Shown: one piece after another, positions 1-64,000 of the stretch
Layout of the letters: every line of letters begins with the position of its first letter
Position numbering within the stretch: the stretch's first letter is position 1
Assembly: GCA_965231005.1 (NCBI GenBank)
Contig: OZ246405.1
Coordinates: 610,709-674,708 of the forward strand
Source of the DNA: an uncultured Gammaproteobacteria bacterium
GTDB taxonomy: Bacteria; Patescibacteriota; Patescibacteriia; Magasanikbacterales; UBA922
Reading direction: 5' to 3'
Length of the DNA stretch: 64,000 bases
Program-made: the position numbers and the translations under genes
Notes under the pieces: model-generated
Seen by the model: the letters and a program-made list of their open reading frames with translations, nothing else
Database searches by the model: none
Told to the model about the DNA's origin: nothing

Positions 1-8532: not shown

Positions 8533-8929
8533 TGGAGATGCCGGGAATTGAACCCGGGTCTAGACGGGTTAGCGTCATAATCTACATGCATAGCTGCTTT
8601 GTTGTTTCATATGATGCTAAAAAAGCAACAAAATAACATCATACTAAGCCTGAATTACTTCAGACAGCATTGTCAGGCAACAATGTTGTCCTACACTCGA
8701 AAAGTTGAGACCGCCGATCCACTATCGAGTATTATGGGGGCGATCGCCGTGGCACTTAAGCTACAGCAGTTGCGAGTGCTGGAGTGCTGAATGCGTTAGC
8801 AATAGCGCTCTTTACTCGATTGACTAAGTTTGCACTTATGTCTTGCCTTTGGGTATTTACGAGAACAAAGACATTCTCGACATGCATATGTACGATAACA
8901 AGATCCATCTATCGAATCCTGTCATCCCC
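8533..8929 (-). ncRNA. ssrA: tmRNA (ssrA), one-piece, with predicted tag ANLVNRVKSAIANAFSTPALATAVA
   Basis: Minus-strand 5' end GGGGATGACAGGATTCGATAG resembles the tmRNA 5' consensus. The 3' end GACCCGGGTTCAATTCCCGGCATCTCCA is a tRNA-like T-arm/acceptor. Resume context AUAAGU GCA AAC resembles E. coli AUAGUC GCA AAC. The tag ends Ala-Val-Ala-TAA (8833..8756). It lies adjacent to smpB. Confidence 0.75.
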
Positions 8930-9047
8930 TTAAAAGTGATGTTTGTAGAACACCACCGGAGCGTCACGTAAAATCCCGACGTTGTCGGGATCACATGACG
9001 AATCGGTGAAGTTCCAATCGTGCCATTTTCACAGAGATTTGTATCTT

Positions 9048-9069
9048 ACCTGCCTGCCGGCAGGCAGGT
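9048..9069. repeat. Perfect 22-bp GC-rich palindrome acctgcctgccggcaggcaggt between smpB and ssrA
   Basis: Self-complementary sequence. A related core gcctgcctgccggcagg recurs at 34777-34793. Confidence 0.5.
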
Positions 9070-9079
9070 GTCTTTCTAT

Positions 9080-9529
9080 TTATGATATTTCCTTTATAGA
9101 TCTTTGTGCCTCTCGTTCAATATCTCTTCTTTTCTTTGTTTCTTTTTTGTCATACTTCTTTTTTCCTTTTCCTACACCAATTTCAACCTTTATCCGGCGG
9201 CCCTTAGTATATACTGAAAGTGGGACGATTGTCAAGCCCTTTTCCTGCGATTTTCCTTGTAAATAAGCGATTTGTTTGGCTTTTAAGAGTAATTTTCTGC
9301 TTTTTGTAGGATCGTAAGAATCAAGGTTTCCAGCATTTTTATACTTGCTAATATGTGCATTTGTAAGCAATGCTTCATTCTTATGAAAGGTGACAAAGGC
9401 TCCTTTTAGGTTTATTTGTCCATTTCGTACTGATTTTACTTCTGCTCCAGACAATACTAAGCCAGCCTCAAGTGTATCAAGGATGTCATAATCAAATAGC
9501 GCTTTTTTGTTCTTTGCGTACGTTGGCAT
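9080..9529 (-). CDS. smpB: SsrA-binding protein SmpB
   Basis: KKALFDYDILDTLEAGLVLSGAEVKSVRNGQINLKGAFV...GKGKKKYDKKE matches SmpB. Confidence 0.9.
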   Translation of the reverse strand: MPTYAKNKKALFDYDILDTLEAGLVLSGAEVKSVRNGQINLKGAFVTFHKNEALLTNAHISKYKNAGNLDSYDPTKSRKLLLKAKQIAYLQGKSQEKGLTIVPLSVYTKGRRIKVEIGVGKGKKKYDKKETKKRRDIEREAQRSIKEIS

Positions 9530-9546
9530 ATGTTACGTTATAATCA

Positions 9547-10644
9547 TTGTACTACGAAAGATCTTTAGTGTATACTAAAATTGCTCTAATTTCAAGCCTT
9601 ATGCAAGAGGTCAAATTTACGATTAGCACAAAATCCTTATTTAAAATATTGGGTTTTATTTTATTTGTTTATGTAATTTATCTTATTTGGAATATTCTTT
9701 TACTGCTTTTCATCGCATTGATTCTTGCAGCACTTATAGATCCATTTGCAAGTTGGTTTCAAAAAAGAAAGATTCCTCGTTCCTTAGCAGTATTGATTAT
9801 CTATATAGTCGTCTTTGGATTAGTCAGTTTATCAATAATAGTAATTTCTCCTGTTGTCGTGCAGGACGCTCCGCAACTTGCTGACAATGTGATGAAGCTT
9901 GTTGAAGATTTACAACAAAATCCAACCATACAAAGTATTTGGGCAGGAGCACAAAATATTCCGCAAGCACTTGGTTTTGAAAACCAATCAAGTGCGCAAG
10001 TAGTAACAACACCTTCTACTGTTGCTCCAACAATTTCTGGTGTATTTTCAACAGTCTCAGGATTTTTTGGTGGGGTTTTTTCTGTTGTTCTTGTGCTTGT
10101 TATGACATTTTATATGGTGGCACAAGAAGATCCACTTAAAAAAATATTTCGAAATGTTGTTCCAGATGAATACGTTCCATATCTGACACAACTATTTAAA
10201 AAAATGCGTGACAAACTTGGAGCCTGGATGCGTGGACAAATTGTATTGAGTCTTATTATGGCAGCGCTTGTGTTTGTCGGTTTGGTTCTTTTAGATGTAC
10301 GATATGCAGCCGTACTTGCTCTTCTTGCAGCATTAACAGAATTTGTTCCATATCTTGGGCCAGTTTTTTCTGGATTACCAGCCCTCTTGCTTGCTTTCTC
10401 AGATGGTGGTATGGTGAAGTTCGCTATGGTACTGGTCATGTATGTTATTATTCATCAGTTTGAAAATCATGTCCTTGTTCCAAAGGTAATGCAACGGGCT
10501 GTTGGCCTGAATCCAATAGTCAGTATCACAGCTCTTTTAATAGGTGCACAGCTTGCTGGTTTTGTTGGAGTGCTTTTGGCAATTCCAGTTGCTACGGCTG
10601 GAAGTGTCTTTTTAAAAGATATATTTAGAAAACAAAAGGGATAA
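9547..10644 (+). CDS. AI-2E family (PerM/UPF0118) transporter; the true start may be the Met at 9601
   Basis: Multi-pass membrane protein. The FVPYLGPVFSGLPALLLAF and QFENHVLVPKVM motifs are typical of the AI-2E family. Confidence 0.7.
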   Translation: MYYERSLVYTKIALISSLMQEVKFTISTKSLFKILGFILFVYVIYLIWNILLLLFIALILAALIDPFASWFQKRKIPRSLAVLIIYIVVFGLVSLSIIVISPVVVQDAPQLADNVMKLVEDLQQNPTIQSIWAGAQNIPQALGFENQSSAQVVTTPSTVAPTISGVFSTVSGFFGGVFSVVLVLVMTFYMVAQEDPLKKIFRNVVPDEYVPYLTQLFKKMRDKLGAWMRGQIVLSLIMAALVFVGLVLLDVRYAAVLALLAALTEFVPYLGPVFSGLPALLLAFSDGGMVKFAMVLVMYVIIHQFENHVLVPKVMQRAVGLNPIVSITALLIGAQLAGFVGVLLAIPVATAGSVFLKDIFRKQKG

Positions 10645-10648
10645 TTGC

Positions 10649-11416
10649 ATGGCAAATATTGTACATAGATCAATTGGTGTAGGAGTAGGAATATTTACTG
10701 TTCTTGCACTATTTCTTATTGTGAAGTTCCCAATTTGGTGGGTTCTTCTTTTAGTATTTATCATTTGGTTACTTATTATTCGTGGTTTCCAACATATCTT
10801 AAGAAAAATTATTTTTAGAAAGGATATCCAAATTCTCACGGTAGTAACCATGCTTGCCTTTATTGGTCTTCTTTTATTTGTTGAATGGAATTTGTTGCGA
10901 TCACTTTTGGTATTGCTTGGTGGAACAGTCATTGCGTTATTGCATTCATGGTCTGTCCCTTCCAGTGGATATACAACACATATAGAAAAGTCATACAGGC
11001 GAATTTTAATGATGCTTTGGGTGTTTGACACATATGGTATTCTTACAACATTGTTTGCTATAGATGTGTTTTTCCAAGGCTTTTCGTTTTGGCTTCTTAG
11101 TATTTTTTCAGGAGCATTATTTGCATTTGTGTCTTTTATGATTTGGAGAATGTATTATGATATTAGTTTTCGTCGAGCAACTATTTGGATGTCGTGTATT
11201 GGATTTATAGGAATTGAGCTGGTGTGGGTATTCCGATTGCTCCCGCTTGGATACACTGCCCTTGGACTATTTGTAACGTGGATATGGTATATTGTACAAC
11301 TCTTGTTTCGTTTTCATTTTAGTAAGGCAGGCGTGCAATGGAAACGACAAAGAATATTCCTTGGAGTTAATTTAATATTGTTTGTGGCACTTATGTTTGT
11401 TGTCTCATGGATTTAA
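10649..11416 (+). CDS. Hypothetical polytopic membrane protein
   Basis: 255-aa ORF with about 6 hydrophobic helices. Confidence 0.45.
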   Translation: MANIVHRSIGVGVGIFTVLALFLIVKFPIWWVLLLVFIIWLLIIRGFQHILRKIIFRKDIQILTVVTMLAFIGLLLFVEWNLLRSLLVLLGGTVIALLHSWSVPSSGYTTHIEKSYRRILMMLWVFDTYGILTTLFAIDVFFQGFSFWLLSIFSGALFAFVSFMIWRMYYDISFRRATIWMSCIGFIGIELVWVFRLLPLGYTALGLFVTWIWYIVQLLFRFHFSKAGVQWKRQRIFLGVNLILFVALMFVVSWI

Positions 11417-11636
11417 AACAATTAACAACTAACAATTATCAATTACCAACTTAGTATAGGGTGTTTTTGGCAGAAAGGAATTAGTTATTAGTTACTAGTT
11501 ACTAGTTATTAGCTAACTAAGTCTAGATCTTTCTTGTATTGACTATTAACTATTAGCTAATAGCTAGTAATACCATTCTCAATATAAAGAGTCTTTCTGT
11601 ACTATTTTGCTAATTGTTAATTGCTAATTGTTAATT
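11417..11636. repeat. ~220-bp palindromic AT-rich intergenic element (copy 2 of the element at 3705-3903)
   Basis: Its start (caattaacaactaacaattatcaattaccaacttagtataggg) is the reverse complement of the end of copy 1. Same core ttagttattagttactagttactagttattagctaa. Ends in gctaattgttaattgctaattgttaattATG. Confidence 0.6.
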
Positions 11637-12701
11637 ATGAATGAATCACCACATCTTCCACCAAAAACCTGTCATGTTTCTTGGTATAGCCGTGTACAGT
11701 CCTTGCCAGGATTTTTTATTATTCTAGTAATTGCTGTTATTGCTGGTGCAAGTGCTGCACTCATTGCAACCAGTTGGATGCTTCCATCATTCCTCCCAGA
11801 GGAATCAGTTCGTGTTTACAATAAAGATGTGTTAAAAGACAAACAGATTGTTGATCCATTTATTGTAAGGCATGCAAACGAAAGAACAATTAAGATCTTT
11901 GATAAAAGAAGAAAAGTAGGACAAACATTTTATTCAGATGATGCATTAATTTTAGAGACGTCACTTCTTAGTTCAGATGGATGGGCAGTTGGAGCATACC
12001 CTTCGTATCTTTCAGGAGAAGAATGGTCTTGGGAAGCTGTTGATAGTGAAGGAAATGTATATGATATTGAGAAAAAAATATTTGATAGAACAACAGGTCT
12101 TCTTTATATAAAATATGAGGGGAGTGGATTTAGAATTTTTTCTTTTTTCCAATGGGATAATTTTCCAGATCATTTATTTGTTTGGGGATTAAAAAATAAA
12201 AGTGTCGCGCAAACATTTCTCCGAGATATAAAGAAAACAACTACAAATCGAATTTATTCCATTTCTGGGCAGCATTTTTTTTACAACACAGAATCATTTG
12301 TTAGTGGCGCAACTGTTCTTGATGAGCAGGGAGCACTTGTTGGGTTTGTAGGAAAGAATGGGAAAATTATTCCAAGTTTTTGGATAGAGAATCATCTCCC
12401 TGCAATTTTAAGTGGATCATCTATTAACCTAAAGGGGTTGCCTGTAACTGGTTCTTATATAGATGTTGGTTTACAAGATAAAGAAAATCAACGAACAGGC
12501 GATATAAGCGGTTTTTATGTCAGCCATAGAGGCTCTACACCACTAAGAACTGGTGATGTGATTATTTCTATAAATGATAAGAACATCCATTCAGTATTTA
12601 CGCCGTATCACATATTAGATGCACCAGACGATTTCTCATTGTCAGTACTTCGTGGCGGTAAGGAAATTGAACTTTCTGTAGACAAGACTTTCCTAAGATA
12701 G
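11637..12701 (+). CDS. Membrane-anchored protein with a C-terminal PDZ domain
   Basis: N-terminal TM helix. The C-terminal LRTGDVIISINDKNIHS...LSVLRGGKEIELSV is a PDZ-like signature. Confidence 0.5.
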   Translation: MNESPHLPPKTCHVSWYSRVQSLPGFFIILVIAVIAGASAALIATSWMLPSFLPEESVRVYNKDVLKDKQIVDPFIVRHANERTIKIFDKRRKVGQTFYSDDALILETSLLSSDGWAVGAYPSYLSGEEWSWEAVDSEGNVYDIEKKIFDRTTGLLYIKYEGSGFRIFSFFQWDNFPDHLFVWGLKNKSVAQTFLRDIKKTTTNRIYSISGQHFFYNTESFVSGATVLDEQGALVGFVGKNGKIIPSFWIENHLPAILSGSSINLKGLPVTGSYIDVGLQDKENQRTGDISGFYVSHRGSTPLRTGDVIISINDKNIHSVFTPYHILDAPDDFSLSVLRGGKEIELSVDKTFLR

Positions 12702-12837
12702 GTCCTTCATTTAATTGGGGAAATCAGCTATACTATAGTTAATTAGTTAATTGGTTGACTAGCAAATTAGGCTATAAAATTTTTGCTTGAAAATTAATTG
12801 ACTAATTACCATTTTACAAATTAACAGATTAACCAAT

Positions 12838-13437
12838 ATGTTTCATCGTCCTTTGAGTAACATAACAAAACATTGGAAATTACTACTTCTCCTTGGTATT
12901 GCAACGGCACTTGTTGTATCGTTGATTACACTTATATTTCCTCGTGAATATCGTGCAGATGCAGACGTGCTGATTATTTCTAAATCAAGATATGGAGTTG
13001 ATCCGTACACTGTTGTAAAATCTGCAGAACGTATTGGTGAAAACGTTGCGCAGGTTATGCAAACAAATGATTTTTTTGAAAAAGTCATGAGTCAGCCAGG
13101 ATACTCTATAGACCAGGCTCGATTCCAATATATCCCTGAGCGGAAAAAAAGAAAAAGATGGAATAAAGCACTACAGCCATCAATCGTATATGGAACCGGT
13201 GTGTTACACATTAGTGCATATAGTTTACAACCAGACCAAGCAGCACAATTGGCTGGCGCAAGTGCAGACGCCTTGGTTACTCATGGTTGGGAATATGTTG
13301 GCGGTGATGTTTCAATGAAAATTGTAAATCCTCCTGTTGTAACACAGTGGCCAGTACGTCCAAATATTATTATGAATGGAATTGCTGCATTTTTCATTAG
13401 CATTGGTCTTATGGGAGCAGTCATTGCAAGAAAATAG
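12838..13437 (+). CDS. Wzz-like (polysaccharide chain-length determinant) bitopic protein, tentative
   Basis: N- and C-terminal TM helices. A Pro-rich segment (PPVVTQWPVRPN) lies before the second helix. Confidence 0.35.
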   Translation: MFHRPLSNITKHWKLLLLLGIATALVVSLITLIFPREYRADADVLIISKSRYGVDPYTVVKSAERIGENVAQVMQTNDFFEKVMSQPGYSIDQARFQYIPERKKRKRWNKALQPSIVYGTGVLHISAYSLQPDQAAQLAGASADALVTHGWEYVGGDVSMKIVNPPVVTQWPVRPNIIMNGIAAFFISIGLMGAVIARK

Positions 13438-13538
13438 TTTAGTTAAATGGTTGATTGGTTAATTAGTTGATTAGTAAGAAGAATCATTACAATATCCCCA
13501 ATAAACCAATTAACAAATACACAAATTAACCAGTACGT

Positions 13539-13865
13539 ATGTCGAAAAATCAAACTCCTTTTCTTGAAGAATTTATCATAAATGTTCTCGAAGAAAACGG
13601 CATTAAAGATTTAACTCAAGAACAAAAGAATGTATACATTCCAGAATTTTCTTTGCGTGTGTATAGAAGAATGGGGGACACGCTTATTTCAGAATTGGAC
13701 GACAAACAACTTGATCAACTTTCAGATTTACTCAGCGATCCAAAAGCAACGCCAGAAACATGGTATCAGTTTTGGCAAGCAAGCATTGATGATTTTACAA
13801 AGCAGTTTATGAATGTCCTTATGGAATTCAGATCTGATGTTAGTTCAGCATTGGTGGCAGCATAG
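13539..13865 (+). CDS. Hypothetical protein
   Basis: 108-aa ORF. Confidence 0.35.
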   Translation: MSKNQTPFLEEFIINVLEENGIKDLTQEQKNVYIPEFSLRVYRRMGDTLISELDDKQLDQLSDLLSDPKATPETWYQFWQASIDDFTKQFMNVLMEFRSDVSSALVAA

Positions 13866-13869
13866 ATAT

Positions 13870-14067
13870 ATGTCCACAACAGTTCATCCAAAAGATAAAG
13901 ATACTAACAAACGTAATAAACGTTTGAATATTTTGATTGATGAATTACACAAAGAATTACGAGCAGTCCAAAAAGATGCGATTAGTCTCAGAATGAGTGC
14001 ACAAAAAGTTGTAGACAAGCAAAACATGAAGCACGTATTAGAGAAATTATTAGACAATGGTTCATAG
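13870..14067 (+). CDS. Small hypothetical protein (start placed after the upstream stop)
   Basis: Frame MSTTVHPKDKDTNKRNKR... follows the upstream stop. The ORF-track 13813 start overlaps the previous gene. Confidence 0.3.
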   Translation: MSTTVHPKDKDTNKRNKRLNILIDELHKELRAVQKDAISLRMSAQKVVDKQNMKHVLEKLLDNGS

Positions 14068-17000
14068 AATCATTCTTTTAACTATGAGTCCAGATGCAAA
14101 CAATGTAGTCGAGTTATTTCCTGAAAATGAATATGGTCCTGATCGAGGACCTGTTAGTGATGAACAAAAAGAAGCCAATCGTAAGGCAAAAGGTGAGCTT
14201 GGTGATATTTTGAGAAAACTAGAAGATCTCCAATCATTGCGCGATAAAGTTGAAACAACACTTATTGAAGATGTTGAAGCACTTATTCAGCATATTAATA
14301 ATAAGGAATATCACGATGAAGTTGTTGTTCAAGTAAAAGAACTTCGAGAAAAACTCGACGAAATTAATAAAAAAATGGAAGGGGTTTCAAAGTCGATTGA
14401 AACACGAGAAGTGCGAAAGCAACGAGAGAGTTTTGAGTTTACAGTGTCAGATGTTCTTGATGTCGTCGGAAGAGATAAGCTGCGAAATATTATGGTTCAT
14501 TTTCCTGATATGAATGCAGGCGAGCGGCAGCAGGTGTTTACAGGACTTTTTGATCACCTGGATGAAGAACAATCCAAAAATTTAAATAGAGTAAGAAGAA
14601 AAAAAGCGTTCGAGGTGTTTGAACCTTTTTTTCAAACTGCAAAACAAAAAAAAGCATTGGACGAAGCAAAGCGCGCACCAAATGATCAAGTGAGAGTGAA
14701 ACTATTTGAAGCAGCAGGGCTTATTGAAGATGAGACTGACAGAGAAAACGTGCTTCATACACTTTCAGAAATTTCTTTTTCTGATGATGACAATAAAGCA
14801 TTTATTAAAACATGGAAAGATAATATGGCCTTGCAAGCGCTTGATTCTGTTGAGTTTTATGAATATGGTGCTGCAGAGCAAAAAGTATTAGAACTTGCAG
14901 CTATAGAGGCAAAAAAAGGAAAAAAGAAAAAGAAATATAAACAAACCAGTCTAAAACAAAAGTTTGTAAATCTTGGAAAAGGAATAAAAAATTTGGCAGT
15001 TGCAGCTGGACAGCATGTTAAAAAAGAGTGGTGGGCTATGGCTCCAGCTGCGACATTGGGTCTTGTTGCAAGACACGCTGCATTGTCAACAACTCCTGAT
15101 TTTTATGCAAAGGCACTTGAATTAACAGGGGATGAATCTCAGTCTGCATTTTTAGCAGCTGGTGGTGCAGCAGCACTTGGGACATATGCACTTGCAGAAC
15201 ATGGGATTCGAGCATTGAAAACTCGTCTTTCCGTAAAGCCTGACAAAGCATTTGCAGAAGTTTCTGGTTTGGCAAAAGACATGTACGTCTCTGATCAGAA
15301 AAAGGGTGGAGAATGGGTCCTTGCAGGACATATTAGTCATATATTGCAACATGGAGGAAAAGAAGGACAGCAAACACATGAACGGCATGTAGAAGTCCTC
15401 AAAGTAATTGCAAAAGAATTGAGAAAAAATGGAGAAAAAGTTGAAGCAAATAGTGAGTTTATGAAAGCAGCACTACTTGCTATTGATGTAAAGGATAGAA
15501 AACGTGGTGGACAGTCAATTCTTTCAGAAAAATACCAGTCTCTTGGATTTATTCGTCGGACTATTGCAGAGGTTCGCGATCAATTTTATACAAAAAAGTG
15601 GAAAGACATTGGTGTTGGTGGTTCTGCGTTACAATGGATGTCCGGTGCTGCATTACATACATTACACAAAGGCTTGATTGGTGGAACAATTGCATGGCCA
15701 ATGCAGCGACCAGAAATTTTTGGTTTGTTTAGTGAGCGATTGGCAGCACGCTTTGGTGCAGCTGCAGTACCTGGCTGGTTACAAGAATTAGCAACAAAAA
15801 GAGGGGAACAAAAAGAAGATAAATGGGAAATTGAGAGAAAACGTCTTGAAAAAGCAGTAAGTCCTGAAGCATATGGAAAATTAACTTTATATAAAGCAAC
15901 AAAAGTTTCAGAAGATCAATTGTTAGATATTCAAAGAGAAATCACAGAATTGAATTATTACATTAGCACCTGGAGTGATGTAAGCTCTCTCTCATCAGAT
16001 GGGAATAAATTAAAGCGTGCTGGAAGAAAAATTACAACCAATGTGCGTAAACAATTTCAAAGTGATTTGCTCGATGTGTGGCCACGGTATAAAACTGCTG
16101 CACTTGGTTTGCATCAAGAATATGAACGACTATATGAAGAAAAAAGACAGGAACTGATTGAAAAACAGTTAGCAAAAGTTTCCAAAAGTTTGTCAGAGGC
16201 AGGCAAAACAAAGCAAAGAGAAAAAATGCAAGAAGCCTTGCCGGAAAAATTGAAGAAACGAGAGAAAAAGAGAAATAAGAATATTCCGAAAAAGACATTT
16301 GACATGAAATTGCCAGATGAAAAAACACCAACAGAGCGATTGTTAGGAAATTCAAAAGTTGAGGTTGCTGATAGAAGAAAAACATTAGTACAAGGGTTGA
16401 AAATGGGAATGCTTGCTGCAGCATTTGGAAAGGCATTTGATATGGCACGAGTTCATTTTCCACATATTTTTGATAGACCACCAGAAGTCATTCCGCATGG
16501 CGCGTTTGCAGGTTGGGATGAAGATCCATTTATTGATCATGATCGGTATGACCAATATGGAAATGAAATTTTTCCAGACGATGCGTATCCGTCACAAGGA
16601 GAAGAAGCATCTCCGCCTGCTGAAACACCACAAGAACCAACTGTTCCAAAAAGAGATAGGACAAAAGAAGAAATTCGACGTCTTGCAGGTTTGGGTGGTC
16701 GTTCTGGTCGAGTTGAAGATATTCCAGTGCAGGGCGAAGACGCACTCGTGACAGAAAAAGACGAAGTTGCAAAAGGAACAGGACTTGATTCAAGTAAGGA
16801 TGGAAGTGCTGCACTCATTGGTGAACCAAAAGAACCAACATGGGAAGAAAAGATTGCAGAGCGTGGAAGTCCTGCAGAATCACTTTCAAAAACAGAACAG
16901 TACATGAAATATTTGATGAGAGAAGAACCTAAAAAATATTCAAAAGCAGATTTTAAATTATTTCAACACATGCAATCTATTTTGGAAAAACAAAATGAAT

Positions 17001-17332
17001 TTGTTGGAATTCGAGGAGTTCAATTGGATTCGTATCTCAGAGGAAAGGGGATAGATATGTCACTTCCTGAGGTGAGAGAACAATTTGAAAAAGTAGTCAC
17101 ACAGCACTATGATACTGTTCAAACATTTGAAAAGGGGATTATGCGTGGAAATACTATGAATACGCTAGAGAAGAAAATGAGAGAAATTATGCTTGGTTCA
17201 GAAGCTCTTAGCACAGATACTGATTTGTCTCGTTTTACTGGTTGGTTTGAAAGGGAAGTCCTTCCTCTATTCAAAAAGGCTGTTCATGCTGCTGAAGTCC
17301 GAAAGAGTAAGGCTGCTTTTCCACTAGAATAA
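14057..17332 (+). CDS. Large (1091 aa) hypothetical coiled-coil/charged protein
   Basis: Long ORF with no recognisable catalytic motifs. Many Lys/Glu-rich heptad-like stretches. Confidence 0.5.
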   Translation: MVHRIILLTMSPDANNVVELFPENEYGPDRGPVSDEQKEANRKAKGELGDILRKLEDLQSLRDKVETTLIEDVEALIQHINNKEYHDEVVVQVKELREKLDEINKKMEGVSKSIETREVRKQRESFEFTVSDVLDVVGRDKLRNIMVHFPDMNAGERQQVFTGLFDHLDEEQSKNLNRVRRKKAFEVFEPFFQTAKQKKALDEAKRAPNDQVRVKLFEAAGLIEDETDRENVLHTLSEISFSDDDNKAFIKTWKDNMALQALDSVEFYEYGAAEQKVLELAAIEAKKGKKKKKYKQTSLKQKFVNLGKGIKNLAVAAGQHVKKEWWAMAPAATLGLVARHAALSTTPDFYAKALELTGDESQSAFLAAGGAAALGTYALAEHGIRALKTRLSVKPDKAFAEVSGLAKDMYVSDQKKGGEWVLAGHISHILQHGGKEGQQTHERHVEVLKVIAKELRKNGEKVEANSEFMKAALLAIDVKDRKRGGQSILSEKYQSLGFIRRTIAEVRDQFYTKKWKDIGVGGSALQWMSGAALHTLHKGLIGGTIAWPMQRPEIFGLFSERLAARFGAAAVPGWLQELATKRGEQKEDKWEIERKRLEKAVSPEAYGKLTLYKATKVSEDQLLDIQREITELNYYISTWSDVSSLSSDGNKLKRAGRKITTNVRKQFQSDLLDVWPRYKTAALGLHQEYERLYEEKRQELIEKQLAKVSKSLSEAGKTKQREKMQEALPEKLKKREKKRNKNIPKKTFDMKLPDEKTPTERLLGNSKVEVADRRKTLVQGLKMGMLAAAFGKAFDMARVHFPHIFDRPPEVIPHGAFAGWDEDPFIDHDRYDQYGNEIFPDDAYPSQGEEASPPAETPQEPTVPKRDRTKEEIRRLAGLGGRSGRVEDIPVQGEDALVTEKDEVAKGTGLDSSKDGSAALIGEPKEPTWEEKIAERGSPAESLSKTEQYMKYLMREEPKKYSKADFKLFQHMQSILEKQNEFVGIRGVQLDSYLRGKGIDMSLPEVREQFEKVVTQHYDTVQTFEKGIMRGNTMNTLEKKMREIMLGSEALSTDTDLSRFTGWFEREVLPLFKKAVHAAEVRKSKAAFPLE

Positions 17333-17539
17333 AAAATTAGCCCTTTGACTCGTCACTTCGTTCCTCGCTAAGGACAAGCAAAAAACAAAGAACAAAAAAC
17401 AAGTATTTTAATTGGTATTATTCTTGAAAAAAATTACTAAAATGGCTTAAATAAGTCATTTTTTTCATTTCTTTATGTTTCTTACCTTTTTACTTTTTAG
17501 CATTTTCGCTTTTTTGCATTTTTAGTGATTGCAAAGTAC

Positions 17540-17568
17540 TTGACAAAATGGTAAAAATATGGTACAGT
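17540..17568 (+). promoter_or_regulatory. Sigma70-like promoter TTGACA-17-(TGg)TACAGT, copy 1 of a duplicated promoter cassette
   Basis: tacttgacaaaatggtaaaaatatggtacagtttgc matches 21721-21756 except for 2 nt. Confidence 0.55.
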
Positions 17569-17720
17569 TTGCTGTTTACAGTGCCCATATTGTGTATGAG
17601 CAGCATTTGTTGTGATCTCTTAGATTGTGACAGTTGCCAAGCAATATTTTTTCGCTGAAGTAAGCTAAAAAGTGCTGTAAAAAAATGCACATTACAAATA
17701 CATGATGCACCTATGTGTAT

Positions 17721-17776
17721 TGGATTAGTCAATCAATGGATATTCTTTTTGCTGTCTTTTGATTGACTAACCCAAT
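17721..17776 (+). promoter_or_regulatory. 18-nt-arm inverted repeat ATTGGaTTAGTCAATCAA-N21-TTGATTGACTAAcCCAAT abutting the SD of the first island gene
   Basis: Arms match with one mismatch. The SD aaggagg follows 2 nt later. Confidence 0.5.
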
Positions 17777-17791
17777 CAAGGAGGTGCAGTC

Positions 17792-19882
17792 ATGTCACCA
17801 GATCAGAAAAAACCTGATGGTGGTGCACATGGTAGTGCACCGCCGAAACGATCAACACTCGAACTTCATGCTGACAAGATCGTCAGCTTGGTCCAACAAG
17901 ACGGGCCAGAGGAGAACCCCATGACCGACAAGAAGACTGATACAACAACGCCGGGTCATGAGGTTCATGATTCGAATTCTGAAACCCCACCCCCGCTGCC
18001 AAGTGTGCTCGACTCGCTTGCTCCTGAGGACATAGCAAGAATAATAAGAGGAGAATCACAACCACTGCGAAGTGAATTGGTGCGATGTCCGAACTGTGGT
18101 GCTGTCTACCCTATGGATCAGGGAAAGGTCCAGGGTGGTTCTGAAAAGGATCAACAGTGTGTGTTGTGCCTTCATGAATTCACCCTCGGTGATGACAATG
18201 AAGCACAAGCAACAGCACAGTCTGAAACCCCACCACCAGTGCCTTCTTCGAACGTTCCGGCGGACAATGAGAAAATCCAATGTCCGAACTGCAAAACCAC
18301 ATTTCGGTCCATTGAAATCCTGCTTTGGGATCGCAATTACAAGTACGTCGTCTGCAGCCACGGATTCACCATCGATAACGACACTGAAGCACAAGCAACA
18401 GCACAGTCTGAAACCCCACCCCCACCCCCACTTCCGCTTCTCATTGGGGACAATGCCCCAGGTGGGAAGAACGTGACTTGCCCAAACTGCGATAAGGTCT
18501 ATTCACTGGATCCAGCTGACTTTGTAGGTGGTTTCCCGAACGTCTTTCAGTGCGCCCTATGCAATCATTGCTTCACTATCGATGATGAAACTGACGCACA
18601 GGATGACACACCACCTGCAATTCCGACCGCGCAGCAGCGTGCAGACAGAACAGGACTGACTGAGCCGTACAAGCCACTCGCCGACATCAAAGATCCAGAT
18701 GCTGATACGTCCACGATTCGTGAAACCATGCCAAGTCACCCGGGCCAAGCTCGTCGCGCTGAAAGCGATCACTACACGCAGGATGAACTTCCTCGCGTGG
18801 AAGATGAACGTGAAACACGGCAAGACCTTCCTGTTGTCACTGGCGATGATCAAGACACCAAGCCTGACATGGACGTTGTCAAAGCCGAAGACCTCGATGA
18901 AGACGATGCTGCTGAACTGGAAAAGGATGATGGCAAGGAAGCTGAAGAGCTGCCCCCGCCGATTTCAAGTCCCATGTTCAGTCCGGAACTGCGCAAACCA
19001 AACCCTGGTTTTCAGCTGCCTCCTCATCTCGAAGAGGTCGTTCGACTCTCTGCTGCTTCAACTCCCGATTCTCTTGCTTCCGGCGATGACGATCCATTCG
19101 GCGACGGCGGAGATCCCTTTGCTGGCCCAGGCACGAATCCCTTTGCTGTTGACGCAGATGATCCCTTCGGTGCTGAAGTTCCGTTCGGTCCAGGAGATGA
19201 TCTTGGGATGAAGGACGAAGACTACGGTGGTCCGAATGATTCTGTCGACGATGGTGATGAATTGCCTCCTGTCATGCCGGCTGATTCCAGTAAGGCGGCT
19301 CCCAAGCCGTCGCTGATTACTGGTTCCAGACCAAGGTTTCGTCCGACTGGACCTGTGCCTTCGGTTCACGATCAAGACGACAAAAGTGGCCCCCCGCCTC
19401 CTCGTCGTCAAGATCATCGAAAGACAATCCGAGTTCCACGTCATCGGCCGACTGCTCGTCCAGTGCCACCACCACCTCCTGGCCCGGCTCCCATTCGAAC
19501 GCCGACGCCTAGTGGTGGTTCACCCATTCCTGCATCTGCACCTGTTTCTACTCCGCCTCCGGCTGCGAGTACAACAGGACCGTCTGCTGCACCAACCCAG
19601 GCTGCTGCGGCTCCGCCCGCACAGTCACAACCGCCGGCTCCAACTGGGCCAGTGGTTGGTCCGACGGCATCAAGTGGCAGTGCTACTACACCGGTCAAGA
19701 CCAACAAGACCGTTGTGTGGATCATCGCCATTCTGATTGTTGCATGCCTGGCTCTCAATGCCTTTAGCGTGTGGCAAAGCAGAAACATCAGAAAGAACGT
19801 CATCGCGGTTCTGAAACATCGCGCTGGCATCCAAAAGGTCATTCAGGCTCCAATGCCGAAGACCAAGGGGGAAGAGAAATGA
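17792..19882 (+). CDS. Hypothetical protein with N-terminal Cys4 zinc-ribbon-like repeats, an acidic/Pro-rich disordered region and a C-terminal TM anchor
   Basis: GC-rich ORF with a strong SD. Three recognisable CPNC-x15-24-C-x2-C units, each ending in an acidic linker with EAQATAQSETPPP in the first two. A near-identical 35-nt segment recurs at 18197 and 18381. C-terminal helix TVVWIIAILIVACLALNAFSVW. Confidence 0.55.
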   Translation: MSPDQKKPDGGAHGSAPPKRSTLELHADKIVSLVQQDGPEENPMTDKKTDTTTPGHEVHDSNSETPPPLPSVLDSLAPEDIARIIRGESQPLRSELVRCPNCGAVYPMDQGKVQGGSEKDQQCVLCLHEFTLGDDNEAQATAQSETPPPVPSSNVPADNEKIQCPNCKTTFRSIEILLWDRNYKYVVCSHGFTIDNDTEAQATAQSETPPPPPLPLLIGDNAPGGKNVTCPNCDKVYSLDPADFVGGFPNVFQCALCNHCFTIDDETDAQDDTPPAIPTAQQRADRTGLTEPYKPLADIKDPDADTSTIRETMPSHPGQARRAESDHYTQDELPRVEDERETRQDLPVVTGDDQDTKPDMDVVKAEDLDEDDAAELEKDDGKEAEELPPPISSPMFSPELRKPNPGFQLPPHLEEVVRLSAASTPDSLASGDDDPFGDGGDPFAGPGTNPFAVDADDPFGAEVPFGPGDDLGMKDEDYGGPNDSVDDGDELPPVMPADSSKAAPKPSLITGSRPRFRPTGPVPSVHDQDDKSGPPPPRRQDHRKTIRVPRHRPTARPVPPPPPGPAPIRTPTPSGGSPIPASAPVSTPPPAASTTGPSAAPTQAAAAPPAQSQPPAPTGPVVGPTASSGSATTPVKTNKTVVWIIAILIVACLALNAFSVWQSRNIRKNVIAVLKHRAGIQKVIQAPMPKTKGEEK

Positions 19883-21558
19883 ATACGTTTATCAAGGTGC
19901 TACTCGCCATTCTCATCGGGGTTGTGGTCGCTGTGTCCGGCTACTTCGCATGGGAAACCATGAACACGAACAAGGCGCTCCTCGCTGAACTGAACAAGAC
20001 CGACAACGGTGCCCAGGAGGACACCAAGGTCAAGCCGGCGCCGAAGAAGTCGGCTGTCAAGAAAGCTGACAAGGCTTCCACGTCCCAGGCCAAGACGGCC
20101 GGCGACAAGAACGACCCCAAGAAGGTCGAGGAAGCTGCGAAGGCTGCCGAAGCCAAGAAGAAGGCCGAGGCCGAAGCTGCTGCCAAGGCTGCTGAAGCGA
20201 AGAAGAAGGCTGACGAAGCTCGCAACGACTGGGATGAAATCAACTCCCGTGGCGACGACCAACTCAGAGCTGAGAAGTTCGACGAAGCGTTCAAGACCTT
20301 CAAATCCTTGATCGGACACGAGCATCAGAATCATGGACTGGCTTACTACAACATCGCCTGCCTGTTCTCGGTGCAGTCTGTGTCAGACAAGCTCAAGGGC
20401 AAGAAGAAGGCGATTCGCAAGAGCAAGAAGCAAGCCCTCCACTACCTGGCTCAGGCCTGGGTAGCCGGCTACGACGACCTCGAATGGATGGAGAAAGACG
20501 AGGATCTCGATTCGATCCGCAAGACCCGCGGCTACAAAGAGATCAAGCGTCTGGCAGTGGAAAAGGGACTGGTTCGGCTCCCTGCGCCGGCCACCGAAGA
20601 CGTCGCCAAGAAGGCCAAGGATGAGCAGAAGGAACCCACGCCCAAGCTGACCGGCATCCACGCCCTGCGTGCCATGCCGATCAAGGGAGTTGCCGATTCT
20701 GACGAAGCCAGCAAGGCTGACAAGGACGCCAAGCGCATCGCCAACGCCAACGCCAAGAAGGTCAAGGGCAAGAAGGTTCGCAAAGGCAGCCGCGGCATCT
20801 CGTTCCTGGCCAAGGCTCGAGCCGAAGCCAAGCGGATGTACGCCAAGCTCCACAAGGACCAGAAGGCTCGTCGTGCAGCGCTCAACCGTGCGATCGCCCG
20901 ACTCAAGCGTGGCTACAAGCGCAAGAGCGATCTTGACAAGCAGGACGTTGACGACGAGATCGCAGAGCTCAAGCGAAAGGAGCAGGAACAGTCCGACGAC
21001 GAGGATCGGAAAGCCAAGGAAGAGGCCGAAAGGATGCTCGCCGACGGCAAGACCCAAGACGAGGTCAAGGCTATGTACGATGCTCTGGAGCGCAAGCAAC
21101 AGGCTCGTCGTGCAGCGCTCCTCAGCAAGATCGCGGACGAGCAAAGGCAGGCACGACAGCAGCGTCAGGATGATGCAGTCGACCTTCGCGATGAGATCGC
21201 CAAGCTGCGCGAAGCCGACAAAAAGGCTGACACGCAGTCCGCGGCAGCTGCCAAGGATCACGTGCAAGCCTTGTTCGACAAAGCGCAAGCCGCGACCAAC
21301 CGCGCCAACGCAAAGCGCGCGCGTCAACAGCGTCAGCGTGCGGCAGCGCCCTCGCGTCCGAGCTCGCCGCCCAGCCGTCCGGCTTCGGGTGGTTCGTCCA
21401 GCCTCGCACATGCGCCTGCGGCAGTTTCCAGCTGTCCGTATGGTGGAGACGAGGCCAACTGCGTCAAGAAGACGGTCGCGTACTTGACCAAGTTCGGTAC
21501 GCCCCTGGCCGATGCCAAGGGGAGTGCCAAGGCCAAGTGCAGCGCGCGCTGTCTGTAG
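19879..21558 (+). CDS. Membrane-anchored TPR/coiled-coil protein ending in a four-Cys module
   Basis: The ATG overlaps the upstream TGA (ATGA), indicating translational coupling. N-terminal TM helix. TPR-like GLAYYNIACLFS. Lys/Ala/Glu-rich coiled coil. C-terminus SCPYGGDEANCVKKTVAYLTKFGTPLADAKGSAKAKCSARCL. Confidence 0.55.
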   Translation: MNTFIKVLLAILIGVVVAVSGYFAWETMNTNKALLAELNKTDNGAQEDTKVKPAPKKSAVKKADKASTSQAKTAGDKNDPKKVEEAAKAAEAKKKAEAEAAAKAAEAKKKADEARNDWDEINSRGDDQLRAEKFDEAFKTFKSLIGHEHQNHGLAYYNIACLFSVQSVSDKLKGKKKAIRKSKKQALHYLAQAWVAGYDDLEWMEKDEDLDSIRKTRGYKEIKRLAVEKGLVRLPAPATEDVAKKAKDEQKEPTPKLTGIHALRAMPIKGVADSDEASKADKDAKRIANANAKKVKGKKVRKGSRGISFLAKARAEAKRMYAKLHKDQKARRAALNRAIARLKRGYKRKSDLDKQDVDDEIAELKRKEQEQSDDEDRKAKEEAERMLADGKTQDEVKAMYDALERKQQARRAALLSKIADEQRQARQQRQDDAVDLRDEIAKLREADKKADTQSAAAAKDHVQALFDKAQAATNRANAKRARQQRQRAAAPSRPSSPPSRPASGGSSSLAHAPAAVSSCPYGGDEANCVKKTVAYLTKFGTPLADAKGSAKAKCSARCL

Positions 21559-21577
21559 TCTGATCTGGTGAGAACCT

Positions 21578-21645
21578 GGCTTCCCGGTGCTCGTACGTTT
21601 ATTCGTACTTGCATCGGGAAGCCTCCTCACTTTCTTCTTTTTCTT
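21578..21645 (+). terminator. Terminator hairpin ggcttcccggtgctcgtacgtttattcgtacttgcatcgggaagcc plus a T-rich tail
   Basis: Long near-perfect stem immediately after the stop at 21558. Confidence 0.5.
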
Positions 21646-21723
21646 GAAAAGAGGGGAAAGCAGGGAAAATACCTTATTTAAGCCAAAAAAGATAAGTTTT
21701 TATGGTCTATAAAGCCTAAATAC

Positions 21724-21752
21724 TTGACAAAATGGTCAAAATATGGTATAGT
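21724..21752 (+). promoter_or_regulatory. Sigma70 promoter TTGACA-17-TATAGT, copy 2 of the duplicated cassette
   Basis: Near-identical to 17540-17568. Confidence 0.55.
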
Positions 21753-21943
21753 TTCTGGTCAAAATTGATAAAATATATACCCTTATCTATTGGCGTGCCA
21801 GTGCATAATCCATGCAATATGCAGTGCGCGCGAGTGTGATAAGGTACAGAAAATGTACATCGTACATTCTTTGTGTGTCACACCGCTTTCCAGACGTTTT
21901 AACGTCATCCAACAGGTTCATTACATTACTACATCACTACAAC

Positions 21944-22074
21944 TGTTCGATCGGTAAACAAGTTCATAATATTTGTGTACTGCTTTACCGGTCGAACATT
22001 TCACATCGCCTTTCTGACCGGGGGCACAGTTAATTCCAAGGTACGTTACCAAGGAACAAATTGACTGCGCCTGG
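21944..22074 (+). promoter_or_regulatory. Conserved ~130-nt structured 5' leader element, copy 1
   Basis: About 90% identical to 24885-25014. It contains a 14-bp stem GTTCGATCGGTAAA/TTTACCGGTCGAAC and a variable sub-hairpin. Confidence 0.5.
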
Positions 22075-22112
22075 TTTTCTGGGCGACGTGAAACAACAGA
22101 AGGAGGTGCGCA

Positions 22113-23402
22113 ATGGCGTACGCCGTTCGAAAAACCCGATCCGGGGGTGCCGGACAATACGTTTCAGTTTTTTCCGACCGTGCTGCGGTTCTCCGAAAAA
22201 TCGCGCGAGGGATGATCCGCAAGGGTGCGTTCATTCGCGTGGTTCCGGACACGGCTGCTACCAACGATGGCGAGAAGGCCGCAGTCAAGGCTGATCTGGA
22301 TAACGCGGATTTCGTGCTCATCGAGAACCATCCGCATTTCGCTGGCATCAACTTCCCGGCGCCTGCTGACGCTTCGGCTGCTGCGACTGCGGATGCTGCG
22401 GCCACCCGTGCGAATGCCAATGCTGCTGCGGCCAATGTGACCGTTGCGGAGGCTACTGCTGCTCAGGCTCAAACCGAAGCCGACGCTGCTAACGCTCGTG
22501 CCAACGCTGCTGATGCCGCCACTGCTCAGGCCAACGCCGAGGCTACTGCTGCTCAGGCTCGTGTCGACGTTGCCAACGCTGCTGCTGCTCAGGCCAACGC
22601 CGAGGCTACTGCTGCTCAGGCTGCTGGGGATGCTGACGCTCAAGTTGCTGCTGCAGAGGCTGTTGCGGAGGCTGCTGCTGCTCAGGCCGATGCTGCTCAG
22701 GCACATGCCGACGCGGTTCAGGCTGCTGCGGATGCTGCTCAGGCTGCTGCGGATGCTGCTGACGCTGCTACCCAGGCTGGTGCTGCTGCCGGTCAGGCTC
22801 TGATCGCTACCAGTCAAGCTCGGGATGCTGCTGCTGAGGCTGAGGCTGAGGCGCTCGAGGCACAGGCCGATGCGGACGATGCTGCTGCCTTTGCTCAGGC
22901 TCAGGCCGACGAGCGGGCCAATCGCCGTTCGGTTCGGTTCGTCGCGTGGCTGCGTCGCAACTGGAAGAAGGTTCTGCTGGCTCTGCTGGTTCTCCTCCTT
23001 CTCGGTTGCGTGTGGTTCTTCTGGAGCAACATCAAGGCCCTGGTCACGGGGGGTGGTGGTTCGCCGCCGCCTTCGGTGGTGAACCCGCCGACCCCACCGA
23101 CGCCGCCCGTTCCGACGCCGCCCGTTCCGCCGCCGCCGGCTGCGACTCCGGTCGTTCCGCCGCCGACGGTGACGCCTCCGCCACCGCCCGCGACTCCGCC
23201 GGTTTCGCCGACGGTCACGCCTCCGCCGACCCCGCCGACTTCGGGGGGCACGGCAGCGCCGACTGGACAGCCTGGCTGTCCGTTCGGTGTGGGGTACACG
23301 GACTGTTACACCAAGACGGTGGCCTACCTGGTCAGCCATGGTGTGGCGACTTCGGACGCGCAGGACAAGGCGCGCGAGAAGTGCGGACCGCGTTGCAGGT
23401 GA
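22113..23402 (+). CDS. Bitopic protein with an Ala-rich repeat region, a Pro-rich linker and a C-terminal four-Cys module paralogous to the one at 19879
   Basis: SD aggagg. Repeats AATAAQANAEATAAQA. TM helix VLLALLVLLLLGCVWFFW preceded by a basic stretch. PPTPP linker. C-terminus GCPFGVGYTDCYTKTVAYLVSHGVATSDAQDKAREKCGPRCR. Confidence 0.55.
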   Translation: MAYAVRKTRSGGAGQYVSVFSDRAAVLRKIARGMIRKGAFIRVVPDTAATNDGEKAAVKADLDNADFVLIENHPHFAGINFPAPADASAAATADAAATRANANAAAANVTVAEATAAQAQTEADAANARANAADAATAQANAEATAAQARVDVANAAAAQANAEATAAQAAGDADAQVAAAEAVAEAAAAQADAAQAHADAVQAAADAAQAAADAADAATQAGAAAGQALIATSQARDAAAEAEAEALEAQADADDAAAFAQAQADERANRRSVRFVAWLRRNWKKVLLALLVLLLLGCVWFFWSNIKALVTGGGGSPPPSVVNPPTPPTPPVPTPPVPPPPAATPVVPPPTVTPPPPPATPPVSPTVTPPPTPPTSGGTAAPTGQPGCPFGVGYTDCYTKTVAYLVSHGVATSDAQDKAREKCGPRCR

Positions 23403-23824
23403 TGTAGCCTGTTGGAGGGAAGCCCGCTACCGGCGCATGCATTCGTGTGTGTGTCCGGTAGCCCTCCAACCGCTTTCTTTTATAAAAGAGAAAGAGGTTG
23501 GGGGAATACAAAATTAGAAATTGGAAATTAGGGATTAAGTGTATTGACATATTGAGTAATAGAGAAAAGAAATTTTCTTTAGTACTCAGGGTGTCATGTA
23601 GACATTATTGTAAAATTACAATGTGTCTCGTGTCCTGATTAGACAGGTTCATTATAATTTAGTTGAAGAATAACTATCTGGTGGGTAAAAAGATAATATA
23701 CATATGTTACTTTTTTTCTCACCAGATAGTGGCACGTGCCGCTTGTTTCTTCGTCGCCCTTGGGGCATTTCACAAATGGCCCCATCGGTGAGGAGGGGCA
23801 AGGCAACAACAACAGGAGGACGCG

Positions 23825-24724
23825 ATGAACATCCGTCTCGTTTCGTTCATGATCGTCGCATCGGTGACGGTCGGTTTCATTTCCATCAACTCATTCGCGC
23901 AGGCACCGGCCGACTACCCAGCCGTTCGCGACGATGCGCACAAGGGTGCTTCGCTCGCCGAGTCCAACGCCAAGCGCCTGACCGCCCTGGAGAAGCGGAT
24001 CAAGCGGCTCAAGCGCGCCAAGGCTGCGGCCAAGGCCAAGCACACGGCCAACCCGACCCCCGCCAACAACGTCGCTCTGAAGGCCGCGGTCCGCGCGCTC
24101 GACGAGGCCAAGAAGGCAGGTCTGTCCATGTGCGCCCTGAAGACTGGCGAGGATTTCCGGCACTGCATCGACGTCGTGGAAGGCAAGGTGTTCGAGGTGG
24201 AGAAGGACTCCATCCGGATGGCCGCGCTGCTCGCAGTCGGCTGCATCGTGAAGGAGAACAAGTCCACAGATCCTTCCAAGGGTTCGAAAAAGGGCGCATC
24301 CATCACGACCACCGAGCTCGTCTGCGACAAGGACAAGGCCAAGAAGGCGCCGCGCTGCATCCGGTTCAAGCGCTTCAGCAAGCACGCGCACACCTACTTC
24401 GACGTCGGCGGTGACAACTGCAAGGAAGAAGACAGCAACCCGCTGCCCAAGAAGCCGGCGACTCCGCCCAAGCCCAAGGCCGAACCGTGGTCCAAGGGCA
24501 AGCGTTTGCTGGCCAGCGCTGGCATGTGCCTGCTGGCCGGTGGTGTGCTCGCTGTTCCTGGTTACGTCATCGGCGACGCCATCGAGGGCGGTCACTGGGA
24601 GACCAATCCGGAGACCGGCAACGACGACTGGTATGCGCCCAAGGGTCCGCTCGGTGCTGGCATCGGCGGTCTGACCGGCTGCCTCAGCGCGTTCGCGGGC
24701 ACATGGAGTGCGACGAGCGAGTAG
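23825..24724 (+). CDS. Secreted Cys-containing hypothetical protein
   Basis: SD aggagg. Signal peptide MNIRLVSFMIVASVTVGFISINSFAQA. Seven Cys residues. Gly-rich hydrophobic C-terminal segment. Confidence 0.5.
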   Translation: MNIRLVSFMIVASVTVGFISINSFAQAPADYPAVRDDAHKGASLAESNAKRLTALEKRIKRLKRAKAAAKAKHTANPTPANNVALKAAVRALDEAKKAGLSMCALKTGEDFRHCIDVVEGKVFEVEKDSIRMAALLAVGCIVKENKSTDPSKGSKKGASITTTELVCDKDKAKKAPRCIRFKRFSKHAHTYFDVGGDNCKEEDSNPLPKKPATPPKPKAEPWSKGKRLLASAGMCLLAGGVLAVPGYVIGDAIEGGHWETNPETGNDDWYAPKGPLGAGIGGLTGCLSAFAGTWSATSE

Positions 24725-24884
24725 CCTTTCTTCAACTGCTGAATCTGTCGGGGGTTGGTAGCATGTTCATTCATGTCTGTCAACCCCCGTCGGAATATCT
24801 TTCTCTTTGTAAAAAGGGAGAGATGAACGATTATTGTTCATTACAATTGAGAAACTACTACAGAAACATCTTGAATACCTTTTG

Positions 24885-25014
24885 TGTTCGATCGGTAAAC
24901 AAGTACATAACATTTGTGTACTGCTTTACCGGTCGGACATTTCCACATCGCCTTTTTGACCGGGGGCACAGTTAATCCGTGGCGTGTTGCCGCGGACCAA
25001 ATTGACTGCGCCTG
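24885..25014 (+). promoter_or_regulatory. Conserved ~130-nt structured 5' leader element, copy 2
   Basis: See 21944-22074. The same position relative to the downstream SD and start. Confidence 0.5.
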
Positions 25015-25071
25015 AGAAATTGGGCGATTGTGGAATGATTCGGGCGAGACCCGAGAAAAGAGAGGTAACTC

Positions 25072-28000
25072 ATGAACAGCAAGCTCAACACGATTTCCGT
25101 TTGTTTCGTGGCGCTGATGATCGTTTTCGGGTGCAGCCCGGACGCGAGCTACAAGCCCAACGACCCCAAGAACCCCAACCCGGCCCGCAAGGCCGATGCC
25201 AACAACAGCGACACCAGCAGCGCGGATGCGGGTTCGAGCGCGGATACCGGTCAGCCGACCGATCCGTGCGCCGATCCCAAGTTCTGCAACGATGGCAAGG
25301 TCTGCACGGCCGACACCTGCAAGGACGGCAAGTGCAAGCACACCATCGACGCGACGCTCTGTGATGACGGCAACCCCTGCACACATGACCTGTGTGACGA
25401 CCTGGGGATCTGTGTGAACAAGGCTCACGAAGGTTCGTGCCAGGACGGGAATGCCTGTACTGTGGGTGATCATTGCAAGAATGGCACCTGCCAGTCGGGA
25501 AAGAACATGCCCTGTCCCAACGAGAACTCGTGTGTCATCGCAACCTGCAACCCGAAAGAAGGCAAGTGCAACTACGAGCCCAAGAGCGGTGACTGCAACG
25601 ACGGCAACAAGTGCACGGTTGGCGATTTCTGCATCAACCAGAAGTGCAAGAGCGGTTTCAAGAAGTTGGACTGTGATGACAAGAACGTGTGCACGACTGA
25701 CAGCTGCAATCCAGAAGACGGTTGTGTTCACAAGCCGATCGACCTTCCCTGCAGCGACAACAGCTCGTGTACCATCTCGGATAAGTGCAAGGACGGAAAA
25801 TGCGTGGGCCAGGTTGTCAACTGCGACGACAAGAACCCGTGCACGACCGACTCGTGCGATCCGGCGGCGCCCCCGGGCAAGGCATGCAAGCACGTGAACA
25901 ACACCAGCGAGTGCGACGACGGCAACAAGTGCACGTCCGGCGACGTTTGCCAGGATGGTCAGTGTAAGAAGGGAACCACGTCGGTCGATTGCGACGACGG
26001 GAACCCGTGCACTACCAATTCCTGCGACGCCAAGGTCGGCTGCCAGAAGCTCAACAACAACAACTCGTGCGACGACGGCAACAACTGCACCATCAATGAC
26101 AAGTGCTTTAACGGCAAGTGCAACTCCACTACCAAGAAGTGTGGCGACAGCAACAAGTGCGTCACCAACACGTGCGACCAGGCAACTGGCGCGTGTGTGA
26201 AAAAGGAGCTGTGCGACGACGGCAAGGCCTGCACCGAAAACACGTGCGACATCAACACCGGCAAGTGCGAAAACCCTGACAAGAAGTGCGACGACGGCAA
26301 GGCCTGCACCAAGGATAGCTGCAACACCACCACGGGCAAGTGCGAGTACGAGATGATCGTTGGTGCGAACTGCTTCTGCAAGTTCGACTCCAACTGTGAC
26401 GACGGAAACGAGTGCACTGTCAGCGCATGCGATAAGGCGACTGGCAAATGCGCGCTCGCGAAGAAGTACAGCGGGACCTCGTGTGACGACGGGAACCCGT
26501 GCACCACCTCGGACAAGTGCGACCCCAAGACCGGCAAGTGCTCGTCGGCAAAGGCCACGGCCTGCGACGACGGGAACCCCTGCACGGACGACTCCTGCGA
26601 CCCCACGGTCGTTGGCGGTTGTGTGGCGGTGAAGAACAACAAGCTGTGTGACGACGGTGACGCGTGCACCAAGGGTGATATCTGCCTGGACGGCGCGTGT
26701 AACCCCGGCAAGGCCCCGGTCTGCGACGACGGCAACATCTGCACGGATGACAGCTGTGACTCGAAGCTCGGATGCAAGAACACGGCCAACTCGGCCAGCT
26801 GCTCGGATGGGAGCGCCTGCACCTCAAACGACAAGTGCGAGGGCGGGAGCTGCAAGAGCGTTGCGGTGAAATGCGACGACTCCAACCCCTGTACCGACGA
26901 TAGCTGCGACGCGAAGGTCGGCTGCAAGTACGCCAAGAACACCAAGCCGTGTAACGACGGTGACGAGTGTACCATCAGCGAGGTGTGCAAAGACGGCAAG
27001 TGTGGTTCTGGCAAGGCCAAGTCGTGCGACGACAACAAGAAGTGTACCATCGACTCGTGCGACAAGGACAAGGGCTGCCAGCACAAGCAGATTTCCTCGG
27101 CGACCTGCTGCGCTTCGGACGCTGAGTGCGACGATAAAAAGCCGTGCACGGTGGACAAGTGCGATCCGAAGGAAGGTTGCAAGAACACCAAGAAGCTCTG
27201 CTCGGACAACAACCAGTGCACCGACGACGTGTGTGATCCCCAGTCTGGAGATTGCAAGCACACGAAGTTCAGTGGACCGGCCTGCGACGACGGCAACAGT
27301 TGTACCAAATCCGAGAAGTGCGAAAAGGGCAAGTGCGAAGCTGGCTTTACCATCAAGTGCAACGACAACAAACCCTGCACCAAGGATACGTGCGACACCA
27401 AGGGCGGATGCGTCTTCACCAAGACCGTGGATCCCTGCGACGACGGGGACGCGTGTACGAATGGAGACAAGTGCGCCAATGGCGAGTGCGTGTCTGGCAA
27501 GCAGATCGTCTGCGACGACAACAAGGTCTGCACGACCGACAGCTGTGACTCCAAGAAGGGGTGCGTGTTCGCGAACAATTCGGATGCCTGTACGGACGGA
27601 AACGCCTGTACACCGAATGACGTCTGCAAGGACGGCAAGTGCTCGTCGCAGCCTGAGAACTGTGACGACGCGAACGCGTGTACCAACGACAGTTGTGACA
27701 AGAGCAAGGGCTGCAAGCACATCAACAACACCAAGGTCTGCAACGACGGCAACAAGTGTACGGACAACGGAGTCTGCAGTGGCGGCGCCTGCAAGCCGGG
27801 CAAAGCCATCAACTGCGACGACGGCAAGAAGTGCACGACGGATAGCTGTGACCCGACCACGGGCAAGTGCAAGAACGTGGCGCTGGTGTGCGATGACGAC
27901 GCCTGTACGGATGGCGATGGCAAGTGTGACGAGAGCACGGGCAAGTGTGCAGTGGGTCTTCCCAAGAACTGCACTGACACCGACGTGTGTACCAAGAATT

Positions 28001-28593
28001 TCTGCTCGGAAGGAACCTGCAAGGTCTCTCCGAACTGCGATGACGGGAACGCATGCACGGCTGATAGCTGTGACCCAAAGAAGCCCGAGAAGGATCAGTG
28101 TTCGCACGTCCCGATCTCGGGTTGCAAGTCGGTCGAGGTCAAGCTCTCCGTGGTTTTTTCTGAGATGTTCAAGATGGAAGCCGCACCCAAGGGTGGCAAC
28201 TACGTCCGGTTCTTCGTCAAGAAGTGCGAGGCCAAGGCTGCTGACGGCTCGTCCGTCATGTTGCTCAAGCCTGGCTCCTTCTACGGAGGCGCTGAGATCA
28301 AGAACAGCTCGAAGCTCGAGTACACCAATCCTGCAAAGGTCCAGGACTTCGTGCAGATCCCGAAGAATGCCTGCTGCATCAACATCGTAGGGTACCAAAG
28401 CAGTAAGATCTCCAATCCTTACGGGGACTCGAAGATCTGGGCTTTCAGTACGACTCCCAATACCAAGACCCACAACATGGAGCCGGTCCTCACGACCAGC
28501 AATGGACTGACGTACAAGTTCACGTTGAAAGACGTCCATGACAACGGTGTGGGGGGATACGACGCGTGCAACAGCGAAGTCATCTCCAAGTAG
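25072..28593 (+). CDS. Giant lipoprotein with ~60 tandem Cys-rich repeats (CDDGNxCTxDxCD...) and a distinct ~170-aa C-terminal domain
   Basis: Signal/lipobox MNSKLNTISVCFVALMIVFGCS. Regular ~12-aa repeats with an invariant Cys-Asp-Asp-Gly-Asn-x-Cys-Thr pattern, reminiscent of Myxococcales-type Cys-rich repeats. The repeat register confirms the + frame. Confidence 0.65.
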   Translation: MNSKLNTISVCFVALMIVFGCSPDASYKPNDPKNPNPARKADANNSDTSSADAGSSADTGQPTDPCADPKFCNDGKVCTADTCKDGKCKHTIDATLCDDGNPCTHDLCDDLGICVNKAHEGSCQDGNACTVGDHCKNGTCQSGKNMPCPNENSCVIATCNPKEGKCNYEPKSGDCNDGNKCTVGDFCINQKCKSGFKKLDCDDKNVCTTDSCNPEDGCVHKPIDLPCSDNSSCTISDKCKDGKCVGQVVNCDDKNPCTTDSCDPAAPPGKACKHVNNTSECDDGNKCTSGDVCQDGQCKKGTTSVDCDDGNPCTTNSCDAKVGCQKLNNNNSCDDGNNCTINDKCFNGKCNSTTKKCGDSNKCVTNTCDQATGACVKKELCDDGKACTENTCDINTGKCENPDKKCDDGKACTKDSCNTTTGKCEYEMIVGANCFCKFDSNCDDGNECTVSACDKATGKCALAKKYSGTSCDDGNPCTTSDKCDPKTGKCSSAKATACDDGNPCTDDSCDPTVVGGCVAVKNNKLCDDGDACTKGDICLDGACNPGKAPVCDDGNICTDDSCDSKLGCKNTANSASCSDGSACTSNDKCEGGSCKSVAVKCDDSNPCTDDSCDAKVGCKYAKNTKPCNDGDECTISEVCKDGKCGSGKAKSCDDNKKCTIDSCDKDKGCQHKQISSATCCASDAECDDKKPCTVDKCDPKEGCKNTKKLCSDNNQCTDDVCDPQSGDCKHTKFSGPACDDGNSCTKSEKCEKGKCEAGFTIKCNDNKPCTKDTCDTKGGCVFTKTVDPCDDGDACTNGDKCANGECVSGKQIVCDDNKVCTTDSCDSKKGCVFANNSDACTDGNACTPNDVCKDGKCSSQPENCDDANACTNDSCDKSKGCKHINNTKVCNDGNKCTDNGVCSGGACKPGKAINCDDGKKCTTDSCDPTTGKCKNVALVCDDDACTDGDGKCDESTGKCAVGLPKNCTDTDVCTKNFCSEGTCKVSPNCDDGNACTADSCDPKKPEKDQCSHVPISGCKSVEVKLSVVFSEMFKMEAAPKGGNYVRFFVKKCEAKAADGSSVMLLKPGSFYGGAEIKNSSKLEYTNPAKVQDFVQIPKNACCINIVGYQSSKISNPYGDSKIWAFSTTPNTKTHNMEPVLTTSNGLTYKFTLKDVHDNGVGGYDACNSEVISK

Positions 28594-28776
28594 TTCTCAA
28601 GAAAATGATCACTCCCTCCTGCGCAATGTGATCTGCCGTGGACGGGCTCGAGCCTGAAACTCGAGTCCGTCCCGGCCGCGCAACTCCGAATATGATTCAC
28701 GTCTATTCGGAGCTCCCCAAGGTTCATTTTTCCTCAGAAAAGTGGACACTTGTAAGAGTTAAACATAGGTACAGGA

Positions 28777-28800
28777 AACAAGATATATATCTTGTTTTTT
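28777..28800 (+). terminator. AT-rich hairpin aaacaagatatatatcttgtttttt
   Basis: Palindromic stem plus T6. Host-like composition after the two GC-rich island hairpins at 28640-28720. Confidence 0.45.
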
Positions 28801-28802
28801 GT

Positions 28803-28831
28803 TTGAATAATAGTGTTTTTTCAAGTATACT
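28803..28831 (+). promoter_or_regulatory. Sigma70 promoter TTGAAT-17-TATACT placed for a leaderless transcript
   Basis: The -10 ends 6 nt before ATG 28838. The ORF-track GTG start at 28832 would lie inside the promoter. Confidence 0.45.
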
Positions 28832-28837
28832 GTGAAT

Positions 28838-30271
28838 ATGAAATCGCCAAATTTCTTATCTTATTTTTCACACAACCAGCTTAAAAAAACACATGTACTT
28901 GGTGTCTCTTTTATTATTATAATAATGACAGCCGCCCTTTTACTATTTTGGGATATATATCCTCTAGCAATTATATTCCTCATAGGATTAGTAGGAATAT
29001 CCACATTTGCTCTAAAACCAGAGTGGGGATTGTACAGTGTTCTCTTTCTTGGACTATTTCATGGATGGGTCATAGATTTTTCTACATATCAGAGCGTCAA
29101 ACATATTCCATATCTTCCTCAGATCAATGCTCCTTTGGTTGATTTCTTTGCGATTGTTTTATTCATTGGAGTTTTTCTTTTATATTTATTTCAATTTCAA
29201 AAATTAGCTATTTTGAAACGTCTAAGACACATCAAAACAGGAATAGTTATATATATTCTTTTTCTTATCACAGCACTTGCAGCTGTTTTTTTTGCATTTA
29301 ATAATTTTTTTACACCAAGTATAAAATATTTTATGCGACCGCTGGTGTTTGTGTTTGTTTTGTATTGGCTCTTGCCAATTATTCTTATTAGAACAAAAAA
29401 ACAATTTTCATCTGTAATGAAACTATGGTTCTGGACTGGTATTGGCATTGCAATATTTGGTTTGATATCTTTATTTGTTCTTGGGCAAACAGGATGGATT
29501 CGTGTTGTTCCATTTGGCATAAAAGGGTTTGCCCCACTTGGATACAATCATAATCAACTTGCAGAAGTATTAATTTCTTTATTTCCTGCTGGACTATTTC
29601 TTTTCTTACGAAGTTTTTCAAAAGAAGAAAAAAGATTGTATGGTTTTGGAACATTTTTTATTATTATCATTGCACTCCTAACACTTTCTCGGGCTGCTTG
29701 GGCTGCAGTACTTGTACAAGTAGGCTTTCTCTTTTGGTTTTTCCGTTCAGCAGTGCGTCCATTCATGTATAAATTTCAAAAGATAACCACGCTATTATTG
29801 ATAGCAATTATTCCAGCTATTCTTTACATGAGTGTTTTTCTTGGATCGTCCATTGTAAAAAGTTCAACAAATGCCCGAGTGGAAGCAACAAAAATCGCAT
29901 TATTTTATACTGTTCGTTCTCCAGTCGTTGGATATGGTCCTGGTATGTTTGGCTATGTTATGGATGACACGTTTTTGTACACGCTCGAATTTGGAGAGTC
30001 GCTTGATGCACATGGGTTTATTCAAAAAGTCATGTTAGAAGAAGGATTTCTTGGCTTGCTGTTCTTTGTTGGTTTTTTGGGTTGGATATTGTGGTATATA
30101 TATCAGGCAAGAGAACATGGCATGCAAAGAGATCTTGTTGAGGTATTATTTGTCATGGCAATAGGAGCAATTATTTTTCAACTATTTAATACGTCCTATT
30201 TTAATTCTGTAATGTGGTTGCCACTTGGGGTGGCCACTGCTGGAACGCTTCTTTTAAAAAATGATTCCTAG
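28838..30271 (+). CDS. O-antigen ligase-like (Wzy_C) polytopic membrane protein
   Basis: At least 10 hydrophobic helices. LTLSRAAWAAVL matches the O-antigen-ligase family motif. Confidence 0.55.
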   Translation: MKSPNFLSYFSHNQLKKTHVLGVSFIIIIMTAALLLFWDIYPLAIIFLIGLVGISTFALKPEWGLYSVLFLGLFHGWVIDFSTYQSVKHIPYLPQINAPLVDFFAIVLFIGVFLLYLFQFQKLAILKRLRHIKTGIVIYILFLITALAAVFFAFNNFFTPSIKYFMRPLVFVFVLYWLLPIILIRTKKQFSSVMKLWFWTGIGIAIFGLISLFVLGQTGWIRVVPFGIKGFAPLGYNHNQLAEVLISLFPAGLFLFLRSFSKEEKRLYGFGTFFIIIIALLTLSRAAWAAVLVQVGFLFWFFRSAVRPFMYKFQKITTLLLIAIIPAILYMSVFLGSSIVKSSTNARVEATKIALFYTVRSPVVGYGPGMFGYVMDDTFLYTLEFGESLDAHGFIQKVMLEEGFLGLLFFVGFLGWILWYIYQAREHGMQRDLVEVLFVMAIGAIIFQLFNTSYFNSVMWLPLGVATAGTLLLKNDS

Positions 30272-30281
30272 GTCTGTCATC

Positions 30282-31364
30282 ATGTCTTTAGAAAAAAAAA
30301 TACATATTGTACATATTATTCCGACACTAGATTTTGGTGGTGCTGAGCGTTTTGTCATTGATTTAGTAAATAATCTTGATTCAAAATTATTTCGATCAAC
30401 AATTATATTATTTTCAAAACATGCACCACTCCGTTCTTCTATTACAAACAAAGATGTTGATGTCCGCATTATTGAAAAAAAAGGAACACTTAGCTTTCAT
30501 CTCTTTTCTGATATAAAACAAGAATTGCAAACGTTAAAACCGGACGTTGTTCATACAAATTTATTTGGTGGAGATGTTTGGGGACGAATCGCAGCACAAA
30601 GAATGAATATTCCGATTGTGACGACTGAACATAATATCAATGTGGGTGAAGGCATGATAAAACATAAAGTGAAAAAAATGTTAAGGACATATAGCAATAT
30701 ATATACTTGTCCGTCAAAGGCAGTAAAAACATATATGCAATCAGCATACGCGATTAACAAACATATTCATGTTATTCGATATGGAATTGAATTAAAAACA
30801 TTTACATCACTTTCTTTGCCAAGGTTTCATAAACCCTTTCGTCTTCTCATTATCGGAAGGCTTGTGGAGCAAAAAGGACATATTACTGCACTACATGCAT
30901 TGTCTCAATTAAAACAGTACGACTGGACACTAGATATTGTAGGAGATGGTGAAAGTCGCCAATCAATCAAGCGAATGGTTACAGCATTAGAACTACAAGA
31001 TCGTGTAACCATGTATCCAGCAACGAGTAATACAGCCAAGGTTTACAGCAAATCTGATGTTGTCCTTGTTCCTTCTCACTGGGAAGGACTTGGAATTGTT
31101 GTTATGGAAGCAATGGCTGCTGGTCGTCTGGTTGTGGGGACAAAGACTGGTGGTATTCCTGAGATGATAGATCATAAGAAAAATGGAGTATTGGTAGATC
31201 CAAAAAGTGCACAGTCGTTGGTAAAAGGATTAGCATGGTGTTTTGATCATATAAAAGCGTGTGCGGTTCTTGCAAAAGTAGCGCGGGGAAAAGCAACACA
31301 TGAATTTGGTGTAGACGAAATGACAGTGGCGTATGAGAAAATATATACTTCTTTGGTGACGTAA
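30282..31364 (+). CDS. Glycosyltransferase family 4 (GT-B); an alternative start at 30261 is possible
   Basis: N-terminal IPTLDFGGAERFV. C-terminal PSHWEGLGIVVMEAMAAGRLVVGTKTGGIPEMI (E-x7-E-type motif). Confidence 0.75.
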   Translation: MSLEKKIHIVHIIPTLDFGGAERFVIDLVNNLDSKLFRSTIILFSKHAPLRSSITNKDVDVRIIEKKGTLSFHLFSDIKQELQTLKPDVVHTNLFGGDVWGRIAAQRMNIPIVTTEHNINVGEGMIKHKVKKMLRTYSNIYTCPSKAVKTYMQSAYAINKHIHVIRYGIELKTFTSLSLPRFHKPFRLLIIGRLVEQKGHITALHALSQLKQYDWTLDIVGDGESRQSIKRMVTALELQDRVTMYPATSNTAKVYSKSDVVLVPSHWEGLGIVVMEAMAAGRLVVGTKTGGIPEMIDHKKNGVLVDPKSAQSLVKGLAWCFDHIKACAVLAKVARGKATHEFGVDEMTVAYEKIYTSLVT

Positions 31365-31365
31365 T

Positions 31366-32583
31366 ATGAAAATAATTCAAGCACATAAATTTTATTGGCA
31401 GCGAGATGGTGCTTCAAATTATGCTTTGTATCTTAGTGCATTGCTAAAAGGTGAAAATCATACGGTTATTCCTTTTGCAACAAAACAATCAGAGAGTCTT
31501 GATACACCATACAAAAAGTATTTTCCAACATATTATGATTTGTCTTCACCAAAAAAACTTTCTTTTTTAAAAAAAGTCAAAGCAGTAACAAATATATTTT
31601 ATTCTTTTGAAGCAAAAAGGAAGTTTGCAGCATTGTTAAAAAAAGAAAAAGATGTTGATGTATTGCACATTCATAATATTTATCATCATATTTCACCTTC
31701 AATACTTGCTGTTGCAAAACAGCATGGGTTAAAGATTGTCATGACGCTACATGACTATAAATTACTCAGCCCAAATTACTCTTTATTTCACCATGGTCGT
31801 ATTCACGAAGATGATGCAAACGGGTTGTATCTTTCTTGTATAAAAAATAAATGCGTAAAAAATAGTCGAGTGCAAAGTGTTGTGTCAACCGCAGAAATGA
31901 TATTGCATCACAAGATAATGAAATACTATAAGCGATATGTTGATGTATTTATTGCACCAAGTCAGTTCATGATAGACATGTGTGTTCGTCATGGCTGGGA
32001 CAGAAAAAAATTTATTCATATTCGTCACCCGATTAATACAAAAACGTATAAACCATCAAAAGATAACGGGGAATATGTCACATATATTGGAAGATTGTCA
32101 GAAGAAAAAGGTCTGGACGTGCTCTTGTCAGCAGCAAAAAATACACCAAATATCCAATACAGAATTGTTGGAACAGGACCATTGGAACTAATGTTAAAAG
32201 CAAAAATTAAAAAACAAGGGTTGTCACATGTTCAAATGATGGGATTTAAAACAGGAGCTTCATTGAAAAAAATAATTGAGCAGTCAAGCATGCTTGTTTT
32301 GCCTTCTGTGTGGTATGAAAATTATCCATTGAGTATATTAGAAGCAAAAGCATCAGGAAAAATAGTCATTGGAAGTAATATTGGTGGAATCCCTGAAATG
32401 CTTCCAAAAAGTATGCTTGCAAAATCAGGAGATCCAGGCGATCTTGCAAAGAAAATTATCTCTTGGAATAATAAAGCAACATTTGAAAAACAGAAGTGGG
32501 GGAGAGTGCTTCGGTCTCAGGTAGAAGAGGTTAATGATCCAAAGAAGCACATGAAGGAAATGTTATCAGTATACAGTCGTTGA
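31366..32583 (+). CDS. Glycosyltransferase family 4
   Basis: LPSVWYENYPLSILEAKASGKIVIGSNIGGIPEM in the C-terminal half. Confidence 0.75.
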   Translation: MKIIQAHKFYWQRDGASNYALYLSALLKGENHTVIPFATKQSESLDTPYKKYFPTYYDLSSPKKLSFLKKVKAVTNIFYSFEAKRKFAALLKKEKDVDVLHIHNIYHHISPSILAVAKQHGLKIVMTLHDYKLLSPNYSLFHHGRIHEDDANGLYLSCIKNKCVKNSRVQSVVSTAEMILHHKIMKYYKRYVDVFIAPSQFMIDMCVRHGWDRKKFIHIRHPINTKTYKPSKDNGEYVTYIGRLSEEKGLDVLLSAAKNTPNIQYRIVGTGPLELMLKAKIKKQGLSHVQMMGFKTGASLKKIIEQSSMLVLPSVWYENYPLSILEAKASGKIVIGSNIGGIPEMLPKSMLAKSGDPGDLAKKIISWNNKATFEKQKWGRVLRSQVEEVNDPKKHMKEMLSVYSR

Positions 32584-32593
32584 TGTTTGCAGT

Positions 32594-34624
32594 ATGAAAT
32601 ACATGAAATTGATTAAAAATAATTATGTAGTGTATCTCTTGGTAACTCTTGTGACGTTCTTTGTATTAGGTATTGGTTTGAATGAGGTACGTGCATCCAA
32701 TACTGCACATCCTAAAAGAGCAAATTATTATTTGAGTTGGACATTAACAGAAACACAAGCAAGAGAGCTTGCGCGGTGGGATATGGTAATACTAGACATG
32801 GAAATTCAAGAACGCCATCCTGATTTGCTTGTAAAAATGAGACAGTGGAATCCCAATATAAAAATGTTGGTATATATCACTCCACAGGAAATCCGTCAGG
32901 ATGCACATAACTCATTTAGTATCATGAGAAAAAAATTAGCAGGCAATATTCACAGTGATTGGTACCTTACTAATATATTTAATACAAGATTGAGTTGGTG
33001 GCCAGAAACGTATTTGCTTAATGTTACAAATAAAAGTCCTCTCCGAAATGGAGGAAAACACTGGAATGATCGTCTTGTAGATTTTGTTGTAGATGATTTA
33101 CTTGCAACAGGTTATTGGGATGGTGTTTTTTATGACAATGCATGGGATAATATTACGTATTTTGTTGGGAATAACAATATTGACTTAGACAAAGATGGTG
33201 CAATTGATGCTGATGCTGACAATGAATGGAGAAAAGGAATGAAATATATTTATTCTCAGACACGGGAGAAAGCAGGGAAAGATATCATTATTATTGGGAA
33301 CGGGACAAGTCGTGAGTATCTCAAGGAATTGGATGGTCAAATGTTTGAAAATTTTCATCAATTTCCTTGGAACGATATCATGAATTGGTATGACAAGTTT
33401 TCTGATACTGAGCATCAATATAGCATTATCAATGCAAATACAGGAAATGTTGGTGACAATACATCATACAAAGATGTGCGGTTTTCTTTTGCAAGCACAT
33501 TGCTCGAAGATGGATATTATTCTTATGATTTTGGAGATAAAAGTCATGGACAACTCTGGTGGTACGATGAATATGACATGAACTTAGGACAGGCACAGGG
33601 TCCAGCTACCTCAAATTCTGGAAAACATACATATAGTCAAGATGTATGGAGAAGAAATTTCGAAAATGGGGCAGTACTTGTAAACAGTACAGCACAAAAC
33701 CAGACAGTAGATCTTGGTGCTGAGTTTGAAAAAATTCATGGGACACAAGATACAACTGTAAATGACGGTTCTATTATTTCAGAAGTCAGTGTTGCACCAT
33801 CAGATGGGATTGTTTTGTTAAAAGTTCTTTCTTCATTACAAGACGTTGTATTTCGCAATGGTGACTTTGTGCGTTTTCTTTTGCCAGATGGTTCTCGAAT
33901 AAAAAATGGTTTTTTTCTTTCTGATGCATTGTACAAAGGAGGAGATTATGTTTCAAAAATTGATCTCAATGGAGATAACCAGCGGGATGTTGTAGTGAGC
34001 TCTGGTGCTCGGCTCCGTTCATGGAGAAGTGATGGACAGCCATTCATGAACGTGTATCCATATACAGCAAACTACAGAGGCGAATTATACATAACCATTG
34101 GAGATGTAACCAATGATAATAAAAGTGAAATTATTGTGTCCCCAAGTTATGGATACAGAAATCCAATCAAAATATATAGCCATGATGGAGTACAAATACG
34201 GCCTGACTGGTATCCATTTGGAAGAGATTATAATGGTGGTTATAGTATTTCTGTCTCAGATATTCATGGAGATGGGAAGGCAAAAATCACTATAGGTGCT
34301 GGGCAGGGAAGTGAACCACTTGTTGCTATTTTTGGCAGTAACTTAGCATTTGAGCATGCATGGCATCCGTACGAAAAGAAGTTTTTAGGAGGAGCACGAC
34401 TTGCAACGGGTGATGTAACTGGAGATGGAAAAAAAGAAATTATTGTTGGTCCAGGACCAGGGAAGAAACCAATTATCAAAGTATTTGATCCATTTGGTTC
34501 TCTGCTATTTAAGCAATTTACTGCATTTACTTCTTTTCAAGACAATGGTGTACAGCTTCAGTCTGTTGATGTAAATTTTGATGGGAAAGATGATATTCTT
34601 GTATTCACAAATGATGTTCTCTAA
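32594..34624 (+). CDS. Secreted hypothetical protein with C-terminal FG-GAP/VCBS-like repeats
   Basis: N-terminal signal anchor. Repeated GDxxGDGKxEIIVGPG and DLNGDNQRDVVV motifs in the last ~250 aa. Confidence 0.4.
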   Translation: MKYMKLIKNNYVVYLLVTLVTFFVLGIGLNEVRASNTAHPKRANYYLSWTLTETQARELARWDMVILDMEIQERHPDLLVKMRQWNPNIKMLVYITPQEIRQDAHNSFSIMRKKLAGNIHSDWYLTNIFNTRLSWWPETYLLNVTNKSPLRNGGKHWNDRLVDFVVDDLLATGYWDGVFYDNAWDNITYFVGNNNIDLDKDGAIDADADNEWRKGMKYIYSQTREKAGKDIIIIGNGTSREYLKELDGQMFENFHQFPWNDIMNWYDKFSDTEHQYSIINANTGNVGDNTSYKDVRFSFASTLLEDGYYSYDFGDKSHGQLWWYDEYDMNLGQAQGPATSNSGKHTYSQDVWRRNFENGAVLVNSTAQNQTVDLGAEFEKIHGTQDTTVNDGSIISEVSVAPSDGIVLLKVLSSLQDVVFRNGDFVRFLLPDGSRIKNGFFLSDALYKGGDYVSKIDLNGDNQRDVVVSSGARLRSWRSDGQPFMNVYPYTANYRGELYITIGDVTNDNKSEIIVSPSYGYRNPIKIYSHDGVQIRPDWYPFGRDYNGGYSISVSDIHGDGKAKITIGAGQGSEPLVAIFGSNLAFEHAWHPYEKKFLGGARLATGDVTGDGKKEIIVGPGPGKKPIIKVFDPFGSLLFKQFTAFTSFQDNGVQLQSVDVNFDGKDDILVFTNDVL

Positions 34625-34969
34625 TTTAATATTTATTATCTAATATTTATTATTTAATAGTTACGGTATAGATAGATTATAGTAATGTAGACAAAATCAA
34701 GCTATACCAAAAATTGATGAGTAAAAAAATTAAGACCGAAGTAAAATCATCAACCAAGCCATACTGTCATTGCGAGCCTGCCTGCCGGCAGGAAGCGAAT
34801 GAAGAGAGCGACGAAGCAATCTTTAGTGGTGATAAGATCGCAAGATTGCCGCGGTCGCCCGGACGGGCTCCCTTGCAACGACAGTAAAGGTTAGAAAATG
34901 CAATGCTAAAATTCTATATAATAGATATTAAATATTAGATAATATAAAAACTGACCCGTAGGTCAGTTT

Positions 34970-36142
34970 TTATTTCGTTGCTGGAAGAATACGTCTTTCG
35001 TGCAGAGGAGTGGCAATCGGTTCTTCATAAATTGCAATAATATCTTTTACAATTTTTTTCCAGTGATAATATGTTTTGATTGTTTCTTTGTATGCAGAAG
35101 CTTGCGCAGTAAGAGTCTTTTTATCATTTGCTAACATTCGTTTTATTGTGTTTGCAAGTGAACGCGCATTTCCATGTGCAAAAAGATAATCAGGGTTGTG
35201 AATGAGTTCTCTGTGTTCTGGAATGTCAGAAAGAACCAGAGGAACTCCATAACTCATAGCTTCCAGTACATTGATTGGAAGCCCTTCTTGATCAGAAGGA
35301 TGAACCATAAATGATGCATGAGAAAAAAATTCTTGTAGTGCATCACCGGTTTGAAATCCAGTAAATACAATTTTCTGATTTTCTTCGGCCATGTCTTTTA
35401 ACTTGTGGACATATTCTTCTGTGTAGTATCCATCTCCAACAATAACAAGTTTTTTCTTTCCAAGAGTTTTTGGATATTTCTTTTGAAGATGTGTGAATGC
35501 TGCAATAAGATAATGCGCACCTTTGTGAGGGATAAGACGTGAAACCATTAAAATATATTCGTTTGGTTTTAATCCCCAGTTTTGAATGTGTTTTGTTTTT
35601 TTTGTCTTCTTTAATTCATTTACACCATTTGGAATGTAATCAGCATCTCTGTCGTATACATCACGAGCATACTGTGCAATGGTGTGTGACACAGCAATCG
35701 TGTTGTGTGCAAATGTACATGCTGCTTTTTCTCCAACTTTAAGAACAGCTCTTGCGAGAATATTCCATTTTTGATGTTTTCTATCAATAGAATGGAATGT
35801 TGAAACTACTTTAATGTGTGGTGTAAACAATCGTGGCATCCATGAAAGGAGTGATGGTCCAACACCGTGATAGTGGATCACATCATATCCTGTGTACATG
35901 GCATGAATTGTTGCCAAAAAAGTGTGCGTAATAGTATCAAGATGCTTTGTGTGAACAGAAGGAAGAATCTTTGATTTCACACCCTGAACAACCATGTTAT
36001 GTGCATCTGTATACCAAGAACGACCATACACAGTAACATTGTGGTCTTGTTTTGCCAGTCTCACACTAAGGTCATGAACATGACGTTCAACACCACCAAA
36101 GCGTGCTGGGATTCCTTTTTGTCCGATCATTGCAATATTCAT
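34970..36142 (-). CDS. Glycosyltransferase family 4
   Basis: N-terminal MNIAMIGQKGIPARFGGVERHVHDL. C-terminal PSDQEGLPINVLEAMSYGVPLVLSDIPEHRELI. Confidence 0.75.
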   Translation of the reverse strand: MNIAMIGQKGIPARFGGVERHVHDLSVRLAKQDHNVTVYGRSWYTDAHNMVVQGVKSKILPSVHTKHLDTITHTFLATIHAMYTGYDVIHYHGVGPSLLSWMPRLFTPHIKVVSTFHSIDRKHQKWNILARAVLKVGEKAACTFAHNTIAVSHTIAQYARDVYDRDADYIPNGVNELKKTKKTKHIQNWGLKPNEYILMVSRLIPHKGAHYLIAAFTHLQKKYPKTLGKKKLVIVGDGYYTEEYVHKLKDMAEENQKIVFTGFQTGDALQEFFSHASFMVHPSDQEGLPINVLEAMSYGVPLVLSDIPEHRELIHNPDYLFAHGNARSLANTIKRMLANDKKTLTAQASAYKETIKTYYHWKKIVKDIIAIYEEPIATPLHERRILPATK

Positions 36143-36302
36143 GGTTTTTTACCTAAAATAAGCTAAATTAGTGTACTCATAATAACATATAATTGTACCA
36201 CATTTAAGCGTTTTTGTCAAGTCCTCGGGCTGGTCTTTGAGATATAAAAAAATGGCTTAAATAAGCTATTTTTTAAAGACTGGAAATTTACATTTTTTTG
36301 TC

Positions 36303-36551
36303 TTATCTATACCTGATCATCAAATATAATATTGAAAGGGCAAGGAGGAGACCAATGCTATTCATAAGGGCAACTGGACCATTGTCAATAATAATGGCAT
36401 AGATAATCCATAGTACAAGCCCCACACAGTATATGATGTATCTCCATAATGATAAGTCTCGGACAAGCTTAGTTTTCCAAGTTTTAATTGTTTGTGGCAG
36501 TAGCGATATAACTACTAGGATGCCTGCTATGTAACCTAAAATGTCTATCAT
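36303..36551 (-). CDS. SemiSWEET-like PQ-loop sugar transporter (start taken at the internal Met; the ORF-track start at 36644 overlaps the upstream gene)
   Basis: ~82 aa with three helices and an LPQ motif (VISLLPQTIKTWKTK). Confidence 0.5.
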   Translation of the reverse strand: MIDILGYIAGILVVISLLPQTIKTWKTKLVRDLSLWRYIIYCVGLVLWIIYAIIIDNGPVALMNSIGLLLALSILYLMIRYR

Positions 36552-36570
36552 AAAAGAGTATGAAAATGTT

Positions 36571-37197
36571 TTACTTTTTAGCAAACAGCTTAATCCATCC
36601 ATATTTCGCTTCTGGCCATTCACTATCTTGAGTATAGGATTCAATAAGAGAAAAACCTGTATCTGCTACAGCTTTTTCAATATACTTTTTTTCAAAAAAA
36701 GACCAAAATTTTTTAACATCACCATATCTTTTGTCTGGTGCAATATGTTCTCCTTGCCCTTCTTTTCCTTCTTTCACAGAAGCATAAAAAATGCCATTCT
36801 TTTTTAATACTCTATGTGCCTCTTTTAGTGCGTTGGGTAAATCAGTTTTTGGAATATGCAAATAGCTTGCACTTGCCCAAATACCATCAAAATAATTATT
36901 TGGGAAATCAAGTTCTTTTAGATCCATGATTTTAAATTTTGCTTTGGGCACTCTTTTTGCAGCAGTCTCTATCATCTTTTCTGACAAGTCCACACCTATA
37001 ACATGAAAGCCTAATGCTGCAAAAATCTTTGCATCACGCCCTGGACCACATCCAAGATCTAAGATTAAAGCATTTGGTTTTAAAAATGAAAGGAATTTTT
37101 TTGCTTCTTTTGCAGGATGAAGGCTGTCAGTTTTTTGAATAAACGCATCAACGGTTTTATTGTAACTTTCAATAGTTATCTCTTGATTATTTTTCAT
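36571..37197 (-). CDS. Class I SAM-dependent methyltransferase
   Basis: ILDLGCGPGRDAKIFAALGFHVIGVDLSEKMIETA matches motif I. Confidence 0.75.
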   Translation of the reverse strand: MKNNQEITIESYNKTVDAFIQKTDSLHPAKEAKKFLSFLKPNALILDLGCGPGRDAKIFAALGFHVIGVDLSEKMIETAAKRVPKAKFKIMDLKELDFPNNYFDGIWASASYLHIPKTDLPNALKEAHRVLKKNGIFYASVKEGKEGQGEHIAPDKRYGDVKKFWSFFEKKYIEKAVADTGFSLIESYTQDSEWPEAKYGWIKLFAKK

Positions 37198-37205
37198 AGA
37201 TTGAT

Positions 37206-39056
37206 CTATTTCACTTTTGTTCCTTTTTGTTGTGCCTTTTTGTCATCTTTCAAAGAAATATCAAGAGCAGTATGTTTGGATAATAAATCTTTCTGAATAT
37301 GACTGTCTTTTCCAGTGATTCGTATGTTTTCTAGAAGTGTTGGCATGCTGTTTCGTTGTGAGTCTGTTGGAGTAAGTCCAAGTTCAAAATATATACCTGG
37401 TTTTGTATGCGCTTTTAACGATGGAATTGACCAAGAAATTGTTCTTGTTTTTTCATTAAATACTGGTTTTGACCCATGACTGACACTACTTTTCCCAGTC
37501 CATTCTACATAAGAAGGAAGTGTTGCAGAAAGTTGAAATCGTTCTACATCACTTGTTGTATTTTGAATAGAAATCAATGCCCAGTATTTTGTTTGTTTTC
37601 CAACCTGTGGTGGAAGTGGACCTCTTCCTAGTTGATCACCATCAACAGTATAATATCGTGATTCGGCATTCAAAGAAAGATTTGTTCCAAGTGCAATTGA
37701 AGGTGAGTTTATTTCTCTTGAATAAATTCCCTGAGTAATATTTGGAATGGATCCAGAAAGGGTTCCATCAAGTTCCAAAAAGATATCTGAACCTTTGTGA
37801 ATCAATTTATTTGTCGGTATTGATAGAGTCAATTCAGTTGACGCACCTGGTTCAAGACTGGCAAGATTGGCAGCATGTTTTTTTGAAACAGTAAATGATC
37901 CGTTGCTGTATTCTCCCTGATTGTTTGCAATAAGTGCTTGGCTATGTACAGTGTTTGGAATATCTATTGAAACCGATAGATCAGACAAGGCGGTTGATCC
38001 ATTATTCTTAATAAATACAATAAGTGGTTGAGCGCTTCCAGGATGAATGCCTTCAGTTCCATTTTGCCAATTCATGTGTGATTCAATATTAGGGTGAACA
38101 ACAGTAAATTGCTTGGTTATAGTTTTTTGGTCATACCAATTATTGTTCACTTTTATACGAGGTGTAATATGTAGAAATGCATGTTCTTTTTTATCTCGTA
38201 TATTGATTGTGAGGGTTCCATGAAGATTTGCTTTCACTTTAGATTGTATGCTGGATATATCTATCGTCCATACATTATTTATAATTGTTCCCAAAGATGG
38301 TTGTTTTCCAGTGAAAAGGAATTCATTATTTTGAGGCAAAGGAATAGCAATTTGCTTTATGTGCTGTGTATTGTCCATCATTATTTCAATATAAATAGGT
38401 ACTTCACTTTGTCCAAGAATATGTTTTGGAACATCTGCAGAAGCTTCAAGAAGCGATCCACGAAGTGTTGTGATAATAGATACTTTTTTGCTTTCCTGCA
38501 CTGGACGATCATGCTGATAATATGAGAGCTCAGCTTGAACACGATCTTCTATTTCAGGGATCCCATAAAATGTACCAGAAATTTCAACATTACCAGTCGC
38601 ACCTGGTGGAAGATTTCCCAAATCAAATGTACGAGTTTGAGGATTAAATATCTTTGTTGGTTTTGTATCTTGTAGGACAAATCCTTGTGGAAGGTGAAAA
38701 CTTAGATTCACACCTTTTATCTCTTCATGGTTTGTATTTCCATATGAGACAATGTAGGTTATATTTTCTCCTGATGCAATGCGCTGTTCTGATGCATCAA
38801 TAGAAAGAGTAATCTTATCTACAATTGATGGGTCATAAAGAAACCAAGCTGCTGTGATTGCTGACAATACAAATACTGACAACACAAGAAGAATATCAAA
38901 GAAGAAGAGTTTTTTCGCATGAACAAACGTAAGGTGGTATCTCTTTTTATAACGCATCTCACAAAAGTGAATAGGGGAGGAGAGAAACGCAAAAAACCAC
39001 TTGTGAGGTGCTTTGAAAAAATGATGTTTGTTCAAATAATCTTCAACGATTTTCAT
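37206..39056 (-). CDS. Large membrane-anchored hypothetical protein with a beta-rich extracytoplasmic region
   Basis: N-terminal TM helix LFFFDILLVLSVFVLSAITAAWF. Ser/Thr/Asn-rich repetitive beta-like segments. Confidence 0.45.
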   Translation of the reverse strand: MKIVEDYLNKHHFFKAPHKWFFAFLSSPIHFCEMRYKKRYHLTFVHAKKLFFFDILLVLSVFVLSAITAAWFLYDPSIVDKITLSIDASEQRIASGENITYIVSYGNTNHEEIKGVNLSFHLPQGFVLQDTKPTKIFNPQTRTFDLGNLPPGATGNVEISGTFYGIPEIEDRVQAELSYYQHDRPVQESKKVSIITTLRGSLLEASADVPKHILGQSEVPIYIEIMMDNTQHIKQIAIPLPQNNEFLFTGKQPSLGTIINNVWTIDISSIQSKVKANLHGTLTINIRDKKEHAFLHITPRIKVNNNWYDQKTITKQFTVVHPNIESHMNWQNGTEGIHPGSAQPLIVFIKNNGSTALSDLSVSIDIPNTVHSQALIANNQGEYSNGSFTVSKKHAANLASLEPGASTELTLSIPTNKLIHKGSDIFLELDGTLSGSIPNITQGIYSREINSPSIALGTNLSLNAESRYYTVDGDQLGRGPLPPQVGKQTKYWALISIQNTTSDVERFQLSATLPSYVEWTGKSSVSHGSKPVFNEKTRTISWSIPSLKAHTKPGIYFELGLTPTDSQRNSMPTLLENIRITGKDSHIQKDLLSKHTALDISLKDDKKAQQKGTKVK

Positions 39057-39081
39057 ATCGTGGTGGTCTGGATTTGATATG

Positions 39082-39444
39082 CTAATTTTTTAAAAGGTCA
39101 GCAGCCCGTAGGAGAAGCTGTGTTGTTGGATTGATTGCTATAGTTTTCTCTAGCTTTCTCATTATTGTTCTATTTTTGCGATGAATGTATGTCCACTCCA
39201 ATACAAGTTTCTCTTGCCCTTTAGATCGAATAAGACTTACCACTTTCTCAACATCCATACTTGGATCAACAATGATTCCTCGAATTCGCATCAGTTTTCT
39301 CATGTTGCCTTCATGCGAGAGGAGTTTGTTAAATTCATCTTCAGATGTAGGCATCTCCTCTTTGGGGATATCTATTGTATAGCCACTTTGATCAAGAAAT
39401 TTGTCTTCATCACTCCGTTGGTCATGTTTTCCGTTTTCCTTCAT
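39082..39444 (-). CDS. Hypothetical protein
   Basis: 120-aa ORF. Confidence 0.35.
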   Translation of the reverse strand: MKENGKHDQRSDEDKFLDQSGYTIDIPKEEMPTSEDEFNKLLSHEGNMRKLMRIRGIIVDPSMDVEKVVSLIRSKGQEKLVLEWTYIHRKNRTIMRKLEKTIAINPTTQLLLRAADLLKN

Positions 39445-39565
39445 ATTCTTATATTTATTTAAATAAAATTTGCATTAGACAAATGAAATGCTGCTTAGCT
39501 ATATGGTATCATTTTTTTTAGTGCAGTTCCATACAAAAAAAGGGCCTATGCCCTTTTTAATATCT

Positions 39566-39910
39566 TTATTGATTGTCTGTGTCTTCCTTATCTGGCTTAG
39601 CAATACTTTTCTTGCTTGGGGAATACAGCGTATTATTGATTTTCCACTTTCCAACATATTGGCCAATACCATGGGTATTGGACTTATTCTTTACAGTAGT
39701 TTTTGCTTGAGACCACTTTACAAGGCTTTCAAAGTTTATCTTATATCTTCCAGCAACAACAATATAGGTAATTTCTTGGTTTTTAATCGCTCTTCGGATT
39801 GTTTGTGCATTTACACCAAACAATCGAGCTGCCTCAGAAACAGAAACTCTTACCATTTGTTTTCCTTGTTGTTGGTCATTATTCATATTTGTATACAATT
39901 GTATATACAA
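39566..39910 (-). CDS. Excisionase-family helix-turn-helix DNA-binding protein
   Basis: VSVSEAARLFGVNAQTIRRAIKNQEITYIVVAGRYKI matches the excisionase/MerR-type HTH. Confidence 0.5.
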   Translation of the reverse strand: MYIQLYTNMNNDQQQGKQMVRVSVSEAARLFGVNAQTIRRAIKNQEITYIVVAGRYKINFESLVKWSQAKTTVKNKSNTHGIGQYVGKWKINNTLYSPSKKSIAKPDKEDTDNQ

Positions 39911-39992
39911 AATATACCAAATAAGCAGTAATTTGTCAAGGTAGTCATTATTCTCTTTTTTTGTGCCTTTTATCCTGATAAATGAGCATATT

Positions 39993-40079
39993 TGTATAGA
40001 CTAGTGTACACAAAATTTAGCATTCATATTTATTTATATTAAGGCAAAAACTTATAAAAAAGTATAGACTAGTCTATAC
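39993..40079. promoter_or_regulatory. Two palindromic operator-like sites TGTATAGACTAGTGTACA and TATAGACTAGTCTATA in the divergent region upstream of the ECF sigma gene
   Basis: Site 2 is a perfect 16-bp palindrome and site 1 has one substitution. A shorter TGTATATACA lies at 39893. Confidence 0.45.
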
Positions 40080-40362
40080 AAATTTATCTCATTCTAAGGA
40101 CAGGAAGAGAGCAGCTACTTATTGATTTGAGCCTTTTTGCCTTTTCGCTTTTTTGCGTTTTCAGATATTGACTTTTTTGTAATAATAGTGTTAAATATTG
40201 CACGATTATGGGATATCTTGGTTGTTTTTTGTCTATGATTCTGTTATACTCTTCCCGTATAAAAAGATATCTCTATTGGTTTTAGTGGTATTTTCAGTTT
40301 TTGATCAATATAACTCTAAATTTCGCGGGTGTAACATTTTTGTTATTTGCTCGTCTTCTTAT

Positions 40363-40920
40363 ATGAAGGAAAGACTTACTGAAAAATTTTTGCTCTATCA
40401 AGTTCAGGTCAAGAAGAATCCAGATTCATTTGGACACCTGTATGATAGATATATAGATAAGATATATCGCTTTGTTTATCTCAAGCTCTCCAATAAGCAC
40501 GAGGCAGAAGATGTAACAAGTGAAGTCTTCCTTAAGACATGGAACTATCTTACTGATAATTCAAAAGTCCATGTAAAAAGTTTTAGCGGCCTCATATATA
40601 AGATTGCAAGAAATGCAGTCATTGATATTTATAGAAGTCGTGCAAGAAATAAAGAAACCTCTTTGGAAGCAATGCCTGAACTGCCTCAAGACACAAGTAT
40701 TATAGATTCCATACATATCAATCAAGAAGTTCAAGCCCTTCTTCGTCAGGTAAAGAAAATGAAGAATGAATATCAAGAAGTGGTTGTACTCAGATATGTG
40801 GACAATTTACCAATTTCAGAAATAGCGCAGATTCTTGGAAAAAAGAAAACAAATGTGCGTGTTACCCTTCATCGGGCACTCAAAGTTCTAAAAAAATTGA
40901 CAGGGGAATCTCATGAGTAA
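40363..40920 (+). CDS. ECF-type RNA polymerase sigma factor
   Basis: Region 2 (IYRFVYLKLSNKHEAEDVTSEVFLKTWNYL). Region 4 (YQEVVVLRYVDNLPISEIAQILGKKKTNVRVTLHRALKVLKK). Confidence 0.8.
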   Translation: MKERLTEKFLLYQVQVKKNPDSFGHLYDRYIDKIYRFVYLKLSNKHEAEDVTSEVFLKTWNYLTDNSKVHVKSFSGLIYKIARNAVIDIYRSRARNKETSLEAMPELPQDTSIIDSIHINQEVQALLRQVKKMKNEYQEVVVLRYVDNLPISEIAQILGKKKTNVRVTLHRALKVLKKLTGESHE

Positions 40921-42199
40921 AAAACTCATCCAACAACTCAAATCATTTGAATATGACGGTCGGATCAATCCAGACCGTGTTTGGGTTTCAGAGACAAAAA
41001 AGGATCTAATGATGAGAATTAGAAATTCAGGTTCACAAAAAGTATCAAGAAAAATCCAACCAATGAAATTTGCAACATGGTTTATGCCTTCAAATATGGC
41101 ATATTTCACACGACCAGCTATGGCTCTTTTCATTATTGCAACACTAACTGTTGGTGGTTGGATTGCAGGTGTAAATGCATCATACAACAGTTTGCCAGGA
41201 GATACGTTGTATGGAGTAAAACTTGCAGCTGAAAAAACACAGGTTGCTTTTGCCGTTGTAACTCGAGATAAGCAAGTTGAAACACAATTACATCTTGAAT
41301 TTGCTTCACGTCGTTCAAAAGAAGCAAAAGATGTTATTGCAAATAATCCTCAAGCAAAAGAACAAGCACAAGTTGCAGTGAAGAAAATTAAAAAATCAAT
41401 TGACTCAGCAAAAAGTGCTATTGAAAAGGTTGGACAAAAAGATCTTGTAAAAGCTGTTGCTTTAGCAAAAGATATTAACACAACAAAAAAAGAAATCATT
41501 TCTGATCTAAAAGATTTATCAGAAGACGTTACATTGGCAAAGGAAGTTGTTGATGCAACATCTGCAGTAAACGATGCTGCACTTGATACAGTTGAAGATA
41601 TTGTAGAAAAGATTGTAGAAGACGATGCAAAAGAAGTTGTAGAAGAAAAGAAAGAGGAAAAAGAAAAAGTCGCAAAAGAAGTTGTAGAGTTAGTTACAGG
41701 TGTTATTGATGGAGCTACTGATGAAACAAAAGAAAATTTGGAAACAGGGGCAATTGATTTGAAAGAATTGTCAGATACTGTGCAATCTGAGACATTTGCT
41801 TCTTCAACAAAGGCTATTGATCCAAAAAAGACAGATACAACAGCTCTTATAAATGTTTCAGATGTGACATCAACTCCTCAAGTTGCAGAAAAAGTTGTGA
41901 AAGAAGCTGAGCAGCAAGTTGATGCAGCAACTGAATTGGTTGATGACATTTTAGAAGAAGCAAGAGATTTGGTTGAAGGACAACAGCTTGTTGAGGCAAT
42001 TAAAAAAGTTAAACAAGCAACTGAAGTGAATAAAGAAGCTGCAGAAGTCGTTGTAAAAACAAAAGAAGTTGTTCAAAAGGCGCAAGAAAATATTAAAGAT
42101 GTTTCAGAAGATGAACCTGCAGCAACTGATGCAACAGATGAGGACGAGGAAAAAAAGATAGAGACGAAAGATAATAGTAAACAAGAAATTTCAGAGTAA
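40913..42199 (+). CDS. Putative anti-sigma factor: single-pass membrane protein with a long acidic coiled-coil ectodomain
   Basis: Start overlaps the sigma stop (ATGAGTAA). TM helix AMALFIIATLTVGGWIAGV. Glu/Lys/Val-rich C-terminus. Confidence 0.45.
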   Translation: MSKKLIQQLKSFEYDGRINPDRVWVSETKKDLMMRIRNSGSQKVSRKIQPMKFATWFMPSNMAYFTRPAMALFIIATLTVGGWIAGVNASYNSLPGDTLYGVKLAAEKTQVAFAVVTRDKQVETQLHLEFASRRSKEAKDVIANNPQAKEQAQVAVKKIKKSIDSAKSAIEKVGQKDLVKAVALAKDINTTKKEIISDLKDLSEDVTLAKEVVDATSAVNDAALDTVEDIVEKIVEDDAKEVVEEKKEEKEKVAKEVVELVTGVIDGATDETKENLETGAIDLKELSDTVQSETFASSTKAIDPKKTDTTALINVSDVTSTPQVAEKVVKEAEQQVDAATELVDDILEEARDLVEGQQLVEAIKKVKQATEVNKEAAEVVVKTKEVVQKAQENIKDVSEDEPAATDATDEDEEKKIETKDNSKQEISE

Positions 42200-42584
42200 T
42201 CTTGAAGGCAGTGTTTTTTTCTCTAGCACTAACAGTAGAGAAAAGAACTGTGCCTTCTGTAGAATGCACAAGCAGTATATGAATATTAATTACCTATACT
42301 GTATGGCTCATGCCCTGAACTCTACCGCAAGTCGAGGGTAGTTCAGGGCAGAATGCCATATAGTATGACCGTTCGCGGTCTGTTATAGCTTTTGCTATAG
42401 CATGGGAACTCCGACGCAGTCGGAATGCCATTTTGCCTTTATAAAAGGTAATTGTGGCGTGTATATAGTCCAAGGTCGAGGCTCGATCCGAGTCGCTATA
42501 TACTTGTAGATAATAGTTTTATCTGTAGACACTTTCTTGCAACGCAGGAAAGGCGCGTTACGGATAAGACGAAAGAATGTATTT

Positions 42585-45500
42585 ATGAGTAATGTATTAC
42601 GCTTAACAAAAGATGCGTTTACATGGTCAGTTGTTGTATTGACAATCCTCTGGAGCATGGGTGTAGCTGCACTCGTTCCATTGGTAGCACAAGCAGCAAC
42701 ATGTCCTACACTGAATGCTGGTGACTTGTTCAAAGTTTCTGGAAATTCAGCTGTATATCTGGTTAACCCAGACATGAAACGCATGTACTTCCCAAACAGT
42801 GAAGTTTACCACTCATGGTATGAAAACTTCTCTGGAGTACAAACAATTGCCAACACATGTGTTGACAATTATCCAAGTGGTGGTGGTGTAAACTACCGTC
42901 CAGGTTCACAATTGATCAAAGTTGTTATTTCTCCAAATGTTTACGCAGTTGGACCAGACAACATGAAGCATAAAATTGCTAGCGAAGCAGTTGCAAAAGA
43001 TCTCTACGGAGCTGACTGGGCAAAACTTGTCCGTGATCTTCCAGATGTATTCGATGCAAACTACAGCGTTGGTGCTGAATTGAAAGATGCAACACCTCAC
43101 AATGGTCAATTGGTAAAGAAATCAGGTGATTCAAAAACTTACCATGTTGTAGGTGGAAAACTAACAGAAGTTAGTGGATCACTTTCAAAAGCTGCAAGCG
43201 GTGATGTTCGAACACTCTCAGCTACAACATTTGCAAAATTAGAAAAAGCAAGTGGTACAGCAACAGCAGCAAGTGTTCTTTCAAACCCTTCACAAAAAGC
43301 AGGCGGAAGTAGTTCTACTACTAAACCAACAGGTCCTGCAACTTCACCAGGTGCTGTAACAGTTGCTTTGGCAGCTGACACACCAGCAGCAGGATATGCT
43401 TTGAAGAATGCAACACGTGTTGGATTCACAAAGTTTAACTTGACAGCAGGTAGTGATCCTGTAACAATCAAATCTTTGAAGATTGAACGTACAGGTTCTC
43501 CTGCAAGTGATGGTGCATTTACAGGTGTTAACATCATGAAACCAAATGGTGACCTATTGAGTTCTTCATACAAGACATTGAACTCAGATCACCAAGCAAC
43601 CTTTACAGAAGATATTGTGGTTCCTGCAAACTCAACAGTATCTTACACATTGGTTGGTAAAATTGTTGACAACACAACATACAGTGGTGAAGTTCCAACA
43701 TTGACATTGGTATCATTGGATACAGATGCAACAGTGAGTGGTTCTCTTCCACTTGTAGGTAATGCACAAACAATTAACACAACAGTTAATGTTGCAGATC
43801 TTACAGTTGCTGAAGGAACAGACGTTGGTGCTAACACAGAAGAGGTTGGTACAGTCGGATATGACTTCACAGCAGTGAAATTGACAAACAGTGCATCAAA
43901 TGCTGACCTTCAAATTGAATCTATTAAGTTCAACAATGCTGGTTCAGCAGATGATGGAGACATTGATAATGCATCTTTGGTTATTGATGGTGAAGCAGTT
44001 GCCACAGCAAGCATGGATAAAAACTACATCTACTTTGACCTTTCAAAATGTGGTGACAAATGTAAGATTGAAGCTGGAAAGAATGAAACATTCACACTTC
44101 GTGCAGACATTATTGGTGGTTCAGGAAGAACTCTTGACTTTGACATTAAGAGAGCAGACGACATTGTCGCAAAAGATCTCTTAAACAATGTCTACGTTAC
44201 ACCAAGTGGAGCACTTAATGCTGGAAACATCATTACAGTTTCACGAGGTACATTGACAGTTAGCAAGACAAACACAGTTGCTGCTTCAAACATTCCATCA
44301 GACACAACTGATCTTGAGTTGGGTTCTTGGAATTTTAAAGTAGAAGGTGAGCCTATCACAGTTAGCACAATTAAGTTTGATATTGATGTAACAAACACTG
44401 TGTCTTCTTCAGACTTTACAAGTTTGAAACTTTATAACAAGACAACAGGTGCTACACTTACTGGTGGAACAGATGGTGCAGATGCAAGCACAAGTTCTAA
44501 AGATGGTAGTGTTTCATTTACAGATTCTTTCACACTTCCAATTGGTAATAATGAAATTATCCTTAAAGGTAACTTGAGCAGCGATGCTGCTTCAGATGAT
44601 ACTGTACAGTTCGCAGTTGACTTTACTGCTGCTTCTACAGATAACTTGGATGCAACTGGTAATGTAACAGGTGATGCAATTGCACTTAGTGCAACTGCAG
44701 CTGATAACTATGCAAATCCTTACGGATCAGAAGTTGATGCTAACCTTCTTACAGTGAAAGGACTTTCACTTGATGTTGTAACATTGTCTAACCCAGCAGC
44801 TCAAACAATCGCAGCTGGTTCAGCTGGTGTACACTTCAGCACAGTTTCCTTCGATGCTACAGATTCTTCTGAAGACATCAAGGTAACACAGTTCCACATC
44901 AATGTAACAACTACAGGTGCTGCTGCAAACGAATTACAGAACATTAAGTTCCAAGTAAATGATAAAGCAGACGGAAGTTACAGAGAATTGGGTATTTCAA
45001 AGAATGGTACTGATTCAACTTCTGGAAGTGACGAACGAATCAACGTTGCTTTGACTGGTAGTGATCAATTTATAGTCAAGAAAGGCACAAAGCTTAACTT
45101 GAAAGTATATGTTGATCTTAGCGCAAGCGCTACAGCAAACGGCACATTCCAAATCCAAATCAATAATGTAGCAAACAGTGACAGTGATACAACCACAGTA
45201 ACATCTCAAGGTGTTGTTAGTGGAAACGATATTACTGAAACATATGACGCTGCAACAGGTAGTGTTATGACAGTTGGTACAGCAGGTGGTAACCTAGAAG
45301 TTAGCCTTGACTCTTCCAACCCAACAGCACGATTGTTCGCAGCTGGTACAGAAGTTACATTGGGTGCATTCAACTTCTATGCTTCAAATACTGAAGACAT
45401 TGAACTTGATTACATGTACTTGACACAAGTTGTAACAACAGCTGGTTCATCATCATTCAAGGATTATGATGAAATCTGGTTTGTAGACGAAGCTGGTAAA

Positions 45501-46379
45501 GAAATTGCCGGAACAAGAACAAACCCAACAAGTACAGTTCCAAAAGTTGACTTCTCTGATGACGCATTTATCGTCAACATTGATGATACTGACGGAGAAA
45601 CACTCTACTTGAAGGCAAAATTAGCTGCAATTGGAAATGGTAAAAATGGTACTGCTGGAAATTACCTTGGATACAAGGTGAATGCTAAAGCAGACGTTGT
45701 TGCTAAAGGTAACCTAACAGGTAGTGGTACATATGAATTCCTTGGTTCTAGTGCAAATGCTCCAACAGGAAATACGCACTATGGATACAAAGGATACCCA
45801 GTTGTCACAATCAAGGATCTTACAAGCAAGACACTAACAGCCGGTGACTTTGAAATCTTTAGATTTGAAGTTGCTGCTGTCAACAGTGACATTGCATTGT
45901 ATGGATTCACCTTTGATGTTGCTACTACAGTTGTTACTGTAAGAGATCTACAATTGTACAAGATTGAAACAAACAAAGCAGAAACAATTGTTAATGACTC
46001 AAAGGGTGATGTAGGTCCTGATAAGACCTGGCAAACTGTTGGTACAGATTGGACATCCAACTTTGCATCAAGTGAAATCAACGTTTCAAAATCAACACCA
46101 GTTACCTTCTCATTGAAGGGTAACGTTAGTGCCCTAGCTAGTGGTGCTGCTGTTACAGTAAAACTTGCTGGTGATGCAGCTCACTTGCACGTAACAGGTG
46201 TAAATACTGTTATGGGTACTGCTGCGAATGTTGATGCTGATGTAAACGATGACTTTATCTGGTCAGACAAGAGTGCTGACGGTCATTCTACATCAAAGAC
46301 TGACTGGACAAACGGATTCCTCGTTTCAGGACTTCCAGCTACATCAAGTACTCCAAAGTCAGCATCATACACTACATAG
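42585..46379 (+). CDS. Giant (1264 aa) Thr/Ser/Ala-rich cell-surface protein (S-layer or adhesin-like)
   Basis: Signal peptide MSNVLRLTKDAFTWSVVVLTILWSMGVAALVPLVAQAATC. Long beta-rich low-complexity repeats. Confidence 0.55.
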   Translation: MSNVLRLTKDAFTWSVVVLTILWSMGVAALVPLVAQAATCPTLNAGDLFKVSGNSAVYLVNPDMKRMYFPNSEVYHSWYENFSGVQTIANTCVDNYPSGGGVNYRPGSQLIKVVISPNVYAVGPDNMKHKIASEAVAKDLYGADWAKLVRDLPDVFDANYSVGAELKDATPHNGQLVKKSGDSKTYHVVGGKLTEVSGSLSKAASGDVRTLSATTFAKLEKASGTATAASVLSNPSQKAGGSSSTTKPTGPATSPGAVTVALAADTPAAGYALKNATRVGFTKFNLTAGSDPVTIKSLKIERTGSPASDGAFTGVNIMKPNGDLLSSSYKTLNSDHQATFTEDIVVPANSTVSYTLVGKIVDNTTYSGEVPTLTLVSLDTDATVSGSLPLVGNAQTINTTVNVADLTVAEGTDVGANTEEVGTVGYDFTAVKLTNSASNADLQIESIKFNNAGSADDGDIDNASLVIDGEAVATASMDKNYIYFDLSKCGDKCKIEAGKNETFTLRADIIGGSGRTLDFDIKRADDIVAKDLLNNVYVTPSGALNAGNIITVSRGTLTVSKTNTVAASNIPSDTTDLELGSWNFKVEGEPITVSTIKFDIDVTNTVSSSDFTSLKLYNKTTGATLTGGTDGADASTSSKDGSVSFTDSFTLPIGNNEIILKGNLSSDAASDDTVQFAVDFTAASTDNLDATGNVTGDAIALSATAADNYANPYGSEVDANLLTVKGLSLDVVTLSNPAAQTIAAGSAGVHFSTVSFDATDSSEDIKVTQFHINVTTTGAAANELQNIKFQVNDKADGSYRELGISKNGTDSTSGSDERINVALTGSDQFIVKKGTKLNLKVYVDLSASATANGTFQIQINNVANSDSDTTTVTSQGVVSGNDITETYDAATGSVMTVGTAGGNLEVSLDSSNPTARLFAAGTEVTLGAFNFYASNTEDIELDYMYLTQVVTTAGSSSFKDYDEIWFVDEAGKEIAGTRTNPTSTVPKVDFSDDAFIVNIDDTDGETLYLKAKLAAIGNGKNGTAGNYLGYKVNAKADVVAKGNLTGSGTYEFLGSSANAPTGNTHYGYKGYPVVTIKDLTSKTLTAGDFEIFRFEVAAVNSDIALYGFTFDVATTVVTVRDLQLYKIETNKAETIVNDSKGDVGPDKTWQTVGTDWTSNFASSEINVSKSTPVTFSLKGNVSALASGAAVTVKLAGDAAHLHVTGVNTVMGTAANVDADVNDDFIWSDKSADGHSTSKTDWTNGFLVSGLPATSSTPKSASYTT

Positions 46380-46470
46380 TCTACGGAATTATATTTAGCA
46401 ATAATCTTATTGCCTAACATAACCCGTGTAGTGGTAAAGTAAGTACTATACTATCTTTATCAGACGTGCA

Positions 46471-46498
46471 AAGAGCCCGGCCATTTGGCCGGGCTCTT
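46471..46498 (+). terminator. Hairpin aagagcccggccatttggccgggctctt
   Basis: 12-bp perfect stem just after the giant surface gene. Confidence 0.5.
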
Positions 46499-46588
46499 GC
46501 TGTATTTGCAAATTTTTTGCTATTGATGCATTGCCTTTTTTGTGATAAAGTGGATAAAGAGTATTTGTAATCTTTCCATTTTTGTTAT

Positions 46589-47281
46589 ATGAAAAAGAAG
46601 CATATCATAAGCATTTCTGCAATTCTTGGTTTTGCTATTTTACTTATTTTTTTCTTTGTGCAGATTGAAAAAACCAAGACGTTTAATATTGAAAAGTGGA
46701 ACAATGAAGAGTGGGTGTTTGATATTTCAGCACCAGAAAGTTTTTCTGAATATCAAAAAGAGCGATATGAAGAAAAACTCTCACAATCAAAAGAGTTGTT
46801 CAGAGAAGATAATCAAGATAATTGGACTTGGTTTGTTATAGGAAATTTGTATGAATACATCCATGACTATGAGCGCGCAGCTGTTTTTTATAAAAGAGCT
46901 ATAGAAGTAAATGAGCATGACCTAGCCTCATATATAAATCTTGCTACAATATATCAAAATTATCTTCATGATTATCATGAAGCCGAAAAAAATTACATGG
47001 AATTTCTATCTCGGAAAACTGCTGATCCTGACGTATATATTCGTCTAGCTCGACTTTACAATCACAAAATGAATAGACTCAATGATGTAGAGAAAATTCT
47101 TTTAGACGGAATTGAAAAATCAGGGAATTATCCAGAGTTATTTGTTGAACTCATTTTATTGTATGAGAAGCAAGAAGGTGAGTTGTATAATGAGAAGAAG
47201 ATTAAAACAATAAAAAGAATGCTTGAACTCCATCCTGATAATGAGTTGTTGCAAAAAAAATACGGAAAGTTTTTAGAGTAG
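46589..47281 (+). CDS. Membrane-anchored TPR-repeat protein
   Basis: N-terminal helix. TPR-like WFVIGNLYEYIHDYERAAVFYKRAIEVN. Confidence 0.5.
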   Translation: MKKKHIISISAILGFAILLIFFFVQIEKTKTFNIEKWNNEEWVFDISAPESFSEYQKERYEEKLSQSKELFREDNQDNWTWFVIGNLYEYIHDYERAAVFYKRAIEVNEHDLASYINLATIYQNYLHDYHEAEKNYMEFLSRKTADPDVYIRLARLYNHKMNRLNDVEKILLDGIEKSGNYPELFVELILLYEKQEGELYNEKKIKTIKRMLELHPDNELLQKKYGKFLE

Positions 47282-47290
47282 AAAAAATAT

Positions 47291-49459
47291 ATGCTAGATA
47301 AATACGCTGAAAAATTTTTATACTGGGGACTTGGTCTTGTCCTTTTTATGCCTATATTATTGGGACGACGTCTTATTTTTCCACTTATAACCACCAAGAC
47401 GTACTTTTTTTATATTTTGGTAGATATTCTTTTCATCATCTATCTTTTCTTACTTACAAAAAAGAAGCTTTATCCTAAAAAGTCAACTTTGCTGTATATG
47501 TTTTTGGGTCTTTCAGGAGTCAAGTTGATTATTGATTTGTTTGGGATAAACGCATTGAATAGTTTTTGGGGAAATTACGAGCGTATGATGGGAGGGTATA
47601 CATTAATTCATCTGACAATATATTTGTGGATGCTTCTTGCTGTTTACAACACACCGAAAAAGTATATTCGTCTTTTGGATGTCAGTGTATTTGTGAGTTT
47701 TTTGATGAGCATATACGCGCTACTAGAAAAGTTTCAAGTCAGTATTCCTTATGTAATCCAGTCGTTTGATGCTCGTGTGCAGGGGACACTTGGAAATGCG
47801 GCTTTTCTTGCAAGCTTTTTATTGATTCATGTCTTTTTGTCAGCTTTTTTGCTTGCGAAAAGAAAAGATTCATATTGGTCAATTTGGTATGGGATTGTAT
47901 GTATACTCAATCTCACAGTGCTATTTTTTACAGGAACAAGAGGAGCACTTGTGGGTCTGTTTTTTGGATTAATTGGAATGGTTTCCCTTATACTGTTTAG
48001 GTCAAAAAATAAAAAAGTCGGCCTATTAGCGGCCGGTGTTGTCGGTCTTGTTCTTTTGTCTGCTATTTCGTTATTTTCAATGAAAGACAGTTCTTTTGTG
48101 CAAAGCAGTGAATTGTTGAGAAGAGTCAGTTCTTTCAGTATTTCAGAAGGAACTGGGTATAATAGGTTGCTTCTTTGGAAGATGAGTATTGGTGCAATGA
48201 AAGACAGGCCTCTTTTGGGATATGGTGGAAATAATATAAGAATCCCTTTGGACAAGCATCATGATTATCGGCTTGAAGAAGAGTGGTATGATAGTTCACA
48301 TAGTCAATTTTTTGATGAATTACTAGCTCATGGCGTTGTTGGTTTTTTGTTTTATATTTCATTCTTGGTTTTATTGATGAAGAACATCGTACAAGCGTAT
48401 CATAAGAATCCCATGTTCAGTATTTTTTTCACAGGACTATTTACTTCTTATATTATTCAAAGTTTTTTCATTTTTGATTCTATTGCCGTAAGTTTTATTT
48501 TCTTTTCTGTGTTGGGGTTTGTGTTGGTTACTATTGAAACGGACACAGATACAATAAAACGCTTGCTTCCAAAATATGTTTCTTATCCGTTAATGGTGCT
48601 ATTAGTCATGTTTTTAAGTGTTGTATATTTACGAAGTATCCCTGTTGCAGCAAAGGTCTTAGATGGGTACAGGTTGGTGAGTACAAATCCTGATGCAGCA
48701 ACAGAAACATTTTTAGATGCAGATCAACAGGCAATTTTTGGATATGATATTATCGCTCCTTCAATGGCTGAGGGATATGTAGAAGTATTTAAACAAAGGC
48801 AAAAATTTTCAAAGGAACAATTCATAACGTACATTGAAGCGATTGAAAAAATTTACAAGCATGCAGAGGAAAAATCCAATGGATATTCTAAGTTTCAAAT
48901 GAATTTGGCAAAGATGTATCAGCTCGCTGGTTTTGTAAGTCCAGAGTACTCAGAAAAATCTACTGCCATTCTAGAAGAGCTCATTGAAACTGCGCCTACA
49001 AGAGTAGATCCATATTATGCACTTGCGCAGGAATACTACAACAAAGATGATTTCGCGACTGCTGAAAAAATTATGGTGGATGCATTGAAGTTTGAAGCAA
49101 AGCATGGGCGCACCTATAGAAATCTAGCTCAAATGAGACTTGGGAAAGGTGATCCTATATTGGCAGCAGACAATATTATCAAAGCGCATAGTCTGGGTGG
49201 TATGCAAGATACTGATTATGGTTTGCTAGAAAAATTTTCAAAAATGCTAGTAGAAAAAGAAGACTGGGACCGTTTGCTGCAGGTACTATTTATTATGAAT
49301 GACGTGTATCCGGAAACGCCGTATGTATATTCAAACATAAGTGTGACATACAAAAAAATGGGTAACGAGGAATTGAACAAAGAATGGAAAGAAAAAACAA
49401 AAAGTCTTATTCAAAAAAGGGGAGGAAAAGAAAAAAGAACTAATTTTCTAGATTTATGA
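47291..49459 (+). CDS. O-antigen ligase-like polymerase fused to a C-terminal TPR domain
   Basis: Polytopic membrane protein with the FTGTRGALVGL motif. A ~250-aa TPR-like C-terminus. Confidence 0.55.
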   Translation: MLDKYAEKFLYWGLGLVLFMPILLGRRLIFPLITTKTYFFYILVDILFIIYLFLLTKKKLYPKKSTLLYMFLGLSGVKLIIDLFGINALNSFWGNYERMMGGYTLIHLTIYLWMLLAVYNTPKKYIRLLDVSVFVSFLMSIYALLEKFQVSIPYVIQSFDARVQGTLGNAAFLASFLLIHVFLSAFLLAKRKDSYWSIWYGIVCILNLTVLFFTGTRGALVGLFFGLIGMVSLILFRSKNKKVGLLAAGVVGLVLLSAISLFSMKDSSFVQSSELLRRVSSFSISEGTGYNRLLLWKMSIGAMKDRPLLGYGGNNIRIPLDKHHDYRLEEEWYDSSHSQFFDELLAHGVVGFLFYISFLVLLMKNIVQAYHKNPMFSIFFTGLFTSYIIQSFFIFDSIAVSFIFFSVLGFVLVTIETDTDTIKRLLPKYVSYPLMVLLVMFLSVVYLRSIPVAAKVLDGYRLVSTNPDAATETFLDADQQAIFGYDIIAPSMAEGYVEVFKQRQKFSKEQFITYIEAIEKIYKHAEEKSNGYSKFQMNLAKMYQLAGFVSPEYSEKSTAILEELIETAPTRVDPYYALAQEYYNKDDFATAEKIMVDALKFEAKHGRTYRNLAQMRLGKGDPILAADNIIKAHSLGGMQDTDYGLLEKFSKMLVEKEDWDRLLQVLFIMNDVYPETPYVYSNISVTYKKMGNEELNKEWKEKTKSLIQKRGGKEKRTNFLDL

Positions 49460-51483
49460 CGAATCGAATAAAGTTTATAATTAAATGTCTTACAGGCGCA
49501 ACGTTTCTTGCTCCTTTGGTGTTATTACCACAACATTTTGTCTTTCCATTCATTGTCGGGAAGATTTTTTTGTTTCGTTCAATTGTGTTATTAATGCTTG
49601 GTACATACATTGTCCTCTTTTTGAATGACCCAGATCGTTATAAGATTCGTCTAAATCCAGTACATATCGCTGTTATCCTTTTTTTGGTAAGTTTTACAGT
49701 TTCGTCCTTTGTAGGGGTTGATTGGTACAAAAGTTTTTGGGATAGTCATGAGCGTATGCTTGGTCTATTTACTATTATTCATTATATTATTTATTATTTC
49801 ATTATTTCCACGGTACTGTCTGGATGGAAGGACTGGCATTGGATGTTTCGGATCTTTTTGTTTCTCGGTGGAATTGTCATGGTTTTGGGTATTTGGCAAA
49901 AAGTTGTTGATCCACAAGCATTTCTCAATAATGGAAATAACAGGGTCTCTTCAACACTTGGTAATCCTATATATTTTAGTGGATACGGTTTGTTTTTATT
50001 CTTCAGCGGTTTATTATCTACCTTTTTAGAAGAAAAAAAATCTTGGAAATTTTACTCATTACTCGTATGTTTTCTTGGTTTTTTGGGAATTTTCTTAGGT
50101 GGGACAAGAGGAACATTGATTGGTTTGATTGCTGGAATTGTCGCAGCAGGGGTTGGTTATTTTTTTGGTTTGAAAAAAAATAAGATGGTGAGAAGATCTT
50201 TAATTACAGTTGGAGTTTTGGTTTTAGTAGTGGCTGGTTTGTTATTTTCGTTTAGAAAAACAAATGTTGTAAACAACATCCCGACTATTGGAAGGCTGCT
50301 GAATAGCTCGATAATTGAAGGTACTGGTAGTACACGTCTTATGGCATGGAGTATCGCAATTGATGCGTGGAAAGAAAAACCGATATTTGGTTCAGGTCCT
50401 AATAATTTTTATTATAGTTTTAATAAATTTTATAATCCGAAGTTCTTGGAGTATGGGATAGGGGAGACATGGTTTGATAATGCACATAGCGCACTTCTCA
50501 ATACCCTTGCTGTCCAAGGAGTGTTGGGCTTTGTTACATATATTGGTTTATTTTTTTCTGCCGTACTTGTATTGTGGAGGAAAACAAAACAAGGTGATTT
50601 TCTGTTAAACATTCATATTATAAGTATATCTTCGGGATTTTTGATTGCTCATTTTTTCCACAATGCATTTGTGTTTGAAAATCCTACGTCGTTTTTATAT
50701 TTTTTCTTTTTCTTAGCTTTTGTCAGTAGCATTACTTCAAAAGATATTGCTGTTGAAAAAAACAAGAAAACAAAAAATGTAACATTAAGTTTTGTTTCTA
50801 TTGTTGCTATTATCATTCTTTTACTGATATATACGACAAACGTCAATCCAGCAAGGGCTAATAATAGAACATTAGATATGATACGAAATGCCTACAGTGG
50901 TGGAGACGTGACATTGCTTTATGAGGATATGATAGGTATTCCTTCACCTCATATAGATGATATGCGAATTGATTTTAGCAGAACCGTGTATAGGATTATA
51001 CCTGAATTGGTTAAGCGAGGTCGCTCTGAAGAAGCAAAAAAAATATTTGAACTTGCGTATAACGAGTTAGGAAAAAATTTAGACCTTCACCCGCTAGATA
51101 TTAGGGTACATATTTTAAGATCACAATTGGCAGAGGCTGTTGCAGATCTGACAAAGAGTGTGCCACTTTTGATTGAGTCAGAAAAAATGTTAGAGCAAGC
51201 GTTGGTGCATTCACCAAAGAGACAGCAAATCCAATATATGCTTTCCATTATTAAGTTAAAGTTACAAAAATTTGACGAAGCCATCGTCTTGTTAGAGACA
51301 ACAATAAATAATAATGAAGTGTTAGGTGAGGGGTGGTGGAGACTTGCTCTTATCTATAGAGAGTTGGGAGATGAAGAAAAAGCAAGATCTATAATTGAAA
51401 AAGCAGTTGAGCGTAATGTGTTCTTTGATTATGGAATTGGTAGGCAAATTGCAGAAGAAATTTTACCAGGTTCTACTCAGTAA
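49456..51483 (+). CDS. Paralogous O-antigen ligase-like polymerase with a C-terminal TPR domain
   Basis: Same architecture (LGGTRGTLIGL motif, C-terminal TPR). Overlaps the previous gene by 4 nt. Confidence 0.55.
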   Translation: MTNRIKFIIKCLTGATFLAPLVLLPQHFVFPFIVGKIFLFRSIVLLMLGTYIVLFLNDPDRYKIRLNPVHIAVILFLVSFTVSSFVGVDWYKSFWDSHERMLGLFTIIHYIIYYFIISTVLSGWKDWHWMFRIFLFLGGIVMVLGIWQKVVDPQAFLNNGNNRVSSTLGNPIYFSGYGLFLFFSGLLSTFLEEKKSWKFYSLLVCFLGFLGIFLGGTRGTLIGLIAGIVAAGVGYFFGLKKNKMVRRSLITVGVLVLVVAGLLFSFRKTNVVNNIPTIGRLLNSSIIEGTGSTRLMAWSIAIDAWKEKPIFGSGPNNFYYSFNKFYNPKFLEYGIGETWFDNAHSALLNTLAVQGVLGFVTYIGLFFSAVLVLWRKTKQGDFLLNIHIISISSGFLIAHFFHNAFVFENPTSFLYFFFFLAFVSSITSKDIAVEKNKKTKNVTLSFVSIVAIIILLLIYTTNVNPARANNRTLDMIRNAYSGGDVTLLYEDMIGIPSPHIDDMRIDFSRTVYRIIPELVKRGRSEEAKKIFELAYNELGKNLDLHPLDIRVHILRSQLAEAVADLTKSVPLLIESEKMLEQALVHSPKRQQIQYMLSIIKLKLQKFDEAIVLLETTINNNEVLGEGWWRLALIYRELGDEEKARSIIEKAVERNVFFDYGIGRQIAEEILPGSTQ

Positions 51484-52639
51484 GGTATATTTTTTCGGTT
51501 GAAATTATCATTTTTTCAAGAGAATATGCTTGCACATCCTTGTATGCTTGGGATGCCAAGGTCTCCAAGGTTTTTTTGTGCTCAATTGCGTATATAATAT
51601 TTTTTGATAAATGTTCAATATCTTGAGATTTGGTCAGTAGACCATTTTTTTTGTCTTTTACCAAAGAACTGACTCCTCCTACATCTGAAGCAATAACTGG
51701 AATATGTGAAGACATGGCTTCTAGAATCACATAGGGAAGTCCTTCTTTTCTAGATGGAAGAATAAAGAGGTCAAATGAGGGGAGCAAATTTGCAGCATTA
51801 TCGATATTTCCAGTAAGGTGGACAATCTGCGTTAGCCCTTTTTGTAATATTATTTTTTCAAGTTTCTTTCGATGGGGTCCATCTCCAATAATGATACATT
51901 GGATTTTTTCCTTTGTTTTTTTGTCTAATTTGGCAATTGCATAAAGTAATATATCCACCCCCTTTGTATTATAGAAATTTGCAATTGTTCCGAGCCAGAT
52001 TTTTTGGATGTCTACATGTTGTTTAGTATATTTGGACAGTTCTTTTTTTGCATCATCTTGATTTAGGATGGTTTTTTCATTAATCATTGATATTCCAAGG
52101 GGGACCAGGTGTATTTTTTTTGTACTAATACGGAGTTTTTTTTGTGCGTCTTTTTCGTCTTGTGGAGATAGTACAATAACAGCATCTTTTAGTTTTGATG
52201 TTATGTATTCTAAAAATATATATGTGCTTTTCAATAATGTACTGATTTGTTCGTTAAAGACCCATCCATGAGCTGTATAGACGATTTTTAATGGTTTTCT
52301 ATAGAATATTTTTACAAGAGAACCAAGCACGCCTGCTTTAGAGCTATTAAGATGAATGATATTTGGTTGAATCTTTCTACATAGCAATATTATTTCTACA
52401 AGTGCAAGAAGATCGTTACTAGGGGATAGTCTTCTAAGAAGAAAATTTAGCTTAAATAAGGAGATTTTTGTCTTTTTTTCTTTATTGGAGTGCATGATTT
52501 TCATTGAAAGGTCTCCTTTTTTCCCTTTTTTTCCAAATGCAACAAAGATTTTATGCTCTCTTTTGGAGAGATGAATTGCAGTATCAAAAACATATCTCTG
52601 GGCACCTCCCCAGGTATCTTGCGTTATAATATATAGAAT
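51473..52639 (-). CDS. Glycosyltransferase family 4 with no canonical start codon
   Basis: The frame stays open upstream of Met 52504 to a TAG at 52688-52690. It encodes KILYIITQDTWGGAQRYVFDTAIHL, a typical GT4 N-terminus, with no ATG/GTG/TTG. An ATT at 52637-52639 is a possible start. Confidence 0.55.
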   Translation of the reverse strand: MLYIITQDTWGGAQRYVFDTAIHLSKREHKIFVAFGKKGKKGDLSMKIMHSNKEKKTKISLFKLNFLLRRLSPSNDLLALVEIILLCRKIQPNIIHLNSSKAGVLGSLVKIFYRKPLKIVYTAHGWVFNEQISTLLKSTYIFLEYITSKLKDAVIVLSPQDEKDAQKKLRISTKKIHLVPLGISMINEKTILNQDDAKKELSKYTKQHVDIQKIWLGTIANFYNTKGVDILLYAIAKLDKKTKEKIQCIIIGDGPHRKKLEKIILQKGLTQIVHLTGNIDNAANLLPSFDLFILPSRKEGLPYVILEAMSSHIPVIASDVGGVSSLVKDKKNGLLTKSQDIEHLSKNIIYAIEHKKTLETLASQAYKDVQAYSLEKMIISTEKIYLTE

Positions 52640-52878
52640 TTTTAGCGTGTTGTCTTTTTTGATATTTTTATTTAAACACTTTTTTCGCTAAATGTAGTAT
52701 AGTATGGTTGCAAGAAATTTTCAAATTCAGCAAGAATCTGTAGATATAGGCTTAGTTATCCACATATGGTGCACTATTAGTGCAAAAGTATAGATAGTGT
52801 GGTATAATTTATGTATGAACTGTACGCAGTCCATATTTGTGTAATGCAGTCATAGTTTTTAAAAAGAAGAATTACGTT

Positions 52879-53337
52879 ATGAAGAAACAAAAGAGTGGTG
52901 CATTAGTTGAGAACGAAACCTTGCTTAAAATAATAGCAGGTTTACTAGTGGTAATTACTTTAATTGTACTTTGGTATGCATTTGATTTTTCACCAAACTC
53001 AGATGATGTGGATGGGGGTCAGATTCAACCAGGTTTAGGTCAGGAAATAGGAAGTGTTTCTTCAGGAGACAAAAGTGACAAGAAAGCAGCAGTTGGTCAA
53101 AATAATAATGAAGCAGATATGATTGTCAAAGCTGTGCGGAAACACATGCTTCTTCCAAAGGGAGCAGTCAAAGTATCAAATGTTGTAGATCCTGTCCCAC
53201 TTCAAAATGAAAATCCTCTTGCTTTTCAATATTTGAAAAAAGATCATAAATTGTTGTACTACCCCAATGGATTGATCATTTATGATATGAGTCTTGATAG
53301 AATTGTTGATGTAATTCGGGCTCCGGTATTTAACTAA
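52879..53337 (+). CDS. Hypothetical membrane-anchored protein
   Basis: MKKQKSG... followed by helix LLKIIAGLLVVITLIVLWYAF. Confidence 0.35.
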   Translation: MKKQKSGALVENETLLKIIAGLLVVITLIVLWYAFDFSPNSDDVDGGQIQPGLGQEIGSVSSGDKSDKKAAVGQNNNEADMIVKAVRKHMLLPKGAVKVSNVVDPVPLQNENPLAFQYLKKDHKLLYYPNGLIIYDMSLDRIVDVIRAPVFN

Positions 53338-53456
53338 AAATTATTAATTATTTTATTTATTTTTGAAATATTTCTTTCCTCAGAAGTAAGGAGGTTTTGC
53401 AGGAGACCCCACTGGTATTTTTGAGAAAGTAATATTTTCTAATTTAACATTTAAGT

Positions 53457-54524
53457 ATGATAAATTCCAAAGCATTGGAAAATAGCAGAAAGAGCATCTT
53501 GTCCGCTTTCTACTGTTTTCTTTTAGCCATGGCAGTGGCACTAATACTGTTTGTTCCTACGAGTTTTGCCTCAGCAGCCTCAACATTCGGAAACAATGTC
53601 TCGATAGGTGGGACTCTTACCCAGACAGGAGCAGCAACATTTGACGGAGTAATTCAACCAGCGTCAAACAATGGTGAAGACATTGGAGCATATGGTGCAG
53701 CATGGAGTGAAGTGTTTGCATCAGGAACAGTTCACATTGGTGAAGTAACAAGCGCAAATGAATCTACAACAGCAGGAGATGTAAACATTGGTGGACAGCT
53801 TGTCGTAGACGATGAAATTTTTGCAAGTAGTACGATTACAGTACAAACATCTATTCTTCCATATTCACACGATGGAGCTGACATTGGTACAAATGGTACA
53901 GCAGCATGGAATGACCTGTACACATCAGGAACAGCATTCATAGGTGATGTAAATAGTTCCAATCAGGCAACAACAGCAGGAGATGTGAATATTGGTGGAC
54001 AACTTGTAGTAGATGATGAGATTTATGCAAGTAGTACAATTACCGTACAAACATCAATTTTGCCATATTCACATGATGGAGCTGACATTGGTACAAATGG
54101 AACAGCAGCATGGAATGACCTGTACACATCAGGAACAGCATTCATAGGTGATGTAAATAGTTCCAATCAGGCAACAACAGCAGGAGATGTGAATATTGGT
54201 GGACAACTTGTAGTAGATGATGAGATTTATGCAAGTAGTACAATTACCGTACAAACATCAATTTTGCCATATTCACATGATGGAGTTGACGTTGGTGGAT
54301 GGACTCAGGCATTTAACGATGTATTTGCATCAGGAACTATGAGGAATGCAACTAGCACGACACATAATACAACTGGATCAAGTACATTGTACATAAAGAG
54401 TGGTTTAGCTAATGTGGGCGGAAGGATAGTTATTGAGGATCTTGATGGAGCCGGCTGTAGTCAACTTATGGTTTTGAACGGAACACTTACAACAAGATCA
54501 GTTACATGTCCTGATGATAAGTAA
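53457..54524 (+). CDS. Secreted protein built of 68-aa tandem repeats
   Basis: Signal peptide. Repeats GDVNSSNQATTAGDVNIGGQLVVDDEIYASSTITVQTSILPYSHDGADIGTNGTAAWNDLYTSGTAFI. Confidence 0.5.
   Translation: MINSKALENSRKSILSAFYCFLLAMAVALILFVPTSFASAASTFGNNVSIGGTLTQTGAATFDGVIQPASNNGEDIGAYGAAWSEVFASGTVHIGEVTSANESTTAGDVNIGGQLVVDDEIFASSTITVQTSILPYSHDGADIGTNGTAAWNDLYTSGTAFIGDVNSSNQATTAGDVNIGGQLVVDDEIYASSTITVQTSILPYSHDGADIGTNGTAAWNDLYTSGTAFIGDVNSSNQATTAGDVNIGGQLVVDDEIYASSTITVQTSILPYSHDGVDVGGWTQAFNDVFASGTMRNATSTTHNTTGSSTLYIKSGLANVGGRIVIEDLDGAGCSQLMVLNGTLTTRSVTCPDDK
53737..54284 (+). repeat. 204-bp tandem repeat, ~2.7 copies; copies 2 and 3 are essentially identical at the nucleotide level
   Basis: 53941-54144 equals 54145-54284 base for base. 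Copy 1 (53737-53940) is diverged. Confidence 0.6.
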
Positions 54525-54642
54525 TCAGCACTTAATTAATTTGTTGAACCATCCTTACTAAACTAATGTTAGTACCTATGAAAAGTTTACACATTATAAT
54601 TTTAAAGATGATCAACAGTCAATTATCTAAATTAACAAATCT

Positions 54643-56040
54643 ATGATGAACAAACTAAAGCATTATATAGTCTTGTTCTCAGTTCTAGTGCTGGTGGTTC
54701 CTGCTGTTACACTATCCGCGAATGATGTCACCTTTGAGAGTGGTGCCTCCATTCAGCTATCTGGGGATTCGTCTAATTATATCGTTGGTACAGACACGAC
54801 TTTTCAGTCCATGACCGCAAATCCAACAAATTTCAGCTTTGTTGTTGTGGGAAGCTCGTATATTGATCTAACATCTTCTGATAAAAGATCTTTTACAGTT
54901 ACGGGAAATACAAGCTGTGCGTTAGTTCGTACTTGTGGTGAATCAAGTTCACAAATAACGCTCGATTGTCCAGGTAGTATATCTGAGACTACGATAACTG
55001 TGACACCTGGGGAAACCTGTGTTCAAGGTACATCAGGAAGTTATACTGATCCTGCACCTGCACCTTCGTCTTCTGGATCATCATCTGGTTCAACTTCATC
55101 TGGCAGTTCAGCAACAAAAAAAGATGAGCCAAAGAAAACAGAGACCAAAACAACAGAGACAAAAACAACAAATGTTGTGAGACAAACATACTCAACAGGA
55201 TCAAGCACAAAGACGACTATTGCAAACACAACACATACTGTGAAAGTTATCACAGCTGGTACAAATGAAGCCACAGTTTCTATTCAGTCTGATCCAATAA
55301 CATTGGAGCTTATCAAAAATATTGCACAAGATATCGATACTGATGGTAATGGAATGAATGATCTTCGTGTAACATATTTTGGTCTTGTTGATGGCAAAGC
55401 AGACATTAAACTTGAAGCCATTACAGAAAAACCAGGTGATACAGCAAAAAGCACTGTCTGTCCATTGCAAGAGAAAAAAGCCTATAAGCATCCTGGATCT
55501 AGAGCAGTATATTTTGTAACAGCAAAGTGTACAAAGCGAGCATTTAAGAATCCAAATATTTTCTTCTCATACTTTACGTCATGGAAGGATGTTCGTGGTG
55601 CAACAAAAGCAACACTAGACAAGATTCCAAATGATGCATTGTCATTTATGCCATGGGGTCCAAAATATGATCCACAGTATGGAGCACTAGTAAAGATTAC
55701 TTCTGATCCAAAAGTATACTTACTGCTTGGAACTGAAAAATATTGGATTACTTCAGAGTCAGTATTTAATGCTCTAAAATATTCATGGAATTGGATAGAA
55801 GATGTAGCAGAAGATCTTTTGGATAAATACACAACTGGATCTGAGATCACTGATACAAGCAAACATCCAAATCACACACTCATTAAATATGCAGATAGTC
55901 CAAAAGTTTACAAACTTATGGACGGCAAGAAACGGCATATTAAGAATGAGGCTGCATTCAACAAGTTGAAATATAGATGGGATAGAATAGTTACGATTGA
56001 TAAGTCAGAGACATATCCAGATGGAGCAGAGTTGAAGTAG
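54643..56040 (+). CDS. Secreted hypothetical protein with a Ser/Thr-rich linker
   Basis: Signal peptide MMNKLKHYIVLFSVLVLVVPAVTLSA. SSSGSSSGSTSSGSS linker. Confidence 0.45.
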   Translation: MMNKLKHYIVLFSVLVLVVPAVTLSANDVTFESGASIQLSGDSSNYIVGTDTTFQSMTANPTNFSFVVVGSSYIDLTSSDKRSFTVTGNTSCALVRTCGESSSQITLDCPGSISETTITVTPGETCVQGTSGSYTDPAPAPSSSGSSSGSTSSGSSATKKDEPKKTETKTTETKTTNVVRQTYSTGSSTKTTIANTTHTVKVITAGTNEATVSIQSDPITLELIKNIAQDIDTDGNGMNDLRVTYFGLVDGKADIKLEAITEKPGDTAKSTVCPLQEKKAYKHPGSRAVYFVTAKCTKRAFKNPNIFFSYFTSWKDVRGATKATLDKIPNDALSFMPWGPKYDPQYGALVKITSDPKVYLLLGTEKYWITSESVFNALKYSWNWIEDVAEDLLDKYTTGSEITDTSKHPNHTLIKYADSPKVYKLMDGKKRHIKNEAAFNKLKYRWDRIVTIDKSETYPDGAELK

Positions 56041-56054
56041 TAAAACCTGTATAT

Positions 56055-56084
56055 AAAAAACCCGACCAAACGGTCGGGTTTTTC
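56055..56084 (+). terminator. Rho-independent terminator aaaaaacccgaccaaacggtcgggtttttc
   Basis: 9-bp stem and T-run. Confidence 0.55.
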
Positions 56085-56086
56085 TT

Positions 56087-56115
56087 TTGACAAATTGACA
56101 AATATGATGTATGAT
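56087..56115 (+). promoter_or_regulatory. Sigma70 promoter TTGACA-17-TATGAT upstream of the UXS-GT operon
   Basis: TTGACA at 56087-56092. TATGAT at 56110-56115. Confidence 0.5.
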
Positions 56116-56144
56116 ACAGCAAAAAGACAATATTTTGCTAAAAT

Positions 56145-57098
56145 ATGCAAAAAAAGAAGACAATTTTAGTCACAGGTGGCGCAGGATTTATTGGATCTCA
56201 TTTATGTGATTCTTTACTGGAAAAAGGTCATGATGTAATTTGTGTTGACAATTTTTTTACTGGATCAAGAGACAACATTTCTCACCTTCTTGAAAGATCA
56301 GATTTTACATTTGTTGAACATGATATTATTGATCCATTTTTTATAGATAAAAAAGTAGACCAGGTCTACAATCTTGCTTGCCCTGCAAGTCCAATTCATT
56401 ATCAAGTAAATCCAGTTAGGACAATTAAGGCAAACACAATAGGAATGATTAATGTCCTTGGGCTTGCGCGAAAGCATGATGCTAGAATACTCCAAGCATC
56501 TACTTCTGAAGTATATGGTGATCCCAAAGTTCATCCTCAGGCAGAAGATTATAAAGGAAGTGTTAGTACTACTGGACCGCGAGCATGTTATGACGAAGGA
56601 AAGCGATGTGCAGAAACACTTTGTTTTGATTATCATCGCATGCATGGAATGGAAATAAAAGTTGTAAGAATTTTTAATACCTATGGACCACGAATGGCTT
56701 TTGATGATGGTAGAGTTGTTTCAAATTTTATTCTTCAAGCCTTGCAAGGAGAGAACATAACAATGTATGGAGATGGTAGTCAGACACGAAGTTTTTGTTA
56801 TGTAGATGATTTGGTTCGCGGGTTAATTGCAATGATGAATAGTGAGGCTGCGTTTATGGGTCCAGTTAATCTTGGAAATCCAGATGAATATTCTATGCTT
56901 CAGCTTGCTGAAAAAATACTAGCGCTTTCAAATTCCTCTAGTAGCCTTGTTTACAAACCACTTCCAGAAGATGATCCAAAAAGACGAAAACCAGACATTA
57001 CTCTCGCAAAGAAAATTCTTAGCTGGGAACCAACAATTTTACTTGAAGAAGGATTAAAGAAAACAATTGAAAATTTCAGAGCTAGACTGAATGTATGA
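56145..57098 (+). CDS. uxs: UDP-glucuronate decarboxylase (UDP-xylose synthase), SDR family
   Basis: [59 protein letters not shown]. Confidence 0.85.
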
Positions 57099-58240
57099 AG
57101 CGGATACTAATTTTTTCCACTGCCTATATTCCATTTATTGGAGGGGCAGAGGTTGCTGTTAAAGAAATTACTGATCGTATTGAATCATATTCATTCGACA
57201 TGATAACAGCAAAAATGGATAGAGCACTTCCTGCTCACGAACGAGTTGGAAATATAGATGTATATCGTATCGGTATTGGAATTCCAATTATCGATAAATT
57301 TTTTTTAGCATTATTTGGTCATCGAAAAGCGTTGCAACTTCACAAGAAAAATCACTATGATCTTGTATGGTCCATTATGGCAAGTTATAGTGGTTTTGCA
57401 GCATCAACTTTTAAGAAAAAAAGTGGCGTAAAATTGTTGCTAACGCTTCAAGAAGGAGATCCATTTGAATATATTCTAAAGAAAGTTCGTTTTGTAAGAA
57501 AACGATTTGATGACATTTTTGGTCGTGCAGATGGCTTGCAAGCAATTAGTAATTATCTTATGAAGTGGGGGAAAGAGATGGGGTTTACAGGAAGTATTGC
57601 ACAGGTTGTTCCAAATGGTGTTGACGTAAAAAGGTTTCGTGTTGAAATATCAAAAGAACAAATAGCGACGCAGCGGCAAGGATTTGGTTTTGATGACAAT
57701 GCGTATATTCTTGTAACTGCTTCACGATTAGTAAAGAAAAATGGTGTTGAGCATGTTATCCAATCACTTGAACAACTTCCAACTCATGTTTGTTTTGTTG
57801 TTTGCGGTACAGGAGAACTACAACCTCAATTAGAAACATTGGTTAGAAAATTAAATCTTTCATCTCGCGTTTTGTTTTTGGGAAATGTTTCACATAAGAA
57901 TCTTCCAACAATTTTAAAGGCAAGTGATGTCTTTATTCGCCCTTCGCTCAGTGAAGGATTGGGAAATGCCTTTCTTGAGGGAATGGCTGCGGGGCTTCCA
58001 ACAATTGGCACACCAGTCGGGGGTATTCCTGATTTTCTTGAAGACAGAAAAACAGGATTTTTATGTAAACCTGAAAATCCAGAGTCAATTGTGAATGCAG
58101 TTAAAAATATTATGAGTCTTTCAGCACAAGAATGGGAACAGATTCAACAAAATGCATTTCAGACTATTGAAGAAGCATATACATGGGCATCTGTTCATAA
58201 CAAAATGAAACAAATATTTAATACTATATGCGCCTCTTAA
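57095..58240 (+). CDS. Glycosyltransferase family 4
   Basis: [34 protein letters not shown]. Confidence 0.75.
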
Positions 58241-59364
58241 TTGCTGCTGACATTTTTCCTCCGCAAAGTGGTGGACCAGCAACATATTCTGTTGCGATGG
58301 CCAATGCCTTTGAAAAAGAAGGTGCGCCTGTTAAGATTGTTTCTTTGAATAAGGATTCAGACACGAGTTTAGTACAGTGTCCTATTTTTCCTGTGAAATA
58401 TGGCAATAAAATACTTCGCTATATTCACTTTGCATATTTATTAATTAGACATGCTAGTGATGTAGATGTTATATATGCAATGGGGCCAGTAAATGCTGGA
58501 TTTCCTGGATTATTTGCCGCAAAGCTAAGAGGAAAAAAATTTACTACAAAAGTTGTTGGCGATTATGCATGGGAACAGGGGAAACAGCGTTTTGGTGTGA
58601 AAGAAATGATTGATGAGTTTCAAAAGCGAAGTGATTATAGTTGGAAGGTAAAGATTCTAAAGAAAATTGAGTCATTTGTTGTGCGAAATGCAGACAAAGT
58701 AATAGTTCCAAGTAAATATTTAAAAGGAATTGTCCATGGGTGGGGAGCAGAAAAACAATCGATTGATGTTGTGTACAATGCAATTAAATTCAAGTCAGTT
58801 GAATCTGCGAAAAAAAATCATGAAGAAAAGTGGATTGTGTCTGTTGCTCGTCTTGTTCCTTGGAAGGGGATGGATACACTAATTGATGTTGCATCAAAAT
58901 TATCTAAAACAGACCCGTCTATTCGCCTCAAAATTGTCGGAGATGGACCTGAATTTAATCATTTAGAAAAAAAGGTAAAGGATCTAGGACTTGAACACAT
59001 GGTTGAGTTAACTGGGAAACTTCCAAGAGAGAAGACACTGTCATATATTGCTGGTGCAAGTGTTTTCGTTCTTAATAGTGGGTATGAAGGACTTCCACAT
59101 GTAGTACTTGAGGCAATGAGTTATTCTGTCCCAGTAATTGCAAGTGATGCAGGAGGAAATTCAGAAATCGCACAGCCATATAAAACAGGACTTCTTTTTG
59201 AGTATGACAATGCAAGCGATATTGAAGAAAAATTAAAAACAGTTCTTTATACTGATGCAGTTATTAATCCAATCTTACATTCTGCAGAAAAAGATGAGTG
59301 GTTGAATAATTTTACATTTGAAACAATGTTTTCAAGAACAAAAAAAGTACTAGAAGAGCTATGA
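58228..59364 (+). CDS. Glycosyltransferase family 4
   Basis: GYEGLPHVVLEAMSYSVPVIASDAGGNSEI. Confidence 0.75.
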   Translation: MRLLIAADIFPPQSGGPATYSVAMANAFEKEGAPVKIVSLNKDSDTSLVQCPIFPVKYGNKILRYIHFAYLLIRHASDVDVIYAMGPVNAGFPGLFAAKLRGKKFTTKVVGDYAWEQGKQRFGVKEMIDEFQKRSDYSWKVKILKKIESFVVRNADKVIVPSKYLKGIVHGWGAEKQSIDVVYNAIKFKSVESAKKNHEEKWIVSVARLVPWKGMDTLIDVASKLSKTDPSIRLKIVGDGPEFNHLEKKVKDLGLEHMVELTGKLPREKTLSYIAGASVFVLNSGYEGLPHVVLEAMSYSVPVIASDAGGNSEIAQPYKTGLLFEYDNASDIEEKLKTVLYTDAVINPILHSAEKDEWLNNFTFETMFSRTKKVLEEL

Positions 59365-60353
59365 AAAAGTTGATGATTAGTTTGGACAAAAAGATGTTAG
59401 ATAAGGAGTCACGCGTTGCAAAACGTATGATTGAGTATGGAAAAGAAGATGAATTATTCATTTTAATCCCTTCATCAGAAAAAAAATCCGTTGAATTGAG
59501 CAACACAGTTCATGTTCAGAGTACTGGAGGAAATAAATTGCAGCAGTATTTTCGTTTGAAAAAAGAAGCTTTGAAAGTAATAAAAAAGAACAAAATTATA
59601 TCTATCACTGTTCAAGATCCATTCTTTACTGCAAATATTGGAATTTGGCTTAAGAAAAAAACAGGATCAGTATTAGAAATTCAGGTCCATGGAGATTTTT
59701 TTGGTTCTCGGTTTTACAAGACAAAAAGTCTGAAACATATTGTTAAATTTTTTATTGGAAAAAGAAATGTACTTTCTGCAGATTCGGTTCGTGTTGTTGG
59801 GATGCGGATTGCTGAAAGCCTAAAGAAAATTGGAGTAGAGAAATCAAAAATTTATATAAAATCAATTGATTCTTTCTTAAGTGAGGGATCTATTATTGCA
59901 AACGATTCAATTAATTTAAAAAAAGAATATAATGCAGAAAGGATATTTGTCTGGGCTGGAAGAATGGAGCCAGTAAAGAATTTATCTTGGTTAATTGACA
60001 TTTTTTCTGAGGTAGCTAAAAAAGAACCAACATTCAAATTGCTCCTGATTGGAAATGGTTCAGAAAAATTAACTCTTGTGCGTAAGGTAAAGCAACTACA
60101 CATTGGAAAGCAAGTACACATTCTTTCATGGAAAGAAGATGTCATTTCATACTTAGCAGATGCTGATTGCATACTCTTTCCAAGTTTGAGTGAAGGATAT
60201 GGTTTAGTCCCGATGGAGGCTCATGAAGTAGGAACATGCATTATTATGAATGACGTTGGTGTTGCTAATTATGAGTTGCAACCATCAAAAAACGTACAGA
60301 TTATTCCTGTTTCAAATAGGCAAAAGTGGATTGATGCAATACTACATATATGA
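59361..60353 (+). CDS. Glycosyltransferase, GT4-like
   Basis: FPSLSEGYGLVPMEAHEVGTCIIMNDVGVA. Confidence 0.55.
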   Translation: MKKLMISLDKKMLDKESRVAKRMIEYGKEDELFILIPSSEKKSVELSNTVHVQSTGGNKLQQYFRLKKEALKVIKKNKIISITVQDPFFTANIGIWLKKKTGSVLEIQVHGDFFGSRFYKTKSLKHIVKFFIGKRNVLSADSVRVVGMRIAESLKKIGVEKSKIYIKSIDSFLSEGSIIANDSINLKKEYNAERIFVWAGRMEPVKNLSWLIDIFSEVAKKEPTFKLLLIGNGSEKLTLVRKVKQLHIGKQVHILSWKEDVISYLADADCILFPSLSEGYGLVPMEAHEVGTCIIMNDVGVANYELQPSKNVQIIPVSNRQKWIDAILHI

Positions 60354-61393
60354 AATTACTCATCCTTACACAAAAAGTAAATCAGGACGATGATGTCCTT
60401 GGTTTTTTTCATGGTTGGATAAAGGAATTTGCAACGCACTGTGATTCTATTCTCGTTGTTTGTTTGCAACAGGGAAGTTTTGATTTGCCAGAGAATGTAA
60501 AAGTAAAAAGTCTAGGAAAGGAAAAAAATGTATCTAAATTTGCATATATAAGAAATTTTTATAAATATATTTGGAAAGAAAAAAATGAGTACGACACTGT
60601 TTTTGTTCATATGAATCCGGAGTATGTTGTTTTAGGTGGATTGCTCTGGAGACTTATGAAAAAACGTGTATCGCTTTGGTATGTTCATAGACAAGTAAAT
60701 ATAAAGCTAAGAATTGCCAGCATGTTTGCTCATGACATTTTTACTGCGGCCAAGGAAAGTTTTAGACTAAAAAGTAAAAAACTTCATATTGTAGGACATG
60801 GGATTGATACAGAATTGTTTCGTTGTAGAGAAAAAAAGAAAAATCAAGATTTAACAAAAATTATATCTGTTGGGCGAATAACAAAGATAAAGAATCTAGA
60901 TACATTGATTCATGCTGCTGCAAAATTAAAAAATTTGACGAAGCAGAAATTTTCTATTGATATTATTGGCTCTCCTACAAGTGATGAAGATAAAGAGTAT
61001 TTTAGCTATCTTCAAAAAGAGATTCGAGATAAAAAAGTCAAAGATGTTATCCATTTTGTTGGCTCTGTTTCACATAAGGAAATTGTTGATATATATTGTC
61101 AGAGTGATTTTTCTGTAAATCTTACTCCAACTGGCGGCATTGACAAAGCAGTCCTTGAGTCCATGTCCTGCGGTGTTCCTGCTCTTGTTTCAAATAGAGC
61201 ATTTGAGAGCATATTAGGAGAATATGCTGGGAATTTATTATTTTCTTTTCAAGATTCTAGTGATCTTGCTAAAAAAATGGATCATCTTATAGGGAGCAGT
61301 GCTGATAGTCTATCTTCCCAGCTGAGAACAATAGTATCTCAGCAGTTTGATTATCGTGTGTTGATAAACGAAATTGTCCTAATTCTACGATAA
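60350..61393 (+). CDS. Glycosyltransferase, GT4-like
   Basis: GGIDKAVLESMSCGVPALVSNRAFESILGEY. Confidence 0.65.
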   Translation: MKLLILTQKVNQDDDVLGFFHGWIKEFATHCDSILVVCLQQGSFDLPENVKVKSLGKEKNVSKFAYIRNFYKYIWKEKNEYDTVFVHMNPEYVVLGGLLWRLMKKRVSLWYVHRQVNIKLRIASMFAHDIFTAAKESFRLKSKKLHIVGHGIDTELFRCREKKKNQDLTKIISVGRITKIKNLDTLIHAAAKLKNLTKQKFSIDIIGSPTSDEDKEYFSYLQKEIRDKKVKDVIHFVGSVSHKEIVDIYCQSDFSVNLTPTGGIDKAVLESMSCGVPALVSNRAFESILGEYAGNLLFSFQDSSDLAKKMDHLIGSSADSLSSQLRTIVSQQFDYRVLINEIVLILR

Positions 61394-61476
61394 AATTCTG
61401 GTTATCATTTTCTTGAAAAGTAAGCGAATTTGTGGTAATCTATGATCTAGTCTACATTTAAATTATTCTGAAATAT

Positions 61477-61707
61477 ATGAAGCAATATCTTGTAAAAGCA
61501 AAGAAAAAGTGGATGAAATTTGTTTATATTCTTGGAGAAGTAAATAGTAAAGTTATTTTTACTATTCTGTTTTACCTTATGTTCGGAATATATGCTATTA
61601 TTACGAAAATCATAAAATTCTTTTTTAGAAAAGCCTCTCCTGATTCTTTTTGGATAGAAAAAAAATATACTGATCCAGACATTGAATTTCTTAAAAGACA
61701 GTTTTAA
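61477..61707 (+). CDS. Small hypothetical membrane protein
   Basis: 76-aa ORF with one helix. Confidence 0.3.
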   Translation: MKQYLVKAKKKWMKFVYILGEVNSKVIFTILFYLMFGIYAIITKIIKFFFRKASPDSFWIEKKYTDPDIEFLKRQF

Positions 61708-61709
61708 AT

Positions 61710-63497
61710 ATGGAAAACAAAAAAAGAACAATTATTCTTGGCATCTCATGTTTTTATCATGATTCTGCAGCAGCCTTGTTAGTTGATGGAAAGATTGTGG
61801 TCTCTGCTCAAGAGGAGCGTTTTACAAGAAAGAAACATGATTCAGATTTTCCAGAAAACGCTGTAAAGTACTGCTTTGATGAATTTGGTATCACAATAAA
61901 AGATGTAGATCATGTAGTATTTTATGATAAGCCAATTTTAAAATTTGAACGCTTGCTCCAAACATATGTGAATGTTTGGCCGAAAGGTCTGAAATCATTT
62001 CTAATGGCAATGAAAAGTTTTTTCAAGGAGAAGCTATGGATAGAAAGTATTATTTCAAAAAATTTAGATTTTGATGGCGATGTATTATTTACCCAACATC
62101 ATTATTCACATGCTGCTAGTGCATATTATTGTTCAAATTTTGATGATGCTGTGGTTGTTACTATGGATGGAGTAGGGGAATGGGAGACGACTACTATTGG
62201 ATATGGAAAAGATAATAGTCTCAAGTTAACGCACGCAATTCATTTTCCACATTCTCTTGGACTTTTGTATTCTGCGTTGACGTATTATTTGGGTTTCAAG
62301 GTAAATAGTGCGGAATACAAGGTGATGGGATTATCTCCATATGGCAATCCAGATTTATTTTATGACAAGATTCTTGAATTGATAACCATTGAAGAGGACG
62401 GAAGTTTTACATTGAATATGGATTATTTTGCTTATGAGTATGATTTAAAAATGACAAGCAAAAAATTTGAAGAATTGTTTGGTGCACCGCCAAGACAGCC
62501 AGAATCAAAGATTAGTCAGCGAGAAATGGATATTGCAGCAGCCTTGCAAAGAGTTATAGAAGAAGTTGTTTCTAAAATTGTTCGACATGCACACAAACTT
62601 CATCCTTCAAAAAATCTTTGTCTTGCAGGAGGTGTTGCTCTAAATTGTGTTTCTAATGGTAAACTCCTAAAAGAAGGTCTTTTTGAAAATATATATATTC
62701 AACCAGCTTCAGGAGACTGTGGAGGTGCTGTTGGTGCAGCATGTTATGTGTATTTTGATGCGTTAAAGAATGAAAGGACTAAAGATGTGATGAAAAGCAT
62801 ATATCTTGGTCCAGAGTTTTCAAATGAATCAATAAAAAAGTTTTTAGATAGTTCTTCAGAACATCTCGGTGTAAAAGATTTAACATATCATTACTTTGGT
62901 GATAATGATATTTTTGGTCACATCGCAAGACTTATTGCTGATAACCATGTGATTGGACTTTTTCAAGGTAAAATGGAGTTTGGCCCTCGTGCCTTGGGTA
63001 ATAGATCTATTATTGCAGACGCAAGAAATAAAGAGAATTGGCAGCGAGTAAATTTAAAAATAAAGTTTAGAGAGAGTTTTAGACCCTTTGCTCCAAGTGT
63101 TCTTGAAGATAATGCGCAAGAGTATTTTGATCTTGAAGGAGCTGCCAGCCCTCATATGTTGCTTGTTGCACAAGTAAAAAAAGATACTGTACCTGCAGTT
63201 ACACATGTAGATAATTCTGCTCGTATACAAACTGTCACAGAAGAACAAAATTCTCGCTATTATAATATTATAAAAGAATTTTCAAATTTGACAGGTTGTC
63301 CTGTGATAATAAATACATCGTTTAATGTAAGAGGGGAGCCTATTGTTTGTTCACCGGAAGATGCATTCAATTGTTTCATTAATACAGATATGGATTATCT
63401 TATTCTACAAAATTATATTATTTCAAAGAAAGACAACCCAGCTCTTGCAGATATTAAAGATACAAATATGTACTTAACTAATTTTACACTTGATTAG
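61710..63497 (+). CDS. Carbamoyltransferase (NodU/CmcH family)
   Basis: ILGISCFYHDSAAALLVDGKIVVSAQEERFTRKKHD at the N-terminus. Full-length ~595 aa. Confidence 0.85.
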   Translation: MENKKRTIILGISCFYHDSAAALLVDGKIVVSAQEERFTRKKHDSDFPENAVKYCFDEFGITIKDVDHVVFYDKPILKFERLLQTYVNVWPKGLKSFLMAMKSFFKEKLWIESIISKNLDFDGDVLFTQHHYSHAASAYYCSNFDDAVVVTMDGVGEWETTTIGYGKDNSLKLTHAIHFPHSLGLLYSALTYYLGFKVNSAEYKVMGLSPYGNPDLFYDKILELITIEEDGSFTLNMDYFAYEYDLKMTSKKFEELFGAPPRQPESKISQREMDIAAALQRVIEEVVSKIVRHAHKLHPSKNLCLAGGVALNCVSNGKLLKEGLFENIYIQPASGDCGGAVGAACYVYFDALKNERTKDVMKSIYLGPEFSNESIKKFLDSSSEHLGVKDLTYHYFGDNDIFGHIARLIADNHVIGLFQGKMEFGPRALGNRSIIADARNKENWQRVNLKIKFRESFRPFAPSVLEDNAQEYFDLEGAASPHMLLVAQVKKDTVPAVTHVDNSARIQTVTEEQNSRYYNIIKEFSNLTGCPVIINTSFNVRGEPIVCSPEDAFNCFINTDMDYLILQNYIISKKDNPALADIKDTNMYLTNFTLD

Positions 63498-63524
63498 TTA
63501 GCTTTACTATTAATATTTATCTCT

Positions 63525-63689
63525 ATGGCAAAATCAAAATTTCGAGTTTTTGGACAAATGTGGCAATTTCTTAAAGTAAATAAAAAGTTTTGGCTTTTGC
63601 CAATGATGGTAGTATTAATTTTGTTTGGGATTTTATTGGCTGTGGCACAGGGCTCAGCATTTGCTCCATTTATTTATGCAATTTTTTAA
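63525..63689 (+). CDS. Small membrane protein of the kind usually found after carbamoyltransferase genes (DUF5989-like)
   Basis: 54-aa ORF MAKSKFRVFGQMWQFLKVNKKFWLLPMMVVLILFGILLAVAQG... Not in the ORF track because it is shorter than 60 aa. Confidence 0.45.
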   Translation: MAKSKFRVFGQMWQFLKVNKKFWLLPMMVVLILFGILLAVAQGSAFAPFIYAIF

Positions 63690-63734
63690 TTAGTTTTTTA
63701 GAGGATTGTGATTTTTTGTTGCTAGAATGGGCCT

Positions 63735-64000
63735 ATGGAAAAGATACAATGTTCAGTACCGATTTTAACATTGAATTCAGAAAAATTTTTAGCTCGATGT
63801 TTAGAAAGTGTCAGAAATTTTGATGATGTTTTTTTGTTTGATGGAAATAGCACAGATAGAACATTAGAGATTGCAAAAGAGTACGGTATTCCTGTTTTTA
63901 GTCAGACAGATACAGAAGAAAAAAATGTTGAGATTAAAAATTTTACAGAAGTTCGCATAAAATCTATTGAACGATGCAAACATGATTGGATTTTTTTTCT
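63735..64000 (+). CDS. Glycosyltransferase family 2-like, N-terminal fragment (runs off the window)
   Basis: Frame MEKIQCSVPILTLNSEKFLARCLESVRNFDDVFLFDGNSTDRTLEIAKEYGIPVF is open to the window end. Typical GT2 N-terminus. Confidence 0.5.
   Translation, partial: MEKIQCSVPILTLNSEKFLARCLESVRNFDDVFLFDGNSTDRTLEIAKEYGIPVFSQTDTEEKNVEIKNFTEVRIKSIERCKHDWIFF

Follow-up and report, generated by a model that had tools for sequence, protein, structure and literature searches.

The 64,000-nucleotide stretch analyzed here (the window) carries on its forward strand an intact open reading frame of 1173 aa at 25072..28593, which we refer to as g5 and which the first-pass annotation had delimited correctly. 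g5 starts with a signal peptide (aa 1-21; 25072..25134) ending in a lipobox (IVFG-C21). Its N terminus, MNSKLNTISVCFVALMIVFG followed by C21, matches a PROSITE PS51257-style rule for bacterial lipoproteins, which calls for [LVI..][ASTVI..][GAS]-C at residues 15-35 and a basic n-region. Of the window's ORFs of 100 aa or longer, g5 and one other satisfy this rule. Lipoboxes are also present in a paralog, P0129 (LLAG-C17), and in the orthologous protein of L006 (ALSS-C23). The earlier description of a repeat array placed behind a lipobox was supported. Translation shows a low-complexity linker rich in Pro, Asn, Asp, Ser, and Ala following the lipobox (aa 22-65; 25135..25266), then the repeat array (aa 66-1018; 25267..28125) and a C-terminal domain (aa 1019-1173; 28126..28590), all on the forward strand. 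The exact g5 protein sequence was absent from the protein collection that contains the proteins of its neighbors. The host is a Magasanikbacteria-like member of the Patescibacteria (CPR): every IF3 relative that bears a name belongs to Candidatus Magasanikbacteria or Patescibacteria. The longest contig with the window's proteins is 1.23 Mb, and the expectation of an A+T-rich, small-genome host held.

We assigned the array to the Pfam family Dicty_CTDC (PF00526), which matched g5 at 303.2 bits against a cut-off of 27, in 21 separately scored stretches, and the array is thus far above chance level. Repeat parsing gave ~36 tandem units of ~25 aa (range 22-36), each with four invariant Cys (C-x5-C-x4/5-C-x3-7-C); g5 therefore shows both hallmarks of the family, an HMM score above the gathering score and tandem four-Cys modules of ~24 aa. 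Two repeat types, A (CDDxNxCTxDxCDxxxGC) and B (CxDGxxCTxxDxCxxGxC), alternate across much of the array, so that copies of the same type mostly start 150-168 nt apart in the DNA. In a 46-sequence alignment with homologs, every Cys column is either invariant or conserved in at least 90% of the sequences. The first-pass annotation had described ~60 copies of Cys-Asp-Asp-Gly-Asn-x-Cys-Thr, with three Cys each and ~180 Cys in total. The single, uninterrupted array stands, but the unit and the counts do not: exact CDDGNxCT occurs 10 times, and the protein has 156 Cys (13.3%). The view that the repeats are old rather than a product of slippage agrees with our results, as the copies are 60-82% identical at the DNA level and Tandem Repeats Finder reported no array with the repeat period.

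The repeat had also been likened to TIGR02232, a Cys/Asp-rich Myxococcus repeat with CDDGN-like motifs that is abundant in Myxococcales. A scan of g5 against NCBIfam release 20, presumed to contain TIGR02232, returned no family at E <= 1; we rejected this identity in favor of PF00526 and regard TIGR02232 as a distinct family that is likewise rich in Cys and Asp. Calling the repeat Myxococcales-type is nevertheless taxonomically right, because the source-named homologs among the matches listed are mostly Myxococcales or Deltaproteobacteria metagenome-assembled genomes (MAGs).

AlphaFold2 modeled six repeats (aa 498-651, using the 46-sequence alignment) with a pLDDT of 95.9, most of them as beta-hairpins. 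A sequence search of the PDB with the full protein gave nothing at E <= 0.01, and no solved structure matched the six-repeat model significantly. The best Foldseek match was the Cys-rich region of the Entamoeba histolytica Gal/GalNAc lectin heavy subunit (9gja_H), a Cys-rich adhesin stalk, which at E = 0.03 and TM 0.22 is an analogy at most.

g5 has more than 7,000 homologs, the best 44% identical. Among the matches listed, the extracellular Dicty_CTDC giants of uncultured Myxococcales and Deltaproteobacteria (e.g., P0001, P0003, and P0017) share the four-Cys, ~25-aa repeat and the A/B alternation, at 34-45% identity over 46-94% of g5. Most consist of 1.2-2 kb of protein (range, 937-2,052 aa), and they belong to uniformly G+C-rich large genomes, whereas g5 lies in a CPR genome of 35% G+C. 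Alongside the repeats, homologs carry beta-helix/NosD, peptidase S8, C-type lectin, MAM-like, or PKD domains, a variety that fits a generic stalk displaying a functional domain; the g5 C-terminal domain is in none of the best 120 homologs. Arg is scarce throughout the family (mean, 1%), as in g5, and Lys-rich members occur in G+C-rich genomes. We therefore rejected the idea that a Lys-rich, Arg-poor composition marks g5 as the native protein of an A+T-rich genome. In Dictyostelium, PF00526 proteins of the EcmA/EcmB type are extracellular matrix and spore-coat proteins. They resemble g5 in their strong match to one Pfam repeat model and in being extracellular structural repeats; they differ in being eukaryotic, without a lipid anchor, and with other flanking domains.

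Proteins of this kind are not new to CPR. Large, very Cys-rich extracellular proteins were reported in 2016 in complete CPR genomes, with a proposed role in attachment and a weak resemblance to Myxococcus Cys-rich repeats (PMC4736985), so the first-pass annotation overstated how unexpected such an array is in a small-genome organism. g5 adds to this known class, with its CPR host, a length above 1,000 aa, a signal peptide, and a Cys content of 13.3%, far over the proteome average. The proteins of Candidatus Peribacter riflensis are likewise large, with signal peptides, in a small-genome CPR host, but they come from another phylum and contain 7% Cys rather than 13% (PMC4736985). They show no composition contrast, because their genome is itself 58% G+C, unlike the A+T-rich host of g5, and no Dicty_CTDC assignment, lipobox, or common tip domain is reported for them (PMC4736985).

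The array gives way to a nonrepetitive C-terminal tail of ~155 aa that begins SVEVKLSVVF, is predicted to be all beta, and contains 5 Cys. The earlier claim of a unique C-terminal domain was thus borne out, at slightly less than the ~170 aa given. An exhaustive HMMER search of 1.84 billion representative proteins found one true relative of the domain, P0129 (E = 1.1e-12, 36% identity). The longest contig bearing P0129 is 1,232,850 bp, equal to that of the window's proteins, and P0129 is a paralog within the same genome, on the same 1.23-Mb contig. It has a lipobox, an acidic linker in the equivalent position that is far longer than that of g5, ~11 repeats, and the g5-type C-terminal domain. 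As the sole relative, it gives no informative function of the sort the first-pass annotation had hoped to read from homologs. Searches with the domain found nothing significant in Pfam (best E = 0.19), no match in the PDB by sequence, and nothing in a word-indexed protein search, and a JGI metagenome scan with the two-sequence domain alignment gave no match. The AlphaFold2 single-sequence model of the domain is unreliable (pLDDT 34).

g5 is the last gene of a G+C-rich cluster of 10.8 kb on the forward strand (17792..28593). Upstream of it lie g1 (696 aa, with Zn-ribbon and Pro-rich regions), g2 (559 aa, Lys/Ala-rich), g3 (429 aa, Ala/Pro-rich, with a transmembrane segment), and g4 (299 aa, with a signal peptide), all on the same strand and separated by A+T-rich spacers. 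The five genes have a GC of 0.54-0.66 and a GC3 of 0.45-0.84, whereas the GC3 of 26 flanking reference genes is 0.17-0.31. Codon preferences are reversed for every amino acid relative to those 26 genes (TGC, 0.74 versus 0.15; AAG, 0.92 versus 0.27), so GC3 and codons deviate from the host as they would in a recently acquired genomic island. The first-pass annotation had missed this codon usage in g5 and its four upstream neighbors, as well as its conservation in a relative. A literature search for codon-usage anomalies in Patescibacteria found nothing. Elsewhere in the window, a solitary G+C-rich gene (4596-5423) appears to be a genuine insertion specific to this lineage. We rejected the idea that a chimeric assembly produced the jump in composition: the left junction is spanned by contigs from two separate metagenome assemblies, and the right junction by one contig that is 100% identical to the window. 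The junction-crossing contigs, from two samples, are either 100% identical to the window or carry identical proteins. The same jump in relatives also speaks against a chimera.

The spacers contain elements that appear to mark independent transcription units. A promoter-like box, GTTCATTACAAT, lies upstream of g5 (24836..24847, forward strand), and its three exact matches in the window are those upstream of g3 (21916), g4 (23647), and g5. Downstream of the g5 box is a predicted 57-nt leader hairpin with ~25 bp paired (24884..24940; dG -31.9 kcal/mol, z -8.35), 95% identical to the copy in the g3 leader (21944-22002). Another five leaders share this architecture but differ in sequence. The second part of the g5 leader (24941..25054) folds into a long composite stem and a small hairpin; as a whole (24880-25074) the leader reaches -91.2 kcal/mol (z -8.9), and the g3 leader folds alike (z -7.0). 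A Shine-Dalgarno-like AGAGAGG (25059..25065) stands 6 nt 5' of the ATG. An Rfam scan of the leaders returned no family, and a metagenome scan with the conserved spacer pattern gave no match. On the 3' side, 47 nt past the stop codon, we noted a 13-bp inverted repeat (GGACGGGCTCGAG/CTCGAGTCCGTCC; 28640..28672, forward strand), which the terminator scan missed because no T-run follows it.

The cluster is shared with relatives. In L005-L007, whose IF3 is 75% identical, the SmpB/AI-2E region is accompanied on the same side by a G+C-rich block that comprises a CTDC lipoprotein and genes resembling g3 and g4. L008 likewise has a G+C-rich block at the corresponding site, so the block is present, not absent, at the syntenic site of relatives. 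The L009 contig stops short of the region. In L006 the g3-like gene, g4-like gene, and CTDC lipoprotein follow one another in the same order and orientation as in the window, and the spacer elements, including the promoter-like box, are conserved. The g4 pairing between the window and L006 is by position and general character, as the sequence similarity is not significant. Between relatives, housekeeping proteins are 70-86% identical, versus at most 31-39% for island proteins. At the fourfold sites of flanking orthologs, identity is 45% against 34% expected, which is nearly saturated. At 42-50% identity, the Magasanikbacteria repeat copies are no closer to one another than to Myxococcales proteins, so the repeats do not decide between vertical descent and replacement.

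From this architecture, we propose that the likeliest role of g5 is that of a lipid-anchored stalk or adhesin. The signal peptide would be cut at the lipobox and Cys21 lipidated, and the protein would in this way be tethered on the outside of the cytoplasmic membrane. Next after Cys21, the 44-residue linker would provide flexibility, and the ~36 four-Cys beta-hairpin modules, probably with two disulfides each, would stack into a long, stiff, protease-resistant rod. The ~155-aa, lineage-specific all-beta domain would then sit at the distal tip, where, arguing from architecture only, it most likely binds a host cell, a partner cell, or a surface. g5 is one unit of a conserved envelope-protein cluster, g3-g4-g5, in which each gene is preceded by a promoter-like box of its own, a highly stable 5' leader hairpin that plausibly stabilizes the mRNA, and a strong ribosome-binding site. 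Taken as a whole, this mechanism of a cell-surface stalk with a tip domain in a Magasanikbacteria-like bacterium is the one we favor, with somewhat better than even confidence.

We consider it unlikely, though worth weighing, that g5 is instead a structural envelope component, S-layer-like or matrix-like, which forms a coat with g3 and g4 and whose C-terminal domain self-assembles. The neighbors are secreted or membrane proteins of low complexity, each with the strong promoter-like box, stable 5' hairpin, and Shine-Dalgarno sequence, and features of this kind usually mark abundant, long-lived mRNAs, e.g., ompA and S-layer transcripts. The matrix and spore-coat role of the Dictyostelium repeat proteins points the same way, as does one source's label of "extracellular matrix protein" for a g5 homolog. 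Against a coat, g5 resembled no known S-layer or SLH domain in Pfam and NCBIfam, and a single lipid-anchored rod that ends in a distinct tip domain is what one would sooner expect of an adhesin. The fast divergence of the island proteins fits interaction surfaces under diversifying selection, though exposed coats would fit as well.

As to the origin of the cluster, it seems improbable that g5 was recently acquired by horizontal transfer from a Myxococcota-like, G+C-rich donor and has not yet drifted in composition toward the host. Such a transfer would explain the reversed codon preferences and the preponderance of G+C-rich Myxococcales and Deltaproteobacteria MAGs among source-named homologs. 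It also fits the Lys-rich, Arg-poor homologs of g5-like composition in uniformly G+C-rich contigs (L010 GC3, 0.66-0.76) and the isolated G+C-rich gene at 4596-5423. However, the cluster is older than the divergence from a relative whose IF3 is 75% identical and which shares the G+C-rich block, gene order, CTDC lipoprotein, and spacer elements, so it is not a recent import. With the flanking fourfold sites near saturation, a neutral import dating to the common ancestor would be expected to show a much-reduced GC3. The closest homolog is just 44% identical, and a paralog at 36% identity resides in the same genome. Marks of mobility were not found: the Pfam scan of g1-g4 showed no integrase or transposase domains, the sole tRNA in the window is at 6723-6799 and does not flank the cluster, and no direct repeats flank it among the 20 largest of 25 repeat families. 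Recent transfer thus fails to account for the conserved G+C-rich cluster, although the codon usage of the cluster points to an ultimate origin in a G+C-rich lineage rich in these repeats, e.g., Myxococcota-like bacteria.

Our tentative alternative, which we hold at less than even confidence, is that the cluster is an ancestral, vertically inherited Magasanikbacteria envelope-gene cassette whose GC3 of ~0.8 is actively maintained against ~0.25 elsewhere, with the box GTTCATTAYAAT and the ~55-nt hairpin of variable sequence forming a dedicated, undescribed expression/stability module. What maintains it could be selection acting on the mRNA, through its stability, its structure, or the kinetics with which secreted disulfide-rich proteins are translated. 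Another possibility is recurrent replacement of the cassette, or biased gene conversion, with DNA of G+C-rich partner organisms. This context outweighs the protein itself in interest, as a G+C-rich cassette persists in an A+T-rich genome across species with nearly saturated synonymous sites. If confirmed genome-wide, it would reveal that base composition in a minimal genome is subject to forces specific to individual genes, show that the rule "atypical GC means recent transfer" can fail, and suggest that composition-based binning may lose exactly such genes from CPR bins.

Last, an extracellular metal-binding or redox buffer, with 156 thiols chelating metals in the manner of metallothionein or MopE and no disulfides, is very doubtful: the Cys content is very high, many CPR inhabit anoxic groundwater, where extracellular disulfides are less favored, and an L008 gene at the matching edge of the G+C-rich block has a precomputed Cu-binding_MopE (PF11617) match, but PF11617 and metallothionein are absent from the Pfam matches of g5 at E <= 1, and the strict four-Cys periodicity, conserved Gly/Asp/Asn/Thr, and confident beta-hairpin model are typical of disulfide-stapled modules, as is consistent with the family's extracellular structural role in Dictyostelium. 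Returning to the proposed lipid-anchored stalk, CPR are thought to live attached to other cells, and we know of few attachment molecules in these bacteria. With its probable disulfide-stapled rod, lineage-specific tip, and two diverged paralogs, the g5-type stalk is a candidate for the CPR cell-attachment interface, and the protein offers a practical handle for antibodies or tagging.

The g5 ORF (window 25072..28593, +) is intact and encodes a 1173-aa protein. Its composition includes 156 Cys (13.3%), 150 Asp, and 140 Lys, while Arg occurs just twice. Residues 66-1018 parse as ~36 modules of ~25 aa, each with four Cys in the spacing C-x5-C-x4/5-C-x3-7-C. Over much of the array, an A type (CDDxNxCTxDxCDxxxGC) and a B type (CxDGxxCTxxDxCxxGxC) take turns, so DNA copies of one type are mostly spaced 150-168 nt from start to start. 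The first-pass annotation had described ~60 octapeptide repeats with three Cys each, ~180 Cys in all. That observation is real and its description partly wrong: the protein does have an array, a lipobox, and a tail of ~155 aa that is not repetitive, but the repeat unit and the Cys count were mistaken. It had also judged the repeats to be old, and we agree, since the copies are only 60-82% identical at the DNA level and Tandem Repeats Finder saw no array at the repeat period.

We then assigned the array to a family. A Pfam scan matched it to Dicty_CTDC (PF00526; 303 bits, cut-off 27), whereas NCBIfam, which should include the TIGR02232 model suggested by the first-pass annotation, had no match at E <= 1. 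Over 7,000 homologues came out of a word-indexed protein search, with an identity of 44% for the best. Of the 120 matches listed, those with a named source are mostly Myxococcales or Deltaproteobacteria MAGs, and many carry a further Pfam domain besides the repeats (for example, beta-helix/NosD, peptidase S8, C-type lectin, MAM-like, or PKD). No PDB chain matched the full g5 protein in sequence at E <= 0.01, and PF00526 was among the repeat families without known structure in a 2021 survey (PMC8078820). AlphaFold2 gave a confident model of a six-repeat segment (46-sequence alignment; pLDDT 95.9, pTM 0.69), with a beta-hairpin predicted for most repeats. Foldseek found no significant PDB match to this model; the best, the Cys-rich heavy chain of the Entamoeba Gal/GalNAc lectin, had E = 0.03.

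The window is bacterial, with tmRNA, tRNA-Asp, and genes for L20, L35, IF3, and SmpB, and it is rich in GT4 and Wzy-type envelope genes. Relatives of its IF3 are 59-75% identical, and every named one is Candidatus Magasanikbacteria or "Patescibacteria group." Complete CPR genomes have been described that encode large extracellular proteins, very rich in Cys, with a proposed attachment role (PMC4736985), and the g5 protein therefore belongs to an already known kind. It is a further member of a very large known repeat family, in a phylum with precedent.

The N terminus (MNSKLNTISVCFVALMIVFG-C21) meets the PROSITE PS51257-style lipobox rule, as does only one other window ORF of at least 100 aa. 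At the opposite end, a check for homologues of the C-terminal domain, proposed by the first-pass annotation, yielded a single protein. The 155-aa domain had no significant match in Pfam and nothing in the word-indexed search, and it is absent from all of the best 120 repeat homologues. Exhaustive HMMER over 1.84 billion representative proteins found P0129 as its sole true relative (E = 1.1e-12, 36% identity); two other matches, both repetitive sequences that align over short stretches only, look spurious. P0129 is laid out as g5 is, with a lipobox (LLAG-C), a long acidic linker, ~11 CTDC repeats, and a g5-type tail. We take it to be a diverged g5 paralogue in the same genome, because the longest carrying contig is 1,232,850 bp for P0129 and for the window proteins (1.23 Mb) alike. 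A single-sequence AlphaFold2 model of the tail was unreliable (pLDDT 34).

As the most likely mechanism, we favor a lipid-anchored, disulfide-stapled rod with a lineage-specific binding tip, a reading in which we place reasonable though far from complete confidence. After export, the protein would receive a lipid at Cys21 and be anchored on the membrane's outer face, from which a short flexible linker would lead into a long rod. The rod would consist of ~36 beta-hairpin modules, probably with two disulfides stapling each one, and binding would fall to the beta domain at its distal end, which is specific to this lineage. An S-layer- or matrix-like structural protein is a possible alternative, to which we give a minor share of the probability. 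The features that most merit further attention are the tip domain, an orphan, together with the conserved anomaly in codon composition and the leaders that combine a box with a hairpin.

g5 is the last of five genes (g1 to g5, 17792-28593) with 54-66% G+C, against mostly 32-41% in the rest of the window; A+T-rich spacers separate them. G+C at third codon positions (GC3) is 0.45 in g1, 0.75 in g2, 0.60 in g3, 0.84 in g4, and 0.82 in g5, compared to 0.17-0.31 in flanking genes. Codon preference is inverted relative to the flanks for each amino acid examined (TGC, 0.74 versus 0.15; AAG, 0.92 versus 0.27; ACC+ACG, 0.88 versus 0.15). We rejected an assembly chimera as the cause of this jump: in two separate metagenome assemblies, MEGAHIT contigs span the left junction, and the right one is spanned by a contig with 100% identity to the window. 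Arg scarcity is a trait of the Dicty_CTDC family, which has Lys-rich members also in uniformly G+C-rich genomes. Because G+C-rich composition is stop-poor, spurious long ORFs (476-699 aa) occupy other frames of g5 (25959-28058 and 26824-28539, minus; 26960-28390, +). These could mislead gene callers, and the CTDC gene of L006, a relative's locus, was called on the wrong strand.

An ultimate origin of the cluster in a G+C-rich lineage is plausible, and our initial reading was that g5 is a recently imported passenger gene from a Myxococcota-like donor. We now regard recent import as unlikely, based on three loci of relatives (L005-L007) whose IF3 is 75% identical to that of the window and whose other housekeeping proteins are 70-86% identical. 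PPDK...L20-L35-IF3-SmpB-AI-2E synteny is common to these loci and the window, and on the same side they carry a G+C-rich block (0.50-0.65 versus 0.34-0.39). The genes of the relatives' block keep the order and orientation of the window: one for a g3-like protein, the next for a g4-like one, and last one for a CTDC-repeat protein with a lipobox, cut short by the end of the locus. Their GC3 is 0.67, 0.74, and about 0.80 (flanks, 0.20-0.34). The g3-like protein matches g3 in its N-terminal motif and in having a TM segment, a Pro-rich region, and, at the C terminus, GCPF...C...C. Likewise arguing against recent transfer, the g4-g5 spacer is orthologous in a relative, with CCCGTCGGAATATCTTT and GTTCATTACAAT blocks conserved, and the block is not bordered by any integrase, transposase, or tRNA. 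For six orthologue pairs from the flanks, identity at fourfold sites is 45%, versus 34% expected at saturation; had the common ancestor carried the cassette, neutral decay should by now have removed much of its GC3, which also speaks against recent transfer. The repeats cannot decide between vertical descent and replacement, because Magasanikbacteria copies are no closer to one another than to Myxococcales proteins. That g5 is instead a thiol-based metal binder seems to us very improbable.

The leaders pair a promoter-like box, the GTTCATTAYAAT box, with a hairpin. As GTTCATTAYAWT, the box lies upstream of g3, g4, and g5, with no other exact match in the window, and ~15-40 nt 3' of each is a nearly perfect hairpin of ~55 nt (leaders at 21916-22112, 23647-23824, and 24836-25071). 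Three orthologous leaders in L006 (737-830, 2268-2350, and 3355-3445, minus) have the same box and hairpins of the same architecture, with stem sequences that vary between genes and species; the six hairpins have dG of -27 to -36 kcal/mol and z of -7.5 to -11.3. Over ~145 nt, the leaders of g3 and g5 share 76-95% identity, and both adopt a two-domain fold (z -7.0 and -8.9, respectively). No Rfam family matched the leaders; box and hairpin may be a new leader or mRNA-stabilizer element, and we infer that the hairpins could act as 5' mRNA stabilizers for envelope genes with abundant expression. Upstream of both g1 (17540-17568) and g3 (21724-21752) lies a near-consensus sigma-70 promoter (TTGACA, 17 nt, TAyAGT with TG), the two copies 92% identical over 37 nt, and a very similar TTGACA...TAAAGT promoter precedes the g3-like gene of L006 (~3590-3620, minus). 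Terminator-like hairpins with T-rich tails, read from the sequence, follow g2 and g3, and each cluster gene is preceded by a strong Shine-Dalgarno sequence.

Elsewhere in the cluster, g1 (17792-19882, 696 aa) has three Zn_ribbon_4 units (PF13717, MJ0042-type; CxxC...CxxC) with TEAQATAQSETPPP repeats between, followed by a long stretch that is acidic and rich in Pro and, at the C terminus, a TM helix. The C termini of g2 and g3 share a 4-Cys motif of ~40 aa, CP[FY]G..C..KTVAYL...KC..RC (38% identical; 21400-21555 and 23244-23399), which matched no Pfam family; a relative's g3-like protein ends in a related GCPF...VAY...C..C tail (L006 2468-2629, minus). As a whole, the window cluster (17792-28593) consists of envelope-protein genes with GC3 up to 0.84 in a genome at about 0.25, and its G+C-rich state recurs at the syntenic site of L006 (1-3500) and of L008 (1-2500), a locus of a more distant relative, despite near-saturation of synonymous sites in the flanks. 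At the edge of the L008 block, a gene (1-481, minus) has a precomputed Cu-binding_MopE (PF11617) match, so the Cys-rich family at this site may differ between lineages.

Outside the cluster, a lone G+C-rich gene (4596-5423, +; 59% G+C, GC3 about 0.70, Arg-rich, about 275 aa) sits between the PPDK and tRNA-Asp genes behind a good TTGACA-17-TATACT promoter. It has no Pfam match and looks like a genuine lineage-specific insertion, as tblastn found no counterpart in the relatives' loci. The product of the pyruvate phosphate dikinase (PPDK) gene (567-3704) is extended at its C terminus by ~250 aa, which include a predicted TM segment plus a further domain; the length of this extension is conserved in relatives (1036 aa in L005-L007). 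A 355-aa ORF (53457-54524) contains three tandem 204-nt repeats (53697-54308), 77-83% identical to the reference copy, and A+T-rich short repeats resembling TAGTTATTAGTTACTAG are arrayed in several spacers (e.g., 3755-3839 and 11482-11636).
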